A stretch of 63,968 bases of DNA, the filler included, from Klebsormidium nitens (taxonomy: Eukaryota > Plantae > Klebsormidiophyceae): NCBI GenBank assembly GCA_000708835.1. It is 7 parts of 7 records of this genome, joined end to end, with 100 filler letters (N's around TTAATTAATTAA, not from the genome) between each part and the next. Parts side by side here need not be neighbours in the genome. Positions count along the whole stretch, not along the records: positions 27,479 to 30,529 come from DF238441.1; 6 more parts are not named here. One strand, given 5' to 3'. Position numbers and translations under genes: made by a program. Shown one piece after another: positions 1 through 63,968 of this stretch. The notes beneath the pieces are model-generated. The model ran no database searches. It had not been told where the DNA came from and saw only the letters and a list, made by a program, of their open reading frames with translations. How positions within the stretch are numbered: the stretch's first letter is position 1; each line of letters opens with the position of its first letter.

Positions 1-279
1 GCCTTGCGAGGTGCGAGTCTCGAGAGTCCTTGACTGAATATGGAGCCTCTTCGTGAGTCCTAACTAATCAGTCTTTGGGAAGAAGGCAAGAAGACGCAAT
101 TTTTTGAGAGGCGCTCTTGCTGAGGTGATCCCAAGGCGTGCTGAAAAGCTTCGCATGGTTTCCGCACATGTGAAGTAGACAGGCAGCGTGTAAACCCTGT
201 CCAACCGTCACACCATTCGATCCCTCCGCACGTTCAGCTGGTTCAAGCTCTGCTCGAGAACGGGTGCTTCCATCCGCAA

Positions 280-750
280 TTGGAGACATGGGTGGCATCT
301 GTGGATATCAAGCGCACTTATGACACTTTCTGCGCACAGATGGATATCAAAGAGGATCACCATGTCGACGTCAATGTTTTGATGCGCTCCCTGAAAGGCG
401 TCTTTCACACGAGGGCACAAGCGCGTACCATTCAGGGGAAGAGAACGCACAAGGGTTGGTGGTTTCCCCCACAAGGGGATATCTGCAAGGCGCTTCGTGA
501 TGGCAAGCTGATGAGCTCGACAATCGAATGGGTTGATACTTGGCAGCGAGTTGATTATGACGAGGACAAAGACGGTCCATGGATTGCGGCTTCAAACGAG
601 CCTTGTAGTGATTTAGAAAAGCCTCAAGAGCTCGATGTTGATGCCCCGTGCTCGTGTTGTGGAAACGGTCATGGGTGGAGGTTGAGGAGGTATGGTGATG
701 GGCATATCGAGACGCGTGAAGAGAAGAGCGATCGACCGGCTAATGATTAA
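280..750 (+). pseudogene. Hypothetical ORF, possibly the C-terminal winged-helix remnant of a viral/Polinton-type primase-helicase
   Basis: The ORF track start at 280 is TTG. The frame stays open upstream to a TGA at 142-144 and reads ...SIPPHVQLVQALLENG... then VDIKRTYDTFC...RTIQGKRTHKGWWFPPQGDICKAL. This resembles the S(I/L)xP...LLExG and R...GKR...(W/Y)xFPP...CxxAL pattern at the C-terminus of D5/NrS-1-like primase-helicases. No helicase motifs are present in the window. Confidence 0.3.
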
Positions 751-760
751 CGAGTACCTA

Positions 761-2505
761 TCTTCTCATTACCCCTTCATTACTCTTTTTACACACACAC
801 ACCACATGATCGAACCCATGGAACAATCCAAGAACGCAAGAGTGCATTACCCCATTACCCTATTACCCCTCATGTTTGTATGTATGTGAACAGATTTCAA
901 CACTTCGAATGCCCAACATGCTGTTTAGAAAAGAACTGGACCTCTTGAAGGTGGGTAATGAGTAATGAGTAATCAGAACTTATTTTACGCATTACTCTCT
1001 TATTACCCTCCTCTACCACACAACACCACATGATCGAACCCATGGAACAACCCAAGAACGCAAGAGTACATGCATTACCCCATTACCCTATTACCCCTCA
1101 TGTTTGTATGTATGTGAACGAATTCAACACTTCCAATGCCCACCAACATGCCGTTTTCAAAAAGAAACGGNNNNNNNNNNNNNNNNNNNNNNNNNNNNNN
1201 NNNNNNNNNNNNNNNNNNNNNNNNNNNNNNNNNNNNNNNNNNNNNNNNNNNNNNNNNNNNNNNNNNNNNNNNNNNNNNNNNNNNNNNNNNNNNNNNNNNN
1301 NNNNNNNNNNNNNNNNNNNNNNNNNNNNNNNNNNNNNNNNNNNNNNNNNNNNNNNNNNNNNNNNNNNNNNNNNNNNNNNNNNNNNNNNNNNNNNNNNNNN
1401 NNNNNNNNNNNNNNNNNNNNNNNNNNNNNNNNNNNNNNNNNNNNNNNNNNNNNNNNNNNNNNNNNNNNNNNNNNNNNNNNNNNNNNNNNNNNNNNNNNNN
1501 NNNNNNNNNNNNNNNNNNNNNNNNNNNNNNNNNNNNNNNNNNNNNNNNNNNNNNNNNNNNNNNNNNNNNNNNNNNNNNNNNNNNNNNNNNNNNNNNNNNN
1601 NNNNNNNNNNNNNNNNNNNNNNNNNNNNNNNNNNNNNNNNNNNNNNNNNNNNNNNNNNNNNNNNNNNNNNNNNNNNNNNNNNNNNNNNNNNNNNNNNNNN
1701 NNNNNNNNNNNNNNNNNNNNNNNNNNNNNNNNNNNNNNNNNNNNNNNNNNNNNNNNNATGCCCACCAACATGCCGTTTTCAAAAAGAAACGGACCTCATG
1801 GAGGTGGGTAATGAGTAATAAATAATGAGAAACTAGTTGCGCATTACTCTCTTACAACCCTCCTCTACCACACAGCCACCACATGATCTTACCCATGGAA
1901 CAACCCAAGAACGCAAGAGTGCATTACCCCATTACCCTATTACCCCTCATGTTTGTATGTATGTGAACAGATTTCAACACTTCGAATGCCCATGTTATTT
2001 TAGAAAAGAATTGGACCTCTTGGAGGTGGGTAATGAGTAATGAGTAATGAGAACCTATTTTATGCATTACTCTCTTATTACCCTCTCTACCACACACACA
2101 CCACATGATCGAACCCATGATCTAACCCAATAACGCAAGAGTGCATTACTCCATTACCCTATTACCTCTCATGTTTGTATGTATGTGAACGGATTCAACA
2201 CTTTCAATGCCCAACATGCCGTTTTCAAAAAGAAATGGACCTCTCGGAGGTGGGTAATGAGTAATGAGTAATAAGAAACTATTTGCGCATTACGCTGTTA
2301 TTACCCCCTCTACCACCCACACACCACACTGACATGATCGAATCCATGGAACAACCCAGGAACGCAAAAGTGCATTACCCCGTTATCCTACCCCTCATAT
2401 CTTTAAATACGTGTTTTTTTGAACTTCAGCTGCGCTCAGCTACTTGTTTCCAAACAAGAGAACGACTTGAAGACGTGGGTAATAAGGTCATGAGTAATGA
2501 GAACT
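761..2505. repeat. Tandem satellite of about 222-225 bp units rich in ATTAC(C/T) and GTAAT motifs
   Basis: The anchor GTGGGTAAT occurs at 951, 1804, 2026, 2250 and 2475 (spacings 222, 224 and 225 in the ungapped part). Units share CCACATGATCGAACCCATGGAACAA and GTTTGTATGTATGTGAAC. The array spans the N gap at 1171-1757. Confidence 0.92.
1171..1757. other. Assembly gap (587 N) inside the tandem array
   Basis: Run of N flanked on both sides by the same repeat unit. Confidence 0.99.
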
Positions 2506-2767
2506 GTTTGAGCAGGGGACTTGGATTGGGGAGCACTTCCGGCAGTTCATGTACCATTTTGATCAATCAGAGTACATAACCCAATAATCCAGTTGATGGT
2601 GTACATTCCTCTGAGGATGCTACAAGTCCATCAATCGGATATGCCATCGCTTTTGACGTTAGGGTGTTCTCCTCATCAGTGAAAAGAGCAAAACGTGTAC
2701 ATACTTTGTCAATCAGTGTCTCATCAATCAGCGTACATCACTCGAAATCTTAACTCGATTGGACAAA

Positions 2768-5700
2768 TTAATACAACAATTGGGTCCGCATTCCCACGGT
2801 CCACACGGCCGCCTCAATTGCAATGCTAAGCTTCGCGTCGTCGACTCGTCTTAAAGAGCTGTTATAGCCGCCAAGGAGCAAAGGCAATATCACCATGAGG
2901 TTGTCAAGCCCTGAATACCACCCCAGACTCCTGAAGCCCTTGAGAAAGCTATTGACCGACTCCACGGCCGACGTATTGACCCAGTGTAGTCCGCAGTAGC
3001 TCTCTGGACAATTGGAGGGGCCGCACTTGTGCACTTCGGCTCCAGCCTTCGCGTAGTGGATTTGCGTAGTGGAATCTGTGCATGAAAAGGTGTACATCAG
3101 CCTTTATTCGTACAACAAGAATCGATGTACACGTTTCGATCCAAGGATCACAACTCTCAGCTCCGGCGCAACTGCAAATGAGTTCCAATGTACACGCAAC
3201 GTTGTATGACTTTTCGCTTGGCAACAACGCCCTCTGCAAATAAGCCTTAACGTACACAAATTGTTGAAGCCCCATACCAGTACTTGAAAGGGCGCCTTCT
3301 CACCTGTCGACACTAAATCTAACGTTGGCAAAGTACCCCGGGGCCCTGCGCATGCAATAATTTCGACGCGCACACGCGTTGTCGTACACAAGGATCTCGG
3401 GCAGGTCCTCGCGTCTCAGCCGCGTGTACAGCACGGCAAACACGTCCCTTGGGCTCTCCCCACGCAGCATCGTGTGGAACCCGTAGCTCAATCTGTGGGG
3501 GCAACAAAACACAAAGACCCCCCGACTTCTATTCGGCCGCTTGCTGGCGTTTCCCTTCTTCCCCGAGAGCTTTCCGGCGGCCTTGACAAGCCCGAGTACG
3601 TTCTCGGCGTCCCATTCGGTCACCGACTTTCCCGTAGCGCATTTGAACTCTTCCGAGCTTCTGCTCCGGCCGTCCGGATGCTCAAAGCTTGAGTAGTGCG
3701 TCAAGCCCCGCTTCTGCTCCCAACCGGGAAGGGTGTAGCACGCCAAGGCGTCCTGCTCGGCACGGAAGCTATGCTCTGACGGAAGCGGATGCAGCCCGGC
3801 CCCCTCCTCGTCTCGTCCCAACCTCTCTCTTAAAAGTGAGCGCTCGTGATCGCTCATGGCCTCCCATTGCTCCGCGCTCGGCTCCAATCTCTCGATCCCT
3901 GGGAGCAGCTCGTTTGCCAACCCTCGCGCCTCGTCCAGCCGTCGGCGCTCCTCGATGCTCAGGGGGCGCCTTCGGGCCTCCGCAAGAAGGACGACCGCTC
4001 TTTCGAACGAGTCGATCGCCTTGTGCACCCAGCCTCGCCGCCCATTCACCTCGAACCCCGTTGCTCCCCTAGCAAGGAGCGCGAGCATGTACAGGTGATG
4101 GAGGGTGCGCATGAAGAACGCGGGAAACGTGAGCCCTCCGTACGAGTCCAGGAGCCGCCGCAAGACGGGCGCCTCTCGTCCCAACTCGCGGCGGTCCTCG
4201 AGAGAGGCCTCGCCGCCCAGCAAGAGCTTCCGGACCACGTGCAGCGTGGCAACTCCGATCAGGTCCTCGTCCGAATCGTGCGCGCCGAGGGAGTAGAGGA
4301 GCTCGGTCCACTCGCCAACCCAGTGCTCCCAGACGTTTGGGCTCAATCCCCGTCTCGCAAAGTCGGCTTGGATGCTCGTCAGCAACTCGAAGACGGCCAG
4401 GTTGCGGTCCCGCACCATGGTCCGCTGCTCAACGAGGAGGCGCCTCCTGCCGTCTTCCGGAAGCGGCCCTTCATCCTCACCAGGCCCAAATCGCTTCACG
4501 ATTCGAGGGTCCTCGTGAGCGAGCCCGTCCAGGAGCGCCTCAAACTCCGCCTTCGAAAGCCGTTCCCCTACCTTTTCATCCTTAGGGCGGTGCTGAGAGA
4601 GGCGCGCGATCGCCTCTCGTAGCTCCGGTTGCAATAAAAGCTTGCGCTTCATGCCGCCGCCCTCGAGGCCGGCTCCGCAATAGTCGCGCCCCGAAATCGA
4701 GCTCTTCTCGAGGAGCGTTCCGCTCGACTCTCGGCTCGGGTGGCAGAACGTACGTTGCGCGTCGAGGGAGGAGCTGCCAAGCCCCCCAGGCTTTTGCGCG
4801 CCGTCGGTGCTCGCCAACCCCACGATGCCGTCGCAAAGCAGCACCTGCACGTGTGTGCACAAGTGTACGTTCAATTTCGTGTACATCATCACATATGATG
4901 GACTGGGGGTACGGCCGACCACGCAACGTCCAGCACCTTCTTCGATTTCATTCAAAGACCATGGTCTGTAGGAGACCTGAGACAGCAGAGACGGCACGGA
5001 CACGAGCGTCTCGTGTCCAAAATTGATTGAAGTCTTGTGGGCTTTTACTCTCACCTTGGGATGGGGCCCGCATAGCGAGCAGCAGTCTCGTAGCCCGAGC
5101 CCGACCAGCTTGAAGAAGTCGAGGCTCGCCCTCCGCCACGTCTCCTCGCTCAAGACGGCCACTTCCGGCGACCGTTGGAAGGCCGCTTGATGAGTTGCTA
5201 GCTCGGCCTTGAAGGAATGGCCGTGCTGCATGCCCCGCAAGAGCAGTTGCAAGCTCTCTTGGACGAAGATCGTCCTGCGGTTCCACGTGAAGAGCCCCAA
5301 ATGCTCGCCATCGAAGTGGATCGCGTGCGCCGCGTTGAGGCACTGACAATGGTACACTCGCACCCGCACTTGTTGGCTCCATTGCGAGGCCGTGACGGCC
5401 GCTTCGACCCACTGCTCGACCCACGAACCGCCACACGCTGGGGGGCCCAAAGGGCAGGGCGCGCTCAACAGGCCCTTCTCTGACAGCTCCGCAAAGTGGC
5501 AATCCCTCAGCTTGCTCACGGGAACAGGGCGGTTGAGCGAAGTCACGAGCGGATCGTGAACGGCATGCGCGTCGCTCAGTCGCGCCAGCTTGGGCCTCAA
5601 GACTTGAACGGCCTCCGTTGTCAGAAGCATGACGGGGGCGCGAACCCGCGAAGCCTCTCCGTGCTCGCATCGACCGCCCGCGGATGCCAGGGAGGCCATC

Positions 5701-7677
5701 GAGCAGCTCGTGCACGCGTCGATCCAACCCCGGATCGCCTCCTTCCCCCTTGCTTCCGTTGGCGGCCGAGCGTCCCACCCTACTCTTGTTGCTGGCTGCG
5801 AGCCCTCTTTGTGCGCCTCCCAAAAGGTCTTGTTCCGCCTCGCCCGTTTGCGAGGGGGCTGCTCCTCAACCAACCCCCCCTCCCTTCCACGGTCGCCCCC
5901 CTTGCTCCCCCAATCATCAAAAACGTGTGCGACGGCCTCTCCAAACAGCCGATCGTGCTGTTGACAGAAGCACGAGTCGCCGGCGCACTTTGCCGGCTCG
6001 TGGGGCCGCTTCTCGAGCAACTCAACGAGGTACCGCTCCTCCTCCGATAGCCCCGCATCACCCCCCCCTTGCGAGGAGGGACCTGCCGTGGGCACCCCTC
6101 CAATCTCCGGCAACTTGGACCCGTTCCATGCCTTGAGCCAGTCCATCGCGGCTCTCGACAGGGGCTCCGAGAGCCTCAGGATCAGCTGGTCGGCCATGGA
6201 AACGTCTCCTTCATCCGACCTCAGAGCCTTCTTTGCCGCCAAGACGTGGGAGCAATCCACGAGGCTTGGGCAGCCGTCCCGCTTGCCCTCACAATACCAC
6301 GCGCCCTTGCTGCTCCGAAACAGCATGCGCCTCTTCGGGCCCGGAGCCCCTTGGAGGTTCTCGGCCACGGCAAAGTAGCTCCCCGTCGCGTCCACTCCGA
6401 TCCGTTCGACCCTCGCCCCCCTGCCGAACGACTCGTGAGTAGGCGGCTCCGCCGTCGGGGCCCAACTTTCGCTGATGGCCGCCATCGCTAGCTTGTGAAC
6501 GCAAGGCGCGTTCTCCATGAGCCGACCTCTATGATCGCAGGTGCAGCAGAGCTCGCCGAGCGTGCTCCACCAGACGGTCTCTGGAAGCGCGTGGGTCTTC
6601 GATGGCTTCCCCAACTCCTTTGGTCGGCCCTTTCCGTTGTGATCCCAAGCACTCATGTAGAGCCTAAGCGGAGGTGATGCCGATTCCGTCGGTAGGTAGA
6701 CACGGGCCAATCCCTCGGGGGACGCCATCATTTCGAGGTAGCGCACCCCCTGAGCCTTGATGCCCAGCGCCGACCCCTCCTGCAATGCACTGAGGAGGGA
6801 GCACGTCTTTGAGAAAGACCTCCTCGCCATTGTGAGGCAGCATCAAGAGTATAGATCCTTTTGAATCGGTGTCTCTGGTTTCAAATAATCGAGACACTTT
6901 GTGGCCGCACAGCTCAGAATCATCGTGAAGCAACCTCAGCAGAACCGTGAACTCTCTGGAATGGCGATGACGGCGATTTGCTCCTGCGATGTAGCAACGA
7001 TGGCATTTCAAACGAACTGGGCAAAACGAGATTGCAGCACACATTTTGTTGTGATGTTCATCAAGACTTTTTTTTTGAGAGCTCACCTCGGTGTTCGTTT
7101 CTTCCGCAGCGCCTTTCGCCCTTGGCCGCACCCCTTTTGCCATCCCTCGCCTGCCAATTTGGGAGGCCGCCATGGCAACTAGCCTCTGCACTGGCATCGT
7201 TCTCGCATTCTCTCGACAGAGGAAGCTCAGCAGATCGTCCGTGAGCTCGAGGGCCTGGCTCCAAGGACTTCTTCGCGTCTCACGCCGCAAGACGGCCGTG
7301 TCTTGTCCGCCATCCTTTCGTTTGCTCAACGTGACCAACAGACCATCAGTGCTCTCCGTCACCACGCCGAGCAGTTTGTGGACGCAGCTCAAGCACACAA
7401 TCTGCTTGCATTGCTTCGACTTTGGAATCTCAGCGCTGATGAGGTACCCCATCGAAGCACCACGATCGCCTTTGCGGAACTTGAGCATCAGCAACCCTGC
7501 ACCCCCCTTGCTCTTCACCCAAACCTGATGCAAGCACGTCAAACACCTGACAGCAAAACGCTCCTTGCAAGTCTCAATGTCAACCCTAATCTCACCAGAC
7601 GTGATGCTCTCGACAGTACCTTGCTCTATGTGGGCCAACACACTGCTGAAATGCTGAAGACTAGCTTGGGACTCCAT
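2768..7677 (-). mobile_element. KDZ (Kyakuja-Dileera-Zisupton) superfamily transposase gene with SWIM fingers and CxC domain, spliced, probably inactivated
   Basis: SWIM-like CCTCDH...PCVHKLA and WYC...DCSHVLAA; CxC-like YHCQC...HFDG; then C..CGPHPK|VLLCDG, GVFVFCCPH...GESPRDVF...VYDNAC...VDR|FH...HKC...NTSAVESVN, which gives the KDZ D-D-E core. GT-AG introns at 7086-6780, 5054-4845 (210 nt, in frame, stop-free) and 3303-3076 join the ORFs. A 13-nt duplication at 3051-3076 frameshifts the last exon. Confidence 0.85.
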
Positions 7678-8424
7678 TGTTACCACCCCTTCCTTGGTCT
7701 ACTCTAAGGGGGGCGGACCTCCCTAAGCTCCGTGCGCCTCCACCCTGTCTGCTGCTACCCGGTCCGGATTTACTACCGGGCCATCAAACCTGCCTTTTGG
7801 ACTCAACTCACTCTCCCTAAGTGCCTCAGCCCCGACCTCGGCTGTTGGTACCCGGTCGCTTGGCCCTAAGTTCCGATCGTTCGACGCATCAGTGATCGAA
7901 AGTGTCCAACAATCGTCGTGGGGGGTGCCTACGTGGCATCCTCTACGGTACATGCGACGAAATTTACCGTCACGGCCGAATCCGGCATGAGCGTTAACGC
8001 ATTTTCACCGATCGATCCGTCCTGATCAATCTCGGCCGTTCATTTTAGTCTCAACTTCATTTGGTAGGCCCGCTACCTTTCAAGTTTTGTATTGAATTTG
8101 AAAGGTTGACCGTTACCAGTGACGTCGGGCACGACGTTGGGATGGCCGAGTCTACATTCAAGGTTCAAGTAACGATGAACCGGCGAGCTCTCTCGATACG
8201 GCATGACCGTCGCAGTACTGTTTGGTTCGTTGCGAATTGCCTGGCCGGTTCATCGTTGCGCGGGCAACTCGCCCGGCCGGGCCGCCGCACACTGCTATTA
8301 CCTACTCGGAGGCAGGCGGCCTTCGGCCGGAGCCCGGCGGGCCACGGCGGCCGCGGTCCTGCCAGCCCCTCGGCTGCGCCGCCGGCGAGTCCTGAACCTC
8401 CTTGAAAAGCAATTTTCTGTTCCG

Positions 8425-8431
8425 ACGTGGC
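8425..8431 (+). promoter_or_regulatory. ABRE-like element (ACGTGGC) upstream of the LEA gene
   Basis: ACGTGGC lies about 470 nt before the LEA ATG, with a near-match GACACTTGGC (~8453) and a TGACGTCA palindrome (~8490) nearby. ABREs upstream of LEA genes are established in plants, but short motifs also occur by chance. Confidence 0.3.
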
Positions 8432-8897
8432 ACTGCTTTTGCATGTTTCGCTGACACTTGGCATTCTATGGATAGCCATGGGGTGAAAATGACGTCATTG
8501 AAGTGCGCCAGTTGCAGGAGGTACGTGAGCACAAGCCTGAAGTTTGCATGCTTGCCGAACCAGACTTTGCTGCACTCTTGTGGACCGTGGTGCACTGTTT
8601 GCTGAGTCAGACGGGCATCCCCGCTCAGATGGAGGCAGATGGCGCGTTCTGAATGGCTTCTCAAGCAAGCCGGAACTCGAGGCTAGGATGGAGTGTCTCG
8701 GACTCCTTATTAGGCCTGCTCAGTGCTGGCAATTGCACCTACTTGACCTCGGATTGCAGTTGAAGGTCAGCTAGGTGTCCGTGCATTCCCTTCATTCAGA
8801 GGCACATTTCTGCAGGTTTTGCTTGTGGATTGAAGGTTTTTATTCCTCCCTTCGCAATTGCAGACTTCAGCTCGATTGAACGCTTCAGCCTGCAACC

Positions 8898-11761
8898 ATG
8901 CAGCCTGCAAACATGGCAGAGGTTGATACCACACCGCTGATCATCAGGAAGGAAACCCACGTGTCACAGTCTCCAGCAGGATCAGTACCCGTGCGCAGGC
9001 CTCCTGCCGACAAGGGGTCTCGGCAGGCAGCTGCACAGTGGACAAGGGCGTCGATTGTGCTTGCTTCTGTCCTTGGAGTCGCCCTTCTGGCATACTTCCT
9101 GGCCCCCTCTAATCAGGCCCACCAGACCAGTGTCACGGACAACGTGAAAGATGCAGCAAGGCAGGCGGGACAGACAGGACGGGCATACCAGGTGAGCAGC
9201 AGAATGCGGTTGTATAAAACCTGGCCAGTATCATTCGCTATGCTTGGTTGAATTAAGCTCGGATTCGTATCTTTGAAATTTCCTTGCAGATTCATAGCAT
9301 ATTTCAAGACCAATCCGGCAAGCAGAAGATTTTAGCTTTTGAAAAGCAGGCCTTGTGACGAAAAGTTCAATTGGATTGCCTCCCTTCTGCTGCATGCATA
9401 TTGTGCATGCATCGATTGTGAACAGCTCAACACATTTCCCCGCAGAACGAAGCCCAGAAGCAGGCTGGTTCAGCCTACAAAGCTGCCCAGGACACAGCTT
9501 ATGACACATCAGCCAAAGCGGGTCAGGCATGGCAAGACACAAAGAAGCAGGCAAGCACACACTTGCAACCATATGATCTTTGAGCTTGAGAACATCCAAT
9601 GCTAACCTAGTTCTGCTTGAGAACACCCAATGCTTAAGTAGTTTCTCTGAGATTTTCTTTTGCGCAAACTGTTATGTGCATGCCTGAAAGCCAGGGTGTT
9701 TGATGGGTGTGGATCAGGGTTTGCATGTTACACATTCTTGCTTGGAAGACCAAACTTTGATAGGTTGTGACTTGTGACCAGCGTTCTGTTGGAAAGAGCA
9801 AGCTCAATCATCTTTTTGCTTGGAACTGATGTTCAGATGGCTTCAAGCAGCTAATCAGCATCCTTTTTGTTTGCAGGCCCAGGGTGCTGCTGGCTATGCA
9901 GAGAAGCAAGGCCGTGACTGGTGGAACACTCTGACGTTTGGTCTCCTCAGGGCCCGGTCTGCAGCAGACGAAACAGCTTCTCAGGCAGAATCGAAGGCAA
10001 GGTCCTACTCAAACCAGGCACAGGATGTTGCTGACAAGACATCAAAGAAGGCTGGCCAGTACGCGGACAGCGCACAGAGGAAAGCCGGAGAGTACGCAGA
10101 CAGTGCTCAGCAAACGGCTGGGGAGGCTGTGGATGAAGCTCGCCGCCAGCGTGACCAGGTGAGGATGAGCTGCATTTGAGTGGTTCGAAACTTTGTATCT
10201 GTTTCATCTGGTTTCTTTTCCACTGATGCTTTATGAGGAACACAAATGTTTTGAGTGTATGCCACTTCTTTCCTGCATTTTGCCCAGATGCTATCATCAG
10301 ATCTCCTTACAAGTCAGGCTTCATGAATCTTAGCAATCGCTTCCATAAGTCAAGTCAAGTGCATTTAACTAGAGAACGCCTTGTCAGATGATTGCAATCC
10401 GTGCACTGTAATTGTTTTGGCCAGAGAATATATACATACCTTGATGTCTGAACGCATACCAATATTTTGCAGAAACTTTGTTTTAAGATTCTTCAATCTG
10501 ATGTAGCTGTCAGCTGTAAAAACGATTTACAAACTTGCCTCTCTTTTAAGTTCCATGCTAGTAATGTGTTTGTTCACACACGCTGATAGGCATTTCTTAA
10601 GGAACTTTGAGCTCACTCTTCTCTTGTTCCTCCACACAGGCTGTGAACGCTGGGTATGGCCTGTGGAACAAGCTCAAGAACCTGATCTTCAGGAACGTCA
10701 ACTACGCCAGCGACCAGGCCAACTGGGCTTCTGACAAGGCTGCAGACTACGCTGGCCAGGCCCAGGACACCGCGCAGGAGTATACCGATGCTGCCAAGAC
10801 CGCCGCTCAAAGGGAAGCTTCCCGCGCCAAGGGTAAGGCTGGTGATGCCGCCCAGTATGCTGCTGACACCGCGGCCGAAGCCAAGAGGAAGGGAAAGAAC
10901 GCTGCTCACCACGCTCAAGACACTGCGTACGAGACAGCGGAGAGCGCGAGGCAGACGGCCAGGGACACTGCCCAGTATGCCTCAGACACCGCCTACCATG
11001 CCAAGCACAAGGGGGAGCAGGCTGCGGAGTATGTTAAGGACACTGCGTATGCGGGTGGGGAGGCTGCAGGTCAGGCAGCCAAGAAGGGTGCTCAGTACGG
11101 CAGGGACGCTGTGAACTATGCCGCTGAGACTGGGGAGGCAGCTCGGGATGCCGCAGTCAAGGGTGGCAAGAACGCTGCTCAGTACACCAAGGACACGGCG
11201 AACGCTGCATACGAGACGGCGCAAGGAGTCGGCCAGGGCACCAAGGAGACCTTCGAGGACGCAGCTGAGTACGTGGAGGAGCTGGCCGAGGGGGCTGTGG
11301 ATCAGGTGGGTTTGATTGGTCCATCAAACAACAGTTTGTTATTCCGTGGTCAGCACGTGGCCTGCTTTCGAGGAGTCCTGATGTAGAGGCAAAATTGGCT
11401 TGCTTTTGGACTTTGAAAGCTTTGCGATGCAAGGGGTAAGTCCGATTTCATCTACCTTTTTAGGAGCTTTCAGTTGCTTCTCTTCGAATTCGGAATGCGA
11501 TTTCCTGTACGAGAGTCAGCTGTTGAATCGTCTGCCATTGAAGTTCCTTTGCGTCGCCTCCTATAGGCTTATCGCGCGGGTCAGAAGGCGCACAAGTACA
11601 CCAAGGACGCTGCCACGCAAGCTGGAGAGGGGTTGGGCAACATCAAGGACAAGGCCCAGTATGTGGCAGGCGAGACAATCGAAGCTGCAGGTAGAGTCGG
11701 CGAGTCAGCCGCCAAGGCCACTCAGAAAGTGGGAAAGAAGACGAAGGGACAGGCTGTTTAA
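8898..11761 (+). CDS. Late embryogenesis abundant (group 3/LEA_4-like) protein with an N-terminal hydrophobic segment, 5 exons, 513 aa
   Basis: Exons 8898-9191, 9446-9550, 9877-10158, 10640-11305 and 11567-11761 are all phase 0 and join in frame. The protein has Ala/Lys/Thr/Asp/Tyr-rich 11-mer-like repeats (e.g. AAQYAADTAAE, AAQYTKDTANA) and a TM-like ASIVLASVLGVALLAYFL. Intron 2 is GC-AG. Confidence 0.85.
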
Positions 11762-13322
11762 AAAAACTCGGACGAAGATGTACGAAAGCTTGCATGAGCA
11801 GGGGAGCCGAGTGGTCGTGTCTGTACGAAAGGATTGTGCATGCAATTTTGGTCTCGCTGAGCCTTGGTAGGGGTAGGTCGAGGGCTGTACAGTATTAACT
11901 CCGAGTTTCTGATCGCGTCTATACACAAAGCTGAGAGACCAAAAGTCGTGTAGTTGATAACCATACAGTATCTTTCGCTCGCTTGACTTGATATTTTAAA
12001 ACTGTCGCTTCATTGCTTGTCCAGCCTAGCAACTGTCATCATTTCCTACATTCTGTCATATTAAAAATGTTCATGCTCATATCTTCAGAAATTCGACATT
12101 ATGATCGATTGAAACAAACAGATGTGTGTATATGACAAGTATTCCAAATTTGTGCAAGCTGAAATTAGATGAGCCATTTGAAGTTTATTGCACCTACAAT
12201 CAATTGTCTTCATAAGGAGGTTGTTGTGAATATAATTAAACAAATGATGGTACGTGATCGAATAATTGTGAGCATTATCTTAAATCTAATAGTTGGCATG
12301 TCGTATAAGAATTGTTAGTGAAGTTTCTCTTTATGTTCCTCAACAATCATAAAACTTGAATCACCACTTGCCAGAGCAAGATACTGCTCATGGTCGAAAA
12401 AGTACGAGCCGCAATTGCATACTTGCTTGATAAGGCGTGCGACCGTGCCAATTATAATTCTCAGATTTGAAGTCCCGTTTACAAGGCATGGCTGGAACCA
12501 TGTCCGATCCAATCTTCGACGAACTGACGATGGTCTTGTTATGCAAGACAGCTCGAAACCGTCCGACACGGCATAACGTACATCAAACGCTTCCACATAT
12601 CCCACAATTCACCTCCTCTTTCCCGAGTCTCTCCATCATCACATGAAGTTTTGTGTTTCGCAGAGGAGTTTCAATCGCTTCAAAATCCAGAGCTAGTCAG
12701 GCCTAAGTGCTAAGAGTCGTCGTAATTGCATGGCTGATTGTTGTACTAGTTGTACTTGTGATCCACTAGGCCTGTCGTGGCCCCGATCGGACTTGCACAG
12801 AATCATCGATCCGGATTGTTCTGATCATGTCAGAACGCTTCTGCTGAATTACCGCATACGTTCTTGTCTCTCATTCTCGAAAAGACGACGTGCTTCTCTC
12901 TCTGATTAGTATAAGAATATCATTCTGTGCAGTTTTCAGGAGATGTCCACTGCCATACGCATGTACCGCTCTGCAGCTTTGCGAAGCTTAAATAGCCTCT
13001 TTGTGCAAGCCGCCGAGCGCACAATCGACAATTTCGACAGGGAAGAAACTCGACTCTCAAACAAGCGACATCGCCGTATTCGTACCCTCCAGCCCAACGG
13101 ACGAACGGGGTTCTTATGTCATTATATAACCGCTGTCACAACCTTGCTCAATGTTCTCACGTCAGCCGCCTGCCCCAGCGCAGTGCGTCTTCAAGGAACA
13201 TCAGCTTGTTGGGATCTGATGCACCGCCCCTCATAAGACCTGCGACCCAAGCATCGTACACTGCAGAATACCCTGCTGAACACCCCCCCTGTACAGCTGT
13301 CTACTATGGTACATTCGGAGAA

Positions 13323-16420
<3,098 letters not shown>

Positions 16421-18087
16421 TGCTCAAGCTCCAGCCGCCCCTCCTCCTGCCTTAGTGCAGTATCTCCACAGGGCTTCAACAAGAGATCTTGACTCTTGGG
16501 CTGCCGCGCCCTTCCTCAGAATTGCAGAGTTGCCCCTCTGCTCTACCTTTCTCGCTGCAACTTCAAGCTCAAATGACCCTTGCTATGAATTCAGACCGCT
16601 TGTGACTGCTACATATATTGCGTTCTGATTGCTAGACAGGAGTATGGGCAGCAAAAAAATTCTAGGTCAGGGGCAGGCTAATCAGAGTCTGTCCTGTCAA
16701 ACTGCGCTGAAGGACGTGCTTCCTCCACTGGTGAAAGCAATGCTGAAGGTCCAAAGACTGATAACGATGCAAGCTTGCTGCTCTATTCAAGGTAGGTGTT
16801 ACTGTAGCAAAGTATTCAAAATGCTGAAAGCGAGAAATGATCTGTGACACCTGGCAACATTAAGCCTACTGTGTGTTAGAATTTGCTGAAAGCAAGGCAA
16901 CTTGTGGCAGCAGCTTGACGTTGCTGAAGCGCAGCAAACGGTCAATTGCTCCTTGTGTAGAGCGCAGCACAAACTCAGATAACTTCGAACTTCGATATTT
17001 GGAGGGCCTTGTTCTTGTGTGCAGCCCAGCTGCAAAGCACAGGTAGGCGCACACTTCGTTCCCCTTCCCTTCGTTCCACTTCGTTCCCCCCTTTTCAATT
17101 GATTATTGAGCCCAAAGCGGAGCACATTACCGTTATGATGAAATTTCTGACCACGTGGGTACTTCAAGGATCAATGGATTGCAATTTGCGTCTCCTCTTT
17201 TCATCACGACCGTTCACATTCCTTTCCTCTTGCATGACATCATGCAGGCTTCAAAGAAACCGCCAAACACCCAAAGATTGCTCGCGCACAAGGTGTAGGT
17301 CAACAGCAACTGTCCGATGATGGTCACTCAAATATCGAGCCGTCGATATCATATTCCGCAACGAACCCACGAAGGATTCCAAATGCGCCGTCATACAAAG
17401 CAAGCTCCAAGCGCCCTGACTGACTGCCTTAAACTAATGAGCAAGGAAAAAACAAGCGACTGGTAGCACTGGTCGCGCGTCTTTCGTACGCATGAATTTT
17501 TGTTGGATCATATAGGCTGGCCGGGAGCTGACACTGCCTACTTCGCAGGACTTTCCTGAGCAGGCCTCCCCACTTCCACCCACAACACGTGTCTCACATG
17601 CATCATTGTAGAACAGAATATTGCTCGCGCAAGACTCTCCTGAACATACGGGCCTCCCTCAAAACCTCCAGCCGCATGCTATTCAGACTCGCATGCAAGA
17701 TTGTATATATCAAACTACTACGTTCCCCAATATATGTAGCTAAGCATGCCAAAACAACAGACTATTATGAATTTCTCCATGCTTGCAGGATTTTAAAATG
17801 CAATAAGACATTTCAAAACTTATCTACGCGTGGTACACCGGCGTGGCCAATTTAGTATTCCTCAAAAGAAACATGGGTAATCAATCACAGCGCACATAAA
17901 GACCGAGCTCAATCCAAACTGCGTTGGGTTGGAAAGCCTCATGGCCCAATAGCGGAATTTTACCCGAGCAAGTTTAAGCTTCATGCGACTTTTGACACTT
18001 GACGAGATTATGATGCAACAAAGCCTCACAGCCATCGACCGATACCTTCGTACTCATAGCTCAAGGAGTCCACCTTCCTTCTCGCAT

Positions 18088-21000
18088 TCACGATTTGGTC
18101 CTTTTTCGTTGTTTTGAGGAGCCATTCGCTCCTAGCTTGCTACGAGACCCTAGAAGCCCTTTTTTCTTGTCGCTTTTGACTTCACTACCGCTGACCTCTA
18201 CTTTCTTCTTCTTCTTCTTCTCATTTTTTCCCGGAGTGTCTCCGTTCTCCACCTCCCCGTGACCGTTTCCAATCCCCTTTTTCTTTGCCTTTTTCCGAGG
18301 CCCCACTGGGTCATCCTCTTTTTCCGTCTCTGGTACTCCCGCACCATCCCCCTCGTCCCTGATGTCATCGTCTTCTGCACCGGTCCCCTCCTCCGGCCCT
18401 TCCCCTTCCTCTCCCTCACTGACCCCTGCTTTCTCTACCCCCTCATCCTCTGGCCCGCTGCTCCCCTCGTAGTCACTGTCCACCACTTGCACCCGCTTTA
18501 CCTGGTCCAAGCTAGTAATGCCGTACTGGCTCAGGTCTACCCCGCTAAATATCAACGGCTTTCCGCTCGGTTTCTCGAGCTCCGCGGGCGGAAGCTCTGG
18601 CGCCAGCGCGACCTCGTGCTGAGCCGCGGCCGCATCCTCGGTGGGCGCGAGCACGGACATGGACGCCAGCGTGTAGTCGAGTAAGAAGGTGCTCCGAACC
18701 TGGAAAACACGACAACAGAAGTTACGACACAGGAAAGACGCTTCACATAAATACTTTAAAACATGCAATGTGAGTCGACGGCGGACATTAACGGGAGCGG
18801 AACGATGCCACGATTTTGATCTACACAATCACAAGAGAGTACTTTGCTCTCCCCGCCCAGCTCATAAGGTCCCCAGATGTTGAAATGGAAAACTCTGACC
18901 CGTTTACCGTCAACGGCATCCAAGCTTCTTCTTGTACCACCTTGCACCAGTCAAACACAGACAAACCCTGCGCTAGTAGAAAGCTGGAGCAAAATTATGT
19001 CCGTTCTGCTTGGCAGAAAGCAGCAGACAAGGAGCTGCGGCACCCACCAGGCGATCCATCCGGTTGAAGTGCCGCTGCGAGTAGGGCAACAGGCCCTCCA
19101 CAATCTCCTTTATTTGAGGGACCTGCAGATGTATACACGTATCTTCATGTAAGCCCAAAGCGCATAAGCCTTGCACACAGCTCCTCGGGAAGGCGCTTCA
19201 GCTTTCAAACAGGTCCAACTTGTTTCAAGAAAAATTTGGGGCCCAGCAATTCTTAAGAGGTGCATCCTTCGGACCGCTTCTAAAATCTCCTGACGAATAA
19301 GTAAACCGTTCATGCATTGGGGAATTTGAGATAGTATATTGGGGATATGGTATACATAGTCAAGCAGATAGGTCTGCAGTATTGCATTCGGGGGTTTGAT
19401 CACTGAACACACGGGGAATGCAGGTCGACGATGCTTACCTCCGCTAGAGTGTCAGGAGGATGCACTCTGAATACGCCCGACAGCACCGCCTGCGCTGTGT
19501 GGCAGAAGCGCGCGTTTGAGTTCCACTCCCGAATGTAGGACAGCAGCAGCTGCGAGACAGGGAAAATATTAGCAAAATAAGCACAGACCAACGAGAAGGA
19601 CTATGCGGAGTATGAAAATAAACTCAAGACCAACTGACGACCGATACGACATCGTCTCAGCAGGCAAAATGTGGCGTAGGCACTCTCTTAAGCCCGAGAA
19701 CCTTGACGTGATGCAAACTAGACCACTGGTACATTAAGGTAACAATCCCCTCGTTTACGAGCATCGTTACGATCAAACGGCTCTCTGTCTCCCAACACTT
19801 CGTCCAGCTCTTCTGCACAGAACGCTCTCCGCCATGAAAACCACTTGCGTTCAATCTTCTTCCTTACAGCCTCCTTCCGCTCTCACCTGCAGGTGCTCCT
19901 TGTCCAGCCCCGCCACTGCGTGCTCCACCTTCTCCGCCCCCCCCGCCCCCCGCAGCAGCTCCTCGAACACTTTCAGCATGCGGAACGGTCGCCGCAGCTC
20001 GAACGCCAGCCGCAGCGCGCGCACGTAGTCCGTGGCCGCGAGCGCGTTGCTGAGGTCCTGGTCTTTCAGCAGCTCCGCCTGCTCCTCTGCTAGAGCCTCC
20101 GACTCGTCCTCGCGCGTCGTGTCCGCCCAAACGGCTACTAAGGAGTCGCCGCCGCCCGTCGCAAGGCGGGTCTCGTCGGGGCTTGCCGCCAGGGCCCAGA
20201 TCTGGAAAGCAGGAGCGGAAAAGTGATTCGGTGGGCGGTGTGTACTGAAGACTGCGACGGTGCAGGGAAGAGGTGGCTGGGAAGATTCATCCTCTGGGAG
20301 GTGCTGGGAAGGAGTGCATCGTCGCGTGATGCACGATCATGGGAGTAGCACGGCTAGCAGAAGCAGTGTGATTAGCAGAAACTTTGTGAATGCCGCAGGG
20401 GTGCAAGGTCAGGATAGAGGAGAACGTTTTGTAACCCAGAACGCATGTCTCGCCTCTTCCACCCTTTGACAAATCAAGGACAGGAATCTACGGCAACACT
20501 GCGCTGGCCAAGGGAAGCCAAAAAAGTACTCTGCGTGATCGCTGAAACAGTGCACGTTACAGAAAAGAAAGGCAATAGAATCGCGTAAAACTGAACAATG
20601 CACGTCACAAAAAGAGAAAAAGTCATGGAGTCCCTGTACTTCGTCGAAATCAGAGAGAGGCGGCTCGCACTCACCTTGTCCTGGTGCTCGTCGAAGGTGT
20701 TGACGCACTCGTTGGTCCGGATTGTCCACAGCTTCACCAAGCCGTCCGCACCTGAAGCACAGGAACACGGGACCCGCTGTGAGACGTCCCTCTCATTTGC
20801 CTCAGAGACACACCAGAAGCCTGAAACTTCTGACAGACGTTCGTAAACATTTTGAACCCTCACCTTTTATCAAAAACCCTGTCTATAGCCAGGTTTTTCC
20901 GACAGTAGCAGCGCTGTCTGCTGCGCATACGCAGACTGCACAGGCAACCATCTTCAACTCCGCTGGGAGTAGAGCATCAGCGCTGCTGATCCCAAGGGTC

Positions 21001-24000
21001 CTGTATCGCGCACGTGCCTTGAAGCCCTCACCTGCTGACACGATCTGCGTGCCCCGGCTGAGGAAGGTCGCCCGCAGCACTGACGCGGTGTGGCCCTCGA
21101 AGGTCTTGAGGCACGACCCGTCCGCCAGGGCCCAGATGCGCACCGTCTTGTCGCCCGAGGCAGTCAGGACAGCCTGGAGGGAGGGGACCGAGATGCACGG
21201 TCAGGGAGGATTCTCAAAGTATGCGAGTGCCGCCAGGCACTCAACTGAGAGGCTGTGTTATAAAGGCTGCCGTGCGATTGGTTCCAAACAGAAGGCCAAG
21301 CTGAAGGGGGCGGTGTTGACGAATTCATGAACCAACGGGCTGTACTATACGTTCATGCATGGGCAGCCAAGCGGGCTACTGACGGCGTGACTGGTGTGAG
21401 AGGGCCCTTCGAAGTGCGTGATACGGCATTTTATCAAGTAATGCTCGAAGCCAGCCACAAAGCTTCAGGATGAAGCTCACAAAGACAGCACACGCTGGAA
21501 TGCAACAGCCTGCTTCTCATACCTGATCGACGGGCGAGAACTCGACGGACCAGATCCCCCGCTTGTGGCCTCGCAACGTTCGGACGGGAGCAAGTTCGGG
21601 CAGCCGCCAGATCCGGGCCGTCCGATCCTGGAAGAAGCGAGAGCAAATGTCAGATAGACAGAAAAGAAGAACTCCGTCACAAAGCAGCTGAACAACCAGA
21701 ACAAGGCACCCTCTAAACCACTCGAGCGTTCTTGAACGTGTGATTCGGAGCGACAGTGTGATGATGCAAGTGAAGCGATGCAGATTGCCTGCTAACATAC
21801 CTAGTCAAGGAGCATGCATGAACCAATTCCCGGCGTCCTAAAGTGGGCGTCCTGGGCCCGATACGGCAGACGTCACATAGCGACATCGAAACACAGCTTT
21901 CAACTATCCTGCCGCCGGAAAGTTGGTATCAAAGTTCGTGCCCCGGGCACTGGGCCCTGCTAAATGTGGCCGGGTGATAATGTTGAATAGACGCCCTCTC
22001 CAACAGAATCGAAACGCAAGAATCAGCCCCTGTCCTGACCTGCGAGCCGGTGCACGCAAGGCTGTCGTTGGGCGCAATAGCCACGGCATTAATGTCCTTC
22101 TCGTGCGCCGCCACCACCGCCTGCGACTTTATTCCACCGTCCGCAAACAGCTTCTCCAGCGTCCAGTACTTGAGCGTCCGGTCGCTCGCCCCCGTGACGA
22201 CAAACTTGCACCCGCGCCGCGAGAACGCGAGCGCGCCCACCGCCGCGGAGTGGCCCGTGGCAGAAGCGAGGCACGCCCCAGTGGCGACGTCCCAGATGCG
22301 GAGGCTGTGGTCCTTGCCGGCGGACGCGAGGAGCGGTTGCCCCGAGGGGCCGGTAGCGGCGTCCAGGCAGAGGACGATGTCGGTGTGGCCGATGAGGGAG
22401 CGCGAGCAGGCGCGCGTCGCCAGGTCGTACAGCCGGATCTGAAAAGGGGGTTCTGAGTTATAATGGCCTGAAATTCTGGATGCGCGGAACAGAGGGGGCA
22501 TCAGGGGCCTTGAACGGTTCGAAAAGCGTTTTCGCAATCGGGACGAGGAGCTCAACTGGATGAATAGCAGTGAGGCTGGGCCAGGTCGTTGAGCTGGATC
22601 CGGAAAGGGGGGTGCAGGTTGAGAAGGGCCTCGAAGATAGAACTTGGCACGAGAATAGGACTGGGGCGCCTTTGAATGTGGGGCAAAAAGATTTCCAATC
22701 GGTAAGCGAGGCTTCATTATGCGGCCACCTGCGCAACGCGCAACCGGATCTTCTAAGATACCGGGTTTAAACGGCCTGTGGTGTCGGGAAAAGCCTGCAG
22801 TAGAGCTAGGGGGGTGCCACGCGGCGGCGGCGCACCTGTTCGCTATTGGTGGCCACCGCCAAAGTCTGCCCCTCAGGCCCCAGGAACCGCAGGTCCGTGA
22901 TCTCGTCGTTGTAACCAATCAGCTCCTTCGCCATATGCAGCGCAGAGCCGGACGTCGACGCCTCTCCGCCGTCGGACACCTGCCCATCGCGCTCCTGCAA
23001 CAGCAACAGTAGAAAGGTGGAATGGATATCCCAGAGAAACTGTTGCTTCGAAGCCAGAGAGCTGTGTGGAGAAGAGAAGCCAGAGGAACGGAAACAAGGC
23101 CGCCGTCGGATAACAGCCAATGGGCATCTTCGAAGGGCCCGTTCGCGTAGACCCGGCCGGTCTGAGAACTGGCTACAAAGACCCCGTTCCGCAGAGCATC
23201 ATTTCAATGCATATCGTCGAGCATTTTCTTTATTAAAAGGCTTTCCCACATGTAGTTACAGTAGGACCTACATGACTGGATTACGCATACTCCTGTTGAT
23301 CCACTTCTTTACAAACAATCAAAATCCCGCATGACTGCGAGACTCGGAACATCTACGGTGGCAACAGGCTAGAAAGCCAAGCAATGCTCCAGGCAGGCAT
23401 TCACACCTGCTGCGCCGCTTCGTAGAAGACGAGGCGCTGGTCTCCCGTGGCGCACATGAGGCCGTCCCCGCCGTGCGTGGCCACCACATCCGTCAGCCGC
23501 AGCGCGGCCACCGCGCCCTCGTCTTCGCTCTTCGCCGCAGACGACAGCGCCTCCACCGTGGGCGAACGATACTCATACACGCACTTGGCGCTGCAGCAGA
23601 AAACACCCGAAACGTGGTGTCTTTCTGCTGCTCTGCCCCGAGAAGGACGAGGGCTCGTGCTCCTGTTTGGAAGGGTTTTGACGAAGCGCACTGCCGCTGG
23701 TACGGCCTTGTTGAACAGTCCCGCAAGTAGTAGGAGCCTTCACATCCGTCAACGGCACAGTCGCAGCTTCCAAACTATTGCAGTTTGGATGCAGAGGCAC
23801 AAGAGTTGCTCTGTTGCTCGATGCGTATGCGGTCAAACGGGGTCACTTGTGGCTCACCTATCAGCATCCCACACGCGGATAACGCCCGACTCCCCCACCG
23901 TGACGAAGCGGACACCGGCTGGACTTTTCTTCCTGGCCCGCTTCAGAGCTGGCTCCAGGATACGCAGGGCGCCCGGTAAGGCCGACCCGGGGGGGACCAC

Positions 24001-26526
24001 AGAGACGCCCTGCGGCAGCAGTGACACCAGATTATGTGCAGCTTTGGCAGTCACTCATACACTACAAACTCAGATGGCTACAGGAAAGTGTTTGAACACT
24101 TTTGAGTACTGGCCTTAGGTACAAAGTGTGGTGCGCAAAAGCACCGGACTTTCACCAGCCCAGCTTATTGAACGGTGTTCGAAGCAGATCTAGGCCTGGC
24201 TCAAAAGTGTGCTTTCGTTTGGCCAGAGAGCAACGTCAAACTTCAGCTGCCTGACCGTCTACATGAGGATTGCATAAACCACGTTCCGTCTCAAATTCCA
24301 ATGATGAAACCGACCCCCCAGTCTGGCGCTGATCCCTCAGGAACTTTTTACAACGGCAAACGAGTTTCCTCAATTACCTGCAAATCAAGTATTGCGCCGA
24401 AAGTGGCATGAGCAACGGGCTACCAGAAGTAGGGACTGACCCCATGCCACAATCGGCCGGTTCGACCGGGCCGCATGTCCCCTCCCACAAACCACCCTTC
24501 CAATTGTTTTCGCTCACCTCGAGAGCCTCGTAGACGGGCACAGTCGTGATGAGCGTGTTGTCGCGCAGATTCCACGCATTGGCCACCTTGTCGCGCCCCA
24601 CGCTAAGCAGCGTCCACCCATCCGTAGACACCGCCAGCCCCGTGACGGTTGAGAAGTGCTTGCGCAATGTTGCGGCGCACGTCTTGGTGACCAGGTCCCA
24701 GACCTTTACACTGGCGTCGTCGCCAGCGGAGAAGAGCTGCGCACCCAGGAGAGTCGGAATCATAAGGCCAAGTGGGTATGATCACAAGCACTTTGGCATA
24801 CCGGATAGTGCCCACATTTATCTTTGCAGCTGCATCTGTCAAAGGGGTCAGAGTCTTCTTCTGTAGAAACCCGCAAGGAGACCCAAGCAGGGGAAGTTGC
24901 TGAAATGCTGGCAGTGATTATGCCATTTCCAAACGAAACCTTGGACATCGAGAAAATGATAGAGAGGTCCTTGGGATCAGATGGACTGGTTGATTAGGAG
25001 CTTTACCTGCAATCGGTGTGCGTCTGGGTGGAAGAGGACCCGGGAGACCACCCCCTGGTGCCCCTTGAACGAGTGGGTGCAGAAGCCCTTCTCAACATCC
25101 CACACGCGCACGCTGCGAAGAAAAGAAAAGTCACAACGACATTGCAACCACAGTTCAGAGACAGATCCACCTTGGTGCAGTTTGCCTCGACTTCTTCCCA
25201 ACAATTCTCTATCAGCCTGGAGGTACGTGGCCGAGCATTTCTTCAGCAACGGCAAAACGGACCGTCGTCCATTGATGGGCGCACAATTATCCTCCCACTG
25301 CACTTTGAAGCTTGCACAAAATGTAACGCAAATGTCGCATGGCCTTTGAATTGAATACCCGCACCGCCCCCAGGTCGCATGTCCGCACGTCTTCAATCGG
25401 GAAGCATCAACAATCACTTTCCCACCTCCGTACCCCCCGCTCACCTCCTGTCCGTGCTTGCTGTTGCCAGCAGCCCCCCGGAGGCATCCACTGCCATATC
25501 CGCCACCGGGCCATCGTGTGCCTTCCAGCTGCGCCGGCACTCCCCCGTCTCCTTATCCCACCACTTCGCCTGCAAGCTGCGGCTTGCACTGAACACATTC
25601 CGCCCCTTGGGCCCCACCGCAACTGCGGTGATGAGCTCCGTATCCTGCAACCAATTGGCGATAGTCAGCTTCCAAATCGCAAAGTGGTAAAAACGTCAAC
25701 CTATCAATGCAGTCTGACCAAGAGGGTAGGTGGAGCTCAAACATTGGCAGAAAAGCAGGTTGCCTATCCGTGTGTTTAGCACACTTTGTAGCAAGTGGAC
25801 AGAAGAAGGGGGCAATGCGGGCCAAAAAGTCGAAATCGGCTCCTTCACATATGTTTACAGACCCAAAATCTTTTTGATATGGCACATAGCATGCTGAGAT
25901 CAGCCCAATCTGAACTCACCCCTGGGAACGTTCTCAATACTGTGTTGCTGGCAATGTCAACAACCTGCAGCCACAAGTAGAACACTATTAAGCACCGGTT
26001 TAACATCAGACAAGCGAAATTGATGCTAGAATAAAGCCATGAAGGAGGCACCATACAACTGTGGGGCCTCATTAAGCACCAGGAGCCTTTGGAATGAAGC
26101 CACCATTACCGTGTAGGACACGCTGTCGGCAGTTCTGATGGACAGGTGGTATGCAATGAGAGGATATAGTGATGTGCGTCCTCTGGTGCTGCATTTTTGA
26201 AGCTTGGCTATTTTCATCAACGATGGTAGAGGGCGCATGGCTGATCCGGATCAAAGTGAGCCAACTCTCGCATTAACATAGCCAGAAAGAAAAGGCCCAT
26301 ATGTGGATCCAACGACAGAGCACAACTCTCTTGGACTCCCCCGGTTCTTTGAGAAGCCCAAGTCCTTCTTGCGCCTCACCTTCACTTCCTCTGAGCAGGG
26401 GCACACCACGAAGCTGCCATCCTTGGAAAGTGCTACACGGCCCCCAGTGTAGAACACCTCAAGCTTGGAGGCTGGGCGGTAGGTCTTCTTCAGCAGCCCC
26501 TTCCCAGCAATTGCTGGGGACGCCAT
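18088..26526 (-). CDS. UTP13: U3 snoRNP WD40 protein UTP13/TBL3 (TORMOZ-like), multi-exon
   Basis: N-terminus LKKTYRPASKLEVFYTGGRVA; many WD40 exons (AHDGPVADMAVD, GHQGVVS, GHTDIVLCLD, AHEKDINAVAIAPND, GHKRGIWSVEFSPVDQ, GHTASVLRATF); Utp13 C-terminal WNSNARFCH and RL|VRSTFLLDYTL, followed by a long acidic/Lys-rich tail. Confidence 0.93.
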
Positions 26527-26692
26527 CTTGTGGCAGCGGCTGCTTGAGCACGAGAAGGGACCCTTCTACTTAAAAACTGATGCCTACCAGTTTGACTGCC
26601 ATGCGCAATGCTAAACTAAACCACCAAGAAGGACGCCATTCGAAGGCCAAAATCAGAAGTTGAATTGGGACACCATTTGACATGGATACATT

Positions 26693-27094
26693 CAGTGTTC
26701 GTGGCGAAACCTAATTGATTTCGCCAATTAGGTTTGCGCATTAGTTTGCGCATATTCGCGCAAACGGAGGAGTTTGCGCAGGCTGGCGAAATTAAGCGCG
26801 GCCGCGCGGCCGCGCGGCCGCGCATATGCGCGCAAGCGTATAATGCCTGTGTCAATGACATTCTGGGCTCAGGTGGCAGTTACATTTGACCTTGTATAAG
26901 CAGTCTGCATTTGAGGCGGCTGTTAGGTGGGTTAGCGTCAGACCATCACCTATTTAGGCACCAAATCATAGGCTGGGGCGCCCGAAATCGCATAAGCATA
27001 CAGGTAATTTCGCCAATTTCGCCAATTAGGGTGAATTTGCGCTTCAGCAATTAGTGTTCGCGCATTTCCGAAAACAATTTCGCCACGATCACTG
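26693..27094. mobile_element. 402-bp non-autonomous hAT-type MITE
   Basis: 17-bp TIRs CAGTGTTCGTGGCGAAA / TTTCGCCACGATCACTG (1 mismatch); 8-bp TSD GATACATT (26685-26692) / GATACATA (27095-27102); multiple subterminal TTTCGCCA/TGGCGAAA motifs. Confidence 0.85.
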
Positions 27095-27378
27095 GATACA
27101 TAGCTTTGAGCCATCCCCCAGTTCTGTCGAAAGCGGAGTCCACATTTTATTTAATACCTAGTCCTAGATAAAAGATAAGATTTGAAACCATTCCCGTTTC
27201 AATGTTTGTCGCTGCCCGTTACCGCCAACAGGGATGTCACGGCATCTCGGACCGCAAGCAGACTTGCACCTGCGCCTGCGACAGCCTGGCCATATTGGCT
27301 TGCCACTTCCTCTTAGGAAGTAGGCAACCATAGGAATGGGGCATTTCGCCGCTGTACGACGCCGTGACGGAGGCAGTT

Positions 27379-27478
27379 NNNNNNNNNNNNNNNNNNNNNN
27401 NNNNNNNNNNNNNNNNNNNNNNTTAATTAATTAANNNNNNNNNNNNNNNNNNNNNNNNNNNNNNNNNNNNNNNNNNNN
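27379..27478. other. Artificial scaffold spacer N44-TTAATTAATTAA-N44
   Basis: All-frame stop linker flanked by Ns, identical at six places in the window. Confidence 0.98.
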
Positions 27479-27521
27479 GCATCAGTTGCATCAGTTGCAT
27501 CAGTTGCATCAGTGCATCAAC
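27479..27521. repeat. GCATCAGTT 9-bp microsatellite at scaffold start
   Basis: (GCATCAGTT)3 followed by GCATCAGT and GCATCAA, then degenerate GCAT-rich sequence. Confidence 0.8.
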
Positions 27522-27689
27522 ATAGGTGCATGAGGGCATTTGTGCATTCATGCATCAGCGGCATCGGTAAGTGCACTTTTTAACAAGAACTCTCTTGATT
27601 ATTGTTGCATCATTGATTAGAATGTTTGTATCTTGTCCTTGAAACAGACTACCCATTTTGCATTTCGCAAAGGAATCAACGAGGACTTT

Positions 27690-28103
27690 CTACCCACCCG
27701 TCTGGTGTTGCATGACATCAAATTCATACCGCTCTCCTGACCTCCACGGAATTCCCGAGTCTGCCACTAGTTCCTCGTCACATAGGATCTGGTAAGAAGA
27801 TAGATCTGAGATCCCAGCTTCTTCGCGGAAGTCTTTGAGACAGCCGGCCCAGGTCTTCTTTGTCGGGAAGTGGTATTCAAATACCTCCCCATTCTGAGGC
27901 TTGAAGGTGACGTAGACATGCTTCCTGAGCTCATCTAGACACTTCACCAGGGAGTCTGGTTTCAGCTGATTCTTACCGACATAGTCTCTAAAGGCCTTGC
28001 AAGTAATCGTGTGCAGCTTCTTATCAGCATCCCAGGTCGCTACAGCTGCAAGCAATTCTGGGTATGTGTCGCTGCTCTTGGTGCCAGCTCTGCAGCTTCT
28101 CAT
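27690..28103 (-). CDS. Divergent SUMO-like protein (beta-grasp) with an N-terminal extension, ending HQTGG-stop
   Basis: HVYVTFKPQNGEVFEY...CLKDFREEAGISDLSSYQILCDEELV...EFDVMQHQTGG* aligns by eye with plant SUMO (HINLKVKGQDGNEVFF...[22 protein letters not shown]...IDAMLHQTGG). The 5' end is uncertain: an ATG at 28103, or a splice acceptor CTGCAG near 28092. Confidence 0.7.
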   Translation of the reverse strand: MRSCRAGTKSSDTYPELLAAVATWDADKKLHTITCKAFRDYVGKNQLKPDSLVKCLDELRKHVYVTFKPQNGEVFEYHFPTKKTWAGCLKDFREEAGISDLSSYQILCDEELVADSGIPWRSGERYEFDVMQHQTGG

Positions 28104-28315
28104 GCAGCTCAGACAGTGACAGTTCAACCCCGTCAGCAGTGGCCGCTTGCGCCATTGCTGTATCGCTGTATTGCTATAGTGCTGCTCCCTGCAAATCCAA
28201 CCTTTCTACCGTCGCCGGCGTCCTTTGCGGCCTCAACTCCTGTTAACTGACTATGTTGCATTCCTCGGGCCGCATCATATCTTATAGAACCCTAAATCGG
28301 CATTTGTGAGGCGAT

Positions 28316-29436
28316 ATGGGCGCTTCCTGTATTCATGTGGAGAAGCTCCTGAACAAGCTGCGCAACAATCAGCTCTGCCATCGGCTGGCTGAAGCTGCAA
28401 CAACGGTGCTGGTTTGTCCTATATGTCAGAGCATGCGAGCAAACCACCTTCTGATGTTGGAGGAGGTAGCCAGGGACGCTACTGAGATTTTTAGGGATCT
28501 TTTAGTGGATGAGTTGCTACCACAGCTTGTGCAGCAACAGAGCAACTTTCAAAGACAAAGCCGCACCACTGTAAAGACAATTGCACTCAGAAATCATATT
28601 AACCAGGACATCCTGGTCAACCCTGTTAGAGGAAAGCAGTGCCGCCATGCAGACTGCTTTGAGCTGTTGGACTATCTTGAGCGGTGGCATATCCACAAGG
28701 GGAAGTGTGAATTCTGCGACAAACCGGCACCCTTGAAATCACTGGCTCTAGACGTCGAGCTGCAGCAATTCTGCAAACAGGACCATGTAAGAGCATCAGG
28801 TCTTGAGAGGGCAAACCTGACTCCGGACAACACTTTATCGCTGCCCTCTGACATGGTGCCCGTCCTTGACCTTGAAAAAATGGAGGTGCCTGAAAGACCG
28901 GTCAAAGAAGAGAGTGTCCCACGTCAAGCAGGCGTTCCGGAAGTTCCTCCAAGAGCCGTGACCCACGGAACGGTGAGTTTTGCCAGCTGTATTTATAGTG
29001 TTATCAATGCACTGCATCTCTTGAACCTGAGCATGCCAACATCTTGTTTGGTAGCTTCCTGACCGTCCTTGTACTTCTCATACAGTGTACCAGCATTGCT
29101 TACACTGAGTTTAAAGATGAGGTGTTGGCTTGGCCAGCACCGATGTTGTTGTTGTTGGTTGATTATAGGGACTTATGCAAGCGTGAATATATTTGGCAGG
29201 CTTACGATGATGATGAGGTCATGCCTTGGCCTCAAGACGCTCCGAAGGAGGTTGCTGCTTGGGAAGCTCTCGGAGTGAAACCGTGCAGGAGGAGAAGCGA
29301 ATTGCTCTGGGTATTTTACTTTAAACCTGATGGTGGTGGGAGGAAATGTGTCACTAGCAAGGATTTTTGGACGGGTGTGGAAAAAGCTTTGGGCAAAATA
29401 AACAAATCCTTACCAAACACGTTCCGAAGCACTTGA
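28316..29436 (+). CDS. SP-RING (zf-MIZ) SUMO E3-like protein with PWWP-like C-terminus, 2 exons
   Basis: IALRNHINQDILVNPVRGKQCRHADCFEL...KCEFCDKP..LKSLALDVEL matches the SP-RING pattern (PxRGxxCxHxxCF[DE]L...CxxC). A phase-0 GT-AG intron (~28973-29084) joins the ORF ending at 29436, which has IWQAY...MPWP...LWVFYF...FWTGVEKAL (PWWP-like, weaker). Confidence 0.7.
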
Positions 29437-29696
29437 CGTGGCAAATTGATAGATCGTGCAGAATAAAACGAAAACAAGAATCGCTTTGGAACATGTTTCG
29501 ATCATCAACGGCGTACTGTAATCAAAACAATAGGAGAGTCCTCTAACTTGTTTACTATTTGGCCTGCCACAAGTCTTTGTACAATCGCTGCCCTTTGGGA
29601 ACACCTGATTGTTCTTCCAAAAGGTCTATATCGTTCATCTTCCTAGTGCCAAGGAGTTCTCGCCTCTCTAACCTGAAGCATGTCGCCCTCTGCCGC

Positions 29697-29940
29697 TTAT
29701 GCACCACCAGCCATTCTCTGACGAACGCATGAACCATACTCTGAAACTCTGGAATCTGTGATTCGGGCTCCGGAAATCTGAACCCGATACGCCACCGTCA
29801 TGTGAATGTCCTTATATGCATTGACATTCAAAACTGGGATGTCTTGAATCTCGATGAGAAATCTGTGCAGAGTTTCGTCGACTGCCCCATTCTCGGGGAC
29901 CGTCTCGAACATGATCTTCGACTCAACTCCCGACACCTGC
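29697..29940 (-). CDS. Hypothetical exon/ORF, weakly ubiquitin-like at its C-terminus
   Basis: After the acceptor ATAAGCAG the frame reads VSGVESK...YRVQISGARITDSRVSEYGSCVRQRMAGGA*, loosely like ubiquitin RLIFAGKQLEDGRTLSDY...LRLRGG. The alignment needs a gap and is weak. Confidence 0.2.
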
Positions 29941-30529
29941 TTATAATAATCAATCAATGATACGGATGAGCCACTTGATTATTATGTTTCATAAGAATAA
30001 ACATTTTATGAAACAGATAATGATGTGGTATGAGACAGGGCAAACATGCTAGAACAAGAATATACTAAAGTATGAGGCATGGTATACATACTATGAACAG
30101 ATATCAGATTTAAAGTAATACAGATGTCTATTGTGGTCCAGATTCTGGCGCCAAACATCTAGTCACGATCGTACCACTCATCTATCTCTTTTTCGCCCCT
30201 GTACACCCGGCACATACCAGCGATCCTGCGGTCGGGCGAAATTCACTCACGTGTGTCGCACCGCATACACAGGGTTTTTTGGCGGTTTACCATGGTCGGT
30301 TACGGGCTGTTTAAAAACCAGATTCGTGCAATAACCAGACTTGAAATATGGTTACAGCCCCGGTTACTGGACAAAGAACCAGACACCGATCGTGCCGCCG
30401 CCACCATACCCGATGCCATCTTTTCTTGATACTCTCCCGGCGATTCCTTATGCCTTGAAACGCGCACCAGGACGACCAGCGGCGGCCTTTTTAGGCTTCC
30501 GTGATGCGACACCGATCACGATCAACAAG

Positions 30530-30629
30530 NNNNNNNNNNNNNNNNNNNNNNNNNNNNNNNNNNNNNNNNNNNNTTAATTAATTAANNNNNNNNNNNNNNN
30601 NNNNNNNNNNNNNNNNNNNNNNNNNNNNN
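30530..30629. other. Artificial scaffold spacer
   Basis: N44-TTAATTAATTAA-N44. Confidence 0.98.
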
Positions 30630-30940
30630 AGCCGCGGCCCGCCCATGATGGGCCATGGGATTCGAAACAACGTCCTAGCCTTGATAGCACTATAGCCTTG
30701 TAGTACTAGTACTAGTAGTTGCCTGGGGTACTTGTTTCTGGCGCTGGGATGTTGCATGTTGTGATCAGCGCAACGCCCCTGCGGAAGATTTGGTTCTATC
30801 GCCACCACTAGAAGGCACTATTGTGAGGAAGAAGACAGAAGTGTCGTACTAGGCTGTTTTGCTCAGCTGCGGTTGCAGCTCTGATCCAGAATTCTCTGCT
30901 CATCCTTGGAGCTAGCGAAGGCGCGTTCCTGTGCAAGTTT

Positions 30941-33900
30941 ATGGCCTGGCGGTCGGAACTCAATTACACATTTGATGGCGCTGCCGATTCAGCCTGGGAC
31001 GAAGATCCTCATGTTCAGGCTGTGCTGAAGAAGGATTCTGCTTCCGGGCGAGCACCTGGCAGCATTCTGACGAGGAGGGGCCAATTCAGCAATGAAGCAG
31101 CCGTGGTTGCTGCAGGGTGCACTCCAGACCTTGCGGAGACGTCTGAGGAGGCGACTGGCAAGTCCTGGGTAGAGCGGGGGCTGCCGTGGGATGGCCCCCA
31201 TCTTCGTGGGGCAAGGCATGCCAGACAGGAGGACTCCGGCGCTAAGAGCGTGGTAGGAGTGGGCCGAGGTACAGAAATGAAGCGCAAGGGAGGGCTCTCC
31301 AGCTTGGCGGAGTGTGCAGATGCTGGCTGTTCTAAGAAAGCACAAAGACAGGCAGGGGCAGGTCTGTCTCAGGGCGCCATGCCTGTCTTGGCAGCTGGGG
31401 AGGAGTCAACCACAGCCAGGGGTGCTTCCCTGACGCTGCGCTCGAGGGGCGGGGCAGACCTGCCCGCTTTGGAAGATGCTACCTCGCCCCGCGTTTCTCT
31501 TAGCTCAAAGTCCATTTCACATCAGGGGGGCGATCCGGTTCTGGATTGCCCTCAGCATTCTCGCTTAGGCTCCAGCCTCCCAGCCCTGGATGTCCACAAG
31601 GCGGGCTCCCCGCACCATGATGGAACGTCGGAGGCGCCCCCCCTGCTCCTGGCCGATCTGCCCCCCGCCCTGCTGCTGGAGGTCCTGTCGCACCTGCGCG
31701 CGCATGACCTCTCGGTCGTGGCCTGTGTGTCCCGCTTGTTCCGCGGCCTGGCTGCAGAGAGCCAGGGCTGGAAGAACTTCTACTGCGAGAGGTGGCGCCC
31801 CGCGCACCCGCTCCAGGGGCCGCCTGCGGAGGGGGCAGGTGAGGGTCAGGCCTCGACGACCCTGCCCTTGGGAAGTCAGCTCAGTAGTGCCTTTGTCTGA
31901 GATGGAGGAAGGTGCATGGCATTGCAACTTATGACACTCTCGCTTCCAGGCGTTGGGATCACGGCTGTTCTCTTGGTGCTCTTTTTGTGGTTTTCTTGTG
32001 AGCCAGTCATCGGAACGCCAAGTGCGTTGAGGTCCCCAATCATATGCCTTGCCTTCACAACCTGGTCAGTGTTCTGCGCCGTCGAGACTGACATCTCTTG
32101 TCTCCTGCAGAGGCGCATGTCGCCCCGCATGGGCGGTCGTGGAAGGAGCTGTACGTGGAGCGCGAGGTGCGCTCGAGTTCCTTGATCGGCACCTTCCGCG
32201 CGGACTTGCTTCACGGCCACACGGCCTCTGCCCGCTGCGTCAAAATCCTGCCTGGGAGCCCCATCGTGGCTTCGGGCGGCTACGATCGATCGGTGCGCCT
32301 CTGGGACCTGGACACGGGCATGCCGCTCGCCATGACGGCGCCGCTGGACGAGACGGTGAGGGCTCCCTTACTGTTTCGGTTGAGAGTGGTGCATTTGAAA
32401 CGAAGGAGCCGGCCCAGGTGGCTTTTTAAGCGAAAAACGAGACAAACTGCTGAACAGTTCGACTAGGTGCAATTTGAGTGGCTCACTCCGCTTCTTACAC
32501 GATATGTTGGGCGAGGTTTTCCTTCGCCTTCTCTAGTTGTTTGCTTACTTATTACCACAGCAATCCAGGTGACTTTGGTTTCCTGTCTAACAGGTGCGGT
32601 CAGTGGCAATCGATCACGATTCGCTCGCTGCCGGCACCAGCGACGGGGCCCTCCGCGTGTGGCACGCCTCCAATGCGTGCTCGCACCTGTTTGACCTGGG
32701 CGGGCAGGTCAGCCTGGGCTCCGAGAGCAGCTTTAGCAGCCCGGACAGGTGGTGGGGCCACGGAGGGCCGGTGTCGTGCCTAGCGCTGGAGGAGGGGCGC
32801 CTCTACAGCGGGTCCTGGGACATGACAGCCAAGGTGCGGGCCACCAGGCCTCCCCACACTCGATTGGAGCACCTGTAGAAGGCGCGACACCCAAGATCGT
32901 CGAAAGCAACAACAGATGTCTGACTTCGTCGATGCCCCTCCGCCATGTTGTGGTTTGTTGCACCGATACGAGACATACACGCTTGCTAGGCCAGCACCCG
33001 GCCAGTTTCCGGGCCCGAGGTCGACACGGACATCCCCCTGAGAATTGAAGCTGTTTCCTGCGGCGCAAAATGTCGTTCCCGTGATTGGCCTTCGCATCAT
33101 GGGCAACGGAAACTCAAGCCCCGTATCAGCATCGTAGAGCAGGTCTGAAGGTCGAGACGCGGCACGCAAGCTAACATTTCCTGTTCTCGCCTCGACCACC
33201 CTGCTGACCTGTTGTCCCTGCCCCTCAGGTGTGGGCCACTGACGCCTCCTCCGACTCGGTCCTGCGCGTATTCACGCACCGGGACTGGGTGTGGGCCCTG
33301 GTGGTGCGGCGTGGCACACTGTTGAGCACGGCCGGCCCGGACCTGTACCGCTGGGACGTCGAGACGGGGCGCCTGCTCACGCTGCGGCGGCGCGTGCACG
33401 GGCAGGCGCACGCGGTGCAGGGCACGCGGTCGGGCCACTTCACCTTCACGGCAGGCGACGACGGCGCCGTGCGCCTCTTCGACGAGAGGCTGCCGAGCAG
33501 GAAGGGTAATGAAAGCGGGGCGGAGGAGGCGGTGGTGGCCTGGCGGCCGCATGCGGCGGCCATCAATGCGCTCGCTTTCGAAGACCCGTGGCTGGTGAGG
33601 GGCCTCAAAAACCCAACCTTTCCCGGCCGTCTTGCTGGACACAGTGTAGAACAAAGCTTTCACCATCGACATTAGACGTCAATCAACTGGCGAAACAAAT
33701 CGCAAAGCCACGTCAGATGGGCAGCAGTTCAGGAAACGGACTTGTTCACTGTGCTTTTGGATTGAGCTCTCTCTCAGCCTGCGACGAAAATATGACACAA
33801 ACGGCACGGCGATTGGGGCTGCTGTCATGGCGTAGCGGTCTAAAATCTGACTCCTTAACCATAATAGACAACACCTCGACCCTCTCGGTGCTCATCTAGA

Positions 33901-34972
33901 CGTAGTCTAAAAGCTTCGGATCTGGTTTCGTAAAATCGAGCGCAGTGGTCCAGTGTCCCTCTGTGATCGTCACAACAGGGGTTACTGGAGTGCCGCACCT
34001 CTTGTGAAAAGTTTCTACCCTTTGCATGTTTGAAGTTGGATTCAGCTTCTCACTCGGTCGTCCGGTCGCAGGTGGCCGCCTCCAGCGACGCCCAGCTGAG
34101 CATGCTGGATGCCCGGGGGTACATTCACGGGCCACGCCGCGGGCCTGGCCATGCCCCGGGTCCCCGGCACCGGGCGCCAGCAGGGCCGTCCGGCGGGCCC
34201 GAGACGGGTGCCGTGAGCCGGAGGCTGGGGGCCTTTGCGACAGCCGCGCTGTGCGTGGACCTGGACGGGGTGCGCCTGGTCGCGGGGGGGGAGGGGCCGT
34301 CGCACGTGCTCAGAGTGTGGGACTTCTCCCAGGTGAGGGGCAGTGCAGGCGACTCGCAGCGACAGCGTATGGGTACGGCTGTAAGCTCCGAGTCTCAAAC
34401 GCCTCGAGCGGGCGGAGTCGTGTTCAGCGATTGCTTAGTTCTGCGATCCGTTGCAATCTGCTGAGCACTGCAAACGTTCTGAAGGCTCACGGTCAAGAAC
34501 GACATGGGATCCAAGCATGACAGGGCATCCTGCTTTCTGCGTGTGAAATCCCTTTTGTTGCTTGGACTGTCCGCCGTCGACTAAAGCCGAGCCGTTTTCC
34601 GGGGCGCATGGGCAGGCCTTGGAGATCGAGCGGCGCGTGCAGGCCTCCCGCCAGAGCCGGCAGCGGCAGCGGCAGAAGAAGCGGCACGACAACCAGGAGT
34701 CGGTTGAGCGAACAGCTGCGGGCAGCTCCGCAGGCAGCCGCTGTGGCAAGCAAGAGACGGGCCGGTCTAGCAAAGAGGGGCGCGCGCGTGGGGATGGGCA
34801 CCCGCGATTGCACTTGGCCCGGCCGCATCCGCTTCCGCGGGAGCCGCTTGCCAAGATGAGCGTACATAGCGAGCGGAGTAAGGAGAGGGGCAAAGGACGA
34901 GGGGGCGCCTTGAGAGGAGCCGAGAAGGCGAGCTCCGACGAGGTGTGGCAGATCAAGGGAAGAGGCAGATGA
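30941..34972 (+). CDS. F-box/WD40-repeat protein, about 6 exons
   Basis: F-box LLADLPPALLLEVLSHLRAHDLSVVACVSRLFR...WKNFY; WD40 repeats GHTASARCV..SGGYDRSVRLWD, GHGGPVSCL..SGSWDMTAK|VW, THRDWVWAL, PHAAAINALAF. GT-AG boundaries at about 31839, 32111-32356, 32593-32832, 33229-33594, 34072-34332 and 34607. Confidence 0.85.
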
Positions 34973-35722
34973 CACAAGGGCGCCCCTGGACGGACAGGTT
35001 CTGGCAATGTACATGTTTGAGCTACCTGGTATTCGTGATGCACTTTCAAGGCTGTTCCTTGTGCCTCCAATGTGAACTTGACTAGCAGGAGCTGCCCGCA
35101 TCCTGTAGGGGCAGTTGGCTTGCAAGTGCCATAGGGGACGGTGTGCTCTTACACAACAACGTCTCAATAAGTCGGGCCTGCTCTTAGTATGTAATCTGGC
35201 TGAAAGTAAGTCGCCACCTATCATGTGGCCTGCAGCAGCGATCGGGTCATTGCCATTATGCAGCGACTGCATACTGCACGCATGGATACTTCTTATTATG
35301 ATGCCCTTGCACGAGGCATGGGGCCGATATCATAATACTCTCTAGCGCGTAAGAAGCTGGCCATGCGCGACGGTCTATCTTAAGAGCTGAGATAAGGATG
35401 CAGTGGCACCCATGTACCGTCCGAGTAGCCTGCCGGGTACGTGTGCATGGAACTGAATGCGTATATTCAGTCATATACGTCTGATTGCAAGGAGAATCAA
35501 AAAATGCAGCGAGCAATTTCAGTTGTATCGATCATCTGGAACGATCATCATTGCACATGCATGTACTTTTGATAGTAACCACATAGTAACCATGCCTAGG
35601 CCATCTAACTTAAGACAGTGCAGATCTTCGAGAGCCGGCTCCGAACAACTCACTGAGTTCTTTTTAGAACAGTCTTAGCCTAATATGTTACAACCTCTCT
35701 GATCCTCTTCAGGTATGATATT

Positions 35723-36644
35723 CTAATCCAATTGTTTTTGAAGTTCCTGAACTCTTTCTACATGTTCATTCTCTTCACTACCATCATCGCTCTGCCCCTC
35801 ATCTTGCCCCCCTTGTGTTGTTCCATCTCCTGCCCCATTCCTTCTGCTTTTTTTCTTGTCTTTCAACTTTTGCCGTTTTGCCCTCTTCTTAGATGTTCTT
35901 TCTTCCGCGGCAGCTAATCTCTCTAGTCTTCGTTTCTCAAACTCTGCTTCTGCCACCTTCTTCTTGAAGTCTTCCTCCATTCTTGCAAGACGGTCCTGCT
36001 CCCACCGTCGCATCGCTCGATACTGTCACAAGGTGAAGCAAGACAGCAATCAGGGATGAGCTGCAGGGCACTGAATACCAGAGAAGCGTGCCGCTTGACC
36101 CCTTACTGAAGGGCAGTCTATTGTGAAAGCGGGCAGTAGGAGTTGGTGGCTAGTGGGGAAGTAGCGCTTGGGAAGAAACAGAGCTGAAATAAAGATTTCA
36201 ATATGTGGTTGTTGGTATTAGCGAAAAGAGAAAAAAAACTTGGCAACTTCGACCAATTACTGACTAGACCATTGTTTCCTTTCTTCACCCTTGAGTTCTG
36301 GGGCTAGTAATAAAGGATAGAAGGCGCTGGTCAATCAGCAAAGCTTGAAGTCAAAAGTGTAGTAAGCGCTGTGATTCGCTGGACAATCGGGCCCTTGCCT
36401 GATGAAAGTCACCGCTTCCAGCGCCCGCAGAACTGCCCGACACGTTGCTGACTTTGGCAGGGACCTCCTCTGTGATCTTGCGCAGCTTCTCCTCAAAGCT
36501 GACAGTGTCTCCTGGCATCCGTGGGCCCACCCGGATTTGCCCAATGCTGCCGCCGACAACAAGGGCCTTTCCGTCACCACCCTCACCATCTTTTGCAGTG
36601 TGGACAGGCACAATCTCTTTGCCGTTTCTTTCCTGTTCTGCCAT
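35723..36644 (-). CDS. PRKRIP1: PRKR-interacting protein 1 homolog (DUF1168 family), 2 exons
   Basis: Conserved VSNVSGSSAGAGSGDFHQ|YRAMRRWEQDRL...EERTSKKRAKRQK. Exons 36644-36399 and 36022-35723 are joined by a GC-AG intron. Confidence 0.92.
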
Positions 36645-36916
36645 CGAAATGCAAGGTCATGAGATCTTATCAGCGAGGTCAGAACTGAATGCGGTGATGC
36701 AGCAGGTGCAGTGGAAGCGAAGGCGGCCAGGGCGTCGCGCTCGTCGCGGCTTGGATCGGCCCGGGATGCCCGCACTTTCTTGGCGCAGGAGCAATGCCTT
36801 AGCAATGGCACAGCTCTGAGACTGAGTGACAGTCTGAGACGGTCTCAGTTTCTGAATACTGTATTGCCAGGGGTTCCGGCGGAAAAAGCCGCCTGCCGGG
36901 GCCCGTTCAGGCCATA

Positions 36917-37240
36917 CCCGTACGACCAAGGTATGATTCCGAATAAATAAATAATTATTTGCATTCGGAAAGTTGGAAACTCCGGATAAGCAGTCGGATT
37001 CTGCTTTTTCGGAAACCAAAAATAATTGCTAAATCTCATTCGGAAACTGACTTCTAAGGCCGTATGAGCATACGGTACGTACTTTTTACCGTTAAAAGCC
37101 TAGAAAACATGGGTACCTGGGTACCTCCGGGCAATTCGGATTTGGGGTCGGAAAGTGGAAAATAATACATCATTTGGGCTCGCATTCGCTAAAATAGTCG
37201 CCTTTTTTGAGCATTTGGAATCATACCTTGGTCGTACGGG
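36917..37240. mobile_element. 324-bp TA-target MITE (Tc1/mariner-pogo type)
   Basis: Perfect 24-bp TIR CCCGTACGACCAAGGTATGATTCC and its reverse complement, flanked by TA on both sides (36915-16, 37241-42), with internal TTCGGAAA/TTCCGAA repeats. Confidence 0.85.
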
Positions 37241-37533
37241 TATGCCCAAAAGCACTTCCGGTCAATCAGCCTTTCGCCGGAACTCCTCAAAAGGGCGAAT
37301 TAAAATTTAAAGCTTGTGTAGCTGGCACTGAACAAGGCGCATGCTCTGCTAGTTCCACTGCAGTCTGCAGTTTGCAGAAGCTTCTAGTTCGGGTACTGTG
37401 TGCAAAGTCAATTTAGCGGCAAAAAGGAGCAACAGCCATTGGCATCAGCAAGTCATGAGTGCCAGTGATTGTTGAGGAGACATAGAGCGGATTGTAGAAT
37501 TCTCAGACAGGTTGTCAAGGTTCCCCTCAAGTC

Positions 37534-40500
37534 ATGGCGGACGTACCCACGGTGGAGCAGCTGTATGAAGCGGGCCAGAAGTTGACTGAATTGAAAGATG
37601 ATGCCAGCAAGGTGAGTTGTGAAAGTTGTTTGTTGCTGTCTGACAACATCAAGGTCTTATGGGTCGGACTTATCTGCCAGACGCTTTAATAAAGCAGCGA
37701 GGGCAGCCCTCATGCGTGCATTGGTGGTGCAGCTGGAGGCGGACTACCGCCTCATTGTGAGTGCTGCCCAGGGGGACAGCAAAACCAAGCAGCTGGCGGC
37801 CCAGTTCATCCCCAAATTCTTCAAGTCCTTCCCGGGGGTGCAGCTGCAGGCAATGAGCGCACAGCTCGACCTGTGTGAGGATGAGGAGTTTGCGGTGAGA
37901 AAAAGTAAAGCAGCGGGTTACGGGCATGTGAGGGAACTCTGGCAACTTTGCACATACTCACCTCAACCACCCCCACTTTCTGCAACTTTGCACATACCAC
38001 ACGTACTGATATACAGAGTTTTTGAATCAGGCTGCATTTAAGTCTCTGCTGATGAAAGCATTCGCTGCTCCAACTTGACTTCTCAAGTTTCTACACCAAG
38101 TCCTGAAAGATCTATTCGGTGTTCGCAGGTGCGCGTGCAAGCCATCCGTGGTTTGCCCCAGATTGCCAAAGATGTCCCCGAGTATCTGCAGAAGTCCGCC
38201 GACATCCTGACTCAGCTCCTGCAAGCCAGTGAGGGCACACTACCACCAATCGTTGGACGCCCTCGCTGATGGTTCATCTTCAGAATGACCGATGCGTGCA
38301 ATCAGTGTTGATTGGATTTGTTTTGATTGCTTCATTCTTCTCGTTGGTCATCACTCTCACACGAACTTGGAGTGTTTGATCAGACAGGTGTTGGTGAACC
38401 CAGCTCGTCTGGTTGCCCCTTGCGACCCCTGCCTCGCTACTGTGCAGGTGAGGCCTTGGAGTTGGAGGCCGTCAAGAAGGCGCTGATGACGATCCTCCGC
38501 CTGGATGCAAAGAGTGAGCGACGCCCACTCTTTAAGAATGTCACTTTTCCACAAGTCTCACCACATGGAATGGGTTGTTTTATACACATTTTCAACCTGC
38601 AAAATCTGTGGCTACTCTTCCTTTCTGGCGGTCCTCTGCGTGCTGCAATTGATTGCTGGAGCTGTGTATGCAGCGACCCTGGAGGCCATTTTTCAGAACC
38701 TGGACTCGGCTGAACCGGAGCTCAAGGTACTGGTGCACCAGTTCCTCAAGGACAAGGTGGGCAGCAACTTCTCTGATGCACGCGCTGGCTCTCATTGGTG
38801 CGGAGTATGGCTGACCGAGGCTTCATCGTGGTGCACACTGTTGGCTGTGGGGTCCAGTTGCAAGCGTTGCTGCGGTGATATGCTCTGAGCTGCTGCCACG
38901 TGTGTGCAGGTGTTCTCCACCCGCCAGGAGTGGATGAAGGCAGCCAACAAGGCGGAGCTTGAGAAAACGATCTCCGACCTGGTCACGCAGGTGGGCACCA
39001 TCAAATTGCCACTTGGCTCCCTCCGCTTGCTTGGCAGGCAAAGTCAGGCAAGGGGAAAGACAAGCAGGCGATGCCGATCCTGCGAAGTAGCCAAGGTGCA
39101 TGGAGGTCTTGGTTTCGGTGTTCAAGCACTAGGAATGTACACAACAGGCGACGAAATCTATGTAAAGCATCCGAACTCGGCTTCGTATTCTGGTCATTTG
39201 ATGCATCCTTTGTTCTTGCGTTGCAGGCCCTGTCGACCGCCACCCCTGGTGAGGTGCGCGACTTTTTGGAGCTGTTGCTGTCGCTGGACCTGTACTCGCA
39301 GCCTGCCGGGAAGGACCACGTGCAATCCCTACTGGATGCAGTGGCCAAGAGAGCGGGGCAGCAAGACAACATCGATGTGAGCCAGCCAACGGCGCCGCCC
39401 CAGTGTCTTCTTGAACGGGCAGTTGTTGTCGAGTCCAATTCTTTCCTGGCCTCCATATGTGACGGCCTCGTGTCTTTCGAACGCACAACTGGCTCTACCT
39501 CAGCAGCGCTGACGTTCTGGTATGATAAGCATGTTGGCTCGCAAAGGGCTTTTGAGATCACCTCCCTCAGAATGTTCCCAGGACGCCTCGTTTTAATGTT
39601 TCCCGCTTTGCTTGGTGCAGGTGTCTGACGAGGAGGCCCTTCAGAACCTGATTGCGTTCACGAGCGCCGCTGTGCCACTCTTCAAGGTAGCTACCTGCAA
39701 CACAAACTACGAAGTTCTGCGTGCTCATGCCGTACCTTGGCAGTACTCCTATTTGTGGACACGTCAGAATGGAAGGCCTTCTTGCACTGATGGCCAGCAT
39801 TCCTGACTATGTGTGGCTCTGCCTCGCTGTGCAGGCCGGTGGCACGAGCTCCTCCCTGGTCCACCAGCTGACCCGGGCAGTCCTGCCCAGCTTCGACAAG
39901 GTGACCGCCCCCCTCACACTTGCACCCGCTCGGTCCCCGTTCTTGCCATTGGAGTGACCCTTGGGGCCGGGAAGAAGGTGGTGGAAGCCGCAGGTAGCGG
40001 GGCAGCCGCCGTCCCTTGAATGGCATGGCTTTATATGCAGCTCTTCTCGTCATGGCAACGGCTGACGGCCGGCTCTTCCCGGATGCAGATGTTAGCCACG
40101 AGCCAGCTTTCCTTCTTGAAGGCCTTGGCTGAGACGTCCGTGTACGTCTCGGGCTCTGACGCCCGGACAGCGCTGCCGGTCCTGCTCGACGTCATCAAGG
40201 TACGCCTCGCACCTGGATGGCACGCCTCTGCTTGCACCGCATCCTCGCGCAGTGGGGAACATCAGCTGAAGGAACTCGAAGGTTGAGTCCACAGCGCCAG
40301 CTTTTTTAATCGCTCGAGTTGCAGATGCCGAGATGCAGATGCCGAGAGGTTTGGCTTGGGTGGTTTGGAAGGAAACATGACTGTGGCTGGGCTGTGTTTT
40401 GGTGCAGAAGTTGTTGCCGCGGCGGAAGGACACGGCCTCCGTGACAGAGGACCGACAGTACTTCACGTCCGTGGAAGCGCTCCTCTTCACATTCCACCAG

Positions 40501-41672
40501 CTGGCCAACAAGGTGACGCCTCCCCTGGGTCACGCCCATGCCGCACTCACTATCTGTCGCGCTGAGCCAACTGCCCGGATCGAAAAGTCGGTTCGGCCCA
40601 AATAGAGCCCTTGTCGTACGTCCAATCTCTCAACGTGCTGCTTCAATGGTGTAGGCGATCGTCTCTTCGTCTCTGCACGGGACTGAGCTGAGCGGTGCGG
40701 TTTGGGCGTTGGCAGGTGCCGAACGCGACCAACCCGCTGTGCGGGTACAAGATGGTGACGGGCCAGCCGTCGGACCGGCTGAACGAGGACTTCACGCCGC
40801 AGTACACCGAGTTCACGGAGCGGCTGGCCGTGCTGGAGGAGCGCACCAAGAAGCAGCAGAAGGCGCAGACGGATGCGGCGCAGAAGACGAGCAAGGAGGC
40901 CAAGGAAGCCAAGGACGCGGCCGCCAAAAAGGACCTCGTAAGGCCACGCCCGGCGCGACCCTCGAAGTTGCAGTACGAATAACGCCGTGGAGAGTGTACT
41001 GCATTGGGCGTCCAAACCTGGTGCCTGGAAAGCCAGGGAGTGCATCATCGCAACATTAAGCCACATATCATGGGGCGCAAGTGTTTTCTGAGCAGTTTTT
41101 CGACGCAGCCCGCATGATTTGGGCCCGTATGCGGCTTTAACCCGGCCCTCTACTCCAACAGGACGCCCAGAGCAAGGAGCAGGAGGCCAGCTTGCGGAGC
41201 CTCAAGACCGTCATCGCCCTCACCAAGCCCCTTCACGCGCGTACCCCCAAGTTCATCTCCCAACCGTGGGTGCTCTCATGGCACGAAGCGCCTGCCCCCG
41301 CCAGGTGAGCTTGGGTCCGTTCTTTGTCAGAAGACACGCTGCACAGGACAATAGCCATCAACGCCGTTGTTGAGCTTCGAGCTTATTGCGGCATGGTAGC
41401 CCAACAGGCCAACAATAACTTCCATCTCTTACAGTGGTGCAAAGCGAGCCGGCGAAGCTGTTTCCGGGGCGCCAGGAAAGCGGCCGGCGACCGAATCAAA
41501 CACAGCCGGAAGGGGAGCCCAAAACGGCGCGCAAAGGGGCCGTGGCCGGGGTGGAGCAGGAACCGGAGGCGGAGGCAGAGGCGGTCAAACATATGCAGCG
41601 GGAGAGACCCGGGGAGGGAGAGGAGGACGGGGCAACAGAGGGCGAGGGAGGGGGGGCAGAGGCCGATACTGA
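37534..41672 (+). CDS. API5: Apoptosis inhibitor 5 homolog with RGG-rich C-terminus, multi-exon
   Basis: VEQLYEAGQKL, KTKQLAAQFIPKFFKSFP...AQLDLCEDEE, VRVQAIRGLP..KDVPEYLQKSADILTQLL, VEALLFTFHQLA, CGYKMVTGQPSDRLNEDFT. The last exon reads ...GRGGRGNRGRGRGGRGRY* with TGA at 41670-41672. Confidence 0.92.
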
Positions 41673-43272
41673 CTTAACGCAAGACAATGTGTGGTGCCTT
41701 GTCAAAGGCTGTGGATTTGAGCACGTTGGACGTAAGCCCAAATGGCGCTCTTCGTCATGGCTCCTTGCTCTTACTCAGTCTGCTGGGTTAGTGCCACTAT
41801 TTGAAATATTCTAATGAAAGATATGGTGGGCCCCTTGCACCAGTACTCGGGCCCATCGTGCATGTGAGCATGCCAGCGCATCTTGACAGCGTTGGTCATC
41901 GGTTTTGATTGGCATGGTGTTACATGTTGCAGCACGCATTGATTGAGTACACCAGCAGATAAACGCAACGCTTGTGTTGGAGTCAACTGATGCTGCAGGG
42001 CACGAAACATTCAGAAGGTATGCGAAGATCTATAGCTGATAGTAGGCTGTTTAGAACGTCGCGCTGGCTTTGCTCGATGCCCGCATACGCATGGTTGACG
42101 GTCTGGCACCTAATAGTAATGTGCAGATTGTTGCACTTTTTCCATATGCTGCCAGACACTCACAACCATGTCATTGTATGACCATGCTCGTGCACCATGC
42201 TTTCGACGAGTTGATGTGCAGGCAGTATGCGCGCTTTAAACCACCACCCGACCGGTACATATATGGGCCGGCAGTGCAGGCTAATTCCATAACTTGAACT
42301 AGTCACTTGTGAAATTCAAGTTGCGGTCATGGGGCGCACACATTCGGCCCTAAAATGTGGCTCTTGTTCAGCTCTGAGCATGCCCATAGCATGCTTTCCG
42401 GTGGCGGTGTCAAGAGCTTAGTCGCTACATAGAGGCCTTGCAGAAAGGCGCCAGGCTTTCAATTCGATCAGCCCTCAAAACCACCAAGAATAGCTCCTAA
42501 AAGCCAAGGGGAGCTTTGGGGCCTCCAGGCCTTGTTTTTGACGGTTTCAACAGCTGAGAAAGGGAGCGCGTCCCAGCGGGGCCTGTTCCTGGCCGAACAG
42601 GCTTGACACCGCTTGATTTGGTGAAGGTTTGGTGCACCTTTTGGGTAAGGTAGCTACCCTTTCCAGTGTTCAAAAATGTGCGCCCCATTCGAGTCTCAGT
42701 TTGAATTGCCCGATCTCGACGACCGTCGGCAAGTTATGCCACGTCAGCATCGAAATTGCCCGGTTTTTTAGGTTGGGTGTGCCATGTTTAATTGTCATGC
42801 TGCATATCCGGCCACGGAGCATGGTCCCCGAACTCGATTCGAATTATAGAAGGCATTCATGCAGCTCTCAACCTTAGAGTGTTCCGTCTACTTACACTGG
42901 GCCAAAACTGACATCGGACGCTGTATAACGGGCTGGCTCATGAAGGTTCGAATAGCCGCATGTTAATTCAATAACTCGCAGCTTGACAGTGCACAACTCA
43001 ATTACAAGTACGGTTGCCATAGACAGATCAAATGTCATCCTTTGCAGACTTTGTGAAGGCATGGGAAACGTTGAACACAGTACAACATGGAAGGCTATAG
43101 CCGCCTCAATGGCACAGGCCTAAAGTATGCACTGAAAACATGCGGCTTCGAAGGCAACCACTGGCAAGTTCCTGTTCTTGCGACTCTTGTCCTTCTGATC
43201 CAACAGCGGACTACAACAGCAAAGGCACTGAATTACGCGGACATCCCGAACAGGTGCAACAAGAGCTACTGA

Positions 43273-46200
43273 CTAGCCTTTTCTAAACGTCACCATGCGG
43301 CTCTCAGGTTCATTTGATGTAGGGGCCTTGGCAAACGGCGACTTGTGGAAGCCCCCTTCTTGGAATCGGCCACTGCTGCCCCCTCCAGATCCGTACGACT
43401 GGCTCTGCCTCCTATTCTGGTTGCCGTAGCCCCCGCCATAGTTCGAGGAGCCCCCGCCATAGTTCGAGGACCCCCCGCCTGACCGCCCTCCCGACCGTCC
43501 GCCTGACCCCCCTCGTCCCCCGTAGCCACCTTGCCCGCCATACCCGCGCCCTCCCCCTCCACCGCCGAAGCCGCCCCCGCCGAAGCCGCCCCGCCCGAAG
43601 CCTCCGCCAATGCCTCCGAAATCCGTCCGCTGCCGCCTCTCACGCTCGGGCATGATCCCGCCTTCCGTGAGCGCGCCGCCCGTGCGCTGGTCCAACGCGC
43701 GCTCGTTGCTGTCCACAAACACCTGCCGCAGAGTCCGCGGAAGAAGGTCAGGAAAGGGTCCTTGGAGAGCAGACGTCGGGCACACATCCTCCAGAAGCAC
43801 CAAACGTACCAGCATGAAAAGAAGAAGGTATGCACTCTAGGGGGCAGACATCATCCCAGTCCGCCATCCTCAAGCACCCTTTCCGCAGAACTTTCCAGCA
43901 TGAGAGGGCGTGCCATCGTGCCCCTCATGTGCGGAGTCCACCAGCATCAAGGAGGCAATTGCATGGACGGGCGGCGAGGCTGTGACGCGCACCTGGAGCT
44001 TCTCTGCGTATTGCGTGGCGAGCGCCTGCAGCCGGGTGGGCTGGACGTTGTGCAGCAGCAGGCAGCGCGTGGGCTGGTCCCAGCTCGCGGGGAACTCGTC
44101 AGTCACGATCATGCGGCTCACGGCGCTGTGCACCGACTTCTCGGGCAGCTCGAACAGCTGCACAGCACCATACCGCACGAGCAACGGTCAAACAGATTGC
44201 AAGGAGACCTTTTGAAGTAACCCGCAATACTATCTGAACTTGAAGTAACCCGCAACACTATCTGAACGAGCAGTGCAGGCAAAGGGAGGTCCATGCAGTA
44301 CGGACACCCAAGCGACCTGTTTTAAGACCAGATCGCAGGTAGACAATGAAATCCAGGCAGGCTGGCAGGGGAGGGCTTCCGCCAGGGTGGGCTGCGGCGC
44401 ACCTTGACGAGCTGGTCGATGCTGATGCTCTCGTAGTGGGACGCGAAGGAGAAGAGGAAGGTGCGCAGGCCCTCCTCCTGGATCTTGCTGCCCAGCATGG
44501 CCAGCACCGCCTCGCGCTGAGGGACAATCTTCCACACCTGCAACACAGGCGCGGCACAGCAACCTTCAGCTGACACGGTCAGAGGGCCCAAGTCCAGTTT
44601 CCTCAATGCCTGACAATGGAAGAACCGGAAGATTTGCCAGCCCGAGGCATACCCTTTTTAAGGTCCTAGCTTCTTCAGCATATGGAAAGAACGACTCGAG
44701 CGGGCTTCGTCCTTCATCTTGAGCAAGGCCCTCTGCGGCGACTGGCGTTGGCGCTCACCTCCAGTGCGTTGACGACCTCAACGGCCTTCTGCCAGTTGCC
44801 GGCGCGTAGTGCGCGCGTGGCGGCCATGACGTGGTCGCGCACGTTCTCGGGCGGCCCGGTGAAGGTCTGGCGCTCGTAGTTGTCGAGGAGGCGCTGGAAG
44901 GGCTTGCTGATGAGCTTCTTCTTGGGGTTGCTCGCGTTGGCGGCCATCGACGGCACCTCCAGCAGCATGGCGGACAGCAGGTGCACCGCCTCCAGCAGCT
45001 CCAGGTTGATGTGCATGTGGAACGGCATCTGCCGCCGCCGCTCCAGCTTCTCCTGCACCACCCGCCACGCGCGCGCGGTCAGAACACAGAACGAGGATCG
45101 CAGTGCCGGCCCAGCAAAGCGTGCAACCGTTGAATTGACAGGGACAGCGCAACGACCAGCAACAGACTCTGAAACTAGGCACAATCCCTGCAACCTGTCA
45201 ATTATGGTGGGACTTCGAAGTACGTCGACTCCAACGACAACGAGCGTTTTCGTTGGGCAAGCATTGGCAGAAACAATCACTTTGATTCACCACCTCCTCC
45301 AGCTGCGGGCGTTGCTGCAATTCAACACGAAGTCAGCTCAGCCGGCTGGCCTGTTGCTCACCTGCTCCGGGTTCTTCTCGTGCCAGCGGCTCTGCGCGAC
45401 GCCCTGCGCCAGCAGCTCCTTGACGCGGCCCCCGGCATAGAGGTCCGCCAGGCAGCTGTGGGCATCGCTGATGAGGCCCTTGCGGAACGCAGTGAGCCCC
45501 AGCTGGGCGATGGTGCGGTTGAACAGGATCTGGGTGCTTATGTCCATGTTGTTCACGTTGTCCTGCACCGCACGCACCAATCGACGGGTCAGTGGCGAAA
45601 AATGAGCAATCCTCGCTCCAAGCACTGTAATCAAGCATTGACAATCCATGCACAAGGACTGTCCAAAGACTCAGCGACATTCAAAGCGCAGAACGTTGTT
45701 GTATCCAGCTGCAGAAAGTCACTCATACTGCCCATGCGATCAATGTACGAAGGCGAAGACTCTCTGACCCGACTTCGAAGCTTGAGTTTGTTGACACACT
45801 TAGTTCGGAGCCTCCAGAAACCGAGATACAAGGTCTCACACCAAGTTCTACAGGACAAAGAGTGATTTGATCGCATGCTGAGCCGTGCTTGCGGCTCGTT
45901 ACCTGGAGGTGGCTCATGAGCAGGAGGTCCCTGGCGACGTAGTACTCGTCCACGATGGCGTGGTTGTAGATGTCGCACAGCATGGCACGCGCCTTGGTCC
46001 GTTCGTCACCATACCGGTAGATCTTGCCCACAAGCTCGTCCAGCAGCTCGCGCACCGTGTCCGGGAAGCTCGCCTTGCGCGGCACAATCGGGGGCGTCTT
46101 CACAAAGTCCTCCTGCGGCTTCTGCGCCTTCGCTTTCTTCTCCTTCTCTGCGCCGTCCTCCGCTCCCTCCCCGCTGACCTCAGCAGCCTCGTCCGCGTCG

Positions 46201-49200
46201 TCCTTGTCCTCCGCGCCCTCAATGTCGTCCGACTGCGCCTCTGCGAGCTTGCGCATGGCTGCGTAAACGTCCGTGTGCTTGTAGTATACGTGCTCTACAC
46301 GGCGCAGTGCAATGCGCGCCCCCGCACGCGAGTCCCCAATCCGCTCGACGTACTTCTCGACGCTCTCCGCCAACGCCAAGAAGGCCGGCTCATCGCGCAG
46401 CCGCTCAACGTACTCCTTGGTATGCGGGTCGATCCCCTGCAGGCTCTTGAACAGCTCGTCGTCGATCCTCTCCAGGAACGCCACGATGTTGCCCCACACC
46501 TTGATCTCCCCGGCCTCGTTCTCCGCGGGCCCCGCGGTGGCGTCCAGGTTGGGCTCCGCGCTCTCGTCCATGATGATGTTGGGGTGGTGCTCCAAAATAT
46601 CCAGGATGGCCAGCACGTTGCTCACGCACCGCTTCCAGATGGGGATGGCCATGTGGCTGCTCAGGCTGGGCGTCACATCAAACTGCGCCGACACGACGTG
46701 CACCATCACCTCCAGCTTCTGTGCGGGCGTCTTGGCCACGCGCGCCAGGTACGCCAGCTGCTCCACCTGCAAAGGCAGCGTCACCGCGCCGTCAGCAGCA
46801 GGGAGTGTGTCACACCCACAAGCGGTCCTCAAAAGAATTGGCGCTTCGCTGTCTCTGCCTTTGAAGATATGGTTGACCGAGCTTCCCCTGAAGAGGCAAG
46901 TGCACATTCAAACAGGTCTTTTCAGTGGCACATCTTACACTGACACATACATCTTAGATCAACTCTGCAAATGAGGCCGTGAAGGTCAGCCCGACCCAGT
47001 GGTCGCTTTGAAACAAGCGGTAGATCCAAGAACTGTTCAAGCCAAAAACTGCATGTATGTTCCTCAATAAGATTTTAAGCTTCTCCCTATGCTCCCTCCT
47101 AGTCTCAGTGCCAGATAAAAACCTGAGCCTTGGTCCATCAGCAGGACTACAGTCTACTCTCTACAATCTACAATCTACTCTCTACAACCTACTCTCGCAA
47201 GATGCGGCCCTCTTACCTGCTCTGCCCTGTCGGTGCCCTTGCGGCCCCTGGCTGCAATAATCTCCTTGAGCTTCCTCTCCACCATCTCCTCTGTGATCTC
47301 GCTGGGGTCCTTGTTGAACTCGCGGTCCCTCCGCTTCTCCGCCTTGCTCCGCGTCTTCTCCCAGCCCCCCTCATCACCGTCACCTGCACAGAAGCGTCAC
47401 ATTCAGATCAATCCATACAGCTGAGGTACCCAGCAACCTGCGAAGTTCGTTCAATATGATGTGGTCAGCTTATGTTGCAAGGAACTCGTCATGGCAACGC
47501 AGACTTCCAACAGACATCACATGCTGATAGCACCTGCTTGAAATGGCACCCACCTCCACTCTCCTCCTCAGACTCTGGGGCGGCCTTGTCTGGCTCCTCC
47601 TCACTGCCCTCCTCCTCATCGCTCTCCTCCTCACTCTCCTGAAGCAAATGCAACAAGCAGCGGATCAGATTCAAGCCATGCTTTCCAGAAAATTCTTGGA
47701 AGGCAGAGGCCCGAAGCATAAACTCTTGGGACATTGCAAACTTCCACAGCACCTACACGCAAGCACATGCACCACTGTTCCACACATGTTCCAAAAATTT
47801 GGAACATGAAGGGCTGGTACCAGAGACTCCGGTGGTGCAAAGAACCCAGACCGTTGTGGGATCTGGCACGCACCTCCTCCTTCTCTTCCTCCGACTCTGG
47901 GTTTTCCTTGAACTTTGCAATCTCCTCCTCGTACAGCTTGTTGTTCTTCTTCAACTTTTGCTTCATGTAGTTCAGTGAGCGCGCATTGCTGGGGCTCATC
48001 TTCTGGCGGGCGTCCTTGTTGGCCAACGTCGAGTTCTGCATCAGCCAGGGAGGACCCGGTCAACCAGCAAGCAAGCATGCGTCGTAGCATGACGAAATAG
48101 GAGAGCTGCTCAAAACACACACGACTACGAGCGACACTAGAAAAAGCCAGCGGAAACCCCTGGCTAAGCTTCACAGTGGCAACAAGTCCTTGACATAATC
48201 TGCACACCTTCGCACACTCTTAACAACGTGCCCCTCACAACCGAAAGCTGTTGCAAAGGATCATTTTGCACGATCTGGAGGAGGCAATCAATTCGATTAC
48301 CCAGGCTCAACCCCAACCTTTCTTTAAACACCACTTGAAAAAGCACGCACTGCAGAGGTCACATTAGAGCGCTGTATTGCAGGTTGGGCCCTCTCTTACC
48401 AAGAAGTCCTCAAGCTCTGACACTGCCTTGATGTAAAGCCGGGGCGTTGGCTCCCCTTCTGTGAGGCGGGCCACCTTCTCCAGCTGCTTATTCAGCTTCT
48501 CAAAGCTGCTCTGTAACGACACCCAGTCATTGATCTTCATCTGGTTCTTCATCTGGTCGTACGTCTGCTGCAGCTCGTCAAATCTCTTGTCCCGGGCGCT
48601 ACGCACCACACGCTTGCCATCGTCATCGGAATCAGAGTCACTGTCCCCTCCGCGCATGTATTTGGAGGCAGGCCCAGCTGGAGCGGGGGCCTGCTCCTCC
48701 TCCTCAGACTCTGACTCCACATCAGACTCCTCCTCCTCTGACTCCGTGTCGCTCTGCACGAGCAAATGGGATTGGCCAGAGTTAGCCACAGCAAATCACC
48801 ACAAATGCTGCCTAGACCATTACCAGAGAAGATCAAAAGTGCTCTCGCAAACAAACCAACACTCTTCTGCGCGACCTCCTGTTGTTTCCATGACCCAACC
48901 CTTATCATGTCAGAATCATAGGCAGTGCAGTGTTCTGCCGGCAATTCATAGACCAATCAAAGGCGCCTAAACAAGGGGAGGAGGGCAATCTAGAAGCCAG
49001 CTAGGATCCCATCATTTACAATGCGCCACAGTAGGCAAAGAACCTCAATACAACCGGCGTAAGCAAACAAAATGCAGTCAGGACTTTCAAATTTTCACAT
49101 CTGGCTTGCTGCAACCGCGATGCAACGGTCACTGGTGGTGCTTGGAAGAGGGCATGACCGTGTTACAAGAACACCCGTCCAAGCAATCAGCCCATCCCCA

Positions 49201-49450
49201 TCAACAATGGCAGACCAATTGGCATTTGCACTTCACGAGGTGACTATAGTGGAAAGTTAACACTTTCAGCAATGCGGTTGACCTCAATTCGTTCAATGTG
49301 AATGTCCGCATCTTTGCCACAGCTTCTAGCACTTTCGTGTTCGTTGCATCTCAACAATTCGGCCACTCTTTTCACGCCCGTGCTTGACAGATGCAAGCCC
49401 CAGATGCAAGCTGGAAAACTCACCGCGTTCGTCCAGAAACGAGAGGCCAT
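43273..49450 (-). CDS. eIF3c: Eukaryotic translation initiation factor 3 subunit C, multi-exon
   Basis: MASRFW start, [15 protein letters not shown]...[46 protein letters not shown]...[47 protein letters not shown], and a Gly/Arg/Tyr-rich tail. Confidence 0.95.
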
Positions 49451-49935
49451 GGTTGGCTGCTTATTATTTTCGTCAGACCCCAATTTGTGCAGGTTCAGCA
49501 AACTTCTGCAGGAACCCCTGGCAGCAAAATCCTTCCTCCGCCCAGGCGTCGCTGATTCCGCAAGCCGCAACGATGGGCACTTCTGTGCGCCCCCCCCGAG
49601 CCTATCTGACCGCAAGATCCTATCTAGCAAGAACCAAGGTGTTCTGCGTTTTAAAGCCTTTAGGTCAAGTATGACATCAGTCAGGACATCCCTATGAACG
49701 GGGCACCCAACTTGCACGGAAGTTCGCCAGCAAGCCAAATGAAGTTCGGTGTTAAATTTGGGCGAATCACAGCGCGCCACGTCATACCCCCCAGAGCCTA
49801 AAGGTGTGATAATGTCGGGAGGGTCGTACCATGGGTCGAAAACCTGAGGTGGGGGCCGGGAACGGACCCAAGTGGTCCCAACCCGATCACCGGGCACTCG
49901 GGCACCCTGAGTAGGTTTACTTCTCAAATGCAAAA

Positions 49936-50161
49936 TTGCATCTTTTTCAGGTATGGCCTTACGGGCTTAGGGGCCTCAGGGGCTATATACATACATAATG
50001 GCAATTGGGTCGGATGAGCGAAACTCTGTACTACTAATCTGTTATATTCTCTTCTCCAGAAAGTCAATTACAATATTGCATCTTTTTCAGGTATGGCCTT
50101 ACATACATACATATCGCCAAATGGGCACCAAAGGGAAAACTCTGTACTGCTAATCTGTTAT
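49936..50161. repeat. Two-copy direct repeat (offset about 140 bp) at scaffold end
   Basis: TTGCATCTTTTTCAGGTATGGCCTTAC at 49936 and 50076; AAACTCTGTACT(A/G)CTAATCTGTTAT at about 50021 and 50137. Confidence 0.8.
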
Positions 50162-50165
50162 GATT

Positions 50166-50265
50166 NNNNNNNNNNNNNNNNNNNNNNNNNNNNNNNNNNN
50201 NNNNNNNNNTTAATTAATTAANNNNNNNNNNNNNNNNNNNNNNNNNNNNNNNNNNNNNNNNNNNN
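50166..50265. other. Artificial scaffold spacer
   Basis: N44-TTAATTAATTAA-N44. Confidence 0.98.
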
Positions 50266-51614
50266 ATAGTACGTAATTGCCCGTTTGATCGACGTGTCAG
50301 GAAAAGCTCGATTCATGAATTCGGACCCGATTCTCTAGTACGGCCGAGTACGATGGTTAGTACTGCGTACAAAATGTGTCGCGACGCGTGACACCGGTCA
50401 TACAAATTTGAGACCCGACCGTCGCGCGGTCGATACCGTCGAGACCCACCATAGGTAGCTTGTGGATGAGCTCCATGCAAAACCTGGTCGATATCCGACA
50501 TAATGTGCAATGTCGGATATAGGCCATAATTTCGAGGGGCCGGGCGCGGGCCGGCCCCGCCTGTTCAGCGGCGGTAAATGTCTCCACCATATCGCCCTTG
50601 AACAGACGATCGCGCAGGCACTTGATTTTTTAGTCACAATTGTTATTTAACTGCAATTTGGTACGTTCGGATGTCAAGCCATCGTTATTTTTGTGTGCAC
50701 GGCAGTTACTGATTTTAATGTTCTCGTCCAATCAAAGACGCCGGAGCCGCATAAAACGTAGGCTATTAATGTCTCGCATGACATTATACAGGGGTCTCTA
50801 TGATACGGATTCCACTACATAGTAGGACGTCCAGTCCCCGAGCCATTACTTTAACCGTATGCACGAATCTGGGGTATGTACATGTTGAGCTCCAAACGCA
50901 TAAGTTCGAACTGGACAGCCATGAGCTAAGTCAAAGTCTCTATGTCAAACCATCTTCACCAATGTGTGCCACCCTTTCGTGTCTCCGAAGTGGATACAGA
51001 GGCGCATGCTGTCTAAGAATCTGCACGGAGTGAAGCACGCAATTAATCAGCTGAGTTAAGCGCGCCCTTCTGCATTTGCTTTAACTTGATCAAGCGTTTA
51101 CAAATCTGTGAATGCAAAAAAGACTCGACCAAGTACCATCAGTAGAGTCGTATTCTACGCGCAGCCGGGCATATCTAAGCATATGCTTGCAAGGCTTGCC
51201 TCAGAAGACAAGCTCAGCTCACCTGAATGCTTGGCGGTCTGCTTTCACTCTTGAATGTCCCGAAACGCATTGAGCAGCTCCAGCAGCCGTCGAGAGCTCT
51301 GCACCACAAGCAGGGACGTATCAATCTCACTATCAGCCGCGTCGTACACAATGCATGTACCAACAATGGCGAAGGACAAAAACGAGGGGCGTTGGCCATC
51401 ACATGCGAGCCGTTCCTTATCAAGGGATTGGTCCGCGTCTTACTAAAGCAGAGCTCGCAGCAGCAGGACACGGGTGACTATTTGCAAGAAAAACAGTCGC
51501 CGAAAAGGGCAAGGCTTTGAGACACGCTCCTTCAGAATGGACCAAACAAGCGACTCACGGAGGTGTCCGCTTCCCCCGGGCCTGGTGGCGGGTCCACGCT
51601 GACTGCCGGGCCGC

Positions 51615-54454
51615 TCAGCATCGCGCGGAAGACTGCAGCAGGAATCGAGCAAAGGCGGCTGCCAGTCAGCATGGCCACCGGAACAGCAGGCCTCGAGAGG
51701 AGCCTGTCGTGCTGAATCGCGGAATGATGTGGCAGCAACGGGCTGCAATCGCGGTTCGTTTTCTTCCAGAACAACGGGGCAGTAAGACAGAGCCGCTCGG
51801 CAGGTTCTGTGCCACAGCAAAGTAGCCGGGGGGGGCTCAAAGGGACTTCTTTATTGGTTAGCAATGTGTGACCACGAATCCTGAGCGGGTTCGAACAAGA
51901 CCAAGGAAAGCGTTGATCCCACCCTCTTCAGCGCGCGGTCTGCGGAAGGTGCTCACTTCGTGTTCGCTGCTCCGCAGGCATCTCCGCTGCTCGGCGGTAC
52001 TCCGCCACAAGACGCGGGTTGCGCAGTGCGGCCAGGCTGAGCAGGGGGCGGGGAGGGGCGATCTCGCGCTCGCCCAGCAAATACGCACATGCCGCCTCCT
52101 GACGAGAGTACGAGGACGGGGGTCAGCCACATAGGTAAGAGCCCACAAGGCAGCGGCAGAGAAGCCAAAGACTGAAAGGATGTGAAGATCAAAGTCTCAA
52201 GGAACCAGAAACGACTTGGTTCGGCATCCACCTGTGCAGACAAGGATGGCAGCAGTCTTCATCGGTACCCTCTCCAAACAAGCACATCAGAACAAGAGCG
52301 GTCCAGATACAAGTTGTCTGACTCCCGTTGCCCCGACCTGATCGTTGAAGGTGGCGCGCAGTGCGTCTGCGGCCTGCTGCTCGTCGAAGCCCATCTCGAG
52401 CAGCTGCCGCAGCGCCTCGGGGTCCGGCTGCACTACGGAGCGCGCCGCCCCAGGAGCCGCCAGTGCGCGCAGCTGCGCCTCCGAGAGAGGCGTGTCCGCA
52501 TCGGGGTCTTCCCCGTGCTCCAGCAGCCACTCCATGGCGGCCTCCAGCGAGTTGCGGCGCAGCAGGAGCGCCTTGCGGGACCGCGCCTCGGGGAAGCCCA
52601 TACCCACCAGCTGCTGGAGGGCGCCCTCGTCAACGACCTGCAACAGACAAACGATGAGGTGCTTCAATAGTCGGCTAGCTGGCACTAGGCGTTTCTACCG
52701 TAGCTCCGATTGACACGTAAGATTTCGGGATCGAATGTCGGCATGCAGTACATGACGAAGTGCTTCGACGGAACCTCTTCACCAGCCGGATACAATTGGT
52801 CGCATATCCATTGACATGGTCCAACTGTCGACGTTGGAAGTTTGAAGTTGCGTAGAAGCTAGTTTTGCTGGTGGGACACGTTTCCAATCAACGTCTTGAC
52901 ACAGTAATCACCAGATTCAGATTGTTATTAACGCCTACATTTCCGCCGCACTTCAGCAATTTCTCGAACCAGGTGAGTTTCCACCATCAACTCGATCACC
53001 CTATGTTCTACAGAAACCTGAGTGGCTTTCAGTCTGTCAAGAGAATGTCAAACGTCCCCAACAGAAGCGTCTACATTTCTGTCGCACTTCGGCATTTCTC
53101 GCATCAAGTGAGTTCCCACCATCAACTTGATCACCCTATGTTCTACAAAACTTGAGTGGCTTTCAGTCTGTCAAGAGGATGCTGAACGTCACCAATAGGA
53201 GCGTTTCATTACGATTTGCAATATCAAGGTTCATATCCAGGAGTTTGCCGTATCGAGCGGAATTCCCCGGTGGCAATTAACGGGAGATAATTCGAATCAT
53301 AAGAAGCAACAAGGAGTGCGAAGCAGCAGGGTGTTGCTTGAGAAGCGGGTTTTTTACACGGCCCAGTGAAGGTGTAGCCACCTACTGGAAGCGGGGTGGC
53401 CGATGCGTCTGCCATTGCAGTGTCGCTCCCAGAGGGTCCTGCCTCGCTGGTACTGCCGATCTGCAGGATGGGAGCCAACGTGAGAGGAGGACAGCTTCCA
53501 AGAGGGGTCTGCCCAGCTAAGACATGTTACAGTGCGTCAAGGTGGCATCGCTTGAATGGAAGCTGTTCAACACCGTCCTTCAGTACCACTCCATCCACAG
53601 AAAGTTGTCCGCTGTGCTGGCACGTACCGGGTCTGTCGTCCTAAGGCACGAGTCGATGGTGTCCCACAGCGTTTGCACCTGCGCGGGCTCCAGGGTCACT
53701 TGGCCCCCCGGCGACGGGCGAAGGCCACCCAGGGCGGCCAGCTGATGCATCATGCGGCGCAGGAAGGGGAAATCGGATGCCCCATCCTGCAAACGGGGCA
53801 TGGAACAGAGCCTCACAGACTGGGGCTGCTTCATGGTGAGCTTTGACAAGGGACAAGAGCTTCAGCAAGACAAGTGCGTCGGGCAGGCAAAATATCAGGG
53901 TCTATCCAACACACAAGCGCATGTTCGCAAGCCCAAAGCTTGCTCACCCCGTCCTGTCCTGAAGACTCTGCTTCCTGGCCCCTTTCTGCCCTTTCGTTTG
54001 CAATCGCCGCATTGATCGTTGCTACATCAACAGCTGAACTGCCATCCGCATACGTGACGGGGGGCACAGGATCTCGTACCATGAGAGCCACAACGGAATC
54101 TGGCCACATGAGAGAAGAAGTGTGTCAAAATTCTCAAACGTTGGTCCTTTCCTTCCAATGTTTCTAGTAGAAGCCACATCAACGGGGCCGGGGACAAGCA
54201 GCCTCTTAGGCCGTCATCTGCAGGCTACAAGCAGCTCACAAATCGAATTCACGCTTCCAGCTCGCCTGCACCGCACCTTCACCTGCGACCCCGTTTTCTG
54301 CCAGGACGCCGGCGCCCAAAACCTCGCCCTGGTGCACCAGCCGAAACTTCTGCTTCTTGGTCCCCAGACTGTCTTGCAGCCGTGCAAGAACGTCGCACAC
54401 TTCGTCGTCATGAGGTACTTCAATGTCAACCAGCACAGACCGCACGTGAACCAT
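51615..54454 (-). CDS. UBL-UBA-UBA protein resembling UBAC1/KPC2
   Basis: N-terminal UBL-like IEVPHDDEV...FRLVHQGEVL...LAENGV; UBA1 VDEGALQQLVGMGFPEARSRKAL...AMEWLLEHGEDPDADTPL; UBA2 PDPEALRQLLEMGFDEQQAADALRATFNDQ|EAACAYLLGER. Start, stop and some internal exons are approximate. Confidence 0.65.
52935..53205. repeat. Two-copy 136-bp tandem duplication inside an intron
   Basis: CTACATTTC...CACCATCAACT(C/T)GATCACCCTATGTTCTACA...GAGTGGCTTTCAGTCTGTCAAGAG starts at 52935 and 53071. Confidence 0.85.
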
Positions 54455-54713
54455 TATGGCAGCTTATAAAACTAGTATAGAGCAATATTATGTTCTTGCC
54501 CTCACTTCTGACTCAAAGTAGATGTACCGCGTTATGTCCCTCCTAATTGGCGCCGACGCCAAGCCGACGTGCCGTACCTGAAGTTTCATGCTCATTACAG
54601 CTCCGCTGTAGCCTTAGGCTAAGCTGAGGCTAATCTCGGCTTCGAGGTCAGCCCCTCGCCCTGTAGGCTGTACTACGGTAGGCTGTGGCCAGTGTAGCCT
54701 GTAGCCTGTACTA

Positions 54714-55003
54714 CCGTAGTCCAACGTGATGATTCCGAACGATTTTATCTTGAATTATTTTCCAACAATCCGACCAGGAATGCGGAATTATTTATGCAGA
54801 TTCCGACATCAATCCGAATGCCCTATGTTCCCAGTAAGAAGGGGATTTTAAGGCTGATTTTGGCCGTTTTGGGGCTTCCGAGGACAATCCTAGATTTATT
54901 TAACCTTTCCGAATTTCCACTTTCCGAATGAGAAATCCGAATTCCTGACTTTCCGAATGCAAATAATTATTTATTTATTCGGAATCATTACCTTGGACTA
55001 CGG
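54714..55003. mobile_element. 290-bp TA-target MITE, same family as 36917-37240
   Basis: TIRs CCGTAGTCCAACGTGATGATTCCGAA / TTCGGAATCATTACCTTGGACTACGG, TA on both sides. One end is near-identical to the first copy over about 50 bp (CCAAGGTA[A]TGATTCCGAATAAATAAATAATTATTTGCATTCGGAAAGT). Confidence 0.82.
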
Positions 55004-55005
55004 TA

Positions 55006-55105
55006 NNNNNNNNNNNNNNNNNNNNNNNNNNNNNNNNNNNNNNNNNNNNTTAATTAATTAANNNNNNNNNNNNNNNNNNNNNNNNNNNNNNNNNNNNNNN
55101 NNNNN
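55006..55105. other. Artificial scaffold spacer
   Basis: N44-TTAATTAATTAA-N44. Confidence 0.98.
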
Positions 55106-55124
55106 CGACACCAAGTCCACCGGC

Positions 55125-55571
55125 ATGCTGCTCCCGGTGCACTTCTACCGCGGGGCGGACCGGCAAGCCCCCATGCCCAGCGCCGCAGTCCGGGCCTTCT
55201 CAGAGAGCTTCCGGCAAGATCTGGACCCGTTCCTCCGGCAGAGCAGCGTCGGTCCGAACATGGCCGCAGAAACCACGTGCGCATACTGCAAGGCCGTCCA
55301 CGCCCGGTCCCTGTACAAGTGCTCGCGTTGCTCGAGCGTGCGCTACTGCGGAAGAGAGTGCCAGAAGTCCCACTGGCGGGCTCACAAACAGGACTGCCAG
55401 CGGACTGCGGACCTGCGCGCGCGTGAGCCTGCACCCCCCCGCTCGCGTGTCCCCGTCGCCGAGCAGCTGCGGGCGGCGATAGCCGAGCAGCAGGAGACCG
55501 AAGAGGATGCGGAGCGCGAGGCCGAGGAGATACGGGCGGCAGTGGCGGCGGCGATTGACAGCAGCGGTTGA
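55125..55571 (+). CDS. zf-MYND protein (possibly 5'-truncated by the scaffold edge)
   Basis: CAYC...LYKCSRCSSVRYCGRECQKSHWRAHKQDC is a complete MYND finger, followed by an acidic coiled coil and a UIM-like EEIRAAVAAAIDS. Confidence 0.85.
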   Translation: MLLPVHFYRGADRQAPMPSAAVRAFSESFRQDLDPFLRQSSVGPNMAAETTCAYCKAVHARSLYKCSRCSSVRYCGRECQKSHWRAHKQDCQRTADLRAREPAPPRSRVPVAEQLRAAIAEQQETEEDAEREAEEIRAAVAAAIDSSG

Positions 55572-55673
55572 GTGTGACGGGAGGTTGCCCGGTTGTGATT
55601 CTTCGACTTGGCTCCTCCGTGTAGGAGCGAAGCGAAACGTAAACAGATTGTACATATCAGTTCTGGAGCGATT

Positions 55674-55701
55674 GTAGGGGTTTAGGGTTTAGGGTTCAGG
55701 G
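55674..55701 (+). repeat. Short interstitial plant-type telomeric repeat
   Basis: GTAGGGG TTTAGGG TTTAGGG TTCAGGG. Confidence 0.6.
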
Positions 55702-55996
55702 TGTTAGAGCTGTACCCTTTGAGTACCATACTGTAAAACATTGAATACGAAAACCTTGTTCTGATCGAACGTTTAGCCTGCCCCTTTGTTTGGGGGCAAA
55801 TGTGGCCGGGATTCTCGTAGCTGAGACGTTTGCGCAGGTGGCTACAGTGTAAAAAAGAGAACATCACGGAGGTTCATTCTTGTAAATAATTGTGCAACTA
55901 TGCATCCCATGCATCATTAATTACAAGAGATTCTCAGTAGACATGTGCTGTACGACTCTATGACGTTCATAAGCAATGCAAGGACATATACTATGA

Positions 55997-56485
55997 TGTT
56001 CCGACTGCTTCCTGCTGCTCGACGACTGCTTATTCGATGCAAAATTTTTGAAGAGTGAAACGATGCGGTTCCTCTTCATGAATGGGAGACACTTCAACCT
56101 CACGCTCATCCTGTCTAGTCAGTACGTCATGGATGTTCCAGCAGCGATTCGAGCAAACAGTGATTATGTCTTCGTTTTCAATGACCCTATTGTGAACAAC
56201 CGCAAGCGCCTCTACGAAAACTATTTCGGGGTCCTACCCAAGTTCTCGGTGTTCGAGGCTGTTTTTAAAGCGTGCACTGCCGATTTTGAATGTTTGGTCC
56301 TCGATAACACTCAAGGGTCCTCGAATGTAGAGGACTCTGTGTTCTGGTATAAAGCACCCATACACAAACCGTTCAAGATCGGGTCGCCTGCGTACTGGAC
56401 CTTTGATAGGCGAAGTTATGGAGAGCACGACGAGGGACAAACATTGGTGACCGTCAATGGGGTCAAGGTTCGAAAATCGAGGTGA
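55997..56485 (+). pseudogene. NCLDV A32-like (FtsK-HerA) virion packaging ATPase, C-terminal half only
   Basis: Walker B FLLLDDCLFD, then MRFLFMNGRHFNLTLILSSQY...AIRANSDYVF...RKRLYENYFG...FEAVFKACTADFECLVLDN...VFWYKA...FKIGSPAYW, the typical giant-virus A32 signature. An in-frame TGA lies at 55994-55996 and no Walker A is visible upstream. Confidence 0.88.
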
Positions 56486-56837
56486 GGACTTGCTTAGGGA
56501 CTTGAGGAACAGACAATCTCATGCCAAGAACCGTTCACGAGAGCTCTAAACCTTCGCACCCTCGGCATGGCCCCCAATTCCGCTCAGTGGAGAGTTGGGG
56601 GAACATGAGGGAAGTTGCGGCTCCTCAACTGAGGGAAAGATGTACCCCATGACAGCACACAACCGGCACCACTTAACGCAACTTAAGAAACAATAAGGTA
56701 CAGCGAAGGGAAACCTTCCTTTATGTCCACCCTCTTCGGACTTGGCCGAGGCCACAATTTAGCGACCTCCCACTTGGACGGCACGTGCAGTGGCGGGCGG
56801 CCATTGACGGTTGAAATTAAAGCCGCGTTCACATCAT

Positions 56838-57251
56838 TCACAACAATCGACATTTTTTGGACACCTCTAGTTGCACTTCTAGCTCGCACACTCTTGCCCT
56901 GATCGCTCTCGAGCGCTCTTCTTCTTTCGTGTATTCCTGGTGGCAGCACTCTACTTTTTCCATTGCTTCTGCAACACTCTTGTCCAGCTCCTGTTTTGCT
57001 GCTGCTGCCTCTGCAACTTCTGCTGCGACCGCTGCCTTCTTTCGCTCAAGCGCCCTTACATCCTCCTGCAAGCACCTCTTCTTATCTGCATAGTGGTCAA
57101 CATCTTTTCTGAGCTGATCCCTTCTATCCTTCAGCTCATGCCTCTCATATATGAGCTCATCATAGTCATCTCTGAGCCTCTTCCTTGCAGATCGTAACTC
57201 GTTCAGAGACTTGTTGGCTTCTCCGCAGAGGTTCTTTACAGCGCTCCTCAC
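56838..57251 (-). CDS. Hypothetical coiled-coil protein or exon
   Basis: Heptad-rich E/K/R/A ORF (LRDDYDELIYERHELKDRRDQLRKDV...). No family recognised. Confidence 0.45.
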   Translation of the reverse strand: MRSAVKNLCGEANKSLNELRSARKRLRDDYDELIYERHELKDRRDQLRKDVDHYADKKRCLQEDVRALERKKAAVAAEVAEAAAAKQELDKSVAEAMEKVECCHQEYTKEEERSRAIRARVCELEVQLEVSKKCRLL

Positions 57252-57849
57252 GGGGACAGTCTTCGACCTCTATCTCACGTGCAGGGTCATCTGCAGGGGC
57301 AGGACAGGTGTCGATGGGGCGAGCAATCTGGTTGAACATAGGTGAAATGGCTTGGCTGTTGCCCTTGCCCAGAAGTGGCAGAGAGAGAGAGAGTGGCAGA
57401 GAGTGGCAGAGAGGGGCCACCGACCAGATCATGGAATACAGCAGAGAAGATGGAACCCTAATTGGCTTTAAGAGTTGGCTTGCTCTTCAAGAGTTGGCTT
57501 GCACCGCTTCTCCCATGCGTTTACAGACAATATCTGGAGTCCAGCTTGGAGCCCGGAGCCCGGAACAATTGAAAGCTTGAATTTACTGTCTATCAAAGCA
57601 TGTGCTTGTTGCCTCTGACGTGGATGACCTGGTGCCTGCATGACCCAAGAAACCGTCACATGTTCAGATGACATGCAGAAAACGCACTGCACCAAACATT
57701 GTGAAAATGCAATGCATTTACTTTCAGCACAGCGACTTTCGACCTGATACGGACCCGGCTGCTGACCCGCATAACCACCATGACCGCTATGATCATGCGC
57801 CGGCATCGTACTCTAAGCGCATTGCGCGCCCGGTGAAAGAACACGGCCA

Positions 57850-58355
57850 AGCACTGCACAGTCCCGGGCGTTTTGAGGACTTTTGCCCGCTATTGAGTGC
57901 CCGGTTGAAGAGAACAGCGCAGCACAGCACAGCACAGCACAGCATGGCCCGGGCATATTTTTTTGATCATTTGCCTGCCATTAAGTGCCCGGTTACGAGC
58001 ATTGCTCAGGACAGCACAGCCCCGGACACTTTTTATCGTTTTTGCCTGCCATTGCGTGGCCGGTGAAAACTCAGGGTCAAAAAATGTACCAGGTACGGCA
58101 GAATGCTGATTCTGAGTGCCCGGGCGGGACCTTGCGTTCCACGCAAGCTGAAAAATGACCTTGCGGTCCACGCAACTTGGGAACCTGACCACATTTCTGG
58201 TCGTTTGCCTGCCATCGAGTGCCCGGTTTTAAGAGCACAGGAGAGCACAGCACAGCACAGCACAGTCCCGGGCATATTTCTGGTCATTTGCCTGCCATCG
58301 AGTGCCCGGTTTTAAGAGCACAGGAGAGCACAGCACAGCACAGCACAGCACGGCA
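57850..58355. repeat. Minisatellite of about 80-bp units with embedded (GCACA)n
   Basis: About 5 units of TTTGCCTGCCAT(C/T)(G/A)AGTGCCCGGTT...GCACAGCACAGCACAG...CCCGGGCATATTT. The two units at about 58195-58355 are nearly identical. Confidence 0.85.
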
Positions 58356-58403
58356 CCGTTCCCCAAAATCATTCCCTTACAGCATTTTCGGAGGGATTGC
58401 GGC

Positions 58404-59506
58404 ATGATGGAGCCCACCGCCGTGTTTAAATGTGTGAAGACATGCATCGATCTTGTGGTGAAAATTCAAGACATGCGCTCAGGCCTTCAATTCCATAAAA
58501 AAAAGGGTGCGGAATTGGTTCGCAGGTGTGAGCTTCTGATGGAGTATTTGAAGGAGGTTATTGCTAGTGGGCCAATTCACGACACGGCTGCTGGTGCGCT
58601 GGAGCAACTGCAAGAACACCTTGTGAGGGCATACGAGGTCCTCAGAAACTGCGGCAAAGGGGCAGTGTACAGGGTGATCAACTACAAAGCCATCAAAGAT
58701 GAGATAGTCGATGTTAACACCTCGATATCAGCCTGTCTTCATGATTACCAATTCTTCATCAGTGTTCCTCGTGCAAGCCAGCCTCACTTGGAGCAGTTAA
58801 AAGATTTAATTGCAGACGTCAATACATATGAAGCGCTCCGTGTGAAAGAGGATCTGGTTGATGACATTCCTCCGGAAGCCTCTGACCTGGATGTAGCAGA
58901 GCCTGAAATTGTTGCCGAAACTGTCCAGATGCTAGCACGGCAGGGAGTGTTTTCTTTGGCAGAGCTGACAGCTTTCCAGGAGGAGGTTTTGGGCAACGAT
59001 GCTCAGATGCTTAGGCTCGTTGGCATTATGGGAGAGGAACAACAGATGCTCATTGCTCAGAAGTTGGCCTCAGAAGAGGAGTATCTGAAGCAGATCGCTG
59101 AGCTGATTGCTAGGACGGAGCAGGCAGAATTATCGGCTCCACCAGAGAGGTTCTTGTGCCCTCTCACACGTGACCCAATGACAGACCCTGTCATATTGAC
59201 TTCAGGGCGAATATACGAGAGGAGTGCTATCGAGCGCTGGTTGCAGAATCACAACACGTGCCCGATAAATAGAGTGCCAGTCGACCCCACAGTCCTTATC
59301 CCAGTGTTCGATCTCAGGGCAGAGATTTTAGAATGGAAGGCATCCAACGGAGCGTCAAGAACCCCCAGCACCCCTTCAAGCACTCTTCAATTTCCCGCAG
59401 GTGCATCAAGTATAGCCGTTAGGTTGGTTCGCGAGCTCGATACCTCTGAACGTCCTCGTCTGCTGGAAACCCTAAAACAGCTTCAGGACCTAGCAAGGGA
59501 AAATGC
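58404..59506 (+). CDS. U-box E3 ligase (PUB-like) with N-terminal four-helix domain, 3'-truncated by scaffold end
   Basis: U-box PPERFLCPLTRDPMTDPVILTSGRIYERSAIERWLQNHNTCP...LIPVFDLRAEILEW. The N-terminal helical domain resembles MCAfunc/MLKL/UND, and the start of an ARM repeat follows the U-box. No intron over about 1.1 kb. Confidence 0.88.
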
Positions 59507-59606
59507 NNNNNNNNNNNNNNNNNNNNNNNNNNNNNNNNNNNNNNNNNNNNTTAATTAATTAANNNNNNNNNNNNNNNNNNNNNNNNNNNNNNNNNNNNNN
59601 NNNNNN
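59507..59606. other. Artificial scaffold spacer
   Basis: N44-TTAATTAATTAA-N44. Confidence 0.98.
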
Positions 59607-59608
59607 CG

Positions 59609-60187
59609 GTGCCGCCCAACCCTTACGAGGTCTTGAAGATCGACGCCTTCACCGGCTCTCAGTACATCTCCGACGCCTACGACTCTAATCGCCACTCCAA
59701 CGAGGCCCATCATCAAGCGTTCAAACGGCTGTGTCCAGATTTCGGCCCCGCCTACTCCAACGCGGACGCCGACCTGAACCGCGCCATCACGAACGTGCTC
59801 ATCCACGTGAAGAGAGTCCCGGAGTACGTCATCCGAGAGGGCAACTTCATCATCGACCCATACTGGCTCCTGGATTGCAGCGCGGGGCAACTCGCCCACT
59901 CCGACGCCAAGTGCCTACGCCTCCAGACCTATTTCGCATACCGGGGGAAGCGCCTGCATGCTGCGACCGTCGCCGACGCCATCCGAGACGCGAAGACCCT
60001 CGAGAAGGACCCGCGGGACACCCCCAAAAAGCACGAGCTGATCGGGCTGTGGAGCCAGAAGCTCGGCTTCGCCACCCCCGCGATCAACACGGACGCGAAT
60101 CACAAGCTGATCTTCAACCCCAGATATGCCGCCAGGGAGTTCGGGTCGTCGGGCCTCGCCTACAAGACGATATGCAACACCTTCTAC
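59609..60187 (+). CDS. Hypothetical virus-like ORF, copy 1 (partial)
   Basis: GC3-rich intronless frame VPPNPYEVLKIDAF...AYKTICNTFY, open at both ends (spacer and 20-N gap). Confidence 0.6.
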
Positions 60188-60209
60188 NNNNNNNNNNNNN
60201 NNNNNNNGG

Positions 60210-60854
60210 GTGCCGCCCAACCCTTACGAGGTCTTGAAGATCGACGCCTTCACCGGCTCTCAGTACATCTCCGACGCCTACGACTCTAATCGCCACTCCA
60301 ACGAGGCTCATCATCAAGCGTTCAAACGGCTGTGTCCGGATTTCGGCCCCGCCTACTCCAACGCGGACGCCGACCTGAACCGCGCCATCACGAACGTGCT
60401 CATCCACGTGAAGAGAGTCCCGGAGTACGTCATCCGAGAGGGCAACTTCATCATCGACCCATACTGGCTCCTGGATTGCAGCGCGGGGCAACTCGCCCAC
60501 TCCGACGCCAAGTGCCTACGCCTCCAGACCTATTTCGCATCCCGGGGCAAGCGCCTGCATGCCGCGACCGTCGCCGACGCCATCCGACACGCAAAGACCC
60601 TCGAGAAGGACCCGCGGGACACCCCCAAAAAGCACGAGCTGATCGGGCTGTGGAGTCAGAAGCTCGGCTTCGCCACCCCTGCGATCAACACGGACGCGAA
60701 CCACAAGCTGATCTTCAACCCCAGATACGCCGCCAGGGAGTTCGGGTCGTCGGGCCTCGCCTACAAGACGATCTGCAACACCTTCTATGTGGAGAGGAAC
60801 CACGGCATGTCCTCCCTGCCGGAGGTGAGGACCGGCGTCCGGGCCTGGGCCTAG
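60210..60854 (+). CDS. Hypothetical virus-like ORF, copy 2 (5' partial)
   Basis: Same protein at an offset of 601 bp, continuing to ...VRTGVRAWA*. Its TAG overlaps the stop of the convergent gene. Confidence 0.65.
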   Translation: MPPNPYEVLKIDAFTGSQYISDAYDSNRHSNEAHHQAFKRLCPDFGPAYSNADADLNRAITNVLIHVKRVPEYVIREGNFIIDPYWLLDCSAGQLAHSDAKCLRLQTYFASRGKRLHAATVADAIRHAKTLEKDPRDTPKKHELIGLWSQKLGFATPAINTDANHKLIFNPRYAAREFGSSGLAYKTICNTFYVERNHGMSSLPEVRTGVRAWA

Positions 60855-61504
60855 TTGAACCTCATCACGATCCTCACGTTCCGCCTCATCACCATCCCCT
60901 CCCGCAGGGGCCTCTTCTGCTCGAGCTTGCCTCCGCCATGATCGCCCCTGCCCCGGTTCCTCCTCAGCGGCTTGCTCGGCTTCCTGTGCCTGCGCGCCAT
61001 GTGCTCCTCGATCTCTTCCTTGTTCTGCCGGGCGAACTCGAGGACCCCTGCCGTCATGGCGAACCGGAGGAAGTTCAACTGGCACACCGTCGTCATCACG
61101 TCGATCGTCTTTGCGTCGGGTCCGTACCCGTGCCTCGCAGCCTCCTCCGGCACGGCAGCGGAAGCGCACGTATTCAGCTCCTTACCCTGCATGTGCTTCT
61201 TCTTCCTCAGATCCATGATCGGAAACATGATCTTGTCCCGCCGGTTGAAAGGGTCGAAGTACCGCTTCGAGTAGGCCTTCAGCTGGTTCCTGTACTCCAA
61301 GGCCAGATGAAACGGATTCCCGCCTACCGGATACACCACGTTCTTGCTCTGAGAGTAGTTCGTGACGAGCCAGTCGATGGTACGCAATGACGGGTACTTC
61401 TTGGACAAGAGAACGTCTAGAAGGACCCTGCAGTGCTCGGGCTCGTCGTAGAATACCCGCAATTTCTCCAGCAACAACCTCTTGTTCTGCACTCCTGTAG
61501 CCAT
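60851..61504 (-). CDS. Conserved NCLDV (giant virus) hypothetical protein
   Basis: SLRTIDWLVTNYS...YRNQLKAYSKRYFDPFNRR...TTVCQLNFLRFA...EEIEEHM matches the SLRxxDWFVTNY / LKxYSKxxFDPFCR / TTxGQLNFFxW pattern I recognise from phycodnavirus and Mimiviridae proteins. Intronless. Confidence 0.82.
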   Translation of the reverse strand: MATGVQNKRLLLEKLRVFYDEPEHCRVLLDVLLSKKYPSLRTIDWLVTNYSQSKNVVYPVGGNPFHLALEYRNQLKAYSKRYFDPFNRRDKIMFPIMDLRKKKHMQGKELNTCASAAVPEEAARHGYGPDAKTIDVMTTVCQLNFLRFAMTAGVLEFARQNKEEIEEHMARRHRKPSKPLRRNRGRGDHGGGKLEQKRPLREGMVMRRNVRIVMRFN

Positions 61505-61831
61505 CGTCGGCTCGATGTGATCCCCGTCGGCCCAGCGCTTCCTTAAGACTCTTTGCGTCTAGGATGTCGCGGGAGAACGGCCGGGTGGACCCAGCTATTT
61601 TCGGACCTGCCTACATACTCGCATTTCTCTCGATGCTCTCTCGCATACTCCGCAACCCGGCGTTCACGCAAGGCCAATGTATCCGGTCAACACCATAACT
61701 ACAACTACTTTGGAGTATCGGACGGGCACATGATCGCACGGGGGCACATGCTCCAGCATCTGATCCGCCACATCATAAAGTAAACAACGATGTTTTATGA
61801 TTTGCGGATAACTTGGCACTCGTGTGGTTGC

Positions 61832-62176
61832 CTACAGCTTGCGCTCTCCTAAAAATCGTGCGGCAGCATCAGGACTCGCCAGAAGACTTGCTACCGGGTC
61901 GCACGTATAAGATTTGAATATCAGATAGTTCAGGACATAACCCCAACCACCGAGCATGGCGAACAGCGAGAATATCAATTTGCTGAAGGCTCCGAAGCCA
62001 TGGTTCGAGTTGCACGACCATGATAGGTAAGCTCCGTACATGCCACCGAGAAGCCAGAACAAGAGGCCTCCTATCAACCAACCCGTCGATGCCTTACTCG
62101 ACTTAGTAGGGGTGGTGAGTTGTGCCGGCTGATCATTATTCTGAATGGTCGGAGTGGTGACAAAATCCATGTTCAT
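61832..62176 (-). CDS. Small two-TM protein of giant-virus type
   Basis: GWLIGGLLFWLLGGMYGAYLSWSCN...SKLIFSLFAMLGGWGYVLNYLIF. The AYLSWxCN-TM-YxxYxI pattern is recalled from NCLDV small membrane proteins. ATG at 62176. Confidence 0.55.
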   Translation of the reverse strand: MNMDFVTTPTIQNNDQPAQLTTPTKSSKASTGWLIGGLLFWLLGGMYGAYLSWSCNSNHGFGAFSKLIFSLFAMLGGWGYVLNYLIFKSYTCDPVASLLASPDAAARFLGERKL

Positions 62177-62505
62177 CCATACAAAATCATGCGAAAAAAA
62201 ATGCGAGTCGTGTGCCCCGAGCATGCTTCATCCCGATATATCGTCATCAAACCGCATGGGGACTCGAACCCCAACCTCAACGAGAGGCAACCCAAAACGT
62301 TTGCGGTTAGTGATGGTGGACCCTATGTGGAGACCTATGTGGGTGGATGGAGACTCTTAAGACCTATGGATGGAAGGTAGACTCTCGAGTGGTAGTGATG
62401 TGAGTGGTGAGACTCTATCGTGAAGGTCGACCGGATTCGGCGGCTTTCGTGCTAAGCCGCCTGCCTTTTTCGCATGCGTTTGTATGCCATTTTTGGCGGC
62501 TCGTG

Positions 62506-62605
62506 NNNNNNNNNNNNNNNNNNNNNNNNNNNNNNNNNNNNNNNNNNNNTTAATTAATTAANNNNNNNNNNNNNNNNNNNNNNNNNNNNNNNNNNNNNNN
62601 NNNNN
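62506..62605. other. Artificial scaffold spacer
   Basis: N44-TTAATTAATTAA-N44. Confidence 0.98.
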
Positions 62606-63056
62606 GACGTCACAGTTGGGCGGATAGCAGAAGCGTGTGACGAGGCAGGGATGTCTCTGCCAATCGAGGTGCGTCATTGTTTAGAAAGCTTATCGAAGGT
62701 TATTTTGTTGGGCTTTTCTTGTCGCCCCCTGAGCTTCCTTTGCAATTCCCTGCTGTATGCTAGTTCGCATTTTGGTTTACGGCCAACTGTCATAAAGCCT
62801 TCTCATTTGAGTCAACACTTGATATTCTCAGCTTCATTGCGAACCTAAAGCCTGAGGGGTTTCCGGCAGCGCGGATTCAGCTTTGAATCAAATCCATTCA
62901 TCCATGATGTAGGATCCTAAAGGCAACAACGAACTTATTCCTCGTCAGTGCCTCCCTGTAAAGTGGCTTCCATTTGTGACCTCTCATTCAACGGGGTGCC
63001 GTTAGAAAGACCAGCGAACTTGAACCCGAACCTCAAACATCACGTCTCCTTTGCAG

Positions 63057-63846
63057 GGCTGCCTTTGGAACTGGTACGAGGGTTTGGACCTGCCCGAAGA
63101 CGTGCGAGACTCCTATCGAGCCCTCGTGCCTGACCCCCTACACGGCATCTACCTCGGCATCTGGCTGTACTTGGTCGACGGCATCCGAGATTGGGCCAAA
63201 AGGCGGTACTCCTCGCAGCTTGCGGCCAAAAAGGTGCGGACAATCGATGCACGTCTGCGAGGGATGCCTCGTGAATCCGGCTTCCGACTGCCGAGGCGCA
63301 AGGGCGTGTACATGGAGAAGAAGAAGACATTCAAGGCCTACGAGCAGCGGAATATGATGCAGGTACGCACGTTTCATTATTGCCGGTGCTGGTTCTCGCA
63401 CTCCCTTTCTAGGTCGTGTATAGCATGCAAAGTGTGTCAGTCTTTTGCGCACTCGTTGATGTTTCTTGGTCCCATTCGAACAACGAACGACGTCATTTGA
63501 AGGCTAGACTTTTTTTTAACTCGAACCGGAAAGTCGTCAAAGAAATCTGTAACGACATGGTAGTCCCGTTGTCCATCCATCCTTTGGGGACTGAGCTCGT
63601 GTCACTTGTGAGGCCGGCTTACCCTAGCCGTAGCAACTTCTGAATTCCAAAAGATGTTCAAGCAAATTCGATTGCAGTGGAAGCGACTACATCTGATCTG
63701 ATGGACCAACTTATTTACACGAGGCGCGCTCTTACGGCAGGTCTTCGTCTTTGCGATCGTTGGCCTCTTCAAGGAGGCAACCGGTCGTGAGCCCTTCGTC
63801 GAGCTCATCGTCCAGTTCCTGGATTGGTACATGGAGCTGACGCGGC
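63057..63846 (+). mobile_element. Plavaka-like transposase, internal spliced exons
   Basis: Exon 63057-63362 (LVPDPLHGIYLG...IDARLRGMPRESGFRLP...TFKAYEQRNMMQ) and exon 63741-about 63846 (VFVFAIVGL...FLDWYMEL) match the Plavaka D.LH..xLG / ID.R...P.F.GLR / F...E.R.++.V...AI.G pattern. GT-AG boundaries are in phase. Confidence 0.6.
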
Positions 63847-63968
63847 GTGTGACGATTCGAGTCTATGAATCTTCATATCGAACTCGTCCCAGTATATTGT
63901 CCGCGCGCGTATGGCGTATCTGCTATCTGCTTTGCTCGATATCGTATACTGAGTCGCGCTACTTATCT

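Follow-up and report, generated by a model that had tools for sequence, protein, structure and literature searches.

The window analysed here, a stretch of 63,968 nucleotides from Klebsormidium nitens, carries on a 3-kb scaffold (DF238441.1, positions 27,479 to 30,529) two genes placed head to head that fairly probably form a conserved, divergently transcribed module, consisting of a dedicated SUMO-family modifier and an SP-RING E3 ligase and plausibly of giant-virus origin. The observation behind the earlier note on this DNA, a minus-strand reading frame ending in a di-glycine and facing an SP-RING gene on the opposite strand, is confirmed, and its interpretation as a private SUMO-like tag with its own ligase, perhaps carried by a transposon or a virus, is partly supported. 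The features of the locus are as follows.

27479–27519, no strand assigned: 4.7 tandem copies of the 9-mer GCATCAGTT, situated in the 3′ flank of the modifier and common to the related contig L001.
27690–28155, minus strand: SUMO-like modifier gene, from the open reading frames, the homologues P0001 and P0002, the alignment to L001 and dN/dS.
27693–27962, minus strand: predicted β-grasp (SUMO-like) domain, covering the final 90 residues up to and including the di-glycine, from the AF2 model and Foldseek.
28156–28315, no strand assigned: spacer of 160 nt between the divergent start codons, presumed to hold the shared promoter and 5′ UTR region.
28316–28972, plus strand: E3 exon 1, 219 codons, with an N-terminal Cys/His motif, a helical linker, the SP-RING and a SIM-like stretch.
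28595–28726, plus strand: SP-RING/zf-MIZ domain, residues 94–137, from Pfam PF02891 and PDB sequence matches.
28856–28888, plus strand: SIM-like stretch, residues 181–191, a hydrophobic core between acidic residues, read from the alignment.
28973–29199, plus strand: E3 intron, 227 nt, GTGAGT...CAG, phase 0, missing from the Klebsormidium subtile transcript ORF P0003.
29200–29436, plus strand: E3 exon 2, 78 codons plus stop, encoding a conserved C-terminal domain.

The 145-aa open reading frame at 27690–28127 on the minus strand ends in H-Q-T-G-G with a TAG directly after it, as first described. It had been taken for the whole modifier gene, of which it is only the downstream part: the start shared with the homologues is an ATG at 28155. 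Compared with the homologues P0001 and P0002, which are intact at 154 aa, the window copy is frameshifted once, a defect missed in the earlier note and visible as a single gap column in the alignment against L001. In the homologues an N-terminal region of ~65 aa, predicted to be helical, is followed by the β-grasp, Q-x-G-G and the stop. The Q-x-G-G is invariant in all five members of the modifier family, at identities of 31–84%, and is kept although the β-grasp domains are only 31–32% identical to those of the distant copies. With conserved homologues of both genes, this invariance shows that the motif resemblance is not due to chance. The stop follows the GG directly in three of the five sequences (window, P0001 and P0002), while the two distant copies (L003/L005) have additional sequence beyond it, which may be an intron or a tail. 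The absence of a propeptide noted earlier thus holds for the Klebsormidium-type copies. Because the stop of the Klebsormidium-type copies lies at the di-glycine, their modifier would be made ready for activation.

The frameshift of the window copy means either that the gene became a pseudogene recently or that the assembly is in error here. It is possible, though rather doubtful, that it is a decaying relic, with the modifier dead and the downstream ORFs degenerate, the family perhaps being functional elsewhere. The frameshift itself would fit this, as would the region 29437–30529, where only short ORFs in shifting frames are found, with no protein-level match to any locus compared and no Pfam domain. 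However, dN/dS for the in-frame part of the modifier is 0.19–0.20, with no other stop in it. The E3 gene has remained intact and conserved, as have its splice sites and the spacer. In an orphan scaffold of 3 kb an error of one base is plausible, and an internal ATG would still yield most of the modifier protein. Both genes are under purifying selection, with dN/dS between 0.11 and 0.25 overall, of which E3 exon 1 accounts for 0.22–0.25 and exon 2 for 0.11–0.13.

The modifier domain is predicted to be a β-grasp closest to SUMO. The best AF2 model has a pLDDT of 85.8, a pTM of 0.72 and the topology β-β-α-β-β-β, and when it was compared with the PDB by Foldseek the matches ranked 1–45 were all SUMO chains, with E values of 6e-5 to 6e-4 and TM scores of 0.6–0.78, in agreement with the SUMO-like fold pattern first seen in the sequence. 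Two points count against reading the locus as a SUMO-type module. The alignment behind the model comprised five sequences and only one of the five models was confident, the others having pLDDT values of 46–63; an earlier run on the full-length modifier with three sequences gave a pLDDT of 49.7, too poor for use. The modifier also lacks any match to a SUMO or ubiquitin sequence profile, as no Pfam family, Rad60-SLD and ubiquitin included, was matched at E≤10 by the window domain, P0001, P0002, P0009 or P0012, and phmmer and profile searches of the PDB with the modifier returned no Ubl. A match of the N-terminal region to CNOT10 (E 0.04) was judged to be chance. Taken with the rest of the module reading, to which it belongs and whose fair probability it shares, the model suggests that the modifier belongs, as a very divergent form, to the SUMO branch of the ubiquitin-like modifiers.

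The E3 gene on the plus strand has two exons giving 297 codons (219 + 78), which is also the length of ORF P0003 from the K. subtile transcript. The SP-RING that had been noticed in the frame from 28316 matches zf-MIZ (PF02891) with an E value of 2.8e-7, and its ligands, C-x-H-x2-C...C-x2-C (C109, H111, C114, C131 and C134), align residue by residue with those of PIAS2, SIZ1 and SIZ2 and are kept in both clades. Sequence and profile searches of the PDB with the E3 matched only PIAS2, PIAS3, SIZ1 and SIZ2, each at its SP-RING (best E 0.003 in the profile search). Counting against an SP-RING module, the zf-MIZ score of 30.7 bits is below the gathering score of 33.5 bits, the homologues scoring similarly (29.1 bits for P0003; 27.9 bits, E 2e-6, for the L003 E3), and the motif W-x-C-P-x-C, usual in this domain, has lost its W and its P. 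The N-terminal Cys/His motif is conserved and the SIM-like stretch is found in both clades, the latter being a candidate SUMO-interaction motif from its sequence. No SAP or PINIT was matched in Pfam, as expected from the earlier reading of the protein, a match to SAP_new25 being at chance level (E 0.056–0.18). The C-terminal domain encoded by exon 2 (~80 aa) is 26% identical to its L003 counterpart with 19 invariant columns, and matched nothing in Pfam (E≤5), the PDB profile search or IMG/VR. A PWWP-like domain had been proposed for the E3 and is not borne out, with no Pfam or PDB match for it and the P-W-P of the window not kept in L003.

SUMO and its E3 ligases are universal housekeeping genes that are normally unlinked. 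Here the modifier and the E3 lie head to head in five of five independent relatives (L001, L002, L003=L004, L005=L006 and K. subtile), which bears out the suggestion of a dedicated linked pair. L001 and L002 are contigs ~82–95% identical at the DNA level. In the transcriptome of K. subtile both genes fall in one Trinity gene and are transcribed, with the E3 spliced. L003=L004 and L005=L006 are two variants of a compact metagenome genome in which the proteins are 32–44% identical to those of the window, and apart from the pair the window-type and L003-type loci have no similarity. The start codons of the window pair are 160 nt apart rather than the ~210 bp first estimated. Between the window and L001 the spacer is 86.1% identical, comparable to the coding exons (85–88%), while the 3′ flank is 70.7% identical and the E3 intron 62.6%, with 57 gap columns. 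As the 9-mer array is common to both, the 3′ flank of the modifier is homologous as far as the edge of the piece; on the other side the similarity stops exactly at the E3 stop codon. Searches for tRNAs and against Rfam gave no matches. No virus-type gene lies beside the pair on the window piece itself.

The module is rare and lineage-restricted. A profile search with the modifier among 1.84 billion representatives found only two real clusters, and the corresponding search with the E3 likewise only two; P0010 and P0011, which had come up as modifier relatives, are translated repeats judged to be chance matches. IMG/VR scans with profiles of the modifier, E3 exon 1 and E3 exon 2 and two JGI metagenome scans for the pair gave no match, which counts against the module and its viral reading.

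The pair is probably part of, or descended from, DNA of a giant virus (Nucleocytoviricota-like) that was endogenised and is expressed in klebsormidiophyte algae. In L003 the called genes cover ~90% of the sequence, with intergenic gaps of 14–48 nt, and include a UvrD helicase, a dCMP deaminase, a Nudix gene, an OTU gene and an EsV-1-7/nuclease gene. The OTU gene, encoding a cysteine protease, adjoins the pair in both L003 and L005, and relatives of the EsV-1-7/nuclease gene occur on IMG/VR contigs, in one case adjoining an NCLDV major capsid gene. In L001 and L002, which also carry PARP ORFs, a 98-aa SET ORF adjoins the pair and has chlorovirus vSET as its best match. The absence of E1, E2 and viral hallmark genes from the pair-bearing contigs counts against this explanation: no major capsid, PolB, A32 ATPase or VLTF3 gene was found on the window piece or on L001–L006 (contigs of 2.6–12.9 kb), nor an E1 or E2 gene on any contig bearing the pair. 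Scans of IMG/VR for close relatives of the L003 helicase and OTU and of the L001 SET and 160-aa ORFs also gave no match.

The two genes may instead be an ordinary lineage-specific nuclear pair, fast-evolving host SUMO and SP-RING paralogues that arose in klebsormidiophyte-like algae, with L003/L005 coming from some other compact algal nuclear genome and no virus or mobile element involved, a possible but on the whole unlikely account. The E3 intron of L003 has a position and phase identical to that of the window, and for a gene with an intron of the spliceosomal type in both clades a nuclear location is no less fitting than a viral one. Transcription and splicing in K. subtile are consistent with the same account, as are the lack of viral hallmarks beside the pair and of IMG/VR matches to it, and EsV-1-7, OTU, Nudix and dCMP deaminase genes occur in cellular genomes too. 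A nuclear pair sits less well with so narrow a distribution, two clusters in the whole of the set searched, with flanks that differ in all three contexts so that the pair alone is common to them, with the tight packing of L003, and with neighbours such as a vSET-like mini-SET and the NCLDV-linked EsV-1-7/nuclease gene. Moreover, NCLDV inserts are documented in Klebsormidium, phycodnavirus-like core genes having been reported from the genome of K. flaccidum and from the transcriptome of K. subtile (PMC5294986).

If the pair acts as a conjugation module, the modifier would be activated by the SUMO E1 of the cell and loaded on Ubc9/SCE1, as neither an E1 nor an E2 is encoded nearby. Once the E2 is charged, the SP-RING protein would dock on it and pass the modifier to targets, which its flanking domains may select. 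The chromatin targeting, independence from Ulp proteases and silencing role put forward for the pair in the earlier note are conjectural. It is improbable that the modifier is not conjugated at all and instead mimics SUMO or serves as its decoy, in the manner of the SUMO-like domains of Rad60, Esc2 and NIP45, through non-covalent contacts with SIMs, Ubc9 or the E3. Its great divergence, with no SUMO profile match, and its large N-terminal extension, unusual in a modifier, would suit such a role, and the SIM-like stretch of the E3 could bind it non-covalently. SUMO-like domains that are not conjugated, however, usually lack the di-glycine. Here the terminal Q-x-G-G has survived the divergence of the β-grasp, the stop falls exactly after the GG in three diverged copies, and the pairing with an E3, together with an OTU protease in L003/L005, resembles a conjugation system.

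Of the two carriers originally suggested, a virus is a possible one, from the distant copy in a compact contig with giant-virus-type genes. That the pair is transposon cargo is very improbable: three different flanking contexts and the abrupt end of the L001 similarity at the E3 stop codon might suggest it, but the 3-kb piece lacks terminal inverted repeats, LTRs and long direct repeats, and no domain of a transposase, integrase or reverse transcriptase is encoded on it, nor does any of these features lie beside the pair in L001–L006.

A more elaborate form of the viral module can be put forward only tentatively. The pair would be part of a self-contained, giant-virus-borne SUMO-type tagging kit, comprising a modifier with an extra N-terminal effector domain, the SP-RING ligase and, in the viral form, an OTU protease for processing or deconjugation. 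It would hijack host E1 and E2 to mark host nuclear proteins during infection; after endogenisation in klebsormidiophyte algae the propeptide would have been lost, the genes still being expressed under selection.

Compared with canonical SUMO (SMT3/SUMO1-3 and plant SUMO1/2), the modelled β-grasp superposes best on these proteins and the C-terminus has the same Q-T-G-G end, but the identity in the structural alignment is 14–22%, with neither the Rad60-SLD nor the ubiquitin profile matched. The ~65-aa extension predicted to be helical replaces the short, flexible tail of SUMO, and the Klebsormidium-type modifier lacks a propeptide and has its gene linked to that of its E3. The E3 shares with Siz/PIAS the spacing of the SP-RING ligands, followed by an L-x-L-D-type segment, and with PIAS the acidic SIM-like stretch downstream. 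It differs from Siz/PIAS in lacking SAP, PINIT and the tryptophan and proline of the RING motif, in its sub-threshold zf-MIZ score, in having its own N-terminal Cys/His motif and C-terminal domain, and in being far shorter at 297 aa. Nse2/Mms21 (HPY2) of the Smc5/6 complex is likewise a short SP-RING protein (~250–300 aa) with no SAP or PINIT and a helical region before the RING. The zf-Nse profile, however, matches the E3 weakly (E 0.03–0.28), the RING of Nse2 is at the C-terminus whereas here ~160 aa follow it, and Nse2 has no SUMO gene linked to its own.

Ubls and ligases are encoded by giant viruses (PMC11915834), and their ubiquitin systems may include a Ubl, E2, RING E3 and OTU/Ulp proteases. 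The fold matches of the modifier model in BFVD are giant-virus Ubls, and the L003/L005 pair lies among NCLDV-type neighbours, with an OTU protease beside it; none of the BFVD proteins is close, however, the best named giant-virus Ubls having 10–15% identity. The literature searched contains no description of an SP-RING E3 paired with a SUMO-type modifier in a virus. In bacterial Ubl conjugation operons, such as the Bil-type defence systems, a Ubl sits beside its own conjugation or deconjugation enzymes as a compact module. The likeness to the present pair would be one of organisation, a Ubl gene beside the gene of its own enzyme, since these operons are prokaryotic, unrelated in sequence and have their own E1 and E2, whereas here there are only the Ubl and the E3, with an OTU in one lineage.

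A rare and fast-evolving SUMO-type modifier kept beside its own SP-RING ligase across ~60–70% protein divergence, and in different genomic contexts of which one is giant-virus-like, would represent a compact and possibly orthogonal conjugation module. The propeptide-free form of the modifier and its additional N-terminal domain are of interest for studies of Ubl specificity. Should the tagging-kit reading be true, neither eukaryotes nor their viruses would have provided an earlier case of a private SUMO-like pathway encoded as a gene cassette. If the pair is viral, SUMO-type tagging would join the tools with which giant viruses manipulate their hosts, and a streptophyte alga from near the origin of land plants would have retained such a tool after endogenisation and would still express it.

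The minus-strand reading frame described in the earlier note (27690–28127, within the piece 27479–30529) is real, encoding 145 residues that end in H-Q-T-G-G with a TAG stop immediately after, but it is only the downstream portion of the gene. The start codon common to the intact 154-residue homologues P0001 and P0002 is the ATG at 28155, and relative to these two proteins the modifier gene of the window carries a single frameshift, being otherwise unbroken (one gap column against the related contig L001). On the opposite strand, the gene noted for its SP-RING motif has an ORF opening at 28316, with C-x-H-x2-C ... C-x2-C at residues 109–134. The two genes are indeed close, although their start codons are 160 nt apart rather than the ~210 bp first estimated. 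The E3 gene is composed as follows.

E3 gene of the window
28316–28972, plus strand: exon 1, 219 codons
between the exons, plus strand: intron of 227 nt, GTGAGT...CAG, phase 0
29200–29436, plus strand: exon 2, 78 codons, coordinates including the stop

The total, 297 codons, matches the length of P0003, an intron-less transcript ORF from Klebsormidium subtile; the exons of the window were searched separately and P0003 was used as the full-length E3 protein. In the distant metagenome variant L003 the E3 intron is 113 nt long and has the same position and phase.

By sequence the modifier fails profile tests for SUMO. It matched no Pfam family at E ≤ 10, and neither phmmer nor a five-sequence modifier profile retrieved a ubiquitin-like protein from the PDB sequences. 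The last 90 residues, modelled with AF2 from an alignment of the five known family members, gave a best model with a pLDDT of 85.8 and a pTM of 0.72, in which a helix is followed by β, β, α, β, β, β and a free five-residue tail. The remaining four of the five models were weak (46–63), and an earlier full-length run was poor overall, yet its first strands and helix agree with those of the best model. The best model is a predicted β-grasp, as had been expected, and its nearest folds in the PDB are all SUMO: Foldseek ranks 1–45 are chains of tomato SUMO, human SUMO1/2/3, Arabidopsis SUMO2 and C. elegans SMO-1 (E 6e-5 to 6e-4, TM 0.6–0.78, identity 14–22%), with a ubiquitin variant and ISG15 coming later, at ranks 46 and 49. 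The Q-x-G-G motif is unchanged in all five family sequences. N-terminal to the β-grasp are ~65 residues of predicted helices, kept within the family and matching nothing known.

The E3 scores just under the Pfam threshold for zf-MIZ (E 2.8e-7, 30.7 bits; gathering score 33.5 bits). Its sole matches among PDB sequences are PIAS2, PIAS3, SIZ1 and SIZ2, at their SP-RINGs and with the zinc ligands in register, and with a four-sequence E3 profile the SIZ1 match rises to E 0.003. It differs from Siz/PIAS proteins in having, by Pfam, neither SAP nor PINIT, which bears out the earlier reading; the PWWP-like domain also proposed there is absent by the same test. A SIM-like hydrophobic/acidic stretch at residues 181–191 is kept in both clades, as is an N-terminal M-G-x-x-C-x-H ... 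C-P-x-C motif. In this N-terminal region (28316–28429, residues 1–38) all homologues start M-G-(A/S)-x-C-x-H, with C-P-x-C ~30 residues on, and the N-terminus of the L003 E3 gives a weak zf-CHY match (E 0.0095). The Cys/His motif is a candidate extra zinc site and the N-terminus possibly a lipidation signal as well. The domain encoded by exon 2 (78–90 residues) has 19 invariant columns at 26% identity and no match in Pfam, the PDB or IMG/VR.

The pair recurs as a unit, in what is a tiny family. A modifier profile run against 1.84 billion representatives found only the cluster of P0001 and the distant homologue P0009 (E 2e-18), two further matches being translated repeats, and an E3 profile found two clusters only. 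In every relative found the head-to-head partner is present.

Contigs bearing the pair head to head
L001: ENA metagenome contig, 5.98 kb
L002: NCBI GCA_965192845.1, 2.9 kb, 95% identical to L001
L003=L004 and L005=L006: two variants with 91% mutual identity; each occurs in two JGI metagenomes

In K. subtile both proteins are encoded by isoforms of one Trinity gene, DN349_c0_g1 (P0002–P0006), each of its six isoforms encoding either the E3 (297 residues; one 231-residue variant) or the SUMO-like protein, so the transcripts overlap or are adjacent. Between the Klebsormidium-type loci and those of the L003/L005 type the pair alone is in common, at 32–44% protein identity. In L005, E3 exon 1 (1834–2612, minus strand) matches its relatives in two frames, with one frameshift relative to L003.

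Comparison of the window with L001/L002 gave dN/dS values of 0.19–0.20 for the portion of the modifier that stays in frame, 0.22–0.25 for E3 exon 1 and 0.11–0.13 for exon 2. Against L001, 27605–29436 is 81.7% identical and the similarity stops exactly at the E3 stop codon. The 160-nt spacer (86.1%) is conserved like the exons (85–88%). Conservation is lower in the E3 intron, at 62.6% with 57 gap columns, and in the 3′ flank, at 70.7%. This pattern is consistent with a regulatory region shared by the genes and with a genuine intron.

Carriage by a transposon finds no support around the pair, where TIRs and LTRs were sought and none found. Searches for tRNAs and Rfam families gave no match. Beyond the E3, 29437–30529 contains short ORFs only, which shift from frame to frame and for which no match was found. 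Two of them, of 86 and 60 residues, adjoin in different frames (29555–29957, minus strand), convergent with the E3; they resemble a single gene that is either degraded or spliced, and have neither a Pfam domain nor any match to L001–L006. A proline-rich ORF with a K-R-A-P-G-R-P stretch (30341–30529, plus strand) continues off the right-hand end of the piece; it has no Pfam match. At the left edge (27479–27575) is a tandem 9-mer array, GCATCAGTT, with 4.7 copies and further degenerate ones; L001 has several comparable arrays downstream of its modifier gene (3896–4170). L005 has a fourfold 333-nt tandem repeat at ~8261–9160.

The related contigs carry further genes that bear on a possible viral origin.

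Neighbouring genes on related contigs
L003 7976–8515 and L005 3378–3917, minus strand: OTU-family cysteine protease (Pfam E 2e-13), convergent with the modifier
L003 255–993 and 8933–10189: gene present twice (copies ~84% identical), combining EsV-1-7 cysteine repeats with a nuclease-like C-terminal part
L001 1540–1836, plus strand, and L002 1821–2117, minus strand: mini SET-domain ORF, 98 residues, ~180 nt downstream of the E3
L001 5529–5909, minus strand, near the contig end: PARP catalytic-domain ORF (Pfam E 6e-11)

Called genes fill ~90% of L003, with gaps of 14–48 nt between several, and include a UvrD-type helicase, a dCMP deaminase, a Nudix protein and the OTU protease. The first L003 copy of the EsV-1-7/nuclease-like gene spans two frames; relatives 24–25% identical are found on IMG/VR contigs, and in L009 one adjoins an NCLDV major capsid gene (6205–7647). 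The closest solved relative of the SET ORF, which is absent from the window piece, is the H3K27 methyltransferase vSET of chlorovirus PBCV-1 (E 6e-4). A published study reports phycodnavirus-like core genes both in the genome of K. flaccidum and in the transcriptome of K. subtile (PMC5294986). Against a viral reading count the spliceosomal-type intron of the E3, the lack of hallmark genes on any contig bearing the pair and its absence from IMG/VR; the chief evolutionary alternative is an ordinary nuclear origin.

In the modifiers of the window, L001 and K. subtile the di-glycine is followed directly by the stop codon (T, G or N at position −3). In L003 and L005 the ORF extends 19 or 43 residues further, and the GG codons overlap a consensus splice donor, G|GTAAGT (L003 7688–7860; L005 3080–3260). 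Between these two contigs the next 160–170 nt differ by 9-nt and 1-nt indels, and a conserved CAG acceptor and short ORF lie ~165 nt beyond the GG. Two arrangements would account for this, a tail that drifts freely or an intron with a short tail after it; under both, some sequence is predicted after the di-glycine. The next gene, that of the OTU protease, is found only in this lineage.

In a review of ubiquitin-system genes of giant viruses, SUMO appears only alongside Ulp1-like proteases (PMC11915834), and none of the literature searched described, in a virus or an alga, a SUMO-type modifier with linkage to an SP-RING ligase. The evidence presented here covers the folds and motifs of the two proteins, the linkage of their genes, purifying selection on both and transcription in K. 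subtile. Beyond these we infer a mechanism likened to that of SUMO with a Siz/PIAS/Nse2-type E3. Neither an E1 nor an E2 gene is linked to the pair, so the host SUMO E1 would activate the modifier at its di-glycine and Ubc9/SCE1 would carry it. The SP-RING protein would bind the charged E2 and steer transfer, its SIM-like stretch holding the modifier and its N-terminal Cys/His motif and C-terminal domain picking the targets. The main functional rival is that the modifier acts as a non-covalent decoy. Under conjugation, the ~65-residue N-terminal domain would travel with every conjugate, and the OTU protease of the L003-type genome would be the candidate maturing or deconjugating enzyme there. 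We infer that the ancestral modifier was a precursor, the propeptide having been lost in the Klebsormidium-type form.
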